Assembly: GCA_000146045.2 (NCBI GenBank)
Contig: BK006946.2
Location: forward strand, 576,001-640,000
DNA: 64,000 nucleotides
Direction: 5' to 3'
From: TPA_inf: Saccharomyces
Taxonomy: Eukaryota
Within the stretch, counting starts at the first letter, position 1, and every line of letters begins with the position of its first letter. This document shows, piece after piece, positions 1-64,000 of this stretch. The translations under genes and the position numbers were made by a program. The notes under the pieces are model-generated. The model was given only the letters and a program-made list of their open reading frames with translations. It made no database searches and had not been told where the DNA came from.

Positions 1-1516
1 AGAGTTACTGAACCACTGGGCTCATCTTTTCAAAGAGGTAGATTCAATTTTTTTTGTGGGCGTTTATCACAGCGTTCCCTTAACTTTGCTATTAGCGAAA
101 TATATCGTGCAAAATAATGAAGTTCTAGAGTTTGATGAAAACACTACAGTGAGTGTATTGAGTTTCCAGTCATGTTTACAAGGCTATCGATTTTGGGACC
201 ACAGCACTGACTTTACTAGCAATAGTTATAATAACTTGGGTTCCAATTCCAGTACTAACGAAAATGATAGTAATGATCATGATTCAAATAATGATTTCAC
301 AACGAAGAGCCAACAAATCAAAGAAAAACAGTTATTTCAGGGCATTGACAAAAAGCAACAAGACACATTATCTAAAATCAAAAATTATAGGCGGATAGAT
401 TCTAGTGAATCTAAACTAGTTCAGGATGCATTGGATTGGCTCTTGTTCAATTGGGATACGTTTCGACTGACATTTTTTGGTAAGCTTTATGATAATTTTA
501 TGACAATTTCAGAAAAACTTGCTATAGATTATAATCACCCTAAAATCTTGAGAAATTTATGGTGCAATGGGAAGTACATGGGCATTGATTTAAAGAATGC
601 TAATAATTTAAACCTTGATACCGATGATGAAGCAACTAGTAACATTAATGACGTCCATGTAAGGACCCCTAATTTTGAATCGAGATTGAAGATTCCCACC
701 AACAGACTTTTCGAAATAACCTTATGGGATATTTTGATGATAACGGAGAATTTAGGATATAAACAATTTATTCCCATAATTAATTTACTAAGTCCTTTTT
801 TTATTTCAAGGTCATTTAATGATTACACATTGCCTCCAAATATTAGGAAACAGTACCAGAACAGCAACAAAATCTGGCTTCAAGAAATGGACAGTAAGTG
901 GAAAATGAATGGTCATCAACTCAATTACGACCAAAGGGAGGGTGAAAGTCTCGGTTCATCATCGGAATCATTATTGCCAGAGAATATTTCTACGGTAAAG
1001 GATTTTTTGCAGTTTGTGCAGTATCAAAACGAAAAATCTTCGGATTTCGTAAGGATATATTCAGACATTTATGATGACGATAAAGTCTATAAATGCTTTC
1101 TGTACAATACAATATTCACGAAAAACCCATTAAGTCGTAAGCATTTACGTTTAAACATCGACCTCGACACTCCTACAAGCATATTGAATACTGTCAATCA
1201 ATATGATTTGGTATGGAAAATTCATGATTCCTTCTCCAAATTGATTCAATTGAAAAATTTACCGCAGCGAGAGATACCACATGCGTTGAGGCTCTCCATC
1301 TCATTAAACTGCTTCTTGGATAGTACCACGAGTACTTCTGGCCCTGTTTTTCAGAGGGACACCGTGGAAGCTTTGAGAAGATTAACAGAGATTTGGCGAA
1401 CTTACCAGGATTGGTCTCCACCAACAAGGGGTTTGAAACACCTACGTGATATCCTGAGCGTTTTAGCCATGTATGACAACCCCAAAAACTTGATTAATGA
1501 TGTTCGACGTACATAG
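1..1516 (+). CDS. YMR160W: 3' portion of an uncharacterised ORF. The reading frame is open from window position 2, so the 5' end lies upstream of the window, and it stops at 1514-1516.
   Basis: Uninterrupted frame from the window edge to the TAG at 1516. It lies immediately upstream of HLJ1 in the same orientation. The symbol is assigned by synteny only. Confidence 0.5.
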   Translation, partial: ELLNHWAHLFKEVDSIFFVGVYHSVPLTLLLAKYIVQNNEVLEFDENTTVSVLSFQSCLQGYRFWDHSTDFTSNSYNNLGSNSSTNENDSNDHDSNNDFTTKSQQIKEKQLFQGIDKKQQDTLSKIKNYRRIDSSESKLVQDALDWLLFNWDTFRLTFFGKLYDNFMTISEKLAIDYNHPKILRNLWCNGKYMGIDLKNANNLNLDTDDEATSNINDVHVRTPNFESRLKIPTNRLFEITLWDILMITENLGYKQFIPIINLLSPFFISRSFNDYTLPPNIRKQYQNSNKIWLQEMDSKWKMNGHQLNYDQREGESLGSSSESLLPENISTVKDFLQFVQYQNEKSSDFVRIYSDIYDDDKVYKCFLYNTIFTKNPLSRKHLRLNIDLDTPTSILNTVNQYDLVWKIHDSFSKLIQLKNLPQREIPHALRLSISLNCFLDSTTSTSGPVFQRDTVEALRRLTEIWRTYQDWSPPTRGLKHLRDILSVLAMYDNPKNLINDVRRT

Positions 1517-1717
1517 TAGATTCGTATATAGCGGACCGCGTAACATATTATGGTATTTGTATAGTGGGTAACCCGCAGAGTAGGCTGGAAAGTATTCGTG
1601 AAGAACATAAAGGAAGCTGGCAGAAGTTCTTTTCATACACCTCTACTTCCAGAAGCCATAATAGCAGCAACGCTGTTTCTGCAATATAACTTGTGGAAGG
1701 TCTATAATAGGAAGAAC

Positions 1718-2392
1718 ATGTCTTTCACTGAGGATCAAGAAAAAATCGCGCTAGAAATACTGTCAAAAGACAAGCATGAGTTTTACGAAATTTTGAAGGT
1801 AGATAGGAAAGCCACAGATAGTGAGATCAAGAAGGCATACAGAAAACTAGCAATCAAATTGCATCCTGATAAAAACTCTCATCCAAAAGCGGGAGAAGCT
1901 TTCAAAGTAATTAATAGGGCATTTGAAGTACTAAGCAATGAGGAAAAGCGCAGTATTTATGACAGGATAGGTAGGGATCCTGACGATAGACAAATGCCAT
2001 CCAGAGGTGCTGCTTCAGGGTTCCGAGGAAGTGCAGGTGGGTCTCCAATGGGTGGCGGATTTGAAGACATGTTTTTCAATTCACGTTTCGGTGGTCAAAG
2101 AGCTGGACCACCAGAGGACATATTCGACTTTTTGTTCAACGCAGGCGGCAGCCCATTCGGCGCTTCACCATTTGGGCCTTCTGCTTCCACTTTTTCATTT
2201 GGAGGCCCCGGTGGTTTCAGAGTTTATACTAATAATCGTGGTGGCTCACCGTTCATGCGTCAACAACCCCGCTCAAGACAGCAGCAACAACAAGCAGAAG
2301 AAAATGCAGTGAATTCGCAATTAAAAAATATGCTCGTTCTTTTCATCATCTTTATTGTTCTTCCTATGATTAAAGATTACCTGTTTAGTTAA
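1718..2392 (+). CDS. HLJ1: Tail-anchored DnaJ (Hsp40) co-chaperone of the ER membrane, 224 aa.
   Basis: The first in-frame ATG at 1718 gives 224 aa. There is a J-domain ([31 protein letters not shown]...) with an HPD motif. A Gly/Phe-rich linker follows. The C-terminal hydrophobic anchor reads [14 protein letters not shown]. The track ORF starts at a GTG at 1598. Confidence 0.85.
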
Positions 2393-2950
2393 ACACAATA
2401 TTTTTACTGTCATTTTTTTATTATTTTCCAACGTTAGTCAAAGTTGTACTATAAAATAAAACTACAAGGAGCAAGCAAAATTGAAAAAACGCATTTGTAT
2501 ACTAGATGACATTTAGGTCATTCCTTCAGGCTTCCTGGCTATGTTTTATTTTGTTCCACAGTTTACCAGAAGGACATAATGGTATTAGAATTTTAATATA
2601 TCGAGGAAATTAAATCAGACAGTATAATACTTATAAACATCTTTATTTTCTGATAACTAATCATAGCATTTACGCCATACATTTACTTTTTCTTTTGACA
2701 CCGAAAGTAATCAAGCCACTTTTATAATTAGAGTTAGTTTATAGATAGTATTTAAAATTTGTGAAGATTTCCCATGCGTTGTGCCTTGCTTTCTCTCAAA
2801 ATACATCTTGTTAATTTTCTAATGTGTGGATGCCGAAATAATATTCGACTCAACAAATCAAGTAAGTCTTCTAAGCTCGCTACTAATTTCCAATAAAAGG
2901 TATATATATAAAAATGTTCTCAATAATGTAATTAAACAAGATCACGAGAA

Positions 2951-5900
2951 TTACTCCAGATCCTTTAGCCTTGCCTGAATAATCTGGTTCACATCTTCAT
3001 CTTCCACATTCCTCGATGGAAGCTTCAGTTTCTTCGTCAGTTTAGTAGTTATATTGCCGCCAATACTGTCTTTACTGCTTTGTGTTTTCAAGGATGGTCG
3101 CTTGATTAACTTGCCACTAGGTAATACCTCGTATCGTTCAGAGCTCTTTTTAGAAGAGTTTCCAAAGAAATTTTTTTTTGAGGAATGGTCTACATTCCCA
3201 TTTGACATTGAATATATGCTGCTGTTATGAGTTTTTGCACTTGCACGTGAATTAGTTCTTGGCCTTGAAAGAACTTTGTCTGTGTACCTTGTGAAAGTAC
3301 TGGGATCTTTATCCCACGTCCATCCTTGCCTCATTTCGCTATAGGCTCCTAGTTCCAGCTTCTTTCTGATATCACTTTTTTGTTCCAGCTCAGCAAAAAT
3401 ATCAGAATCTGATGGCCATATCATAACTTTGAATGTTTTGTAAACTATATCTAAAGTGATAGGTAACAGTGCCAACACCAAGCTAGTACACCAGAATGTA
3501 ATGTCTTTACCAAAATGATTGTAAAAGCCATATGCTACATCATATATTTGGTCAGTATTATTCAAAATAGGAAGGGCACAACACCACACTAACCAACCTC
3601 CACAGGATAGAACTACAGAAGTAAAAGCCAGCCAATTCCTATTGTGCATTTCAACAAATTGGGATTTAACGTTAATTAAGGCAACAATGGCTGTGAAATT
3701 GATGAGACCTAGAGGATACATAGTGTTATCTGAAAGAGAACTCATACCCCACATTACAACATTTAAAAATGTAATGATAAGAGAATTCGTAGTTGCCAAG
3801 ATAACCCACTCCATGAATATTAACCAATTAAAACCTTGTGAAAGGCGCCCGTACGAATATAATTCAGGGACTGTTAGTAGAGTCATTGGTTTCAAGTCTT
3901 TCTCAAACATACCAATACATAGAACCGGTAGTGATGTGAATAGAGTATTGAACATGGACAATGACCATGGCTCATATAGAGAGGAGCCTGAAAACATTGT
4001 ATATCTTTGATATATCAACTGCGTAAAGTAAAACGTAATTTCTTTGTAAAACGTGCAAAGCATAAACTTGGAGGTGCGAATATAGTTATAACGCCCATGA
4101 ACAAATAACAATTTCAAGAGAAACCGAAATTGGCCAATAGAATAATCAGATACTCTAGATGCTTGCAATCCCTCCTTACCGGCTATTCCAACACCTATAT
4201 CGGCAGATTGTATCATGGCAATATCATTCGCACCATCACCTATTGCCAACGTGACTAAGTTTGGATCGGTATTTCTTATGTTGGAAACCATAAGGGCTTT
4301 TTGAGAAGGTGAAGCACGGCAACATATTACCGAGTCTGTTTTAGTGCAAAGCTCAACAAATACAGACATGTATGTAGGATTTCCTTCAAACATGGCCATC
4401 GTGGCACCGTCAATTACAACAACGCAGTGTGCTATGTTTCCGGAATCAACTTCTTGAGAAACCGCATTCATCTTTGATATAATATTTTCATCAGTAGTAG
4501 TTAAAATGACTACCGTAGAATAATCTTTGATTAACATACACGAATACCCTATATTTATAGCCGTTTCCCTTTTATCCCCTGTTAGCATCCACATTTTTAT
4601 ACCGGCTCTTCTGATCTTTTCTATAGCTTCTGAAACGCCGTCTTGTAACTTGTCTTCGATTGCAGTTACCCCTAACAGATTTAAACCATCCTCGATTTCT
4701 GCACCTGCCTCATCGACTTTGATTTTTCTATCAGTAAGGGAGGTTTTGGCTTGGTGATAGCGTTTATTCCAATTTTCATACTGCCCAATATCGATCCATT
4801 TGTAAGCATAGACCAGAGTTCTTAAGCCTTCAGTCGAAAACTCATCGATGGCTTGCAAAGTTCTTTCAATAACATACTCTTCATTCAAAATTAACTCATC
4901 GCTTCCAATGTGCTCCAAAATTTCTGTATCGTAATCATGCTGTAGTCCTTCTTTTCTTGTGTCTATTGGGACATTGTTGTTCGGAAAATGTGTTCCATCT
5001 ATCGAAATTCGCGGCCCATATTTTTCTATTTGTTGCTTATGGAGTGACTTCCTGCTTTTATTTACAACGCTGCCAATCTCCTGATCAGATTTCTTGACCG
5101 TTTCTAGAAATTGATCAATGGAGTCAATTTGTTTCTCTGGATCACGGGTCCTGCTGTTCTTCATTGAAAGACTTTTTCTCACTGCCTGCAATGATAAACT
5201 TGCTCTCGGTACGCTAGACAAAGAATTTCTCAATGAGGTCCTGGCCATAGCCTCTTCATCTACCATTCTTTCCAGAGACTTTCTTTGCTGGAGAACCAGC
5301 TCTGCTTCTGCGTCTTTACGTTCTTTGGTACTGGTGCATATGTCTGCCATTTTTTTGGCAGCCAATTCGCGATCATGTAAACGCTCCATAATAACGTTAT
5401 CAGCACCTTTGCAAATTAAAAGAACTTGATTTGGTTGATTTGGCATACGTACAAGAACAGACATTCTCTTTCTTTGAGAATTGAAGTCAATATAGTTCAA
5501 AATTTCATAATTTTCCAATTTTGCTTCACCGTCAAAACCGTCTGGAAAAGTTTTAATGGTCAAAATCTGTGCATTTCTATTCAATACAATATAACCAAGG
5601 TCTCTAGCAGCGGTTACTAGTGCTAATTCATCTGGAGATGAAGACTGATACTCTATGGAGTCTTCTCCTATTGATTCGTTATGAGTTTTTTTGGGAAGAC
5701 AGCTATGACAAAGAGCTAATGATAAGAAGAAAAATTTAGCCTTTTGAGAAAACAGGGCGGTCGGATATCTTTGAATAAACTGAATTAAATCAAACGAACT
5801 TTTAATGTTCTCCGAAAATGTCTCGGAGGGTGAAATAACCGAAGCTTGTTTACTTAGATGTGAATTATCTTTCCCAAAAAGTGATCTCATACTGGGACGG

Positions 5901-7921
5901 CCTGTATAAATTGCTGATGAATTTCCCTTATATTCAATAGAATTCCTAGATTTAGGAAAGTTGTCCAAAGATGGACGATGCCCTTTTTCAATTGGTGCGT
6001 CCGAAAATCCTAACCGATCAAGAACATTTTGATCTCCAATGGAAACAACGTCTATACTAGAGCCGTTGTGAGCTTTTGGTGGTAGTCTCAAGGAGTTCGT
6101 ATTGTCTCTGTTGTCTTCAAAGTTATCCTCAGAATTACCGAGATCTACATTATGCAGCCAAGATGATCCACATAAAGAAAATTTCCGAAATATCATCTTA
6201 TTATCCGTCAGCGTTCCGGTTTTATCACTAAAAATATAAGATACTTGCCCCAATTCCTCCAGAATGGTGGCAGTTCTCGATTCGCATGGCGTGTTCGTTT
6301 CTGCATGGTACATGTCTATGTCCCATTCCATCATTTTACTTTGGACTACCTTGATAATTTCCATTGTTACATATAGGGACAAAGGAATCACAGTGTTATA
6401 CATGATGATAAAAGACATTATTGTGGGTGCTACGCCAGCATCTGCCTGAAATAGATACCATGCTTTGTTCTGGTCGATATATTTTTTCTTATGCAAAACA
6501 TGGCCAAGATAAGAAAATAAAGATATTGTGGCAACGACAAACACCATAAACACGATAATCATATTTATCTTCCTTTGTAGCTTAGGGGCTTTCGTTCTTG
6601 GGTTTTTTAAAGCATTCATTCTGATTTTTGTTTCCTCACCACTGAAAATGACCATACCAACAACATTTTGAGTATTCCTCAAAATACTACCACGATAAAT
6701 GACATTATCAGGACCTAGAGGGTATTTCATTATGGTATCATTGCGATGGTTTTTCAATTCAAGATTACCTTCAAAATTATATAAATCAATATTGGGATCT
6801 TCCACGGTAACTTGAGCATTAATATTTGCAAGACCTGATGCGGCTTTGGTTAACTTATTTAATTCTGGATGGGGTTGTTTACTTTTCAAATTTGTTTCGC
6901 CATCTAAAGCCATCGTTTCAACGAAACATTCGCTATTTTCGCCGTCACATGTCAATAAAAGCAGATCTGCAGGTACCCAATCATCTTGTGTGAGAAGTAC
7001 GAAGTCTCCAACACGAAGTTTTTCCCACTTCTTTTGATGAATATGAACATTGTATTTATTCTTGAGTAGTTCAAAGTTATTGAAGTGCGTGTCTAAGAAG
7101 TGTCCTTGAGAGGAGTTCCGATCATCGTTTAAAGGTGGATTATTTTCAGCAGCGGCCGATTTAGTTAGATATGCAGTGGATGAGACAACACTACTTGGTA
7201 GTGTATAAACTTCTTGTGCGTCATTATTTCCATCTTTAACCAACACTCCCACTGGTTTATTGTTCTCTTCCTTATCTAAACGATGTCTCCTGAAATCGTC
7301 CCAAGCCTCTCTTGTCATGGATATACCCATAAATACACATAAGGGGATAATAGTTGTATAAGTACCAGTTGTAGACCATCCAGGTATCATTTGTAATACT
7401 GCGACAATGAAAAAATAAGTATTGGCTAACTTTGAAAATTGTGCATACAACTGTCTAGGCAAAAAGGAATAGAATGTATATCTTGATGAAGTTATTCGGT
7501 TGTCGCAGTAAGGCTTGTTGAACCTTTCGTCTATCAAATGACCATCCCTTTTAGTAGCAGCTTGTTTGTATTCAATTGCATTATGATCTAATATAATCGG
7601 AATATGTCTACCGTCTTTCGAATGGAACGTCCTCCTTCGATCTAGGATAGTATCAAGTATTTTAGTGATAATGCTATATGACACATCAGGACTACCATAC
7701 TCTTCCATTTCATAATCCTCTTCAGCAGCATAATTGCCGCTTGTTTCATCTCTGTCATCTTTATCGTTATTATCGCTACCGGAGAACGTCTTACTCTCAT
7801 TTATATCTTCTAACTCTATCTCATCATCAGTTCTTCCGCGATATTTATCATACAAATGCTTGTTGAACATCTGCGTTCGTAGTGATGAAGATCTTCTTCT
7901 TTGCCCATCAGCTATGCCCAT
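2951..7921 (-). CDS. DNF3: P4-type ATPase (aminophospholipid flippase), 1656 aa.
   Basis: 1656-aa ORF with the P-type ATPase phosphorylation motif DKTGTLT and the GDGANDI hinge motif. It has multiple TM segments. The length and position match DNF3. Confidence 0.9.
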   Translation of the reverse strand: MGIADGQRRRSSSLRTQMFNKHLYDKYRGRTDDEIELEDINESKTFSGSDNNDKDDRDETSGNYAAEEDYEMEEYGSPDVSYSIITKILDTILDRRRTFHSKDGRHIPIILDHNAIEYKQAATKRDGHLIDERFNKPYCDNRITSSRYTFYSFLPRQLYAQFSKLANTYFFIVAVLQMIPGWSTTGTYTTIIPLCVFMGISMTREAWDDFRRHRLDKEENNKPVGVLVKDGNNDAQEVYTLPSSVVSSTAYLTKSAAAENNPPLNDDRNSSQGHFLDTHFNNFELLKNKYNVHIHQKKWEKLRVGDFVLLTQDDWVPADLLLLTCDGENSECFVETMALDGETNLKSKQPHPELNKLTKAASGLANINAQVTVEDPNIDLYNFEGNLELKNHRNDTIMKYPLGPDNVIYRGSILRNTQNVVGMVIFSGEETKIRMNALKNPRTKAPKLQRKINMIIVFMVFVVATISLFSYLGHVLHKKKYIDQNKAWYLFQADAGVAPTIMSFIIMYNTVIPLSLYVTMEIIKVVQSKMMEWDIDMYHAETNTPCESRTATILEELGQVSYIFSDKTGTLTDNKMIFRKFSLCGSSWLHNVDLGNSEDNFEDNRDNTNSLRLPPKAHNGSSIDVVSIGDQNVLDRLGFSDAPIEKGHRPSLDNFPKSRNSIEYKGNSSAIYTGRPSMRSLFGKDNSHLSKQASVISPSETFSENIKSSFDLIQFIQRYPTALFSQKAKFFFLSLALCHSCLPKKTHNESIGEDSIEYQSSSPDELALVTAARDLGYIVLNRNAQILTIKTFPDGFDGEAKLENYEILNYIDFNSQRKRMSVLVRMPNQPNQVLLICKGADNVIMERLHDRELAAKKMADICTSTKERKDAEAELVLQQRKSLERMVDEEAMARTSLRNSLSSVPRASLSLQAVRKSLSMKNSRTRDPEKQIDSIDQFLETVKKSDQEIGSVVNKSRKSLHKQQIEKYGPRISIDGTHFPNNNVPIDTRKEGLQHDYDTEILEHIGSDELILNEEYVIERTLQAIDEFSTEGLRTLVYAYKWIDIGQYENWNKRYHQAKTSLTDRKIKVDEAGAEIEDGLNLLGVTAIEDKLQDGVSEAIEKIRRAGIKMWMLTGDKRETAINIGYSCMLIKDYSTVVILTTTDENIISKMNAVSQEVDSGNIAHCVVVIDGATMAMFEGNPTYMSVFVELCTKTDSVICCRASPSQKALMVSNIRNTDPNLVTLAIGDGANDIAMIQSADIGVGIAGKEGLQASRVSDYSIGQFRFLLKLLFVHGRYNYIRTSKFMLCTFYKEITFYFTQLIYQRYTMFSGSSLYEPWSLSMFNTLFTSLPVLCIGMFEKDLKPMTLLTVPELYSYGRLSQGFNWLIFMEWVILATTNSLIITFLNVVMWGMSSLSDNTMYPLGLINFTAIVALINVKSQFVEMHNRNWLAFTSVVLSCGGWLVWCCALPILNNTDQIYDVAYGFYNHFGKDITFWCTSLVLALLPITLDIVYKTFKVMIWPSDSDIFAELEQKSDIRKKLELGAYSEMRQGWTWDKDPSTFTRYTDKVLSRPRTNSRASAKTHNSSIYSMSNGNVDHSSKKNFFGNSSKKSSERYEVLPSGKLIKRPSLKTQSSKDSIGGNITTKLTKKLKLPSRNVEDEDVNQIIQARLKDLE

Positions 7922-8270
7922 AATATTTTTTTCTTTTTAATAAAGAATGGAATTAAATTATCTACTTCAATTAGGATGTTTATTTGCTGTATGGAAGCTA
8001 TGTGTATATAACGATAAAGGTCAAATAAAAGAAATAACAAAAAAGAAAAGAGTGAATGAATAGTCCAAAAGCAATGGGGTAATTTGGCACTTGATCTTTT
8101 CTCAAGACTTCCTGCAATATTGAATTCTTCTTTGTTAAATATTCGCTTACTTAAAGCACTTGACAGACTGGGGTCGAAAATAACCCGGCTGCGCAGCCCG
8201 TCATTTGCTTATTTAGAAAATATGATTAAAGTGTAATTAGTTATTTCAAAGTACATATTAAAATATATTA

Positions 8271-10388
8271 TCATGAATCATTTCCTAGTAATCCTTTTAA
8301 TTCATACAAAAATGGGATAGTTTCTTCCGAAGATACTTTGCATTTGCTGAGAGGCCTGCTCTCAAGAAAGGCATCGTCTCTTAATGGTTTTTGAAAGCCA
8401 AACTTTACGGACATGGAAGCCTGAGCTTTTCTTAGCAATTCAAAGGACTTTGCAGTTCTTAGCCTTTCCCTGCCTTCACGGTTTTCTTGAGCCAATTTCA
8501 AAATTCTTTCATCTAACTTGCGTCGTAATTCGTTGTCAGAAAGTTGCTTGAAATCTGGTTTCCTACAACTATCCTTTCCGATAAAATCTACGCGGTGATT
8601 TTGGCGTGAACCGGCAGAACATTCCTCCTGACAGTCGTAGTCTTCATATTCCTCTAGTTCGGTGTCGTTTTCAAAAGAGTCATTCACCGATTCAGCAACA
8701 TCAATGAAGTCAACTTTCCTCTCTAAGCTAAGACCTTGTACTGACGAAGAACGGGGTGACTTTCTGCCTTTGAGGATATCCAGATGGAAACCATGGTTGA
8801 TTGTATTGGTTGGGGATACCTTTTGTATCCTAGAAATATTGCCACAAATTTTCGAGGTTTTCCAGAAAGTAATGAGCTCCTCCAACTTATCCTCAATGAT
8901 GTTCCTATCATTCTCTGTTATGCCATTTCGAATGTCAATAGCTAATAGATTGTTCTCGATCATTTTTAAGTAATTAAGTGCCTGAAACAATTTATCATTC
9001 TTTGAAAATGAACATACATTTGCTCTTTCACAACCAGTATTAGTTGATGTTTCTTCAGGAAATGCATACAATATTTGCTTATGGTCATTCAAAGACACCA
9101 GGACAGTGGAGAGTAGTGAATGTAATCCTCTTAATAGACTAACTATATTTTGGAATGTACCTATTGGATTATATTTTTTTTTGAGTTGCACCCTTGCCAT
9201 GTAATCTGGAAAGATTTTGTTTAGTGCGTTTCTCATGTTTACATTTGAAAGATTTTCGTTTCCTGTCATATCTAAAGACAGCAAACAACAGAGCATAAAT
9301 TTCTTTAGCAGTTTGAGACGATAAAGCTTACCATCAAGGTCTTTTACTGTGGTAGTATTATTATAGTAAAGATTTGGTACATCGATACCGTATAATTCAC
9401 AGTATTTCGATAGCTCACTTGTATCGCTAAAGATGACAATATCTGGAATGATTGATTTGAGTTTATAAAACAGTGCATCACTTGAGAATACTAGGAGCTC
9501 TTTTATCACAGATGAGTGCTCGTCAGCAATTGAAATAAGAGACACTCTTGATATAAAACTATGATTTTTTATTTCTTTAAATCGAAGATGATATTTATGA
9601 ATCATTACATCCACTTGTTGTAATGATTCGAGCACTTTCCGTACCTTTAATAAGGTTTTATAGCAAATCAAATGTCTTCGAAAGTATTCTTGCTGAATTG
9701 ATAAATACACTGCTACGAGTATTAAAATTACAACTCTCTTCAGACCTGGACTATTTTTTTTTCTACAGTATTTTTTCAACTGTGTAAGTACTCGATAAGA
9801 GGTTATAATCATCGAAAGGTAGTTGAAATTTTGTCTGAAATATAATTTTTTGTCCTCTGCTACCGCCAATTTACCATATTTTGTCGCCATAAATGGTACA
9901 GATTTGGGAGGTACATTCTTTAACAAAGTTGAGCTTTTATGAAAGTTCATAATAGATTGATCAAGATGTAGTGATAACCTGTAATGATTCATATCATTCA
10001 AAAAATGAGAAGTAATGATTGAATACCGAAATTCTTCAAAGAATTGGTGTGTTACACCGAATGGCTGTTGCATGAAAATTCTTGAAATAATATCATCCCA
10101 ATTAAAAAACTTCGTTGTTTTTCCTACGGTTATAGGTGAAAAAGTACAGTCATTAGATCCCACAATTGTAGGGGAGTATTCATGTAATACGCTGCGGCTG
10201 CTTAATAGGGACGGTTTTCGCCACGTAGAGTAAAATTCTTGACGATTGTTCTCGGTGACACCTATTATGTTATCACTATCAAGGGTTAGACTAGAACTCA
10301 TGAATCCATCCTCTTCGCTTGATTTCAGCATGGAAAAAATCTGTAAACCGGGAGCCTGCAAGGCGGATGGACGTGAGTTTGTTGTCAT
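8271..10388 (-). CDS. INP2: Peroxisome inheritance protein (Myo2 receptor), 705 aa.
   Basis: The first ATG, at 10388-10386 on the minus strand, gives 705 aa (MTTNSRPSALQ...). The track ORF extends to a TTG at 10442. Gene order is DNF3-INP2-tRNA-MSS11. Confidence 0.8.
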   Translation of the reverse strand: MTTNSRPSALQAPGLQIFSMLKSSEEDGFMSSSLTLDSDNIIGVTENNRQEFYSTWRKPSLLSSRSVLHEYSPTIVGSNDCTFSPITVGKTTKFFNWDDIISRIFMQQPFGVTHQFFEEFRYSIITSHFLNDMNHYRLSLHLDQSIMNFHKSSTLLKNVPPKSVPFMATKYGKLAVAEDKKLYFRQNFNYLSMIITSYRVLTQLKKYCRKKNSPGLKRVVILILVAVYLSIQQEYFRRHLICYKTLLKVRKVLESLQQVDVMIHKYHLRFKEIKNHSFISRVSLISIADEHSSVIKELLVFSSDALFYKLKSIIPDIVIFSDTSELSKYCELYGIDVPNLYYNNTTTVKDLDGKLYRLKLLKKFMLCCLLSLDMTGNENLSNVNMRNALNKIFPDYMARVQLKKKYNPIGTFQNIVSLLRGLHSLLSTVLVSLNDHKQILYAFPEETSTNTGCERANVCSFSKNDKLFQALNYLKMIENNLLAIDIRNGITENDRNIIEDKLEELITFWKTSKICGNISRIQKVSPTNTINHGFHLDILKGRKSPRSSSVQGLSLERKVDFIDVAESVNDSFENDTELEEYEDYDCQEECSAGSRQNHRVDFIGKDSCRKPDFKQLSDNELRRKLDERILKLAQENREGRERLRTAKSFELLRKAQASMSVKFGFQKPLRDDAFLESRPLSKCKVSSEETIPFLYELKGLLGNDS

Positions 10389-10635
10389 TATTAAGTTAAT
10401 CAACAAACGTTTCACAAGTAAGTAAAAACAAACTTGTTGCAATAAGCGTGAGGTATGCCGAGCAGTTATTGAGGGGGTGAGATTTTGACCTTTGATAAAA
10501 CTCCTATAACCGTCTAGTATCCGGTAGTCACCTAATCATTTATGATATTGGGTGAAGATGAATGTTTAGTTTATTTTCAGATCAAGTGTTTTTATTTACG
10601 TTTTGATGTTTTCATGCGGGATGTCTTCAAAAAAA

Positions 10636-10709
10636 TGATTTCGCCCAGGATCGAACTGGGGACGTTCTGCGTGTTAAGCAGATGCCATAACCGACTAGAC
10701 CACGAAACC
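10636..10709 (-). tRNA. tV(AAC): tRNA-Val, anticodon AAC, 74 nt, no intron.
   Basis: The reverse complement reads GGTTTCGTGGTCTAGTCGGTTATGGCATCTGCTTAACACGCAGAACGTCCCCAGTTCGATCCTGGGCGAAATCA. It contains a D-loop AGTCGGTTA, the anticodon loop CTTAACAC and a T-loop GTTCGATCC. A 7-bp acceptor stem forms with one G-U pair. Confidence 0.9.
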
Positions 10710-21331: not shown

Positions 21332-23158
21332 TTAGGAAAGTATGTCAGAAATGTTATATTCGGATTGAAACTCTTCTACAATAGTTCTGAAGTCACTTGG
21401 TTCCGTATTGTTTTCGTCCTCTTCCTCAAGCAACGATTCTTGTCTAAGCTTATTCAACGGTACCAAAGACCCGAGTCCTTTTATGAGAGAAAACATTTCA
21501 TCATTTTTCAACTCAATTATCTTAATATCATTTTGTAGTATTTTGAAAACAGGATGGTAAAACGAATCACCTGAATCTAGAAGCTGTACCTTGTCCCATA
21601 AAAGTTTTAATTTACTGAGCCTTTCGGTCAAGTAAACTAGTTTATCTAGTTTTGAACCGAATATTGTGGGCAGATTTGCAGTAAGTTCAGTTAGATCTAC
21701 TAAAAGTTGTTTGACAGCAGCCGATTCCACAAAAATTTGGTAAAAGGAGATGAAAGAGACCACGCGCGTAATGGTTTGCATCACCATCGGATGTCTGTTG
21801 AAAAACTCACTTTTTGCATGGAAGTTATTAACAATAAGACTAATGATTACCTTAGAATAATGTATAACCTTTAGTAGTGAATCTGCGGTATCATAATAAA
21901 TGAGATACATCTTAAACAATTTCCAGGAAACAGTAGATATTTGAAAAAGTGCAATAAATTTTTGAAATCTGCTGTTATTTGATCTAAAATCTTCTTCCAA
22001 CGAATCTACTTTGTATTGAAAAATATCGAGCTCCCTCCTTATAGCATCCAATGTTTTTAAGGGAGGTTTAGAACTCTTGTTCAAGTATTGATCTAAATCT
22101 CTGTCTAATGAGATGATTTTCCAATACAAGACCTCTGTGCTGTTTTCTTCCCTGTAAACATCAACGTTAGGCAAATCCTGCAAATATGCTGCATGTTGTA
22201 ATAGGGAGGATACTTCTGTATGAAGTGCAATTGGTTTGCGTGGCCCCGATTGAAGATAATCGCATCCACACAGGCGATAGAATATTCTTCCCAAGGTTAC
22301 TTTAGCGATGCTTTCAACGGGGTCATCATTAAGTAAAGGTCTAAAGTCATCCACATGAAAATTTTTAAAGGTATGGATGCACTGTGTTAGGAGCGAATTT
22401 GCCAACAACGGTTCATCGTAGGGGAAAGTTGTAGTGGCTAAAATCAGATATGCTTGAACGAGCCTTATATCGGGATGCGCCATGAAATCACATTGTTTCA
22501 ATTGGAATAATGAGCAGCGTGCAAAATTTTGGCACATGACTAATTGCATACCATCTTCCCAATTGAGCCTTTTGTTGCTACCCAAATATTCATGGAGAGG
22601 ATATACTGAAAATATTTCTGCTAACTTCTCGACTGGCATATAATAAATGCACATGGTAAAGACAGACCATATTAGTGCGTCCCAGTATTTGCCGTCTACA
22701 CTGTGATTCTTGTCTGCCCTTCTATCCCAGTACTGTTCCACCCTCAAATATAATTCACTGATATCTCCAATGGAACCAAAATACAAAGCACCTAAGTTTT
22801 CCATAGCAAAGTTCATCAATTGGAATGATTGGTCTTTTTGAAGATAATTCATCCAAAACATACATTCTTCAGTATCAGTATCCAAATTAGCTGGTGTTCT
22901 AGTAAGATCTCTTTGTTTTGTTTTGTACAGCCCAATATTCGTTATCCAATATTCATAATTTTGCCAGAATAACAATAGGTCAGGGAGATATTCCTTGGAA
23001 GATGAAGCCGTTATTAGTTTTGTTGATTTCATACATTCGGAGTCCTGTCCTCTCTTCCTGCAGTTTCCACACGGTATCATACGATCACATTTGACTTTTC
23101 GCCTCGTACACACGGAACAGGGATGCTTGGATTTCAGTTGAGTGGTACGGTTAAACAT
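21332..23158 (-). CDS. CEP3: Zn2Cys6 kinetochore protein of the CBF3 complex, 608 aa.
   Basis: The N-terminal binuclear cluster reads CSVCTRRKVKCDRMIPCGNCRKRGQDSEC. The length is 608 aa. Confidence 0.85.
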   Translation of the reverse strand: MFNRTTQLKSKHPCSVCTRRKVKCDRMIPCGNCRKRGQDSECMKSTKLITASSSKEYLPDLLLFWQNYEYWITNIGLYKTKQRDLTRTPANLDTDTEECMFWMNYLQKDQSFQLMNFAMENLGALYFGSIGDISELYLRVEQYWDRRADKNHSVDGKYWDALIWSVFTMCIYYMPVEKLAEIFSVYPLHEYLGSNKRLNWEDGMQLVMCQNFARCSLFQLKQCDFMAHPDIRLVQAYLILATTTFPYDEPLLANSLLTQCIHTFKNFHVDDFRPLLNDDPVESIAKVTLGRIFYRLCGCDYLQSGPRKPIALHTEVSSLLQHAAYLQDLPNVDVYREENSTEVLYWKIISLDRDLDQYLNKSSKPPLKTLDAIRRELDIFQYKVDSLEEDFRSNNSRFQKFIALFQISTVSWKLFKMYLIYYDTADSLLKVIHYSKVIISLIVNNFHAKSEFFNRHPMVMQTITRVVSFISFYQIFVESAAVKQLLVDLTELTANLPTIFGSKLDKLVYLTERLSKLKLLWDKVQLLDSGDSFYHPVFKILQNDIKIIELKNDEMFSLIKGLGSLVPLNKLRQESLLEEEDENNTEPSDFRTIVEEFQSEYNISDILS

Positions 23159-23351
23159 TATTATTAGGATGCAAACTCGTGTTCGTAACTTTTGTCATCA
23201 CCTGCTCTCTGAAGGTTGGTTATAATATTTCATTCTCTTACGCTTAGCTTACATGGCTGCGCGCACTTCATTTAAAGCCGTAAAAAATAAAGATTTCATA
23301 GAATATGAAGCTTTGAATCTCATGTAAACATTTATATAACTATGTAACGAA

Positions 23352-24872
23352 TTATTTATCCAATGAAAGATCCACATGGACTGATTTTATTTGTAAATAG
23401 TTATCAACGCCGGTGTCGCCTGATTCTCTACCAATACCACTCATCTTAAATCCGCCAAAAGGAACTTTAGCTTCTTCTTGATTGGTTTGATTGATCCAAA
23501 CAGTTCCTGCTTTAATATCGCGAGCAAACATGTGCGCTTTCTTGACATCTTTGGTGAAGACCGCAGAGGCGAGCCCGTAGCAAGTATCATTAGCCAGCTT
23601 CAGAGCGTCATCATAATTTGTGAACTTGCTAACAACCACAACCGGGCCAAATATTTCATCACGCAGCAACTTAGATGTTTCTGGTACATCAGTGAAGATG
23701 GTTGGGGGAATGAAGTAGCCTTTAGCTCCACCAATAGGAAATTCAGAGGTCTGGAACATGTCCAACTTTTCCTCCTTTTTACCACGTTCTATGTAACTTT
23801 TGATGCGGTCATACTGTGTACTTGATATAACTGGACCAACGATGCATTTCTCATCAAACGGATCAAATTTTCCTGCAACATCCCACTCCTTCTTTGCAGT
23901 TTCTTTAAACTTTTCAACAAACTTGTCGTAGATCGAACTTTGAACATAAACTCTTGAGTTTGCAGTGCAGATCTGTCCCGAATTAAAAAAAATACCATTT
24001 GCTACCCATTCTATAGCCTTATCAAGGTCTGCATCTTCAAATACAAGAGCAGGAGACTTACCACCGCATTCTAGTGTGATATCCTTAAGGTTCGATTGGC
24101 CGGAAGCTTCCAATACTGAGCCGCCAACCTTAGTACTTCCCGTAAAAGATATTTTGTCGATATCCATGTGGGTTCCTAAAGCTTTCCCCACAACGGAACC
24201 ATAACCAGGAATGACATTGACAACACCAGGTGGAAAACCTGCTTTTTTAATTAAAGTAGCAAAATAAAGTAGAGATAGAGAGGTATTTTCAGCAGGTTTG
24301 ATGATAACCGTGTTACCGGCCGCTAAGGCACCTTGCATTTTTCTACAAGCCATAGCTAGAGGATAATTCCATGGAACGATTTGAGCAACAACGCCAAAAG
24401 GAACTTTTAGAGTATATGCAAACTTGTTAAAAGTCAATGGAATGGTTTCACCCATATTGAACTTGTCGACCGCCCCCGCATAGTATCTTGTAAGTTCTAT
24501 AATCTGGGCTAAGTCTTGTTTAGCATTGGAATGGAAAGGCTTACCAGCGTCTAAAGTCTCTAATGCGGCAAGTGTGTCTTGCTCCTCCTCAATAAGTTTT
24601 AATAAGTTTGAAAGATAAATACCACGTTGCTCAGAAGATGTCTTCGACCAAACGTTATCAAAAGCAGCCCTGGCAGCTTTCACAGCTTTGTCTACATCCT
24701 TTTCGTTAGCTGCTTGGAAGGATGTTATCGGTTCGCCAGTAGCTGGGTTCACAGTTTCGATGGTCTTTCCATCTGATGATGGACAAAACTCATTGTTGAT
24801 AAACAACCCTAGCGGTTGCTTTAAAGAGATTTTCAATTGTGGGATTTCGATATCAGTATACAAGGTAGGCAT
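23352..24872 (-). CDS. ALD3: Cytoplasmic aldehyde dehydrogenase, 506 aa, stress-induced paralog.
   Basis: ALDH family motifs are present (catalytic Cys in GQICTA; GSTKVG, ELGG-like ECGGKSP). It is the paralog proximal to CEP3. A tandem copy lies 2210 bp away. Confidence 0.85.
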   Translation of the reverse strand: MPTLYTDIEIPQLKISLKQPLGLFINNEFCPSSDGKTIETVNPATGEPITSFQAANEKDVDKAVKAARAAFDNVWSKTSSEQRGIYLSNLLKLIEEEQDTLAALETLDAGKPFHSNAKQDLAQIIELTRYYAGAVDKFNMGETIPLTFNKFAYTLKVPFGVVAQIVPWNYPLAMACRKMQGALAAGNTVIIKPAENTSLSLLYFATLIKKAGFPPGVVNVIPGYGSVVGKALGTHMDIDKISFTGSTKVGGSVLEASGQSNLKDITLECGGKSPALVFEDADLDKAIEWVANGIFFNSGQICTANSRVYVQSSIYDKFVEKFKETAKKEWDVAGKFDPFDEKCIVGPVISSTQYDRIKSYIERGKKEEKLDMFQTSEFPIGGAKGYFIPPTIFTDVPETSKLLRDEIFGPVVVVSKFTNYDDALKLANDTCYGLASAVFTKDVKKAHMFARDIKAGTVWINQTNQEEAKVPFGGFKMSGIGRESGDTGVDNYLQIKSVHVDLSLDK

Positions 24873-25106
24873 TTTTCTTTTGGCTAATTTTCTAAATGTG
24901 TATAATCTATATCTCTATGATACAAGTCCAAGGTATAATTACCTGGCATGAGTCAAATTTATTCCCATCCAGATTTGCCATTTTATACAATTAGTTTCTG
25001 AGGTATGATCAGTTAAATCTACGCTATTCGTTTGAACAATCTCCCTGTCTCCTCCCTAAACTTACTAATTCCTTAACCCTTAGGGAGTTTAGCAATCAGC
25101 TTAAGA

Positions 25107-25234
25107 AGGGGGCTGATCAACAATCCGGTTCAAGTCTTGGATTAGCAGTAATGAAAATCCCTAAATGCACTAAAGGGCGTGGAAGAAAGGTACTGTAGAG
25201 TTCTAATAGTGATACTTTCCTTGTACTCCAGGGG
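25107..25234. promoter_or_regulatory. Two AGGGG stress-response elements (STRE) 235 and 358 bp upstream of the ALD3 ATG.
   Basis: gaagggggctg at 25107-25111 and ccagggggggaag at 25230-25234. The STRE core CCCCT/AGGGG is the Msn2/Msn4 site. Confidence 0.6.
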
Positions 25235-25561
25235 GGGAAGGAAGAACAGACGTCATATGCAGAAAAAGAAAAAAAAAAGACGGAAGATCTACGTAATGGT
25301 GGGAATAGAGAAAACTAACACGCAAGTATAATTTCTTGACACAAAAATAAATCTCACTGAGTTTATAGCTCTATTTTTTTACCATCTTAAGGGATTTCTA
25401 GGACCTAGTAACAACAATTGTTCCGCATGCTGAAATAATGGTGCTTACAGTTTTATATCGAGTAGTGGACTACTACTGTTTGCTAGACTGTCAACATATT
25501 CATCCGTCGTCAGGCTAAGCTATTTAGGTACTTACGCACTTACATAATGATAACTATCACA

Positions 25562-27082
25562 TTAGTTGTCCAAAGAGAGATTTATGTGAACTGCTTTTGT
25601 TTGAAGATAGGTATCAACACCACTTTGCCCCAGTTCTCTACCAATACCACTCATTTTAAACCCGCCAAAAGGAACGGTAACATCTTCATCGTTAGATGAG
25701 TTGATCCAAACAGTTCCTGCTTTAATATCGCGAGCAAACATGTGCGCTTTCTTGACATCTTTTGTGAAGACCGCAGAGGCGAGCCCGTAGCAAGTATCAT
25801 TAGCCAGCTTCAGAGCGTCATCATAATTTGTGAACTTGCTAACAACCACAACCGGGCCAAATATCTCATCCTGTAACAGTTTCGATGTTTGCGGGACATC
25901 AGTGAAGATGGTTGGGGGAATGAAGTAGCCTTTAGCTCCACCAATAGGAAATTCAGAGGTCTGGAACATGTCCAACTTTTCCTCCCTTTTACCACGTTCT
26001 ATGTAACTTTTGATGCGGTCATACTGTGTACTTGATATAACTGGACCAACGATGCATTTCTCATCAAACGGATCAAATTTTCCTGCAACATCCCACTCCT
26101 TCTTTGCAGTTTCTTTAAACTTTTCAACAAACTTGTCGTAGATCGAACTTTGAACATAAACTCTTGAGTTTGCGGTACAATTCTGTCCTGAATTGTAGAA
26201 AATGCCAGCTGCTATCCAATCGATAGCCTTATCAAGGTCTGCATCTTCAAATACGAGAGCAGGAGACTTACCACCGCATTCTAGTGTAACGTCTTTAAGG
26301 TTCGATTGGCCGGAAGCTTCCAACACAAATCCACCGACCTTGGTGCTTCCCGTAAAAGATATTTTGTCGATATCCATGTGAGATGCTAGGGCTTGGCCTA
26401 CAAGTGATCCATAACCAGGAACGATATTGACAACACCAGGTGGAAAACCTGCTTTTTTAATTAAAGTAGCAAAATAAAGTAGAGATAGAGAGGTATTCTC
26501 AGCAGGTTTGATGATAACCGTGTTACCGGCTGCTAAGGCACCTTGCAATTTCCAACAAGCCATAGCTAGAGGATAATTCCATGGAACGATTTGAGCAACA
26601 ACGCCAAAAGGAACTTTTAGAGTATATGCAAACTTGTTAAAAGTCAATGGTATGGTTGCACCTTTGTCAAACTTATCAGCGGACCCAGCAAAATATCTGG
26701 TAAGCTGTAAAATTTGTGCCAAATCACCTTTGGCATTTGAATGGTAAGGCTTTCCAGCGTCTAAAGTCTCTAATGCGGCAAGTGTGTCTTGCTCCTCCTC
26801 AATAAGTTTTAATAAGTTTGAAAGATAAATACCACGTTGCTCAGAAGATGTCTTCGACCAAACGTTATCAAAAGCAGCCCTGGCAGCTTTCACAGCTTTG
26901 TCTACATCCTTTTCGTTAGCTGCTTGGAAGGATGTTATCGGTTCGCCAGTAGCTGGGTTCACAGTTTCGATGGTCTTTCCATCTGATGATGGACAAAACT
27001 CATTGTTGATAAACAACCCTAGCGGTTGCTTTAAAGAGATTTTCAATTGTGGGATTTCGATATCAGTATACAAGGTAGGCAT
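25562..27082 (-). CDS. ALD2: Cytoplasmic aldehyde dehydrogenase, 506 aa, tandem paralog of ALD3.
   Basis: It has the same ALDH motifs (GQNCTA, ECGGKSP). It is about 92% identical to the upstream copy. The ALD2/ALD3 assignment is by position (distal to CEP3). Confidence 0.8.
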   Translation of the reverse strand: MPTLYTDIEIPQLKISLKQPLGLFINNEFCPSSDGKTIETVNPATGEPITSFQAANEKDVDKAVKAARAAFDNVWSKTSSEQRGIYLSNLLKLIEEEQDTLAALETLDAGKPYHSNAKGDLAQILQLTRYFAGSADKFDKGATIPLTFNKFAYTLKVPFGVVAQIVPWNYPLAMACWKLQGALAAGNTVIIKPAENTSLSLLYFATLIKKAGFPPGVVNIVPGYGSLVGQALASHMDIDKISFTGSTKVGGFVLEASGQSNLKDVTLECGGKSPALVFEDADLDKAIDWIAAGIFYNSGQNCTANSRVYVQSSIYDKFVEKFKETAKKEWDVAGKFDPFDEKCIVGPVISSTQYDRIKSYIERGKREEKLDMFQTSEFPIGGAKGYFIPPTIFTDVPQTSKLLQDEIFGPVVVVSKFTNYDDALKLANDTCYGLASAVFTKDVKKAHMFARDIKAGTVWINSSNDEDVTVPFGGFKMSGIGRELGQSGVDTYLQTKAVHINLSLDN

Positions 27083-27867
27083 TTTTCTTTTGGCTTATTT
27101 TCACGATTGTTTTTGATGGACATGCAATGTAAAAATGATAGGAATGGGCCAAAAGTATTTTTAAGGATTCGCTCCCTTTATATGAACATTCTTGAGCAAA
27201 ATTCGGGATATGATCAGTGAGTGTCGACAAGATTGCATCCCTAATGTTTAAACGAGTTAAAAAAACTCATCATTGGATAGGAGTAACCAATAAAGGGTAT
27301 ATGATTGCTATTATTAGTATCCAAAAGCCGCCGGGAACATCATAGGGCGTTAGCAAGTAAACGCATGGCACGATAATGGCAACCTTGTTTCTTCTGGCGG
27401 CAAAAGATAAGGCAATGCAAAATAAAAAACGAGAAAAAAAAAATGATAGAAGGGAAAGATAAGCAAATTTTCTTTCGAGCTGGAACGCTTCATTTTAATC
27501 TCACGCATTTGCAACCCATGCTGATGTCTGAAGCGCTGACAAATACTTCATACGTTCTTCTTGTGACACATTAAGAGGTAGCACGGAGGTGCAAGTAAAG
27601 ATGGCAAAAGTACGGAAAGTAAGAAGGAAGTTTGCGGGTCAACCAGTTGCCCTTACTAGTGTACGTAAACATATGTATATATGTATGTAAATATCTATAT
27701 GCTGCACTGCGATATCGAGTAGGTGATAGCGTTGAAACCCTCAATAAGGAAGAAAACGTTATAAATTGCAATGTTTTTAAAAAATGGTGGCTCTGCGTAA
27801 TACAGCGCAAAAAAAGATAACTGACCGGGGCTAGTGTTTCAGCCTTACTATCTCATGCATTTTCGTA

Positions 27868-29520
27868 TTATATGCCATGCATCCTGCTTTCGTAATCATC
27901 AAATTCTGAAAATTGTTCGGGATCTCTCTCGTGATCATTTTCATCTTCGTTATCATTATCAACACTATCGAAAGATGCTTCATCAGTAATTAAATTTCTG
28001 CTCGTTCCAATAATTCGTCCGCTTATTGCTGATTTATCATTTTTCGAATGATGTTCATCGTCCGAGTAACTTGGTGGTAGCATAGGTAAGGAATCTAGAT
28101 TAATTTCCTCATTGATGATCTTCTTTCCAGTGGGAGGGGACATAGTGAATTCAAATCCAGGTGGTGGCGGTAATATTTCACCGTTTCTTATAATTATATC
28201 ATCATTGAGATTTGTAGTACTACCAGCCGCAATATTGTCGCTATCACCGTCTGAAAAATCTTCGTCGAAATCATTGTCTTCACCACCGCTTTCTAATAGG
28301 GTATCTTTACCGTAGTCTTCGTAAGAAGGAGGAGGTAATTTAATGCCGTTTGACTTTGCGTATCCCCATTTTTTAACGTTTGCTTCTATATAAACAAAGC
28401 CATAAGTGCCGAAATTCACATGAATTTGACAAGGTACGTTGGAGCCAATGATCGGGTATAGGTATTGGAATTTCCAGCCGCGGATATGACCACCAACAGA
28501 TTTTTCATTTAGTTTTTTTCCGTTCCTGGTGAAAAATACTGTTCCACTACGTGACCTATAGCCAATGCCAACAATGTCTCCCTTTTCACACTGTGGAAAT
28601 AACGTTCTTAATTGCTCATTTAGTTTGAAGGAGTCATTAAATCTTCTGGCGCCGTTAGAATCGTATGCTATCGAATGGTGGTGTCTTCCCGGTAACCTGA
28701 AATATGGATAAGGCTGTGTGGAAAGACCAAATGAGATGACACCTTTCGATACATTTTCATCACTGTTTAGTGGGCCATCCGTTTCAAATATCTTGAATTC
28801 ACAATAATATACTTTATTTATACACGGAATGGGTAGATTTGTGGATATAGAAGCATCATAATTATAATTTAGAAAAGAAACCTCTGTTTTATTTTCCACT
28901 ATGACAGTATGGTTTGGCATATCAGGATTTGGGCTAAACTCCCATGCATAAGCCCCCTCTTCTTGAATATATTGCCTTGTTTGCTCGTTCATAATAGGGT
29001 CTTCACGGGTGGTGTCTGGATTGCTATCTTCGGACTGTTGTAAAAGTCCCTGGTTAAGCAGAAATGGTGGGTTCTGCTTGATATACTCCTCACCTTGCTT
29101 ATAATAAAACTGCTCTTCAGGTGACAACTGTGCCAGCTTATCTCTTACTTCATCAGCATCGTCAAGATTGTTGGGCCACCTTAAACTCATGTTTTCCATT
29201 AATCTTCTGCTATGAACGTGTGCATTATTTTCGTCATAATCGCTGAATAAAGATATTCTTTGGCCAGGGCCATGCTCATTATAATATGCAGTTATAAGCC
29301 GCGTAGCTATCTGTTTTGTAAAAAAATAAACGATACAGATGACGATGTAGACCACGATTAAGGTTCCAAACGCAAACAACATTATATCCATGTTAAGTTC
29401 GTCAGTATCGTCTCCCCCATAAGATACATCGCCACGGGGGATCACCGAAGATCTACCACACCGTATTTGTCCGCTTATCGAACCGAGAAGCAGCGATTCT
29501 ATCAGAAACTTGAATGACAT
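27868..29520 (-). CDS. EAR1: Rsp5 adaptor of the endosomal sorting pathway with a SPRY domain and PY motifs, 550 aa.
   Basis: There is an N-terminal signal/TM ([14 protein letters not shown]... and [20 protein letters not shown]). The PY motifs LPPPSY and LPPSY are present. There is a SPRY-like core. The length is 550 aa. Confidence 0.8.
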
Positions 29521-29980
29521 TTGCTTTTTTATATAGAAAAAAAATTTGGCTCTCCAAACTTTAAGATTTTTTATAATTATTAACCAATGACAATATAGAT
29601 AACTTGAAACAACTCTTGAAAATTTTGTAGTTAGGCACCAGTCCTTTGGTTTTTCAATGTTCTATAAAAAATCACTCCTCCATGCAGCAGTAAAGCGCTA
29701 TTCTCAAAAATAGCTCAACCTGAGAGAGGAAGAAAGAGCAGTAGTAAATAGAGCAAGGTTCTTAAAGCCTGTATCAATGAAATTTTGTTATGGCGTTTAT
29801 ATGGATAACCTGGAATTTGCCTTTTTTCTTTATAGCGCACCGTTCCGAAGAAAAAAATAAAAAAAAAGGGCCGACGGAGGGTTAGGTCAAATTAAATATT
29901 GAGCTAGGTTTAGTTATCTCTTTTTTAGGTTTTTTATATACAAAAAAGATTATATTTAGGGTACATATGGCTGGAGCATA

Positions 29981-32140
29981 ATGTCTGGAATGGGTATTGC
30001 GATTCTTTGCATCGTACGTACAAAGATTTATAGGATAACCATCAGCTTCGATTATTCTACACTGATGAGCCCTTTCTTCTTATTCTTAATGATGCCCACT
30101 ACATTAAAGGATGGGTACAGGATGAATAGTCAAGTAAATGAAGATGCTATAGGTATCAATCTTGACCTCTCACTGCCCACTCACATTTCGCCTACGACTG
30201 GTTCAGAGAGCGCCAGTGGCAGTAACGCCAGTACACTTCGCAACGATGGAAATGCACTAGATGGAGGTCTTTTGAGGACTTCAGCAGCGATTTCAGCACC
30301 CACAGGTACCAGTCAACCAACAGAAACTATTGGTGAAAAACTGAGTAATGAAGAGCGGGTGAACTCGAATGTTTCCGCTTCGAACTCGACAACGGCGGGT
30401 ACAGGGCGTATGTTAAGCCAATCCTTGACTAATGATTCACCGTCGAACGAAATATCGACGGATCAGTTGAAGATTTTTCAAAGAATGGACGAAATGAGTG
30501 CCCGAATGATTGAGATGGAGGAAAGCTTCAACAAGTTATCTAATAAGATCGCGGAACAGAATACAATGGTTTTAAACCTAAAACAAGATAACTATAAAGT
30601 TATGAACAAATTGAATATATTACTTAAGTTGGTTGCGCAGCCAAGCGCGCGCCCAAGCACAAACAATGCCCAAAATAAGCTTGCTATCGAATTGCTAAAT
30701 TCGATATCAGCCGTTAGTAGTGCTTACTTGCAGAAAATGCAGAATAATGGCTCTGGTAGACAGCATACTGCTGATTTATGTACAGGAGATTCCAACACCC
30801 ATTCTGGTATCAACCAGCATCGGACTACGAATGGAACCATAGATGTGAATACGAATACTGCACAGCTAAACAACCAATTTTCTAACGCACTAAATACTAT
30901 CTTACCTGATCAGCAGCATAATCGAAATAATGTTTCCCAAAATATAAACCAATCGCTCCCTAACCGACAACTTGGTCCTGTTATAAACACACAAGCCAAT
31001 CAGAACCAGTCGCAGGTTTTAATTCATAACACAAATACACATCAGCAGGTAAATCGCTCGCCTATTAGTTTCCCGAACGCTTCAACTGACAAGCCATTCA
31101 AGTTGAACCCAAATGGGATTAAACGGCGCAGAAGAAATACGCAAAGTAACAACAATGCGAGCACAAATGACCATGCTAGTGCTGCACAAAAGCCCATATC
31201 AGCCCTATCTCCATTAACGAATTCTCATAATTCTACAACTAGCATGAATTATACCAATTCTTCCATTCATTCAGGCGTCACCAGTGCTTCAAATTCATTT
31301 CATGACTTAAATTCATTGAATAACTTTGGCACGACAACAGCTTTAAGTTTGCCCAGCTTAGCCCTAGATAACGCTTCTTTTCCCCCAAATCAAAATGTTA
31401 TACCCCCTATTATAAATAATACCCAGCAGCCTCTATCATTTTCCCAATTGATCAATCAGGATAGCACGACATCTGAATTGTTACCGAGTGGTAAGTCAGG
31501 GGTGAACACGAATATTGTAAATAGAAACAGAGCTTCTACTCTACCGTCGTACCCAAAACCAATGACAGTGAAAAGTAATGTCGACGATGATGGCTATCAA
31601 GAGGATGATGATGATGACGGTGATGACGAAGGTGATGGAAGGGATAATGAAGAAGACAGCACTGCTGAGGAAGATGAAGTAGATGATGAAATCGAAACAG
31701 ATATGAAGAACGCTTCGATTAACAAGCGGAGGAGGAGCTTGCATCATAAAAAAAGTAACTCTTTAAACGGTAGAAGAAAGCTTCACGGCGAGTCGGCTAC
31801 TAAGCCCAACATAAACTCTGATTTACATTATAGGATATTGAAGGCTCCCACTGACGTAAAGACTATATGGGAAGAGTATGATACTGGAATAAGAGGAAAG
31901 CCATCGATCAAGCATCTTGAGGCCAAGTATGGTAACAAGTGGAGGCTCAATAAAAATAAGAAGACCTTTTCAAGGCGAAAAAGATTGTACAAGTTCATTC
32001 TGAACGGTATGGAGAGAGGTAAAACGGCACAAGAGATGATAGAAACCTTAGAGAACAAAAGGCTATATAAAGATGATGAGGATGGCGAAGTAAAGAAAAG
32101 AACCATTGGCTGGTTGCAAGAGAGCCTTGCTGGAATATAG
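29981..32140 (+). CDS. HOT1: Osmostress transcription factor (Hog1-dependent), 719 aa.
   Basis: The length is 719 aa. The central region is low-complexity and rich in N, S and T. The C-terminal conserved region reads [29 protein letters not shown], typical of the GCR1_C-like domain shared with Msn1 and Gcr1. Confidence 0.8.
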
Positions 32141-32432
32141 GCACGTACGATAGTAAATAATCGTTTACAATCATAGGAAGGAAGGAAAAAACAAGTGTAA
32201 CATAAATACATTCTGTAAATCTACAAAAATCGTTAGTGCTGTTTTCTTTTTGAGATTGAAAAGTACGAATCATACACATCTCTTATTCTGAGAAGGGTGC
32301 ATATGACGTAAATCAATGCGTACAAAGCGGTTTCCGGTGCTGGCCTGGCCCACCACAGTTTTGGCGTGGTTGATTTTAAAAACCTTCGGGAAGGTGAAAA
32401 AACCACTCCGAAGGTTCGAGGATGACAAATCG

Positions 32433-32558
32433 CCCCTTAGCTGTGGCCATACAAGCTTGGCACCGACGAAAAAGGGAAAAAGGAAAAGAATGTCGTACAA
32501 GAACTCTTACAACCACGTTGAGATTTCATTTAACAACGCCCCCCTTTCCATTATATAA
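32433..32558 (+). promoter_or_regulatory. DDR48 promoter with CCCCT STREs at 32433-32437 and 32541-32545 and a TATATAA box at 32552-32558.
   Basis: The sequences are cgccccttag, and gcccccctttccattatataagaagg about 130 bp upstream of the ATG. Confidence 0.6.
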
Positions 32559-32688
32559 GAAGGCATTAATTTTTATGTAATAAAAAAAGAATTTCTCGAA
32601 AATGTCTTACAATTAATTTTTTCTTTTGTAGAGTAGGGCTTTAATAGACTGATATATACGGTATTATAAGTGAACGAAAAAAACAGCA

Positions 32689-33981
32689 ATGGGTTTATTT
32701 GATAAAGTGAAGCAATTTGCTAACAGCAATAATAACAACAATGATTCTGGCAATAACAATCAAGGCGATTATGTTACCAAAGCTGAGAATATGATCGGCG
32801 AAGATAGAGTCAATCAATTCAAAAGCAAAATCGGAGAGGACAGATTTGATAAGATGGAGTCCAAGGTTCGTCAACAATTTTCTAATACCTCTATAAATGA
32901 CAACGACTCCAACAACAACGACTCATATGGTTCTAATAACAACGATTCATATGGTTCTAACAACAATGATTCATATGGCTCTAACAACAATGATTCATAT
33001 GGCTCCAACAACAATGATTCATATGGCTCTAACAACGATGATTCCTACGGTTCTTCCAACAAGAAGAAGAGCTCTTATGGTTCTAACAATGACGATTCGT
33101 ACGGCTCCAGCAACAACAATGACTCTTACGGTTCCAACAACAATGACTCTTACGGTTCCAACAACAATGACTCTTACGGTTCCAACAATGACGACTCTTA
33201 CGGTTCGTCAAACAAGAATAAGAGCTCTTACGGTTCCAACAATGACGATTCTTATGGCTCTAACAATGATGATTCATATGGTTCTTCCAACAAGAAGAAG
33301 AGTTCTTATGGTTCCAGCAACAACGATTCGTATGGTTCTAACAACGATGATTCATATGGTTCTAACAACAATGATTCATATGGCTCTAACAACGATGATT
33401 CCTACGGTTCTTCCAACAAGAAGAAGAGCTCTTATGGTTCTAACAATGACGATTCGTACGGCTCCAGCAACAACAATGACTCTTACGGTTCCAACAATGA
33501 CGACTCTTACGGTTCGTCAAACAAGAATAAGAGCTCTTACGGTTCTTCTAGCAACGATGATTCTTACGGATCTTCCAATAACGACGACTCTTACGGTTCT
33601 TCCAACAAGAAGAAGAGTTCTTATGGTTCCAACAATGACGATTCTTATGGCTCTAACAATGATGATTCATATGGTTCTTCCAACAAGAAGAAGAGTTCTT
33701 ATGGTTCCAGCAACAACGATTCGTATGGTTCTAACAACGATGATTCCTACGGTTCTTCTAACAAAAAGAAGAGTTCTTATGGTTCCAACAACGATGATTC
33801 ATACGGCTCCAGCAACAACAATGACTCTTACGGTTCCAACAATGACGACTCTTACGGTTCCTCTAATAGAAACAAGAACTCCTATGGGTCTTCCAACTAC
33901 GGTTCATCCAACAATGATGACTCTTATGGTTCATCTAATAGAGGCGGTCGTAATCAATACGGTGGTGACGACGATTACTAA
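32689..33981 (+). CDS. DDR48: DNA-damage and stress-responsive protein built of tandem SYG/SNNNDSYG repeats, 430 aa.
   Basis: Roughly 35 copies of the octapeptide S-N-N-(N/D)-D-S-Y-G are interspersed with SSNKKKSSYG units. The sequence begins MGLFDKVKQFANSNNNNNDSGNNNQGDY. Confidence 0.9.
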   Translation: MGLFDKVKQFANSNNNNNDSGNNNQGDYVTKAENMIGEDRVNQFKSKIGEDRFDKMESKVRQQFSNTSINDNDSNNNDSYGSNNNDSYGSNNNDSYGSNNNDSYGSNNNDSYGSNNDDSYGSSNKKKSSYGSNNDDSYGSSNNNDSYGSNNNDSYGSNNNDSYGSNNDDSYGSSNKNKSSYGSNNDDSYGSNNDDSYGSSNKKKSSYGSSNNDSYGSNNDDSYGSNNNDSYGSNNDDSYGSSNKKKSSYGSNNDDSYGSSNNNDSYGSNNDDSYGSSNKNKSSYGSSSNDDSYGSSNNDDSYGSSNKKKSSYGSNNDDSYGSNNDDSYGSSNKKKSSYGSSNNDSYGSNNDDSYGSSNKKKSSYGSNNDDSYGSSNNNDSYGSNNDDSYGSSNRNKNSYGSSNYGSSNNDDSYGSSNRGGRNQYGGDDDY

Positions 33982-34081
33982 GTTTTTGGATGTCTTCGAT
34001 AAAAAAAATATATTATTGTGTTTAGACTTAAGTATGAAAATTTTATGTATGAGCTGTGGCTATGTATCCGCTGGCAAATAG
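32897..34081 (+). other. YMR173W-A: Dubious ORF (394 aa) in the +2 frame of the DDR48 repeat array. It is a frame artefact of the stop-free repeat.
   Basis: The translation is a monotonous MIHMALTT/PTRRRALMV repeat that mirrors the DDR48 nucleotide period. It has no independent coding signature. Confidence 0.3.
32900..33960 (+). repeat. Coding minisatellite. The base unit is 24 bp (SNNNDSYG), nested in higher-order units that contain AAGAAGAAGAGC (KKKS).
   Basis: Recurring strings can be read directly: gattcatatggttctaacaac, gactcttacggttccaacaa and tcttccaacaagaagaagag. Confidence 0.9.
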
Positions 34082-34158
34082 GTCTGCTTTTTCTACACTT
34101 TCCACCCTCAACCTAACAGAGCCCGCTGGCACAAATAATCGATAGTAGGACAACAGAG

Positions 34159-34365
34159 CTACTCCTTCTTATGCCCCGCCCCTTTGAGCTTGTTGTATTG
34201 CTCTTGATAGTTGTGTTTTTCACTTTCATCAGCATCGGTAGTCTTGCCGTCCTTGTCTTGACTAGCCATTTTCTTAAAAGCGTCACTCACTACCTTTGCA
34301 TCGCCCTGCAATTTTTCCTTTGAGCTCTGAAATATTTCGCTCACTTTTTGTTGGTCTGTATTCAT
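34159..34365 (-). CDS. PAI3: Proteinase A (Pep4) inhibitor IA3, 68 aa.
   Basis: Exact 68-aa product MNTDQQKVSEIFQSSKEKLQGDAKVVSDAFKKMASQDKDGKTTDADESEKHNYQEQYNKLKGAGHKKE. Confidence 0.9.
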   Translation of the reverse strand: MNTDQQKVSEIFQSSKEKLQGDAKVVSDAFKKMASQDKDGKTTDADESEKHNYQEQYNKLKGAGHKKE

Positions 34366-34489
34366 TCTGGATGTCTTGGTTGTAGAAATTTCTTTTATTG
34401 GTTCATTAAAGTCAAGGTAAATGGCGAGAACTAGAATAGAGTTTTATTCTTTTTACCGTTATATAGATAATTCTAGCCGGGGGCGGTCG

Positions 34490-34915
34490 CCCCTGAGATT
34501 CCCGACATCAGTAAGACATAGTACTGTACGATTACTGTACGATTAATCTATCCACTTCAGATGTTCAACAATTCCTTTTGGCATTACGTATTAATACTTC
34601 ATAGGATCGGCACCCTCCCTTAAGCCTCCCCTAAATGCTTTCGGTACCCCTTTAAGACAACTATCTCTTAACCTTCTGTATTTACTTGCATGTTACGTTG
34701 AGTCTCATTGGAGGTTTGCATCATATGTTTAGGTTTTTTTGGAAACGTGGACGGCTCATAGTGATTGGTAAATGGGAGTTACGAATAAACGTATCTTAAA
34801 GGGAGCGGTATGTAAAATGGATAGATGATCATGAATACAGTACGAGGTGTAAAGAATGATGGGACTGAGAGGGCAATTATCATCCCTCAGAATCAACATC
34901 ACAAACATATATAAA
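34490..34915. promoter_or_regulatory. Divergent PAI3/SIP18 control region with three CCCCT STREs (34490-34494, 34628-34632, 34647-34651) and a TATATAAA box (34908-34915) for SIP18.
   Basis: The sequences are gtcgcccctgag, cctcccctaaatg, ggtacccctttaag and catatataaagctcc. Confidence 0.55.
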
Positions 34916-35015
34916 GCTCCCAATTCTGCCCCAAAGTTTTGTCCCTAGGCATTTTTAATCTTTGTATCTGTGCTCTTTACTTTAGTAGAAAGGTATATAA
35001 AAAAGTATAGTCAAG

Positions 35016-35255
35016 ATGTCTAACATGATGAATAAGTTCGCTGAAAAATTACAAGGTAACGATGATTCCCATCAGAAGGGAAAGAACGCCAAATCCTCCA
35101 ACAAGGAAAGGGATGATATGAACATGGACATGGGTATGGGTCATGATCAGTCCGAAGGGGGAATGAAGATGGGCCATGATCAATCTGGAACAAAGATGAA
35201 CGCTGGCAGAGGAATTGCGAACGATTGGAAGACTTACGAAAACATGAAAAAATAA
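35016..35255 (+). CDS. SIP18: Small hydrophilin induced by osmotic stress and desiccation, 79 aa.
   Basis: The 79-aa product has MGHDQSEGGMKMGHDQSGTKM repeats and is divergent from PAI3. STRE motifs lie in the shared upstream region. Confidence 0.85.
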   Translation: MSNMMNKFAEKLQGNDDSHQKGKNAKSSNKERDDMNMDMGMGHDQSEGGMKMGHDQSGTKMNAGRGIANDWKTYENMKK

Positions 35256-35313
35256 TGTTACGTTTTTTTGGGCGCAATTAACCAAGTCCTTTTATTTTTT
35301 TAATGGTTTATTT

Positions 35314-35508
35314 ATGAATTGTTTATGTTTATGTTCTTTATACTCAAAATCAATAAGTGCTTATTTTAGCGAATTTTCTTCTACGAATATATATAAGTCA
35401 TATCTAAGACTTCCATCCGTGCTTTATTACGTTTGTATGATGCATACAATGATGCCAAATCAGCTTGATGCTGTTGGTATTCAGTCGTCCGAAAGCCTGT
35501 TGATGTGA
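35314..35508 (+). CDS. YMR175W-A: Small 64-aa ORF downstream of SIP18, possibly the annotated putative ORF.
   Basis: The ORF length of 64 aa matches my recollection of a small ORF annotated between SIP18 and ECM5. It has no recognisable domain. Confidence 0.3.
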   Translation: MNCLCLCSLYSKSISAYFSEFSSTNIYKSYLRLPSVLYYVCMMHTMMPNQLDAVGIQSSESLLM

Positions 35509-35739
35509 CACTCAAATCTTCGGCATGTGTGAACGGTGGCCGAGCATAGTTCGTGAACATCATCACTTAAAATAAGAACTACACTTTACATCAGCGTGGA
35601 AGATAAAGGTTGTTTTAAGCTCAAGGGCGCTGGAGGTGTAGCGCTTCGGAGGAAAATAATATTGAATAACTTCGCTTTTTGTTCCAAATTCTAGATTATC
35701 GTGTATGTTCTTGTTCGTACGTCCATCTCCATAGTTATA

Positions 35740-38700
35740 ATGAGTGGGCATGATTCTGTTACAAAAATATCTCATATCCTGAATGAACCGGTTAACGAAA
35801 AGGTAATGGTACAAAACGGGTTCCATGAAAGCTCTAAAATTGCAGACATCGAATTAGAGATACAGGAGCGACCTTCGATTAAACAATGGGAATCGCCGCG
35901 GAGTGCTGTAATTCCTACTTCAAATCATAATTTTAGCCCATTTCTCTATACGCAATTTAAATCTCGTGGTGCAGCACCGTTTGCACCTGAAACAATAAAA
36001 TCTGTAGATTTAGTTGAGCTACCGGAGGGTGTACCCGCAAGAGTGTTTCATGAAAAGACGGGTTTATTTTATCAAATATCTCCACACTCTATTCCAACAT
36101 TTATTTTAGCCAAAAAAGAACTCCCGGACCCCATAAAATTTTATGAGTTAGTGGAAGACTTAGGGTCAGTTTATGGATGTGTTAAGTTGAAAATTATACC
36201 AGATGCTGACAAATTTACTCAACTAAATGTTGATGTAGATCGCCTCTGGTTTAAAGCAAGAAAACAATTTTTCAATTCGAATGAATTTCAAAGAACCAAG
36301 ATAGTTGATTTTTATGCGAAGTTGTATAATTTTCACAATAAAATCAAAAAGAGTACTCTCACAAGGATCCCAAGTATCGATAAACGCACCTTGGATTTAT
36401 ATAGACTGAGGAGTTGTGTGAAGTTGAGGGGAGGCTTCAATGCTGTTTGCGAAAAAAAATTATGGGCGCAAATTGGAAGAGAATTAGGTTACTCGGGCAG
36501 GATTATGAGTTCGTTATCAACTTCTTTAAGATCTGCCTATGCAAAAATTTTATTAGACTTTGACATATATGAAGAAGAAGAGCAAGCTGCTCGTAATAAC
36601 GAAAAAAATGAAGACATGGTGGAATCTGAAATATTTCGTCACTCAAATAGCAGAAGTAGGGACGAAGAGGAGCCACTTCATAAAAAAGCTAAAATACACC
36701 GCGATGTCTTTAGAGCCGGATCGATTAATCATGAATTTAAAAGAATGCGGGACATAAAGCACATAAAAGGGTTTCCGACTTATTTTAACTCGTTAACTGA
36801 GTTTAAACTAGGCTATACACAGTCAACAGAGACCACATTACCGGGCTATGATTTTACTTTTTGGGAGAATGGTATGGAAATATACGATAAAAGCAAATAC
36901 GAAACCAAAACCTCTCCAGTATACAATTTGAGACAGTATTACGAAAAAAGTCTGGCTGTTTTCACTGCTATTGTAGCGAAATTTGGGAGTAGCTATCCTG
37001 ATTTGTTTGCGAAACACACAACATTACCTCAAAAGGAATTCGAGAGGTTATACTTTCATTTGCTATCGGAGCACTTTATAGATTTCGAAATTGACACCGG
37101 TCTTGGACTACCCTGTTCCATGAGATCACCAGGAAACAACTCGTCCAATGAAAAGTTTGCCATTAAGAATATTCTAGACCAGTGGAATTTAGACAACATT
37201 CCTCTCAATGAACTATCGCTTTTACAACACCTTGATCTGGATATGGCCAATTTTACGAGAACCACTTATGATATTGGAATGTTGTTTTCTTGTCAAGGTT
37301 GGTCTGTTTCGGATCATTTTTTACCTTCAATTGATTTCAATCATTTAGGTTCTACCAAGTTGGTGTACAGTATTGCGCCGAAAGATATGGAAAAATTCGA
37401 AGCTTTAATTGCTCGAGGAAAAAGTGAATGGGATACTATCCAATCAAGGCCGCGCTACTCCACCTCCGATGACGAATTAAAGAGCTTTATAGAAACAGAT
37501 TTCTACAAGTCATTTTTGGATGCAGAACAATCTGCTGACTATTCAAACACTGGAGATAATTCAAAAAATTCATTTCCAGAAGATAAGATAGCAGGAAACA
37601 CTCTACATGATGGTTCACAAAGCGACTTCATATTTGAGCCTAATTTCATCTTAGCCAATGGCATAAAACTTTATAAGACGACACAGGAGCAGGGCTCATA
37701 CATTTTTAAGTTTCCGAAAGCCTTCACATGTTCTATTGGATCAGGTTTCTATCTATCACAGAATGCAAAATTTGCGCCAAGCTCCTGGTTGAGATTCAGT
37801 TCCGAGGCAGCAAAATGGACATCTAAGATGGGGTTTCTTCCCGGTTTAGATGTAAATCAATTACTTATCAATGCCCTACTAAACTCCAATAACCCAGTTT
37901 TAAGGAAAAAATGCCGTGATTTAATAAGTAACTACGTCGTTGAGGAAGCGGAAAACAGCAAAAAATTAGGGGAGTTGATTGGCACTGTAGATGTCGTTTA
38001 TAATAAATTGAATTATATTTCAGATATTAGTTTAGAGTCAACTGGTCTTTCAAAAATCGTTGTTACACACGGTGCATTGCAACGTAATTTATCTCTGAAG
38101 GAATTCGTGGTATTGCTAGAAAAACCAGAAAACGGTGCTCATAGTATATGTGGCATCCCAATACGTGATCAATCTGGTAATCTCAATGTTTGTTTGCACT
38201 CATACTTTGATAGCGCAAGCCTAGGAATTGCTCTCGATGGCTTGGACAAGCCTCCGACTTCTTATCTGCTTGTTCACAATGAAGATTTTGAAAAAAAGTG
38301 GGACGTGTTAATGACTTCTACTTTTAGAAATAGAACTGTGCCATTAAATATAATACAGTATTTGATCTCTCATACTGATAGTAATACTGAGTTTAATCGA
38401 ATGTTACGCTCCAATTTTGATGATTCATTACTACTTATTGAGAAATGTAAAAAGTTTATTAAGACCTTCGTGGATGTTTCCTGTTCTGTTAAAGATGTAG
38501 ATTTCGGAAACGGTTTCAATTTACGTCATCTACCGCTTAAGTTTTCTGACAACATGGCTGATAATTTGGAGAGCTTGTATGAAAGTGTGCGGAAGTGCTC
38601 AATTGAATTTTCAGAAAAGCCGACAATTATCAGACTGTATCACGTATCTCGGCAGTTTCCTATCGATAATAGAGATATTATTGATGGCAATAATCTAGAT

Positions 38701-39975
38701 TTGCTTAAGGAATTATATCAGAAATCGTTAACCATCCCGTTGAAGGTTTCTTATTGGACTAAGTTGACCAGAAAAATATGTAGGCTTGAATGGTTATCCG
38801 TTTATGAACATATATTCATTGAGCGATGTGATATTAAGAATGAAGACCCTGCGAAATATTCACTTCCACTGTTATATTCTTACTTCGAATTTGGTTTGAA
38901 ATATTGTGATTCGGAAGATATAGATAAGTTAGGGGAAGTGAGAAAGCTGATTTTAAAATATCAGGACATGATGCAGAAAGTTCGAGTTTTTCTAAAAAAG
39001 GATCCACCCTCAAAAATATCGCTAAGTGATTTAGAAGACGTTTTATTAGATATAGAAGAATATCGGTTACCCATACAAAGTAGTTTTTTCAGTGAGCTTG
39101 ATTATGTTATTAGAGAAATTGAAAATGCAAAAAAAATGAACGATGTGAATATTCTTTATAACACTGATAATATTGATAAAATAGACGAACTCATCAGGAA
39201 AAATGATCCTAAATTTGTGAAGTTTGCGAACCAGTTTAATGGTTCGAGATTAGATAAGAGACCGCTGGCCAGTGATAATTCAGGATCAGTGAAAGCCAAA
39301 CAGGAGTTAAAAGTTTTCAAATTATGGAACCAGCACTTGGATCAAATAATGCAAAAAAATAAATTTATTGAGATACTGCCGTCGATTTTTAGATGTTTAG
39401 ATTTGAAGTCAGACAAATACATTCCTTTGGAAAGTTGTTCTAAGCGCCAAACGAAATATTGCTTTTGTAGAAGGGTTGAAGAAGGTACTGCAATGGTCGA
39501 ATGTGAAATATGCAAGGAGTGGTATCATGTGGATTGTATTAGCAACGGTGAGTTGGTTCCACCTGATGATCCAAACGTTTTATTTGTTTGCTCGATATGT
39601 ACACCACCCTGTATGGCCGTTGACAATATCGAAGGTGTGACTTTTGAGCTTGACGACTTGAAGAGGATCTTAGTAGAATCTTTGAAGCTAAGTTTAATTC
39701 CAGATCCCCCTATCTTGAAGAATCTCTTTGACGTTTTTGCGTTTGCTTTGAACTTCAAAAATGAAATGGAAAAAGAACTATTTACTAACGGTTATGTAAA
39801 TCAATTGTCCTCTACGCACAAGATCAAGTATTACTTGAGAAAGTTAAAAGGGTCACAATGCGGCTTTACTAATCTGACGGATCCCTTAAGGAAACATTGT
39901 CAGGTGAAAGATGCAGAAGCAATTAAATGGCTCACAGATAATGGAAGAATCATAATCACAGGAATTCCAAATTGA
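35740..39975 (+). CDS. ECM5: JmjN/ARID/JmjC/PHD chromatin protein, 1411 aa.
   Basis: The first ATG, at 35740, gives 1411 aa. The C-terminal PHD finger reads CFCRRVEEGTAMVECEICKEWYHVDCI. The track ORF starts at a GTG at 35701. Confidence 0.85.
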   Translation: MSGHDSVTKISHILNEPVNEKVMVQNGFHESSKIADIELEIQERPSIKQWESPRSAVIPTSNHNFSPFLYTQFKSRGAAPFAPETIKSVDLVELPEGVPARVFHEKTGLFYQISPHSIPTFILAKKELPDPIKFYELVEDLGSVYGCVKLKIIPDADKFTQLNVDVDRLWFKARKQFFNSNEFQRTKIVDFYAKLYNFHNKIKKSTLTRIPSIDKRTLDLYRLRSCVKLRGGFNAVCEKKLWAQIGRELGYSGRIMSSLSTSLRSAYAKILLDFDIYEEEEQAARNNEKNEDMVESEIFRHSNSRSRDEEEPLHKKAKIHRDVFRAGSINHEFKRMRDIKHIKGFPTYFNSLTEFKLGYTQSTETTLPGYDFTFWENGMEIYDKSKYETKTSPVYNLRQYYEKSLAVFTAIVAKFGSSYPDLFAKHTTLPQKEFERLYFHLLSEHFIDFEIDTGLGLPCSMRSPGNNSSNEKFAIKNILDQWNLDNIPLNELSLLQHLDLDMANFTRTTYDIGMLFSCQGWSVSDHFLPSIDFNHLGSTKLVYSIAPKDMEKFEALIARGKSEWDTIQSRPRYSTSDDELKSFIETDFYKSFLDAEQSADYSNTGDNSKNSFPEDKIAGNTLHDGSQSDFIFEPNFILANGIKLYKTTQEQGSYIFKFPKAFTCSIGSGFYLSQNAKFAPSSWLRFSSEAAKWTSKMGFLPGLDVNQLLINALLNSNNPVLRKKCRDLISNYVVEEAENSKKLGELIGTVDVVYNKLNYISDISLESTGLSKIVVTHGALQRNLSLKEFVVLLEKPENGAHSICGIPIRDQSGNLNVCLHSYFDSASLGIALDGLDKPPTSYLLVHNEDFEKKWDVLMTSTFRNRTVPLNIIQYLISHTDSNTEFNRMLRSNFDDSLLLIEKCKKFIKTFVDVSCSVKDVDFGNGFNLRHLPLKFSDNMADNLESLYESVRKCSIEFSEKPTIIRLYHVSRQFPIDNRDIIDGNNLDLLKELYQKSLTIPLKVSYWTKLTRKICRLEWLSVYEHIFIERCDIKNEDPAKYSLPLLYSYFEFGLKYCDSEDIDKLGEVRKLILKYQDMMQKVRVFLKKDPPSKISLSDLEDVLLDIEEYRLPIQSSFFSELDYVIREIENAKKMNDVNILYNTDNIDKIDELIRKNDPKFVKFANQFNGSRLDKRPLASDNSGSVKAKQELKVFKLWNQHLDQIMQKNKFIEILPSIFRCLDLKSDKYIPLESCSKRQTKYCFCRRVEEGTAMVECEICKEWYHVDCISNGELVPPDDPNVLFVCSICTPPCMAVDNIEGVTFELDDLKRILVESLKLSLIPDPPILKNLFDVFAFALNFKNEMEKELFTNGYVNQLSSTHKIKYYLRKLKGSQCGFTNLTDPLRKHCQVKDAEAIKWLTDNGRIIITGIPN

Positions 39976-40565
39976 AACGTAATACTATCTTATTGATTAA
40001 AATCACTATTTACTTATCTAAAATGTACCTGCGAAGTCTGCATGACATATTCTCTCTTCTTTTATTGCGCATACCTCGTTTACTCATACTCAGATGTTCT
40101 ACGACGTTTTCTATGGTTGGCAGTAGTTACCTATTGTTGACACTCCAGTATTGGGTGTTTCCCATCCAGCATAATCCCGGTAAAAAAAGACACCCCAGAA
40201 TCTAGGAGAGCTCCTTTCGAAGGTGGAAAAGCGCGTTTTGCTGTCAATATTGATGTTTATTAGTAAGTGTTTACCGTTTCTTGATAGCTTTCCTTACGTA
40301 ACAATTGTTCTTCTGCTTTCCTTCGTAGGAGGAACGCGCCAAGGCAATTTTTCTCGAGAGGTATGAAAAAAATAAAAAAAGCTCATTTCCATGACAACTT
40401 CAAGTAATTGACCATCTATAGGAACCCTAAGACTTTTGGCAACTTCGACTTAGAGCTCTTTTTTGTGGTTTTGTTCATTTACGCTAAATAACTGAGAGTT
40501 TAAATTTATTGATTTATATATTATTGCATCACACAAACATCGCTTTCTTTTTCGCATTTTTGACA

Positions 40566-42098
40566 ATGTTAAGAATCTGCGTAAAAAGGCCCTGTATAAA
40601 GATCGTTCTTTCACAAGTACGTCCAGCATTACTAGTAAGGAAGGAGAATCTCCACATAAGTACTGGAGTAAAAGTTGAAAAGAGCAGTATAATAAACCAA
40701 AAGGACCCTAATAAAGTACGCGTTGAGATAAACGAGTTAAAGAGACAAGCTGAAATTGAAAAGGCTGCAATAAAGGAATTGGAGAAAAATCCTCAATACC
40801 AAAAATTAGCTGAAGCATTCAACAGTCATGATCATGTTCATTTACGTGAATCAGAGACCGAGCAAAACGACATAATTTCATTGGGCACGATACGAGACTA
40901 CAAAAGCAGTAAATGTGAGCAAGCTGATAAGCCTTCGTCGTTGAATCTGCATTCGCATACACATTCTCATGGACATACGCATTCTCATGCTGCTCACAAT
41001 CCATTATTAGTACTTAGTACTGAGCAAATTAGGAAAAATGCAGGCGTAAGAATCACATGGGTCGGCTTAGGTGTAAACGTTGGTATTGCTATAGGTAAAT
41101 TTTTTGGAGGTATCGTATTTCATTCACAAGCGTTGTTTGCGGATGCTATCCACGCAATAAGTGACATGGTTTCTGACTTGTTGACTTTGCTTTCGGTAGG
41201 GCTAGCAGCCAACAAGCCAACCGCTGATTATCCATATGGGTATGGCAAAATTGAAACTGTTGGTTCCTTGGCAGTTTCAACAATATTAGCCATGGCTGGT
41301 ATATCAATAGGTTGGAGTTCCCTTTGTGCACTCGTAGGGCCTGTTATCCCACATACAATCATTGACACCATAGGAAACTTAGGTCATGCTCATACTTATT
41401 CTGAAGACATTATTGAAGACGTTACTGATATCAACGCAGCCTGGATTGCCGCCGCTTCCATTGCAGCTAAAGAATGGATATTTAGAGCCACAAGAAAGAT
41501 TGCTATCAACACTAATTCAAATGTACTAATGGCAAATGCTTGGCATCACCGTGTTGATTCATTAACTTCTCTTGTTGCTCTGGTTGCAATCAGTACTGGT
41601 TATTTGGTTAATATACAATCATTAGACACGATTGGTGGTTTAATTGTTTCTGGTTTAATTATCAAGGCTGGTGGCGAGGGTATGTGCATCGCAATAAAGG
41701 AGTTAATCGATCAGTCAGTTTCTCGTGATGATCCACGCTACCTAGAGATAGAAACTTTGGTTAAAGATACGTTGAACAAACTGATCTCTAATAATAATTC
41801 TCAGAAACCCTATGGATTGAAAGAACTGACGTTACTGTCCTCAGGACCGAATTTACGCGGACATTTAACCTTGGAAGTTCCTTTACAAAAATGGGGCAAT
41901 ATTTTAGGTGTTAACGAGTTTGAAATTGTGACACATCATTTACGTAATGTGTTAACCAATGAAGTATCGAATTTGAGAAGACTGGATATTGAATACGTGG
42001 AAGAAAAAAATGGTGAGGAAAATGAGCATATCAAGGGACAACAAAACTACAAAGAAGATGTTCTTATTAAGCACGACCATACGAATACTCATATTTGA
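40566..42098 (+). CDS. MMT1: Mitochondrial metal (iron) transporter of the cation diffusion facilitator family, 510 aa.
   Basis: The first ATG, at 40566, gives 510 aa. The N-terminus looks like a mitochondrial presequence (MLRICVKRPCIKIVLSQVRPALLVRK). There is a His-rich segment HSHTHSHGHTHSH, and CDF TM core motifs are present. Confidence 0.85.
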   Translation: MLRICVKRPCIKIVLSQVRPALLVRKENLHISTGVKVEKSSIINQKDPNKVRVEINELKRQAEIEKAAIKELEKNPQYQKLAEAFNSHDHVHLRESETEQNDIISLGTIRDYKSSKCEQADKPSSLNLHSHTHSHGHTHSHAAHNPLLVLSTEQIRKNAGVRITWVGLGVNVGIAIGKFFGGIVFHSQALFADAIHAISDMVSDLLTLLSVGLAANKPTADYPYGYGKIETVGSLAVSTILAMAGISIGWSSLCALVGPVIPHTIIDTIGNLGHAHTYSEDIIEDVTDINAAWIAAASIAAKEWIFRATRKIAINTNSNVLMANAWHHRVDSLTSLVALVAISTGYLVNIQSLDTIGGLIVSGLIIKAGGEGMCIAIKELIDQSVSRDDPRYLEIETLVKDTLNKLISNNNSQKPYGLKELTLLSSGPNLRGHLTLEVPLQKWGNILGVNEFEIVTHHLRNVLTNEVSNLRRLDIEYVEEKNGEENEHIKGQQNYKEDVLIKHDHTNTHI

Positions 42099-42478
42099 GC
42101 TTCCCACAGTAATAATAACAAGTGAAGAAGAGAGGGAAATGTCGAAAATACCCGAAACGCATTTCACAATTACAAAAAGGCCAAAAAAAAAAAGGAAAGA
42201 CAATACGCTTATATTTGTCACGTATACCTACTATTTGATTTATGTACGTTTTATATACAAATTGCATTTACTATTTATAAAATAAATCATTAACTATAAT
42301 ACTCTAACTGAATGTTTTAGGATCTTCTCTATTAAAAATATACGTGGAAAACGACTATGGCTGCCCGAGAGACTAAAAAGGAAAGAGCGAGGGATATAAC
42401 AATAGCAGTCATTACTGGTGATAATAATGACATAAAAGAATTACTGAAGGAGGCAAAGTATATACTGTCAAGGGTATA

Positions 42479-43303
42479 ATGGTGAAAGTAACTGCAGCTT
42501 GTATCATAATTGGTGATGAAGTGCTGAATGGAAAAGTAGTTGATACAAATTCCACTTTTTTTGCGAAGTATTGCTTTGATCATGGAATTCAATTAAAAGA
42601 AATTGCAACTATAGGGGATGATGAAACCCAGATCGTAGATACTGTGAGAAGATTAGTCAAAAATTATGATTTTATCATCAGTACAGGTGGAATCGGCCCC
42701 ACTCATGACGACATCACTTACGAATGTATGGCGAAAAGCTTTAATTTGCCTTGTGAACTAGATGAAGAATGCAAAGAACGAATGAGGCATAAATCTGACC
42801 CTGAAGCAAGGCTTGATGCAGATGCTCTAAAGGCGCATTACCAAATGGCAACCATGCCAAAAGGCACAAACGTCAAAAATTATTATGTGTGTGATGACTT
42901 GTGGGTACCTATTTGTTCTATATCTCACAAAATGTATATACTACCCGGTATCCCTCAACTATTTGCAAGGATGCTGAAAGCGTTCACTCCCACGTTGAAA
43001 AAAATATATAATTTGGACAAGGATCCACGTGAGTATGTTCGTTATTTTGTCAGAACACACCTAACTGAGTCTCAAATTTCTAAAGAGCTAAAGTTGATTC
43101 AGGATGAATCAACAAAAGTTTCAGAAGCCATTAAAATAGGCTCATACCCACATTTTGGTATGGGATTCAATACAGTTAGTATTTTGGGTGAAAAGAAAGA
43201 CGATTCATATCTGAAGAGTATTGTCAATAGAGTTGTTAATAACCTCGAGGGAGAAGTAATTTCTTCTGAACTTGAAAACAAGTTCTCGAACCAGGAGAGC
43301 TGA
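42479..43303 (+). CDS. YMR178W: Uncharacterised protein with a MoaB/MogA/CinA-like (molybdopterin-binding fold) domain, 274 aa.
   Basis: The N-terminus reads [24 protein letters not shown]...[16 protein letters not shown]. This matches the GGTG-type motif of MogA/MoaB/CinA folds. The length is 274 aa. Confidence 0.75.
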
Positions 43304-43857
43304 ATACCCGAGTATTTAGAACTATGTATAGATATAGATTTTTTTTTTGGGAGCAAAGTCATCTCAGTCATCGCCGGTAGTTGCGCTTTCTTCTCAACAA
43401 AAAAGTACACTGCTCGTGGTAGAAAGGTACCTTGAAAAATTAAAGATCACATTGCTACTGTTAGAGCTTCAATCGCTAAAGTAAACATTTGAAAAATGCA
43501 TATCCGAAAGGACCAAACCAGCAAAAGGTATATAATTCATTCAATAGATACAACTGCTCCATGAAAGGAAAAACCTTCATTTACGGTCGCGTTTTTTTTC
43601 GTGATATAAAAAAGGTAAAAAAAACGCGTCGCGTTAGAAAAAAGGTGTGTGTGAAGAGAAAGACCCATTGAATGGAGAGTTCGGTTCTTGGGAATTGCAC
43701 TGAGCCGTGGTGAGTTTGTTGCTTTACTACATCTCTTCTTTTATAAGCAACGCTTAAGCTGAACCTAGTCAACACACATAACTGAAGTCAATTTGACCAG
43801 GTGCAACTGAAACCTGGATTGGAATTGGTATTCACTTGAACAAAAGACTCTGGTAAA

Positions 43858-46134
43858 ATGTCTGAACTCTCTCAAATGACATTGAAGATCCTTTACACAT
43901 TGGATAATGGATCCAATGGTAGTTATTTAGCCCGCTCAAGGGCTCCAAAACAGGTAAGAGTTGCTAATATTCCTAGTCCATTCCCGACAGATTCGAATGA
44001 GCAAACGGAGTTGCGAATTGGCGCCATCCATTTGAAGACTATACTGCATGAAATATACTTAAATTCACCTGAAGTGTTAGACCATGACACTTTAAAAGAT
44101 GGATATGATTATAACTTGTATTATCGTGACATATGTGAAGTGGATGAGCCATTAGTAAGCCTTGGTCTTCTTTCCGGGCTTCGAAAAAAGTTTCATAAGA
44201 ATAGCCCCTACCAGTATACAGAAAACAATATTGGTGAAGAAGAAAGTGAAGAGAGAGATGAGGTAACTGAAGAAGAGTATGAAGATGAATCTTTTATAGT
44301 TACTGGAAGGGTATGCTCGAATGTTTCCGCTTTACTACGAAGATCATATAGCAACATCTCGAATAAAAAGGGAAGGGTCGTAAACAACCAAATTCCGGAA
44401 GAAACTTTGGAGGTTAAACTAAGATTCACAAAAGTTATAACCAATTTAAGGACGTCTGGTAACAATACTACAAATTCTCGGATATCGTGTCTTCAAATGC
44501 CGTCTTCTTTACCATCAGCAACACTTCCGTTTACCCCAAAATCGCAATCTCTTTTCAAGACAAACCAAATAAAAAATTCAAGGAATGCAAGGACCACGAT
44601 AACAATAAATAATACTAATAGCGGGACTGTGGGAAGAAGACAGACGAATCCTATGCCTGCTCCAAAAGCTGTCAGAACTCAGTCTTTACCCATCTGGAAT
44701 CTTAAACCAAATATAGCGAATACTGGTTTCCCAAGAAATTCAATTGCGCACAAAATCTACTTAGCAGATAGAAAAACAGAAGCCAATCAACAAAACAACC
44801 AGCATCAAAACATAGCTTACGAAATAAATACTTTGCAAAACGATAATACTATTCAGAGGACCAAGATCGATGATTCGGTAAGCAAGAGGTTCGATTTTAT
44901 GCTCAACAAAAGAAAGTCTACGAAAAAAGTGTCACCTGGTATAGCAACGATAGCAAAAAAACCAGCTTCAATAAACATAAATCCAAAGCAACCGCCGAAG
45001 ACTAGTGGTGAAAAAAAAGCAAATGATAAGCAAACGATTGTCAAAGTTAAGAATTCGAATTCCAAAAATTCGGCTAAGTCTACACAAGCAGGATGTAGGC
45101 GATCATCAGTGATAGAACATTTAAATGATCATGACGATTCAATTTTAAGTGACATTCTATCGGAACCAGGCATTGAAGGGCAGAAATTGCAGCAAAAACA
45201 AAAGGGGCGTAAGATATCTTTAACTAGTGAAAATGATAAAGAAAATATTCCACCCCAAAGCATAACTAGTAAAGAGAACAAGCTTGAAGGTGACTTGGAT
45301 TTTAACGCTGAGTTCCCCATGAGTGACTTTTCGGATGTAGTATTTAAAGATGAGATGGGATGGTTTTCCAATTTCAATTGCAATTTTTTTGAATCACCAA
45401 CTTCTGCAAGTGCATCACAACTCAATCAGCAAAATTTGAAGCCTTCTATAACACTCAACGATCCAAACACCTGTAACACCATTGCTCTCGAAAATGAAGA
45501 TGTCAGTGAATTGGAAACAGCGCAAAATAATAAAATATCTTTGCCTAGCGATGTTGACAAAACCTCCCCAATAGACTCGTTGTCTATACCTTTAATTGAA
45601 CTTACACATTCAAGCTCGACAACAAACATGCAGCGTATATCCATTAAAGAAGGATCGACACTAAATATAACAGATAGTAATAATGCCACCCCATGTGATA
45701 ATGATATAAAAGATAGAAAGGCATCTGTAATAGATTCGGACAATACAAAACCTCAGGCAGGGCTTATAAATTTCTCTACTCCAGCTGACCAGCCAGCTTC
45801 TGATAATAATGTTACAGCTTCGAAAAAGCTTACTAGCATGCTGGAAACTCAGCAAAGTAAGAGATCTCATGAAGAAGTTTTGGATGAAGAGGAAGAGGAG
45901 GAAGCCCTCAAAAAGCAAAAGGCAATACCGTCTTCACCATGTGGGATGTTCAATTATCATCAACCCATGGAATTATCTGAGGACATAGTTGAAGAAGAGC
46001 AAGGACACAATATCGGCGATGATAATGAAAGCGATAAGACCAACGATTTATTCTCAACATTCATCCATTCAGGAATAAGAGTAAGTCAGGTAGTAACAAG
46101 TCCCATCGGTGAATTTCAGTCAATAAAACACTGA
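43858..46134 (+). CDS. SPT21: Regulator of histone gene transcription, 758 aa.
   Basis: The length is 758 aa and the N-terminus reads MSELSQMTLKILYTLDNGSNGSYLARS. It sits between YMR178W and CTL1. Confidence 0.8.
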   Translation: MSELSQMTLKILYTLDNGSNGSYLARSRAPKQVRVANIPSPFPTDSNEQTELRIGAIHLKTILHEIYLNSPEVLDHDTLKDGYDYNLYYRDICEVDEPLVSLGLLSGLRKKFHKNSPYQYTENNIGEEESEERDEVTEEEYEDESFIVTGRVCSNVSALLRRSYSNISNKKGRVVNNQIPEETLEVKLRFTKVITNLRTSGNNTTNSRISCLQMPSSLPSATLPFTPKSQSLFKTNQIKNSRNARTTITINNTNSGTVGRRQTNPMPAPKAVRTQSLPIWNLKPNIANTGFPRNSIAHKIYLADRKTEANQQNNQHQNIAYEINTLQNDNTIQRTKIDDSVSKRFDFMLNKRKSTKKVSPGIATIAKKPASININPKQPPKTSGEKKANDKQTIVKVKNSNSKNSAKSTQAGCRRSSVIEHLNDHDDSILSDILSEPGIEGQKLQQKQKGRKISLTSENDKENIPPQSITSKENKLEGDLDFNAEFPMSDFSDVVFKDEMGWFSNFNCNFFESPTSASASQLNQQNLKPSITLNDPNTCNTIALENEDVSELETAQNNKISLPSDVDKTSPIDSLSIPLIELTHSSSTTNMQRISIKEGSTLNITDSNNATPCDNDIKDRKASVIDSDNTKPQAGLINFSTPADQPASDNNVTASKKLTSMLETQQSKRSHEEVLDEEEEEEALKKQKAIPSSPCGMFNYHQPMELSEDIVEEEQGHNIGDDNESDKTNDLFSTFIHSGIRVSQVVTSPIGEFQSIKH

Positions 46135-46168
46135 AAATATTACATGAACTTATTCCTAGCACAGCATG

Positions 46169-46192
46169 TATATATATATATATATATATATA
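46169..46192. repeat. (TA)12 dinucleotide microsatellite in the SPT21/CTL1 convergent 3' intergenic region.
   Basis: gtatatatatatatatatatatatac. Confidence 0.9.
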
Positions 46193-46250
46193 CTCAGATC
46201 ATACATGTAGCACCTTATAGAGAACAAAAAGAAGTATTTAATTAGCATTT

Positions 46251-47213
46251 TCATGTCGTTAACATGTTATCGCGTTCTGCAGCCTTACGTATAAGGTCGC
46301 TGGCATTCAAAAACGAGCACATATACTCATTAAACTTCTCCCTATCATTAGCGGAAATTGTCTCCTTGAATATAGGATCCATTTCTACCTCCACTTCATG
46401 GGACGTGTATTGATGGGAGTTCCTTCGCGTGGTAGTAACCTTTGTCAAATCCAAGTGTAAAGGCATTTTATCATTAAAGGTGTAGGTGGAACGGCTTTTG
46501 GTTCTTTGTAAAATAAAGCCATTCCTGAAAGCGGCAGAAGTTTCGTATTCAGGCACTTCAAGGCTGATGCTAATTTTAGCGTCTAATGAACTTTGAGGAT
46601 AGCGAATGAGAAAATCCTTGACCCGGACCTTTTTGATGTAAGTAAGTTTAAGTTCTTTGTTTCTAAGGTCTTCCGAACAACGCCATGAAGTTAATTTGCC
46701 AACTTTCGAGGCATTGTTGCAGTTATATATAGAATCTTTCGTATACTTTTGTACCTGTTTTACTACTCTTGGGGCACATTTACTTGGATTCTCCGATTTT
46801 GAGCGGAGTAGCTCCTGGAAACTCGAGAACATTTGCTCAGGAACGTTAGACACTAAGCGGCCATTTCTGTTTTGAACAATAAAGGGCTTGTTGTGTGGTG
46901 TCATCCTGCGATGTGTCCTTTTGTCTGTTATAACACCAAATTTCATTTCGATTTCAATGTGTGATATCGACGATTTATCAATACAAGCAAGATATTTCCA
47001 TGCTAACTTACAAACATGTTTATGGAATTCTGTCGCACCTCTTGAATTGTTTCTTGTGGTTTTGTATAAAGCTCTAGTTGATGTTAATGGCTTAGTGGTT
47101 TCAGAGATATGCAAGCTTCTGAATTTCGAGGCAACATTAGCGTCAGCTTTCTTTGCGCCAACATTTTCATGAGAATTTCTACTATTGGAAGGAGTCTCGG
47201 GTTGGTCAGACAT
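46251..47213 (-). CDS. CTL1: RNA 5'-triphosphatase of the CET1 family (triphosphate tunnel), 320 aa.
   Basis: The tunnel-fold motif ISHIEIEMKFG is present near the N-terminus of the domain. The length is 320 aa. Confidence 0.8.
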   Translation of the reverse strand: MSDQPETPSNSRNSHENVGAKKADANVASKFRSLHISETTKPLTSTRALYKTTRNNSRGATEFHKHVCKLAWKYLACIDKSSISHIEIEMKFGVITDKRTHRRMTPHNKPFIVQNRNGRLVSNVPEQMFSSFQELLRSKSENPSKCAPRVVKQVQKYTKDSIYNCNNASKVGKLTSWRCSEDLRNKELKLTYIKKVRVKDFLIRYPQSSLDAKISISLEVPEYETSAAFRNGFILQRTKSRSTYTFNDKMPLHLDLTKVTTTRRNSHQYTSHEVEVEMDPIFKETISANDREKFNEYMCSFLNASDLIRKAAERDNMLTT

Positions 47214-47615
47214 ATCTTAAACTTCCTATAGTGTTTTCATTTTTCCTTTTCAGTGCTTTTTTTTTCTTTCCCATTTTGCTGGTAGTCAACAAAGTTGTCT
47301 TAAGGAAAAAAAAATAAAGAAAATATTGAAAACTAATAAGTTTTTTTCCTGTAAAAGTGTATAAAATATATAGGAGATCCCGTCAAATAATAGAAAAAAA
47401 ATTTTTTGCCACATATACCTGTAGCCCCAGGAATACTGAAAAAATGGAGTAAAATGAAATGAACAATTCGTCGTGAAGAATACAAAGAAATATTAAAGAA
47501 ATTTCGACGTAATACATAGTTCAACCGATTAATAAGAAATACCCAGAATAATAAGAGAAAGAAAATGAAAAAAGGAAAAGAAGCCCCATGTCTGTAGTGA
47601 ACGTGTTCTCGTTAG

Positions 47616-48080
47616 TTATTCAGAAGAAGCTGGACTGAAACTCTTCGAAGTGTAGGGATTGAACTTAACTATCTTTTCCTCTTTAGGAGTGGAGGAATAC
47701 GTTTGGGAGATTTGTAACTGGGTCAATAGTGCTTGTTCCATGTAATACTTGTCAATTTCCTGGTATACCACTTGTTCTTCTGGGGTGAGCAAACTTCTTG
47801 GACAATAAAAGATGTCGTCTTCGAAAGTTTTACTGATGTTGTTTTTGTACATTATGGTGTTCATGCCGTCTTGTTGGGTAGTGAATTCATCACTAGAACT
47901 CACCCTACTGTTGTTGGCAGTGTTATAGCTGAAAATGCCCGAGTTATTTTTACTATTGGGTACCGAGGGAGAAGAATAGAATGACTGAGGGCTGGTGAGG
48001 TTGAATTCATGTTGTTGGATGCTTTCCGTAAGGTAGAGGCTTGTGTTCATTTTTGCTTCCGCCTGCAAAAGTGGAGTCAT
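47616..48080 (-). CDS. YMR181C: Protein of unknown function, 154 aa.
   Basis: It is a 154-aa ORF with ordinary yeast codon usage. It is assigned by position between CTL1 and RGM1. Confidence 0.6.
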   Translation of the reverse strand: MTPLLQAEAKMNTSLYLTESIQQHEFNLTSPQSFYSSPSVPNSKNNSGIFSYNTANNSRVSSSDEFTTQQDGMNTIMYKNNISKTFEDDIFYCPRSLLTPEEQVVYQEIDKYYMEQALLTQLQISQTYSSTPKEEKIVKFNPYTSKSFSPASSE

Positions 48081-48531
48081 TTTTTTTTTGTTCTGAAATC
48101 AGGAGAATTAGAGTAGGGGGAAGGTGAGTAAATATAAGGGGTCGAGGAACAAAATCCTTATAAACAATCCGTAGAGTAAAACGCTGCTTGTTATCTTACA
48201 GCAATGTAATAACAAGCAAGAAAGATAAAGCAATACGAACCAGTTGCTACTTGGTGGCACAGACGTGCGAATTAATTAAGGTTGTGTGGACAGGAAAATA
48301 GCGTTTCCCTCGAAGGGTATTGTTCTTGTTCTTTTTATATTTTCGGCATTTTTATGCTCGGCATTTCCCAACAGAAGCGGATATATTTTAAGGGCGCGGA
48401 GATGAGCCAAACGGCAAGCGATATCAAAATATCTGCATAATAACGGCAATCAACGCGCACGCGAATGGCCAAGAGGGTACAATAGCAGCAATGATGCGGC
48501 TTGTGAAATGGAGGAGTGGGTGCGGTAGAGC

Positions 48532-49167
48532 TTATTTTTTTGCGTTTGGTGAAGCGTCCTTGGCCTGGTCAAAACTTTGCACCTTAGACGGCGATGCTGG
48601 AGTGTCACTGCTATCTGGAGGGAGCTCTACAATGTTGTGGTTTTGTATGGGAGTGTGGTTCAGGAAGAGTGGTTGCATATAGCTGTATATTGGTAGTGGA
48701 GGAGGCTGATGCGGCAATGGTATGGGAGCAGATGGCATAGGATGAGGGAAGTATGGTGGTGCGTAAAGAGATATAGTGTCTTGTGGGCTAGCAGGAGTTG
48801 ATATGGGCAGATTGTATGGAACAGGCGCGGGCTGGACAACAATTCCATATGGGCGTAATTGCGGGAACATTCTTGTTGCGTTAGGGTCGTTCGCAGTGCT
48901 ATTTGCGGACTGCTGCAGTCTACGTAAGGACATCAAATCAACGTCCGAATGAACAGAAGATTGATGTTGTCTTAAGTTATCGATTCTACTGAAGAATTTA
49001 AGGCAGATATTGCATTGGAATGGTTTCTCCCCTGTGTGTTTCCTGATATGTCTAGCCAAATGTTCGGTCCTATTGAAACTCATGTTACAATCAGGATATC
49101 CCACGCATCTATAATTTCTCTTGACAGAAGCGTTGTCTTTGTTCCTTTTCGGTTGTTTTCCTCTCAT
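48532..49167 (-). CDS. RGM1: C2H2 zinc-finger transcription factor with a Pro-rich C-terminus, 211 aa.
   Basis: There are two C2H2 fingers ([26 protein letters not shown] and [24 protein letters not shown]). The tail is proline-rich. Confidence 0.85.
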
Positions 49168-49381
49168 GTTTAACCAGTGTCATGCTAATTGTCCTGGACT
49201 ATAGACGTGAGTGGGGAGGAATAGTGCTATGAAGTCGCAATTGAATCAAGAATACACGAAAGAAAGAGAAGGAGGCGTCTGTTCATATACACACAAACAA
49301 TAGTTGAAATCAAGAAGATACAATGAAAGAAAAGAGAAGGAAAATAATGTTATAAACGATTGAAGGGATCCGCTGAGGAAT

Positions 49382-49458
49382 GAAAAAAAAAAATAAGAAA
49401 GTAAGAGAAGGGAAAAAAAAAAGAAAAAAAGAAAAAAAGAAAAAAAGAAAAAAAGAGG
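49382..49458. repeat. Purine-only A-rich tract with about 5 copies of GAAAAAAA.
   Basis: gaaaaaaaaaaataagaaagtaagagaagggaaaaaaaaaagaaaaaaagaaaaaaagaaaaaaagaaaaaaagaggg. Confidence 0.9.
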
Positions 49459-49704
49459 GAATGATCGAAGATAAAAATTCTCAGAAATTTGAGAAGAAGG
49501 AAAAACTCTACTTAAATAAAGATAAACTTTTCATGGCTTGAGAGTCCGGCATCCACGTAACTTAATGGTCCGTGCGGTAACATGGCAGGGTGTGCAGGAC
49601 CCTATGGCTCGAGAAGTTGCTACCGGTGTTTAATTTTTTTTTTATCTTAATATTAGGAAGAGAAAAAGCATCAGTTACGAGACTCCTGAAGGAGCGCCGG
49701 AAAG

Positions 49705-49738
49705 TTTCTTTTTTTTTTTTTTTTTTTTAATTTTTTTT
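49705..49738. repeat. Poly(dT) tract of 20 T, then AA, then 8 T.
   Basis: ctttttttttttttttttttttaattttttttg. Confidence 0.9.
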
Positions 49739-50920
49739 GTGTGGGGAAAGACCGACTACCAGTAATACTTTAAAGATATTATTAAAAGAAATCCCGAAAA
49801 AAGAAAGACCATGAGAAAACCGAGTGCGTTTCATGCATGTAACATAATATTTCTTCCCCTCGTTAAGTGTGCATCAGCAACCATAATGCTGAATTAACCG
49901 CAAAGGTTACCATAAAGGATCGCATATAAACAAAACTCGCCCTTTCTCCTGCATCCCTTACCGAAAAGGAAAGTTTATATACACTTAAAGGAAAGTGCTA
50001 CTGTAGGTCGTCAGGCCGTTGATGTACTGCTCTTCGAGACAACTATTGTACCTTAACTGTAAGAATTTGCTCAAGCCCTCAAAAAACACAACGTGCGGGT
50101 AACGACAACGAAGTGGGCGCAAGACAAAGATGGAATATCCTATCCGATGGGCACTATAAAAGGCGAAGGGAAAATTAGTTTTTTTTCTTGTCAAGCATTT
50201 GCCGAGCGCTTCAATGTTGATTGGTCTAGAAGTAACAATCAAGACAGATAAAGTCTAGTACGTGTGCAGGTTAATGCGCAAGTGAGAAGTGTAGATATTG
50301 TAGTTGTGATATTTACTATTCTAACTTGGCGCTATTAACGCTTTCACAACCCAAAAACATCAAGAAAAGCCTTTCAATAAATTGCTCTTCTCTTGGCGAA
50401 AGAAAGCGGGGGGCAAAAAGAATCACGGGACTTATGTTTCGGGATCTCTTTGTTTCTTCTTTTTTTCCCGGAGAATAATTTTTTAGGACCAATTACCGTA
50501 GTTGCGACTACAACAATTGTTGTTCATACCCCCACGATTTACTTTTTGAAAACTAGTTTTTGGAATAATAATGTTGTAAAATTTCCCTTTTTCCACCCCG
50601 ATTTGTATTTTATTTTTCGTTACAAAATTGGGACTAATATTAAGGGCGACAGTTTTTCTTAAAAGTAAGATTTTTTACTTAAAAATTCTTGTTCTTAACG
50701 AAATTACATACGTATTAAAATTATTTATTAGATAGTCGGTATTGTCTTTTTGTGAAAAAAAAAAATTATAATACTAATTGTTAAAAAGGCAGGTATGAGG
50801 AGGGTATAGTAGGAAAGAGAAAAGACGTTACAATTTTTAGGTTTTCGGTTTTAATAGAAATTGTTTGATTACACATAATAGGAATTGGGGGGCTGGCGGG
50901 AGGGAGGCGCATGTGCTCTA

Positions 50921-51808
50921 TTACTTTCTTGTTTCCACAACGGATGGAACAACCACAACGACAACAACAATAGCAAAGATAATAAAGCAGATGATCAAAC
51001 ATCTTATTTTGTTTTTTCTTGCTTTTCTGGCACTCTTAACGGCCTTGTTGGTGTGACCCACACCTTGCTCTACATCTTGCTGAGCGTCTTCGACGTTTTT
51101 GTCAATGACATCCACATTTTCTTGTTGTTCGATGACCAACTCTTCCATGTCATTGAACAATTGGGTAAGTTCAGCCATTGTTTTTTCCAACTTCAACAAC
51201 TCTTGATGTCTAGCCTGTACTTCGGCCAATGCTGTCTTGGCCTCACCACGTCTATTGGCGTTTAGCAACGCTTGGGAAAAGATCTGCTGGCCATTGACAT
51301 CGTTGATGGCGGCTTCCACTTCTTCGTCAGTGGCTTCCGGTTGGATAATTGTGTACTGTCTCTTCGCCTGCTCTTTGCTTTCTTCTTTGTAGTTAGAATC
51401 GATAATTCTGTAGTCTTGAATTAATTTTAAGAATTTCTGTCTGCAATTTTCAGCTTGTGCCTGTTTATTAGAGTCGTGCAATCCGTCTCTCTGGGCATCT
51501 TTGATATCCGCTTTCAATTGATACTGCAAATCTGTGGCCTGAGAGATGTAATCGTCCAAAGAACGTCTCAATTCCATCTCCTGTTCCTCACTCACTTGAG
51601 TAAGTAGGTCTTTGTGTTGCGCATCAATTTGGTTGATAATGTTTTCGTACCTGGACAAGTTAGCATTTATTGAGTTGATCTTGTTCATAAAAGCTACGAA
51701 ATCGTCGCTACCATCTGAGTGACCAGTAGGAGCATTGTTCAAGTCCTCTTGCATTTCATAGTTTTCAGCGTACGGATTGTTATTCTCATAAGGATTAGCG
51801 TTGCTCAT
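50921..51808 (-). CDS. SSO2: Plasma-membrane syntaxin (t-SNARE), 295 aa.
   Basis: The first ATG, at 51808-51806, gives 295 aa (MSNANPYENNNPY...). There is a SNARE motif and a C-terminal TM anchor (CLIICFIIFAIVVVVVVVPSVV). The track ORF starts at a GTG at 51868. Confidence 0.85.
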   Translation of the reverse strand: MSNANPYENNNPYAENYEMQEDLNNAPTGHSDGSDDFVAFMNKINSINANLSRYENIINQIDAQHKDLLTQVSEEQEMELRRSLDDYISQATDLQYQLKADIKDAQRDGLHDSNKQAQAENCRQKFLKLIQDYRIIDSNYKEESKEQAKRQYTIIQPEATDEEVEAAINDVNGQQIFSQALLNANRRGEAKTALAEVQARHQELLKLEKTMAELTQLFNDMEELVIEQQENVDVIDKNVEDAQQDVEQGVGHTNKAVKSARKARKNKIRCLIICFIIFAIVVVVVVVPSVVETRK

Positions 51809-52188
51809 TGCTGCAATATTTGTGCGTGTATGGGCAGTTTTCAAATGTAAAGTATTACAATTCCACACTATTCCAGCTCTCTTATGGGTATATTAAACGA
51901 TTTAACCTGCCAACAGCATTTATTTGTCATTTTACTTGCTTTTTTCATCCATCCATTGAAACTAAAAACGTCAAAAAAGGCCATTTCGTAAACAACGGCC
52001 GGGTGATAAGCACGTCGTTTAGGGGGGACCCTTTGCTGCCGCTTGGTACCCGGCTCGTAAGACATAAAGATGCCACATATTTACTTTTAGCTGGCTTCTT
52101 TATTCACACAGGCTACTCATAAGAGCTTCAGTAGACGCGCATCTGTCGGTTCTTCGTCAATCTATTTCCGCACATACTATTACGTACG

Positions 52189-52785
52189 ATGGCTATTAAA
52201 CCAACCAAAAGTTTTCAGAATTGTCTAGAAGCTGAAGTGCCTGGTTATAACGACTGTCCGACAGTTTTGTTTTCTATCGACCCTAATAGCGGACCTAGAT
52301 CCAAATCTAAACAAAGAACGAAATCGAAAAGATGTGTTAGCGGCAGACTTGCCACAGAAGTGTTAGATCTTTATGGGAACACTAAAACAGCTACTACGCC
52401 GCCACCAGTTTTGAGGAGGCCATCTGTAACTGCTGCTCAACAAGAATCTGCCTGTGAAGGTGTGCTCGTAAAAGACCAAGGCGATAGACAGCTCCAGCCG
52501 ATATTATGCAGTAAAGAAGAATTAGTGGCTAAGATCAACGACCTCTGTGTGTGTGGCTCGAAGCTCTCTTCGAAGGAGTTGGAATTTTACAAGAAAAAAT
52601 TAGATTCAAACATTACCAAGATTTTACAAAACGAGCACACCAAAACAGTACTATCCCAGATTTTCAATGAAAAAGACAAAAATATGGCCGTGAAAACCAT
52701 TAAACATTGGATGGTTACTGACACAACAATCTCAAATTGGTGTCCCGCATTCTTAAAAATTTTTGAAAATGCGATGCCTAATTAA
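52189..52785 (+). CDS. ADD37: Protein of 198 aa implicated in ER-associated degradation of alpha-1-antitrypsin.
   Basis: The ORF is 198 aa and lies between SSO2 and RTP1. The identity is by synteny and length. Confidence 0.65.
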   Translation: MAIKPTKSFQNCLEAEVPGYNDCPTVLFSIDPNSGPRSKSKQRTKSKRCVSGRLATEVLDLYGNTKTATTPPPVLRRPSVTAAQQESACEGVLVKDQGDRQLQPILCSKEELVAKINDLCVCGSKLSSKELEFYKKKLDSNITKILQNEHTKTVLSQIFNEKDKNMAVKTIKHWMVTDTTISNWCPAFLKIFENAMPN

Positions 52786-53024
52786 TCAATAATATTATTA
52801 TATTTATAAATAGAAGTACACTACGCAGAACATTTTATTTTCTAAAAAAAAAAAGAATTCCTATTGAATAATTAAAAATCAAGGTTACCCGCAGTCTGCT
52901 TGAGAAATTTAATAAAAAACATGTAATCATCTCATCGCGTCGAACAGCATATAGCAATAAGGGCTCATCACCGCCTCATGTTTCTTCTTGTCATATCAGA
53001 TCAAGAAAAACAAAAGGTTGGAAA

Positions 53025-55970
53025 ATGAATGAGGATAAAGAGCAAAAGATCAACATACACGATATATTGAATACAAGACCGAAGCTCACCAAAAAGACAG
53101 CCCTAGATGTTTTCTTCGAAGATCTGGATGACAATGTAATTACTCCCATAAACGAATATGTTCTTGATTCAGGCTCATCATCATCCTCTTCCATTTATCA
53201 GGCGTTGAAGTGCTCAAATAACAATGAGTTTGTTGCAGTACTTTTACAGAAATTCCAGAATTTGCACATTCACGTACTAGAACAGCAACGGAGGCTCATC
53301 GAAAGTAAAAGTGACTTATTGCCTATCTCATTGCATGATATGAAATACGTAGACGAACTGATAAATCTTTTGATTATTCATGGTATAGATGCTAATTTGT
53401 CTCCTACGATGAAAATTCCATTCGATTCGAAAAGAATAAATACTTTCAAGAAGGGCCAAAAAAGCGCAGAATATGAAACGCCTCGATGGCACACCATAAA
53501 TAACGATACTTTATCTCAAGTCATAACTGTCTTTTATAATGTTCTAACTAGTGAGAGGTCTTCTGACTACCTGAGAGAAATAATATCAAAAGGCAGTGCT
53601 TACGCAAACATTTTATTAGGTTTGATTGTGTTACATTTGCAGTTGCCTAATAGGTACTCTTCACAAATGATTACAAATCTAGAAGATACTCAAGAAACTT
53701 ATACTTTGTTTGGGGTTTACACTCTACTAGTAGAAACAATTCAAGACGAAAAGGTTAGGGAGCCAATCCTTTCGAAGTTAACAACGTTAACTCTACGAAG
53801 ACCGGAAAATGGTCTGATCAGCTTGATTGATTTCGTTTTGGGTGTGAGAGATGCTGAAGATATAGATATTGAAAAGTTTAACCGTATCTACCAAATTTTG
53901 ATGAGTAAGCCAAAAACAATGACAAATTTGCAATACTTGACGGAACTATTCAAGCAAATTTATGATGGTCTCACCTTTGTGAACAGGCCTATCCTGGTCA
54001 CTTGTTTGAACGGACTAATCCTTAAATTTTACCTGAGGAATAAGAGGATTGTTAACGATTTTTTGTTTAAGAAGGTCCGCTCCATTATCTTTAATTCCCC
54101 GTTAACTGATCATACAGCAAAGGAACTGAACGATGTTATAAACGTTCTTATATCTTTATCCAAAAATTCTTCATCGGATTTGCTGAATGATTTAGTTACT
54201 AGTTGCCCTGATGAAGACGGTACTACGCCTGGACAGTTCTTTTTATATGTATGGATATATGCTCTTTTTTTGAAGAAAAACCAAAAACTAGACCCATTAG
54301 AAATAAACAAATTGTCTATTTCAGATAATAAAAGCACAGACAGCATACATTTTCCAGAGCAATCTTCCTCAAAGTATTACGAGGTTGTATTATCATTATT
54401 AAAATCTCTAATAGTCATAACAGAAAATTTTCAATATCTAAATGTACTGAGCCTTAACTTACTGAATTTTGAGCACGAGAAATGGAAGTATTTAATTGAT
54501 CTTGATACTCAGCTACCCTACATATCGGTTAAAAACACAGATATGGCAGAGTTGTTTTTCGAAAAAGGATCCAAAAACTCTCAAATTTCTGAGTTTCTTC
54601 AAGATATGGACCTTTCGATAGAATTATTTATGGAATTTTTAGTGCTGCTAAATGATGAGGAACAATCAAAGACTTTATTTTTAGATATTCTGAAAAGATG
54701 GGTCCATCATACAAAAAAAAGTGAAAAAAGATCTTCCGATAATCATAGCGGGATGCCAAGCGTTACAGATAACGCGTTAATACTCATGGACTTGAAACTT
54801 TTGGAATGTATGAACAACCGATTTAAAACCAAGATTGTTAATAAACCTAAGGACGTTCTTATTGTTATTGATCAATTGATAGATGTTGTTCAGGAAAAAG
54901 ATGAAACAATACAGGAAGTAGAAGCAGATTCTGACGACGAAGTTGAAGAAGGAGAAGAAACAGAAGAATTGGATCCAAATGAAAATTCTTCCTACAAAAT
55001 TATCTTGCAGTTATTATCAACCGTCCTTTCAGAATCGTCCAGTAGTATATTATTGCAAAACAGTTATATATTGAAATCCATTTCTAGAAAATTACAATCT
55101 TTCAACACTAATGCTTCCGAAATAGATGCATTATTGGCATCAATAGATAATATATTGATTAACGGACATACTACGGAAAGGAACGACAACATAGAAATTG
55201 AGATGGATGAGGAAAGGCTTGACAAAGCGATAACTAGTCTACATGATCCTTTAGTGCCCATAAAATCTTATGGTTTAACAGAACTACGTCATCTAGCTGA
55301 AAAGAAGTCTCCAGTAATTTCACTGGAAAAGGTGTTGCAAATACATTTAGATTATTTAAAGAATATGGACCCTTTCATTTATCTCAACGTTATTAAAGGA
55401 CTTACAACGCTATGTGAATTAGAGCCAGAAACCATATTGCCTCTACTTGCAGAATTTTATGCTAACAAAAAAAAGAAAAACAGATTAGATGATGTGCTGA
55501 AAGTTGGAGAAGTGTTCATCAATTACATTCAACGTCAGAACGAATTGTTCCAGGGTAAATTGGCTTATCTGATTATAGATACCTGTCTTAGTATTGTGAG
55601 GCCAAATGATAGTAAACCATTGGACAATAGATGGCGTATGTCATCCATGTCAATCTTAGGTATGTGCCTTCAAATCAACGCCAGGGGTGTCTCGGATAGA
55701 ATTCGCGATATGCTGGATTGTGTATTTGGAATATTGCAATTAGAACAACCACAAAATCATTTGAAGGACAAGGATGATTCTTTTTTGATGAGAAGAAGTG
55801 CCGTACACTTGATACATGATTTGTTGTACAGTACAGGATTTGATTTACTTCCCTTTGAGTACAACTACGATAAGCTAAAAACACTATTATCTTACGTTCG
55901 TGATCAAGATGAAGATTACATGGTTTGTGAACAGATTGACAAGCTTTTAACCGTACTAGATAGTTTATAA
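53025..55970 (+). CDS. RTP1: HEAT/ARM-like protein required for nuclear import of RNA polymerase II, 981 aa.
   Basis: It is a 981-aa helical-repeat protein. The identity is by synteny and length. Confidence 0.75.
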   Translation: MNEDKEQKINIHDILNTRPKLTKKTALDVFFEDLDDNVITPINEYVLDSGSSSSSSIYQALKCSNNNEFVAVLLQKFQNLHIHVLEQQRRLIESKSDLLPISLHDMKYVDELINLLIIHGIDANLSPTMKIPFDSKRINTFKKGQKSAEYETPRWHTINNDTLSQVITVFYNVLTSERSSDYLREIISKGSAYANILLGLIVLHLQLPNRYSSQMITNLEDTQETYTLFGVYTLLVETIQDEKVREPILSKLTTLTLRRPENGLISLIDFVLGVRDAEDIDIEKFNRIYQILMSKPKTMTNLQYLTELFKQIYDGLTFVNRPILVTCLNGLILKFYLRNKRIVNDFLFKKVRSIIFNSPLTDHTAKELNDVINVLISLSKNSSSDLLNDLVTSCPDEDGTTPGQFFLYVWIYALFLKKNQKLDPLEINKLSISDNKSTDSIHFPEQSSSKYYEVVLSLLKSLIVITENFQYLNVLSLNLLNFEHEKWKYLIDLDTQLPYISVKNTDMAELFFEKGSKNSQISEFLQDMDLSIELFMEFLVLLNDEEQSKTLFLDILKRWVHHTKKSEKRSSDNHSGMPSVTDNALILMDLKLLECMNNRFKTKIVNKPKDVLIVIDQLIDVVQEKDETIQEVEADSDDEVEEGEETEELDPNENSSYKIILQLLSTVLSESSSSILLQNSYILKSISRKLQSFNTNASEIDALLASIDNILINGHTTERNDNIEIEMDEERLDKAITSLHDPLVPIKSYGLTELRHLAEKKSPVISLEKVLQIHLDYLKNMDPFIYLNVIKGLTTLCELEPETILPLLAEFYANKKKKNRLDDVLKVGEVFINYIQRQNELFQGKLAYLIIDTCLSIVRPNDSKPLDNRWRMSSMSILGMCLQINARGVSDRIRDMLDCVFGILQLEQPQNHLKDKDDSFLMRRSAVHLIHDLLYSTGFDLLPFEYNYDKLKTLLSYVRDQDEDYMVCEQIDKLLTVLDSL

Positions 55971-56130
55971 CCCATTACGCATTTGATTATAATTTGCTTC
56001 TTAGGCAAAATTAATATTTACGTTCTTTTATATTCTTTCTTTTTGTATTCATAGAACAGCAGCCATTACCAATAGAAAGTTAAAATAGCCGCCGATGCAT
56101 TTTATTACCCGCCTTTCTGTTTTCTGGGCA

Positions 56131-56222
56131 CTTTTCTTTCTAGAAGGTGAAAGAACAATTTTTCTCGTTTTCTCGAACTTCCACCAAGCGTTGGGTAATG
56201 AGGGAGGAGATTTGTATAAAAA
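56131..56222 (+). promoter_or_regulatory. HSC82 promoter with a heat-shock-element-like nTTCnnGAAn array (TTCTAGAAGGTGAAAGAAC) and TATAAAAA at 56215-56222.
   Basis: ttctttctagaaggtgaaagaacaa contains alternating TTC/GAA pentamers. tgtataaaaagag lies about 135 bp upstream of the ATG. Confidence 0.5.
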
Positions 56223-56351
56223 GAGTGGCATGTGAACTGCCTACCGTAAGTGACATGAACACATGCATTATATTTTTTGTGATATATTCTTTCTCTTGTT
56301 TTCTTTTTCTTGAAACGCTACAGAACCAATAGAAAAATAGAATCATTCTGA

Positions 56352-58472
<2,121 letters not shown>

Positions 58473-58688
58473 TCTCTTTTTTCGCCTTCATGTTTTATAT
58501 ATTATATAAATTTGTTTACTTATTTTTACTATTTGTAATAATGATTCTGCTTTACGCGCCTTTAAAAAAGTTGGTCTTAATGTAAACATGAACCATAGCA
58601 CACAATTTAAGACATCAGCTGTCAAATGACCATAAAATTGTCCTACCAGCTGTCCTTAAAGTTTAGTGTACACTTACGAATGACTTAT

Positions 58689-59984
58689 TTACTCACCTTT
58701 GCAACTTTGTTCAATAAATTCATTGATCTTTTCAAGTTCCTGACATCTTTTGTAACTGGCATAGAGCTTCAGACTTGACCAGCCTATAGCAGCAGTACCA
58801 CAACCTATAATATTGAAAATCATTCTAAATTCCGAAGGGGAGCAATTCGGCGTCCATTCAATTTTAAACTTTCTCTGTATCCATAGAAAAGCATTCAATA
58901 GAAGACCTCCTGTACATTTACCAACAAAGGGCCATAGTATCTTTTCTGCAAGAATAGCATACCAATTCCGCCTGATAAAAAATTCCTCAGCTGGAACGCT
59001 ATTACTAGAGTTTTCAAAATTTCCGTGATACAAATACTTACCTCCTTTATTGATCAGCCTCCTGTAAATTAAGTCAACCAATCTTTTAAAGGTAAAATTA
59101 TAGCAAAATGTAGCCAAGTTAGAATACAAAATTATTTTAGGTAAACCTATACCCTTGTAATATTTGTTTCCAGCAGTTTTTACAATACTGAGATACACCC
59201 ACTTAAAGAGTATTGCATTAGCACTGACGTTAGAAATGTTGCTAAGATAATGTATGAACCCATATATTATGATCGAGGAGGTTAAAGGAATGCTTAATAA
59301 GCCACGTTCAGTTTGCGCATATACGTCCAATGCCTTTGTAGTGCTGATGTTTAACATATTTCGTAGAACATTCTCAGGGAAAAGGCAGCGTAGTTGCCAT
59401 AATCCAATGTCAAAACTTGTCTTTTCAGGGTTTAAAAGAAATAAACTAGTTATCCCTAATGGTATCACGTATCGTGTAATTTTTTGCCACTGATAAAACA
59501 GGGATAGTACAGAAGACTGGATGGTTACTGTAGGTCTTTTTATGAAATTTGTTTTCTTGCATTGAGGACATTCGCCAAATTTCACTAACACATAAGGTGG
59601 ATGATTATCCCGTTTGGTATAAAGAGACATTAGATTGAACACGTAGTCATTTTGAAACGGTACTGATTTTTGCCCCCAAATGGGACGAGTTTCCCATATT
59701 TCTGTAAGAGAGAAAGTCGTCATAAAATCATGGTGCCCATCAACGAGACATTTTAAACAGGTGATTATAGGTAAATCAGCATCCTTTGGTAGGTCCACTG
59801 TGTTCGGAAGAAAAAGTTCAACATGCATTTGATAGAGCCATCTTATATAGCAGCGTTTATGAATTTGTAAGTTGCAACCGCACGTGTGCTGTAGCCATGT
59901 AGAGTCATATGTGGATTCTTCCAAACATATCCAGCATATGCATCTTTTTTTTATGAGAGATAAAAAAAAATGAGGTGGGGTCAT
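58689..59984 (-). CDS. YMR187C: Uncharacterised 431-aa protein with an N-terminal C4HC3 (RING-CH-like) Cys/His cluster followed by hydrophobic segments.
   Basis: The N-terminus reads RCICWIC-x14-CGC-x4-HKRC-YIRW-x-CLKC. Several hydrophobic stretches lie downstream (LGITSLFLL, IIIYGFIHYL, GLLLNAFLWI). Confidence 0.7.
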   Translation of the reverse strand: MTPPHFFLSLIKKRCICWICLEESTYDSTWLQHTCGCNLQIHKRCYIRWLYQMHVELFLPNTVDLPKDADLPIITCLKCLVDGHHDFMTTFSLTEIWETRPIWGQKSVPFQNDYVFNLMSLYTKRDNHPPYVLVKFGECPQCKKTNFIKRPTVTIQSSVLSLFYQWQKITRYVIPLGITSLFLLNPEKTSFDIGLWQLRCLFPENVLRNMLNISTTKALDVYAQTERGLLSIPLTSSIIIYGFIHYLSNISNVSANAILFKWVYLSIVKTAGNKYYKGIGLPKIILYSNLATFCYNFTFKRLVDLIYRRLINKGGKYLYHGNFENSSNSVPAEEFFIRRNWYAILAEKILWPFVGKCTGGLLLNAFLWIQRKFKIEWTPNCSPSEFRMIFNIIGCGTAAIGWSSLKLYASYKRCQELEKINEFIEQSCKGE

Positions 59985-60290
59985 ATAAAACTTGGACTAT
60001 TTCCTTGGAATTTTCTTGTTTGTAAAATCAGAGCAGAGCTCTTTTATTTACTTTTGTTTTTGACGATGGGGACGAGCGATGTACTCACATCTTCGATATC
60101 ACTTGCCTGAAAATATATAAATGCGTTAAACGATAGAAAATCAAAAACATCGTTCTTTTCACTAGAATATTTTAAAGTCAAAACATAACACTTTACTATT
60201 TACGTAACGAAGTCTTGTAGTTGTATATATTTACAGAGTGTAGTGCTTTAGTTGAGAAAATATGACACTCGGCTTTCCTCTTTCTTTTAT

Positions 60291-61004
60291 TTACTGGCTT
60301 GGTTGTTGCATATCCATCATGACGTGCTTTCTTAACAAATTTTTTTTGATGTTTTTTTTCAAGGTCAAAGGATCCTCAACACCATGATCCTTCAAAAATT
60401 GATCACATTTTAGATCATTCGACAACAATTCGGATAATCGCGTTTGAATACGATCAATGAGACTTCTTTGTTTCTCCAAATTAACCTCCAATCCAGAGAT
60501 GTCTAACTGTAAAAGTTGCCTCACTGTTTCTTGTGAAAAATCTTGAATGCCGTACCTTTGTTTAATCTCCAATAACTCTTTCGGCGTTGACCCGCTAGAT
60601 AAAGCATCTTGGATGGTCCTAATATCACGTAAAAGGGTTGTTTTTTCATTTAGTTTATTCTCCCTCACTGATCTTTTATCCAAAAATTCTTTTGCCTTTT
60701 GGGCTTCTTCTTTTGCAACGCTTAACTGAGCTTCTGATTCGTATAATGCAAATTGTTGACCCTTGTTTCTAATAATTTCTGCAATGGCAAAAAACTTCCT
60801 CTTTGAAAGCGGCCTCGTCGCTTCTATCCTTACTAAATCACCCTCCCTTGATATTTCACCTTCATCATGCACTAAATAATCTCTTCTATGAAATAACTCC
60901 TTGTTGATTTTCTTATTAAAGACTTTTGTTTCTACACGTACTTTAACCGTCTTTTGCATCTTCCCTTGGGAGACGACCAAGCCTAAAAAATTTTGGCGAG
61001 CCAT
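60291..61004 (-). CDS. MRPS17: Mitochondrial ribosomal protein of the small subunit (uS17 family), 237 aa.
   Basis: The N-terminus [49 protein letters not shown] is an S17-type OB fold. The length is 237 aa. Confidence 0.8.
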
Positions 61005-61499
61005 TACAGTTTAACTGATCTTGATTTGACTTTTGAAATCTCTAACCCGAATTCAACTCCCTGAGTTTACTTCTGTTTGGCCTTATTTGTGGATTTCCTC
61101 TAACAGTTTGATGCTCGCATTGGTTTGGCACAATCCCAAATTGCTTCAGAATTCTAATCTTATGAAATAACAATCATGTTACCCGGTTGAATCGTTACCC
61201 GACATCTCTGACTCTTCTTGAGGTATAGACTCCTCCTTTTCGGAGTCATGACTCTCAGAGGAGTCATCGAAGTCAGCATTGAGCTGTGAAGGACCTTGAT
61301 AAGCTAGTCGAAAGATCTCCAACGAATATAAATGGATGTATATATAGCAGGCTCGAGTGGCACAATTTTCTTCTCTTCAAGTTCCAGTGAATTAGTCTTT
61401 CTCGTGTGTACCAATCTTACTGTATTGATTGCTGCGCGATCTAACCATCAACTAACCACAGTTTATTGGAAAAACGTTTCCTAATACCAGGAAGATAAC

Positions 61500-64000
61500 A
61501 TGCTTAGGACAAGAGTGACTGCTCTCCTTTGTAGGGCTACTGTCAGGTCAAGCACCAATTATGTTTCATTAGCGAGGACTAGATCATTCCATTCTCAATC
61601 TATTTTGCTCAAAACAGCCGCTACAGACATAACGTCTACACAGTACAGCAGGATTTTCAATCCTGACTTGAAAAACATTGATAGACCGCTAGATACTTTT
61701 GCTAGACGTCATTTAGGTCCTTCTCCTAGCGACGTTAAGAAAATGTTAAAAACAATGGGTTATAGCGATTTAAACGCATTTATAGAAGAGCTCGTTCCTC
61801 CCAATATTTTGAAGAGAAGACCCTTGAAACTAGAAGCTCCTAGTAAGGGATTCTGTGAACAAGAAATGCTTCAACATCTAGAAAAGATTGCCAATAAGAA
61901 CCACTATAAAGTTAAAAATTTCATAGGTAAGGGTTACTACGGTACGATTTTACCACCGGTTATACAAAGAAACCTGCTAGAAAGTCCAGAATGGTATACT
62001 TCTTATACGCCCTATCAACCCGAAATTTCTCAAGGTAGGCTAGAAGCGCTATTAAACTTTCAAACGGTTGTTTCAGATTTGACTGGTTTGCCTGTGGCGA
62101 ACGCCTCATTGTTGGATGAGGGTACAGCGGCTGGAGAAGCTATGCTCTTGTCATTCAATATTTCCAGAAAAAAGAAACTAAAATACGTAATAGATAAAAA
62201 ATTACACCAGCAAACAAAGAGTGTCCTTCACACCAGAGCCAAGCCGTTCAATATTGAAATTATTGAAGTTGACTGTTCGGATATCAAGAAAGCTGTGGAT
62301 GTTTTAAAGAACCCCGACGTATCTGGTTGTTTGGTTCAATATCCAGCGACAGATGGTTCAATCTTACCGCCTGACTCGATGAAACAGTTATCTGATGCGT
62401 TACACTCTCACAAGTCTTTGCTCTCTGTGGCCTCAGATTTAATGGCTTTGACACTTCTAAAACCACCTGCTCATTACGGTGCTGATATCGTCCTGGGTTC
62501 CTCTCAACGATTTGGTGTCCCAATGGGTTATGGTGGTCCTCATGCTGCTTTTTTCGCTGTTATTGATAAATTAAACAGAAAAATTCCAGGTAGAATTGTC
62601 GGTATCTCTAAAGACCGCTTAGGCAAGACGGCCTTGCGGTTGGCCCTCCAAACAAGAGAACAACATATCAAGCGTGATAAGGCAACTTCAAATATATGTA
62701 CCGCTCAAGCTTTACTGGCTAATGTTGCTTCGAGCTACTGTGTTTATCACGGTCCTAAGGGCCTACAGAATATTTCCAGGAGGATATTTAGCTTAACATC
62801 AATATTGGCAAATGCCATCGAAAATGACAGTTGCCCTCACGAACTAATTAATAAAACATGGTTTGATACTTTGACTATAAAGTTAGGTAATGGCATATCC
62901 TCCGAGCAGTTATTGGACAAGGCCTTGAAAGAATTTAATATCAATTTGTTTGCCGTGGACACCACCACTATTTCCTTGGCTCTTGATGAAACAACTACAA
63001 AAGCTGATGTTGAAAATCTACTAAAAGTGTTTGACATTGAAAATTCTTCGCAGTTTCTTTCTGAGGACTATTCTAACAGTTTCCCAAGGGAATTTCAGCG
63101 TACTGATGAAATATTGAGGAACGAAGTCTTTCACATGCACCATAGCGAAACAGCAATGTTGAGATATTTACATAGGTTGCAATCTCGTGATTTATCTCTT
63201 GCTAATTCTATGATTCCTTTAGGTTCCTGTACTATGAAATTGAACAGTACTGTTGAAATGATGCCAATCACTTGGCCCCAATTTTCGAATATCCATCCGT
63301 TCCAGCCATCAAACCAAGTCCAAGGATACAAGGAACTAATTACTTCGTTGGAGAAAGATTTATGCAGCATTACAGGTTTCGATGGTATTTCTTTACAACC
63401 AAATTCAGGTGCTCAAGGTGAATATACTGGTCTGAGAGTAATCAGATCCTACCTGGAAAGCAAAGGTGAAAATCATCGTAACGTGTGTTTAATCCCTGTA
63501 TCCGCTCATGGTACAAATCCGGCTTCTGCCGCTATGGCGGGTTTAAAAGTTGTTCCTGTCAACTGTTTGCAGGATGGCTCATTAGATCTGGTTGACTTAA
63601 AGAATAAGGCTGAACAACATTCTAAAGAACTAGCCGCCGTAATGATCACCTATCCTTCCACTTACGGTTTATTTGAACCAGGCATCCAACATGCTATTGA
63701 TATCGTACATTCTTTTGGTGGACAAGTCTATTTGGATGGTGCTAATATGAATGCGCAGGTTGGGCTAACTTCACCCGGAGATCTTGGTGCAGATGTTTGC
63801 CACTTGAATTTACATAAGACATTTTCCATTCCTCATGGTGGTGGTGGTCCAGCTGGAGCTCCCATTTGCGTCAAATCTCATTTAATACCCCATTTACCTA
63901 AACATGACGTTGTTGATATGATCACTGGAATCGGCGGTAGCAAATCCATCGATTCGGTCTCCTCTGCTCCATATGGTAATGCTTTAGTGTTACCAATTTC
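61500..64000 (+). CDS. GCV2: Glycine decarboxylase P-protein (mitochondrial glycine cleavage system). Only the 5' portion is here; the ORF continues past the window end.
   Basis: An ATG at 61500 is followed by a presequence-like stretch [18 protein letters not shown]. Conserved P-protein blocks follow ([27 protein letters not shown], and the pyridoxal site region [19 protein letters not shown]). There is no stop before position 64000. Confidence 0.9.

What the first reader, a model, noticed from the sequence alone, without database searches (positions are those of the whole stretch)
59748..59942. Uncharacterised YMR187C begins with a RING-CH-like C4HC3 cluster followed by hydrophobic segments, a MARCH/Doa10-like architecture
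Residues 17-79 read C-x2-C-x14-C-x-C-x4-H-x2-C-x3-W-...-C-x2-C (CWIC...CGC NLQI HKRC YIRW ... CLKC). That gives eight ligands in C4HC3 order, and the HxxCxxxW element is characteristic of RING-CH (RINGv) fingers such as MARCH ligases and Doa10. Downstream there are several 15-20-residue hydrophobic stretches (LGITSLFLL, SSIIIYGFIHYL, ILFKWVYLSIV, GGLLLNAFLWI, IIGCGTAAIGW). An N-terminal RING-CH followed by membrane spans is the layout of membrane-bound E3 ubiquitin ligases. The loop before the His has 4 residues where 7 is typical, and the last loop has 30 where about 11-25 is typical, so it would be a divergent member.
Basis: seen in the sequence. Interest (0 to 1): 0.5.

Follow-up and report, generated by a model that had tools for sequence, protein, structure and literature searches.

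The report
Split RING finger in yeast YMR187C

Summary
The ORF (window 58689-59984, minus strand, 431 aa) is S. cerevisiae YMR187C. The motif C17-x2-C20-x14-C35-x-C37-x4-H42-x2-C45 is present and invariant in about 34 orthologues, all from Saccharomycetaceae. An invariant CPQC (C139/C142, 34/34) is the likely seventh and eighth ligand pair. This gives a C4HC3 RING split by a ~93-residue insertion.

Pfam RINGv is the best family but scores at or below its cut-off (16.8-21.7 bits against 21.6; 24.0 when the insertion is removed). Alignments to Doa10 and K3 need a 3-residue gap before the His. Residues at the positions RING E3s use for E2 contact are conserved: I/V19, W49, P140 and K143.

The C-terminal 270 residues form a confidently modelled all-helical domain with no relatives in Pfam or PDB. 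No segment reaches classical transmembrane hydrophobicity. However, the variable positions are hydrophobic and uncharged, as expected for lipid-facing helices.

Verdict: a divergent, lineage-restricted RING-type E3 candidate, probably membrane-associated. UniRef already auto-labels orthologues as RING-CH-type. No paper in the searched library mentions the gene.

The parts
58689..59984 (-). Whole ORF, 431 aa, S. cerevisiae YMR187C
   Evidence: ORF list. It is 100% identical to P0001 from S. cerevisiae, and cluster members are named 'uncharacterized protein YMR187C'.
59811..59945 (-). N-terminal half of the RING finger (residues 14-58). It carries ligands C17, C20, C35, C37, H42 and C45, short strands at 14-17, 23-25 and 39-42, and the central helix 43-58.
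   Evidence: The ligands are invariant. Pfam RINGv matches residues 17-52. The AF2 model has pLDDT 81-90 here.
59748..59759 (-). This pair is not conserved and is probably not zinc-binding.
   Evidence: C76 is Cys in 1/34 and C79 in 3/34. The pair lies within predicted helix 71-81. Splicing this pair onto the N-terminal half lowers the RINGv score from 21.7 to 19.7 bits.
59586..59810 (-). Insertion in the second RING loop (residues 59-133). Residues 70-98 are helical and moderately confident. Residues 103-129 are low confidence, and in most orthologues this stretch is hydrophobic and uncharged.
   Evidence: Alignments. pLDDT is 69-86 for residues 61-100 and 43-44 for 101-130. Orthologues have uncharged runs of 18-31 residues here.
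59556..59570 (-). C139-P-Q-C142-K143: the probable ligands 7 and 8 with the canonical Pro, followed by a basic residue at the position where RNF38 has Arg.
   Evidence: C, P, Q and C are each 34/34; K143 is 29/34, plus one Arg. Translation was checked. Splicing this motif gives an end-to-end RINGv match of 24.0 bits, above the cut-off.
59292..59432 (-). The most conserved non-RING element (residues 185-231): N-x2-K-W-x-F-K-L-G-L-W-Q-L-R-C-L-F-P-E-x-V-L-R...S-T-T-K-A-L-D-V-Y. Function unknown.
   Evidence: Invariant N185, R199, E204, L207, T216; nearly invariant K217, D220 and others. Mean column entropy is 1.23 bits against about 2.2-2.5 in neighbouring helices.
58701..59513 (-). C-terminal all-helical domain (residues 158-428). 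Moderately hydrophobic cores lie at about 166-186, 232-250, 255-269, 281-299, 349-369 and 386-408. These are candidate membrane helices.
   Evidence: AF2 pLDDT is mostly 85-96. Hydropathy. Variable columns are 56-61% hydrophobic and 1-11% charged. No Pfam or PDB relative was found.

Best explanation
YMR187C encodes the founding member of a small family restricted to Saccharomycetaceae.

Its N-terminus is a RING-type cross-brace zinc finger of C4HC3 ligand order. Zinc site 1 would be C17, C20, H42 and C45. Zinc site 2 would be C35, C37, C139 and C142. The finger is split by a ~93-residue insertion in the loop between ligands 6 and 7.

The finger keeps the residues that RING E3s use to hold an E2: I/V19 after the first Cys, W49 on the central helix, and P140 in the C-P-x-C knuckle. 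It also keeps a basic residue, K143, directly after the last Cys.

The most likely function is therefore an E3 ubiquitin ligase that recruits an E2~ubiquitin conjugate. The ~270-residue C-terminal helical domain, together with the structured part of the insertion, would provide membrane attachment and substrate recognition.

What is shown: the conserved ligand set, the borderline RINGv and RING profile matches, and the predicted RING-like secondary structure.
What is inferred: zinc binding, the site assignment, E2 binding, E3 activity and membrane embedding.
For: Sequence and conservation
- The motif is present and conserved.
- Shuffling gives 20/200,000 for six ligands and 1/200,000 for eight.

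Profile matches
- RINGv is the top Pfam family for the query and for 25/34 members, with a best E-value of 8.4e-6.
- One orthologue (P0015) has a precomputed PF12906 hit.
- UniRef labels orthologues RING-CH-type.
- Removing the insertion gives an end-to-end RINGv match of 24.0 bits (cut-off 21.6) and raises zf-RING_2 from 16.1 to 21.1 bits. Using CLKC instead lowers RINGv to 19.7 bits.
- PDB sequence and profile searches return mostly RING E3s: RNF24, RCHY1, RNF38, Doa10 (2m6m), K3 (1vyx), RING1B and Not4.
- In the RNF38 alignment, I19 pairs with Val, W49 with Trp, P140 with Pro and K143 with Arg.

Structure prediction
- The full-length AF2 model has pLDDT 82 and pTM 0.81. It shows short strands followed by a helix that starts at the His/Cys pair, which is the RING hallmark. 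CPQC lies in coil.

Membrane evidence
- The density of moderately hydrophobic segments equals that of a bona fide mitochondrial carrier in the same window.
- Variable columns in segments 158-186, 281-299 and 386-408 are 56-61% hydrophobic and 1-11% charged. In the RING, variable columns are 27% hydrophobic and 33% charged.
Against: - No native-sequence score for the S. cerevisiae protein clears a Pfam gathering threshold, apart from a marginal 21.7 bits for a 52-residue fragment.
- All PDB sequence hits are weak (E from 2e-4 to 0.1). The single best is a PHD finger, BRD1 PHD1.
- pLDDT around CPQC is only 68-72.
- The splice test helped in three of four proteins but lowered the score in one.
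- No segment passes classical transmembrane thresholds.
- An N-terminally HA-tagged strain was scored 'cytosol'. That assay also scores many known membrane proteins as cytosol.
- The protein was not found in the supplementary files, as held, of a native-proteome organelle map.
Confidence: 0.5

Rival explanations
1. The finger is a zinc-binding RING/PHD-like module without ligase activity. It would act as a structural or interaction domain, for example PHD-like peptide or lipid binding, or a scaffold as in the Slx1 and Nse1 C4HC3 RINGs. The protein's real activity would lie in the conserved helical domain.
For: - The 4-residue spacing before the His is typical of PHD fingers.
- The best PDB sequence hit is BRD1 PHD1, with E between 2.3e-4 and 0.014.
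- Many Foldseek hits are PHD fingers.
- The most conserved non-RING motif, residues 185-231, points to a second functional site.
Against: - Ligands 3 and 4 are spaced C-x-C, whereas PHD fingers have 2-4 residues between them. In the BRD1 alignment the third Cys is out of register.
- There is no aromatic residue two positions before ligand 7; residue 137 is Ala, Pro or Gly.
- Only 1 of 34 members hits a PHD model, at E 0.38, against 25 of 34 for RINGv.
- The E2-contact residues I19, W49 and P140 and the basic K143 are conserved, which nothing but E2 binding obviously explains.
- A helix follows ligand 6, as in RINGs.
Confidence: 0.27
2. One reading: a compact 63-residue RING-CH domain made of C17...C45 plus C76/C79, directly comparable to MARCH and Doa10 fingers with slightly unusual loops.
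For: The eight residues are present in S. cerevisiae in C4HC3 order, and a 30-residue last loop is nearer to the canonical range.
Against: - C76 is unique to S. cerevisiae among the 34 sequences, and C79 is Cys in only 3 of 34. S. uvarum, 83% identical overall, has Ser at position 76.
- Both residues lie mid-helix in a confident part of the model.
- Adding CLKC lowers the RINGv score, whereas adding CPQC raises it.
Confidence: 0.04
3. The finger is a soluble (cytosolic) RING protein. The C-terminal domain would be a water-soluble helical bundle, not a membrane domain.
For: - No window reaches Kyte-Doolittle 1.6, and Hessa sums are >= +3.9.
- Family-conserved uncharged runs are only 13-16 residues long.
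- Predicted helices of 33-46 residues are longer than a bilayer is thick.
- The HA-library call is 'cytosol'.
- Rtp1, a soluble helical-repeat protein in the same window, also has a few such segments.
Against: - Variable, hence surface, positions in three or more segments are about 60% hydrophobic and <=11% charged. This is unlike the RING and the helix extensions 300-317 and 409-428, which are 33% hydrophobic and 31-36% charged.
- The density of hydrophobic segments (4 in 431 aa) is three times that of Rtp1 and matches true membrane proteins.
- The HA assay also reports 'cytosol' for Der1, Fth1, Ena1 and Gpi19.
Confidence: 0.35

Closest known systems
RING-CH / RINGv fingers of Doa10 (MARCH6) and KSHV K3/MIR1 (Pfam PF12906; PDB 2m6m, 1vyx)
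   Same: - C4HC3 ligand order, with C-x-C for ligands 3 and 4.
- H-x2-C-x3-W-L after the His.
- K3 shares the strings CWIC-x-EE and CGC, and Doa10 shares the His two residues before ligand 3 (alignments).
- An N-terminal position, ahead of a helical and hydrophobic domain.
   Different: - The spacing between ligand 4 and the His is 4 residues, not 7, so alignments need a 3-residue gap.
- The native score is at or below the Pfam cut-off.
- The C-terminal domain has no detectable similarity to Doa10 or MARCH membrane domains.
RING-H2 E3 ligases such as RNF24 and RNF38 (Pfam zf-RING_2, PF13639)
   Same: - C-x-[IV]-C-L-E-[ED] at the start.
- H-x2-C-[LIY]-x2-W-L on the helix.
- C-P-x-C-[KR] at the end.
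- The distance from C37 to H42 equals the ligand 3 to ligand 5 distance of RING-H2 fingers (alignments).
   Different: - The ligand 4 position of RING-H2 is an invariant Leu here. The extra Cys (C35) two residues upstream takes the ligand role, giving C4HC3 order.
- Scores are 8.8-21.1 bits against a 27.3 cut-off.
- There is a large insertion.
Slx1 C-terminal C4HC3 RING (PDB 7cq2, 6seh, 4zdt)
   Same: - Pfam SLX1_C is hit weakly by two family members.
- It has the same ligand order.
   Different: - Slx1's RING is the partner-binding domain of a nuclease; that statement is from my own knowledge.
- It has no insertion and no hydrophobic domain.
PHD fingers (for example BRD1 PHD1, PDB 2ku3 and 2l43)
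   Same: C4HC3 order and 4 residues before the His. The string CNL-x-VH-x2-CY is nearly identical to BRD1's.
   Different: - The spacing of ligands 3 and 4 differs.
- There is no aromatic residue before ligand 7.
- A helix follows ligand 6.
- The C-P-x-C knuckle and the W-L motif are RING features.
- There is almost no Pfam PHD signal.

Membership tests
RING-CH / RINGv (PF12906) | Eight zinc ligands in C4HC3 order | tested here: met
   C17, C20, C35, C37, H42, C45 plus the invariant C139 and C142. Use of the last pair is inferred from conservation.
RING-CH / RINGv (PF12906) | Profile score at or above the Pfam gathering threshold (21.6 bits) | tested here: inconclusive
   16.8 bits for the full protein, 21.1 for residues 1-100, and 21.7 for residues 1-52. 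With the insertion removed the score is 24.0. 25 of 34 members hit at E<=1, best 8.4e-6.
   The spacing is 4 residues in all 34 sequences. The Doa10 and K3 alignments carry a 3-residue gap.
RING-CH / RINGv (PF12906) | Trp three residues after ligand 6 (H-x2-C-x3-W) | tested here: met
   Position 49 is Trp in 26/34, Tyr in 6/34 and Leu in 2/34.
RING-CH / RINGv (PF12906) | A short loop of about 11-25 residues between ligands 6 and 7 | tested here: not met
   The loop is 93 residues in S. cerevisiae and similar or longer in every orthologue.
RING-type E3 ligases in general | Cross-brace fold with two tetrahedral zinc sites | not testable with these tools
   [not shown]
RING-type E3 ligases in general | E2-contact residues: a hydrophobic residue after ligand 1, Trp on the central helix, Pro after ligand 7, and a basic residue after ligand 8 | tested here: met
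   Position 19 is Ile or Val in 30/30. W49 is present in 26/34. P140 is present in 34/34. Position 143 is Lys or Arg in 30/34. The equivalences are visible in the RNF38 and RNF24 alignments. Their role in E2 binding is established knowledge, not tested here.
RING-type E3 ligases in general | E2-dependent ubiquitin transfer | not testable with these tools
   This needs biochemistry.
PHD finger | C-x(2-4)-C for ligands 3 and 4, and an aromatic residue two positions before ligand 7 | tested here: not met
   Ligands 3 and 4 are spaced C-x-C. Residue 137 is Ala, Pro or Gly. Only 1 of 34 members hits PHD_2, at E 0.38.
MARCH/Doa10-type membrane E3 architecture | Transmembrane helices after the RING | tested here: inconclusive
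   The Kyte-Doolittle maximum is 1.56 (threshold 1.6) and the best Hessa sum is +3.9. This profile matches a mitochondrial carrier used as an in-window control. The variable-but-hydrophobic signature is supportive. The 'cytosol' call in the HA library is not diagnostic. No dedicated transmembrane predictor was available.

The most novel reading that the evidence does not exclude
YMR187C and its orthologues are a Saccharomycetaceae-specific class of membrane-embedded 'split-RING' ubiquitin ligases. In this reading, the second zinc site, and with it E2 activation, is completed only when the ~90-residue insertion docks on the helical membrane domain. That insertion is hydrophobic in most orthologues. 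Ligase activity would then be coupled to the state of the membrane domain, for example to a bound lipid or client.
Probability: 0.1. Interest if true: 0.65.

Novelty: new variant of a known kind. Interest (0 to 1): 0.4.

Why it matters
Doa10 is widely treated as the RING-CH ligase of S. cerevisiae (my own knowledge). A second, lineage-restricted RING-type candidate would add an untested enzyme to a heavily used model system, and it would give an orphan ORF a testable biochemical hypothesis.

The corrected ligand assignment matters in practice.

The ~93-residue insertion inside the finger, and the unusual spacing that falls between RING-H2, RING-CH and PHD, also explain why standard domain models score the protein at or below threshold.

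Tried and rejected
- Foldseek of the full-length model against PDB gave nothing significant (best E 0.19, TM about 0.1).
- The afdb50 library was not available, so the helical domain could not be compared with predicted structures.
- Model coordinates are not exposed, so zinc-site distances could not be measured.
- Homologue searches were exhaustive for this purpose. phmmer over 1.84 billion representatives found 21 hits, and a profile search found 35. All named hits are from Saccharomycetaceae, and there was no weak tail. No link to a wider family was found.
- A literature search found 0 papers with 'YMR187C' in the text.
- The gene was absent from the supplementary files held for a native organelle map and for an interactome study.
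- Only one localisation entry was found, and it is not diagnostic.
- A 379-aa form starting at M53 in other assemblies raised the possibility of natural RING-less alleles. This was rejected: the upstream DNA is identical, so it is only a different start-codon choice by the gene caller.
- The possibility that the insertion is an unrecognised intron was rejected. It is in frame, translated and partly conserved (D82, P101) in all orthologues.

Full report
**What is there.** The finding lies in a 431-codon ORF on the minus strand (window 58689-59984). The ORF is 100% identical to a S. cerevisiae protein whose cluster includes 'uncharacterized protein YMR187C'. Its neighbours are a mitochondrial ribosomal S17 gene and an Hsp90 gene. 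Shuffling the protein 200,000 times produced a loosened six-ligand pattern 20 times and an eight-ligand pattern once. The cluster is therefore not a by-product of the protein's 17 cysteines.

**Conservation corrects the ligand assignment.** Three searches recovered the same small family. A sequence search and a profile search of a 5.8-billion-protein set gave 19 and 35 hits. An index-free phmmer pass over 1.84 billion representatives gave 21 hits. All named members come from Saccharomycetaceae: Saccharomyces, Torulaspora, Zygosaccharomyces, Vanderwaltozyma, Henningerozyma, Maudiozyma, Kluyveromyces and Eremothecium. There was no tail of weaker hits.

In a 34-sequence alignment, C35, C37, H42 and C45 are invariant. 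C17 and C20 are present in all 30 sequences with a complete N-terminus. S. uvarum, which is 83% identical overall, already has Ser at position 76. A C-P-Q-C motif at residues 139-142 is invariant in 34/34 and is followed by Lys or Arg in 30/34. In the structure prediction, C76 and C79 sit in the middle of a confident helix (71-81), whereas CPQC lies in coil, as a zinc knuckle should. The finger is therefore most likely C17, C20, C35, C37, H42, C45, C139 and C142, with a ~93-residue insertion between ligands 6 and 7.

**What kind of finger.** Pfam RINGv is the top family, but the match is borderline. It scores 16.8 bits for the whole protein, 21.1 for residues 1-100 and 21.7 for residues 1-52, against a cut-off of 21.6. 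Only profile positions 1-38 of 47 are matched. Of the 34 members, 25 hit RINGv at E<=1 (best 8.4e-6), 8 hit zf-RING_2 and 1 hits a PHD model.

As a test, I removed the insertion in silico. With CPQC attached, the S. cerevisiae sequence gives an end-to-end RINGv match of 24.0 bits, and zf-RING_2 rises from 16.1 to 21.1 bits. With CLKC attached, RINGv falls to 19.7 bits. Three orthologues gave mixed but mostly positive changes.

Profiles of the family searched against PDB sequences return weak hits, with E between 2e-4 and 0.1. These are RNF24, RCHY1 and RNF38 (RING-H2), the Doa10 and K3 RING-CH domains, RING1B and Not4. The BRD1 PHD1 finger also appears and is often ranked first.

The residue-level alignments are informative:
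- K3 shares CWIC-x-EE, CGC and vH-x2-C-x3-WL.
- Doa10 shares the His two residues before ligand 3.
- Both K3 and Doa10 need a 3-residue gap between ligand 4 and the His.
- The BRD1 match rests on the string CNL-x-VH-x2-CY, and its third Cys is out of register.

The family therefore has RING-CH ligand order and flanking motifs, PHD-like spacing before the His, and RING-H2-like start and end motifs (C-x-I-C-L-E-E and C-P-x-C-K). The classification of C4HC3 fingers as RING-CH/RINGv follows PMC4021871.

**Structure prediction.** AlphaFold2 with the 34-sequence alignment gave a confident model (mean pLDDT 82, pTM 0.81). Its main features are:
- short strands at 14-17, 23-25 and 39-42;
- a helix at 43-58 that starts at the His/Cys pair, which is the RING hallmark;
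- insertion helices with pLDDT 69-86 up to about residue 100;
- a disordered stretch at 103-129;
- CPQC at pLDDT 68-72;
- long helices from 158 to 428, mostly with pLDDT above 85.

**Is it an E3?** The positions RING E3s use to hold an E2 are conserved:
- Ile or Val after the first Cys (30/30);
- Trp on the central helix (26/34);
- Pro in the C-P-x-C knuckle (34/34);
- Lys or Arg immediately after the last Cys (30/34).

In the alignment to RNF38, these positions pair with Val, Trp, Pro and Arg respectively. That these positions contact the E2, and that the basic residue acts as a 'linchpin' for the E2~ubiquitin conjugate, is established knowledge for RING E3s. It was not tested here. Their conservation is the main reason to prefer a ligase over a purely structural finger.

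The maximum 19-residue Kyte-Doolittle mean is 1.56, below the 1.6 threshold. The best unweighted Hessa sum is +3.9 kcal/mol. Uncharged runs conserved across the family are only 13-16 residues long.

I calibrated these measures on other genes in the same window, identified by Pfam. A mitochondrial carrier, which is a true six-helix membrane protein, has the same profile: no window at or above 1.6, four at or above 1.0, and the same density of uncharged runs. Most soluble proteins have none. The soluble helical-repeat protein Rtp1 has three such segments in 981 residues.

A more telling measure uses the variable alignment columns, those with entropy above 2 bits:

| Region | Hydrophobic | Charged |
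|---|---|---|
| Segments 158-186, 281-299, 386-408 | 56-61% | 1-11% |
| RING finger | 27% | 33% |
| Helix extensions 300-317 and 409-428 | 33% | 31-36% |

Variable yet hydrophobic surfaces are the signature of lipid-facing helices. Against this, an N-terminally HA-tagged strain was scored 'cytosol', with no GFP-library call (PMC12450460, Table S2). That assay also scores Der1, Fth1, Ena1 and Gpi19 as cytosol, so the result carries little weight. I rate membrane embedding as somewhat more likely than not. The number of spans and the topology are unresolved.

**The rest of the protein.** The C-terminal domain has no match in Pfam or PDB. Its most conserved element is residues 185-231 (N-x2-KW-x-FKLGLWQLRCLFPE-x-VLR...STTKALDVY), with invariant N185, R199, E204, L207 and T216. 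This is as conserved as the RING itself and is a candidate functional site of unknown role.

**Comparison and novelty.** The protein works most like a RING-CH or RING-H2 E3. Strict membership of RING-CH fails on two tested features, the spacing before the His and the length of the second loop, and is borderline on the profile score. It is not a PHD finger by three tested features.

The RING-CH likeness is not new to databases, since UniRef auto-names several orthologues 'RING-CH-type domain-containing protein'. However, no paper in the searched library mentions YMR187C. The split-finger architecture with CPQC as the closing pair appears not to have been described.

I file it as a new variant of a known kind and score interest at 0.4. 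It gives an orphan yeast gene a concrete, testable hypothesis and corrects which residues to mutate. It does not overturn anything.

Noticed in passing
window 59826-59984 (codons 1-53); loci L001-L003 410-640: Some S. cerevisiae assemblies annotate a 379-aa product that starts at M53 and so lacks the first six zinc ligands. The upstream DNA is identical to the window, so this is only a start-codon choice by the gene caller and not a RING-less allele.
   Followed up: yes
window 59586-59690 (residues ~99-133); orthologues P0004, P0006, P0008, P0009, P0011, P0023: In most orthologues the second half of the RING insertion is an uncharged hydrophobic stretch of 18-31 residues, for example VVGVPLFSILCIPLLTGLT in Vanderwaltozyma. 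In S. cerevisiae and S. uvarum the equivalent stretch is polar and is modelled as disordered. A hydrophobic element inside a RING loop is unusual and remains unexplained.
   Followed up: partly
window 59292-59432 (residues 185-231): A motif as conserved as the RING itself (GLWQLRCLFPE...STTKALDVY, with invariant R199, E204 and T216) has no match in Pfam or PDB.
   Followed up: partly
window 59925-59975: The 5' end of the ORF carries two homopolymer runs on the coding strand: T9 (codons 5-8) and A8 (codons 11-14). Such runs are prone to frameshifts. They are identical in the four S. cerevisiae sequences compared.
   Followed up: partly
window 23352-24872 and 25562-27082 (minus strand): Two tandem 506-aa ORFs begin with the same peptide (MPTLYTDIEIPQ). 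They look like a tandem gene duplication.
   Followed up: no
window 32689-33981 and 32897-34081 (plus strand): Two long ORFs of 430 and 394 aa overlap on the same strand in different frames. The 430-aa ORF has no uncharged run of 14 or more residues and no hydrophobic window.
   Followed up: no
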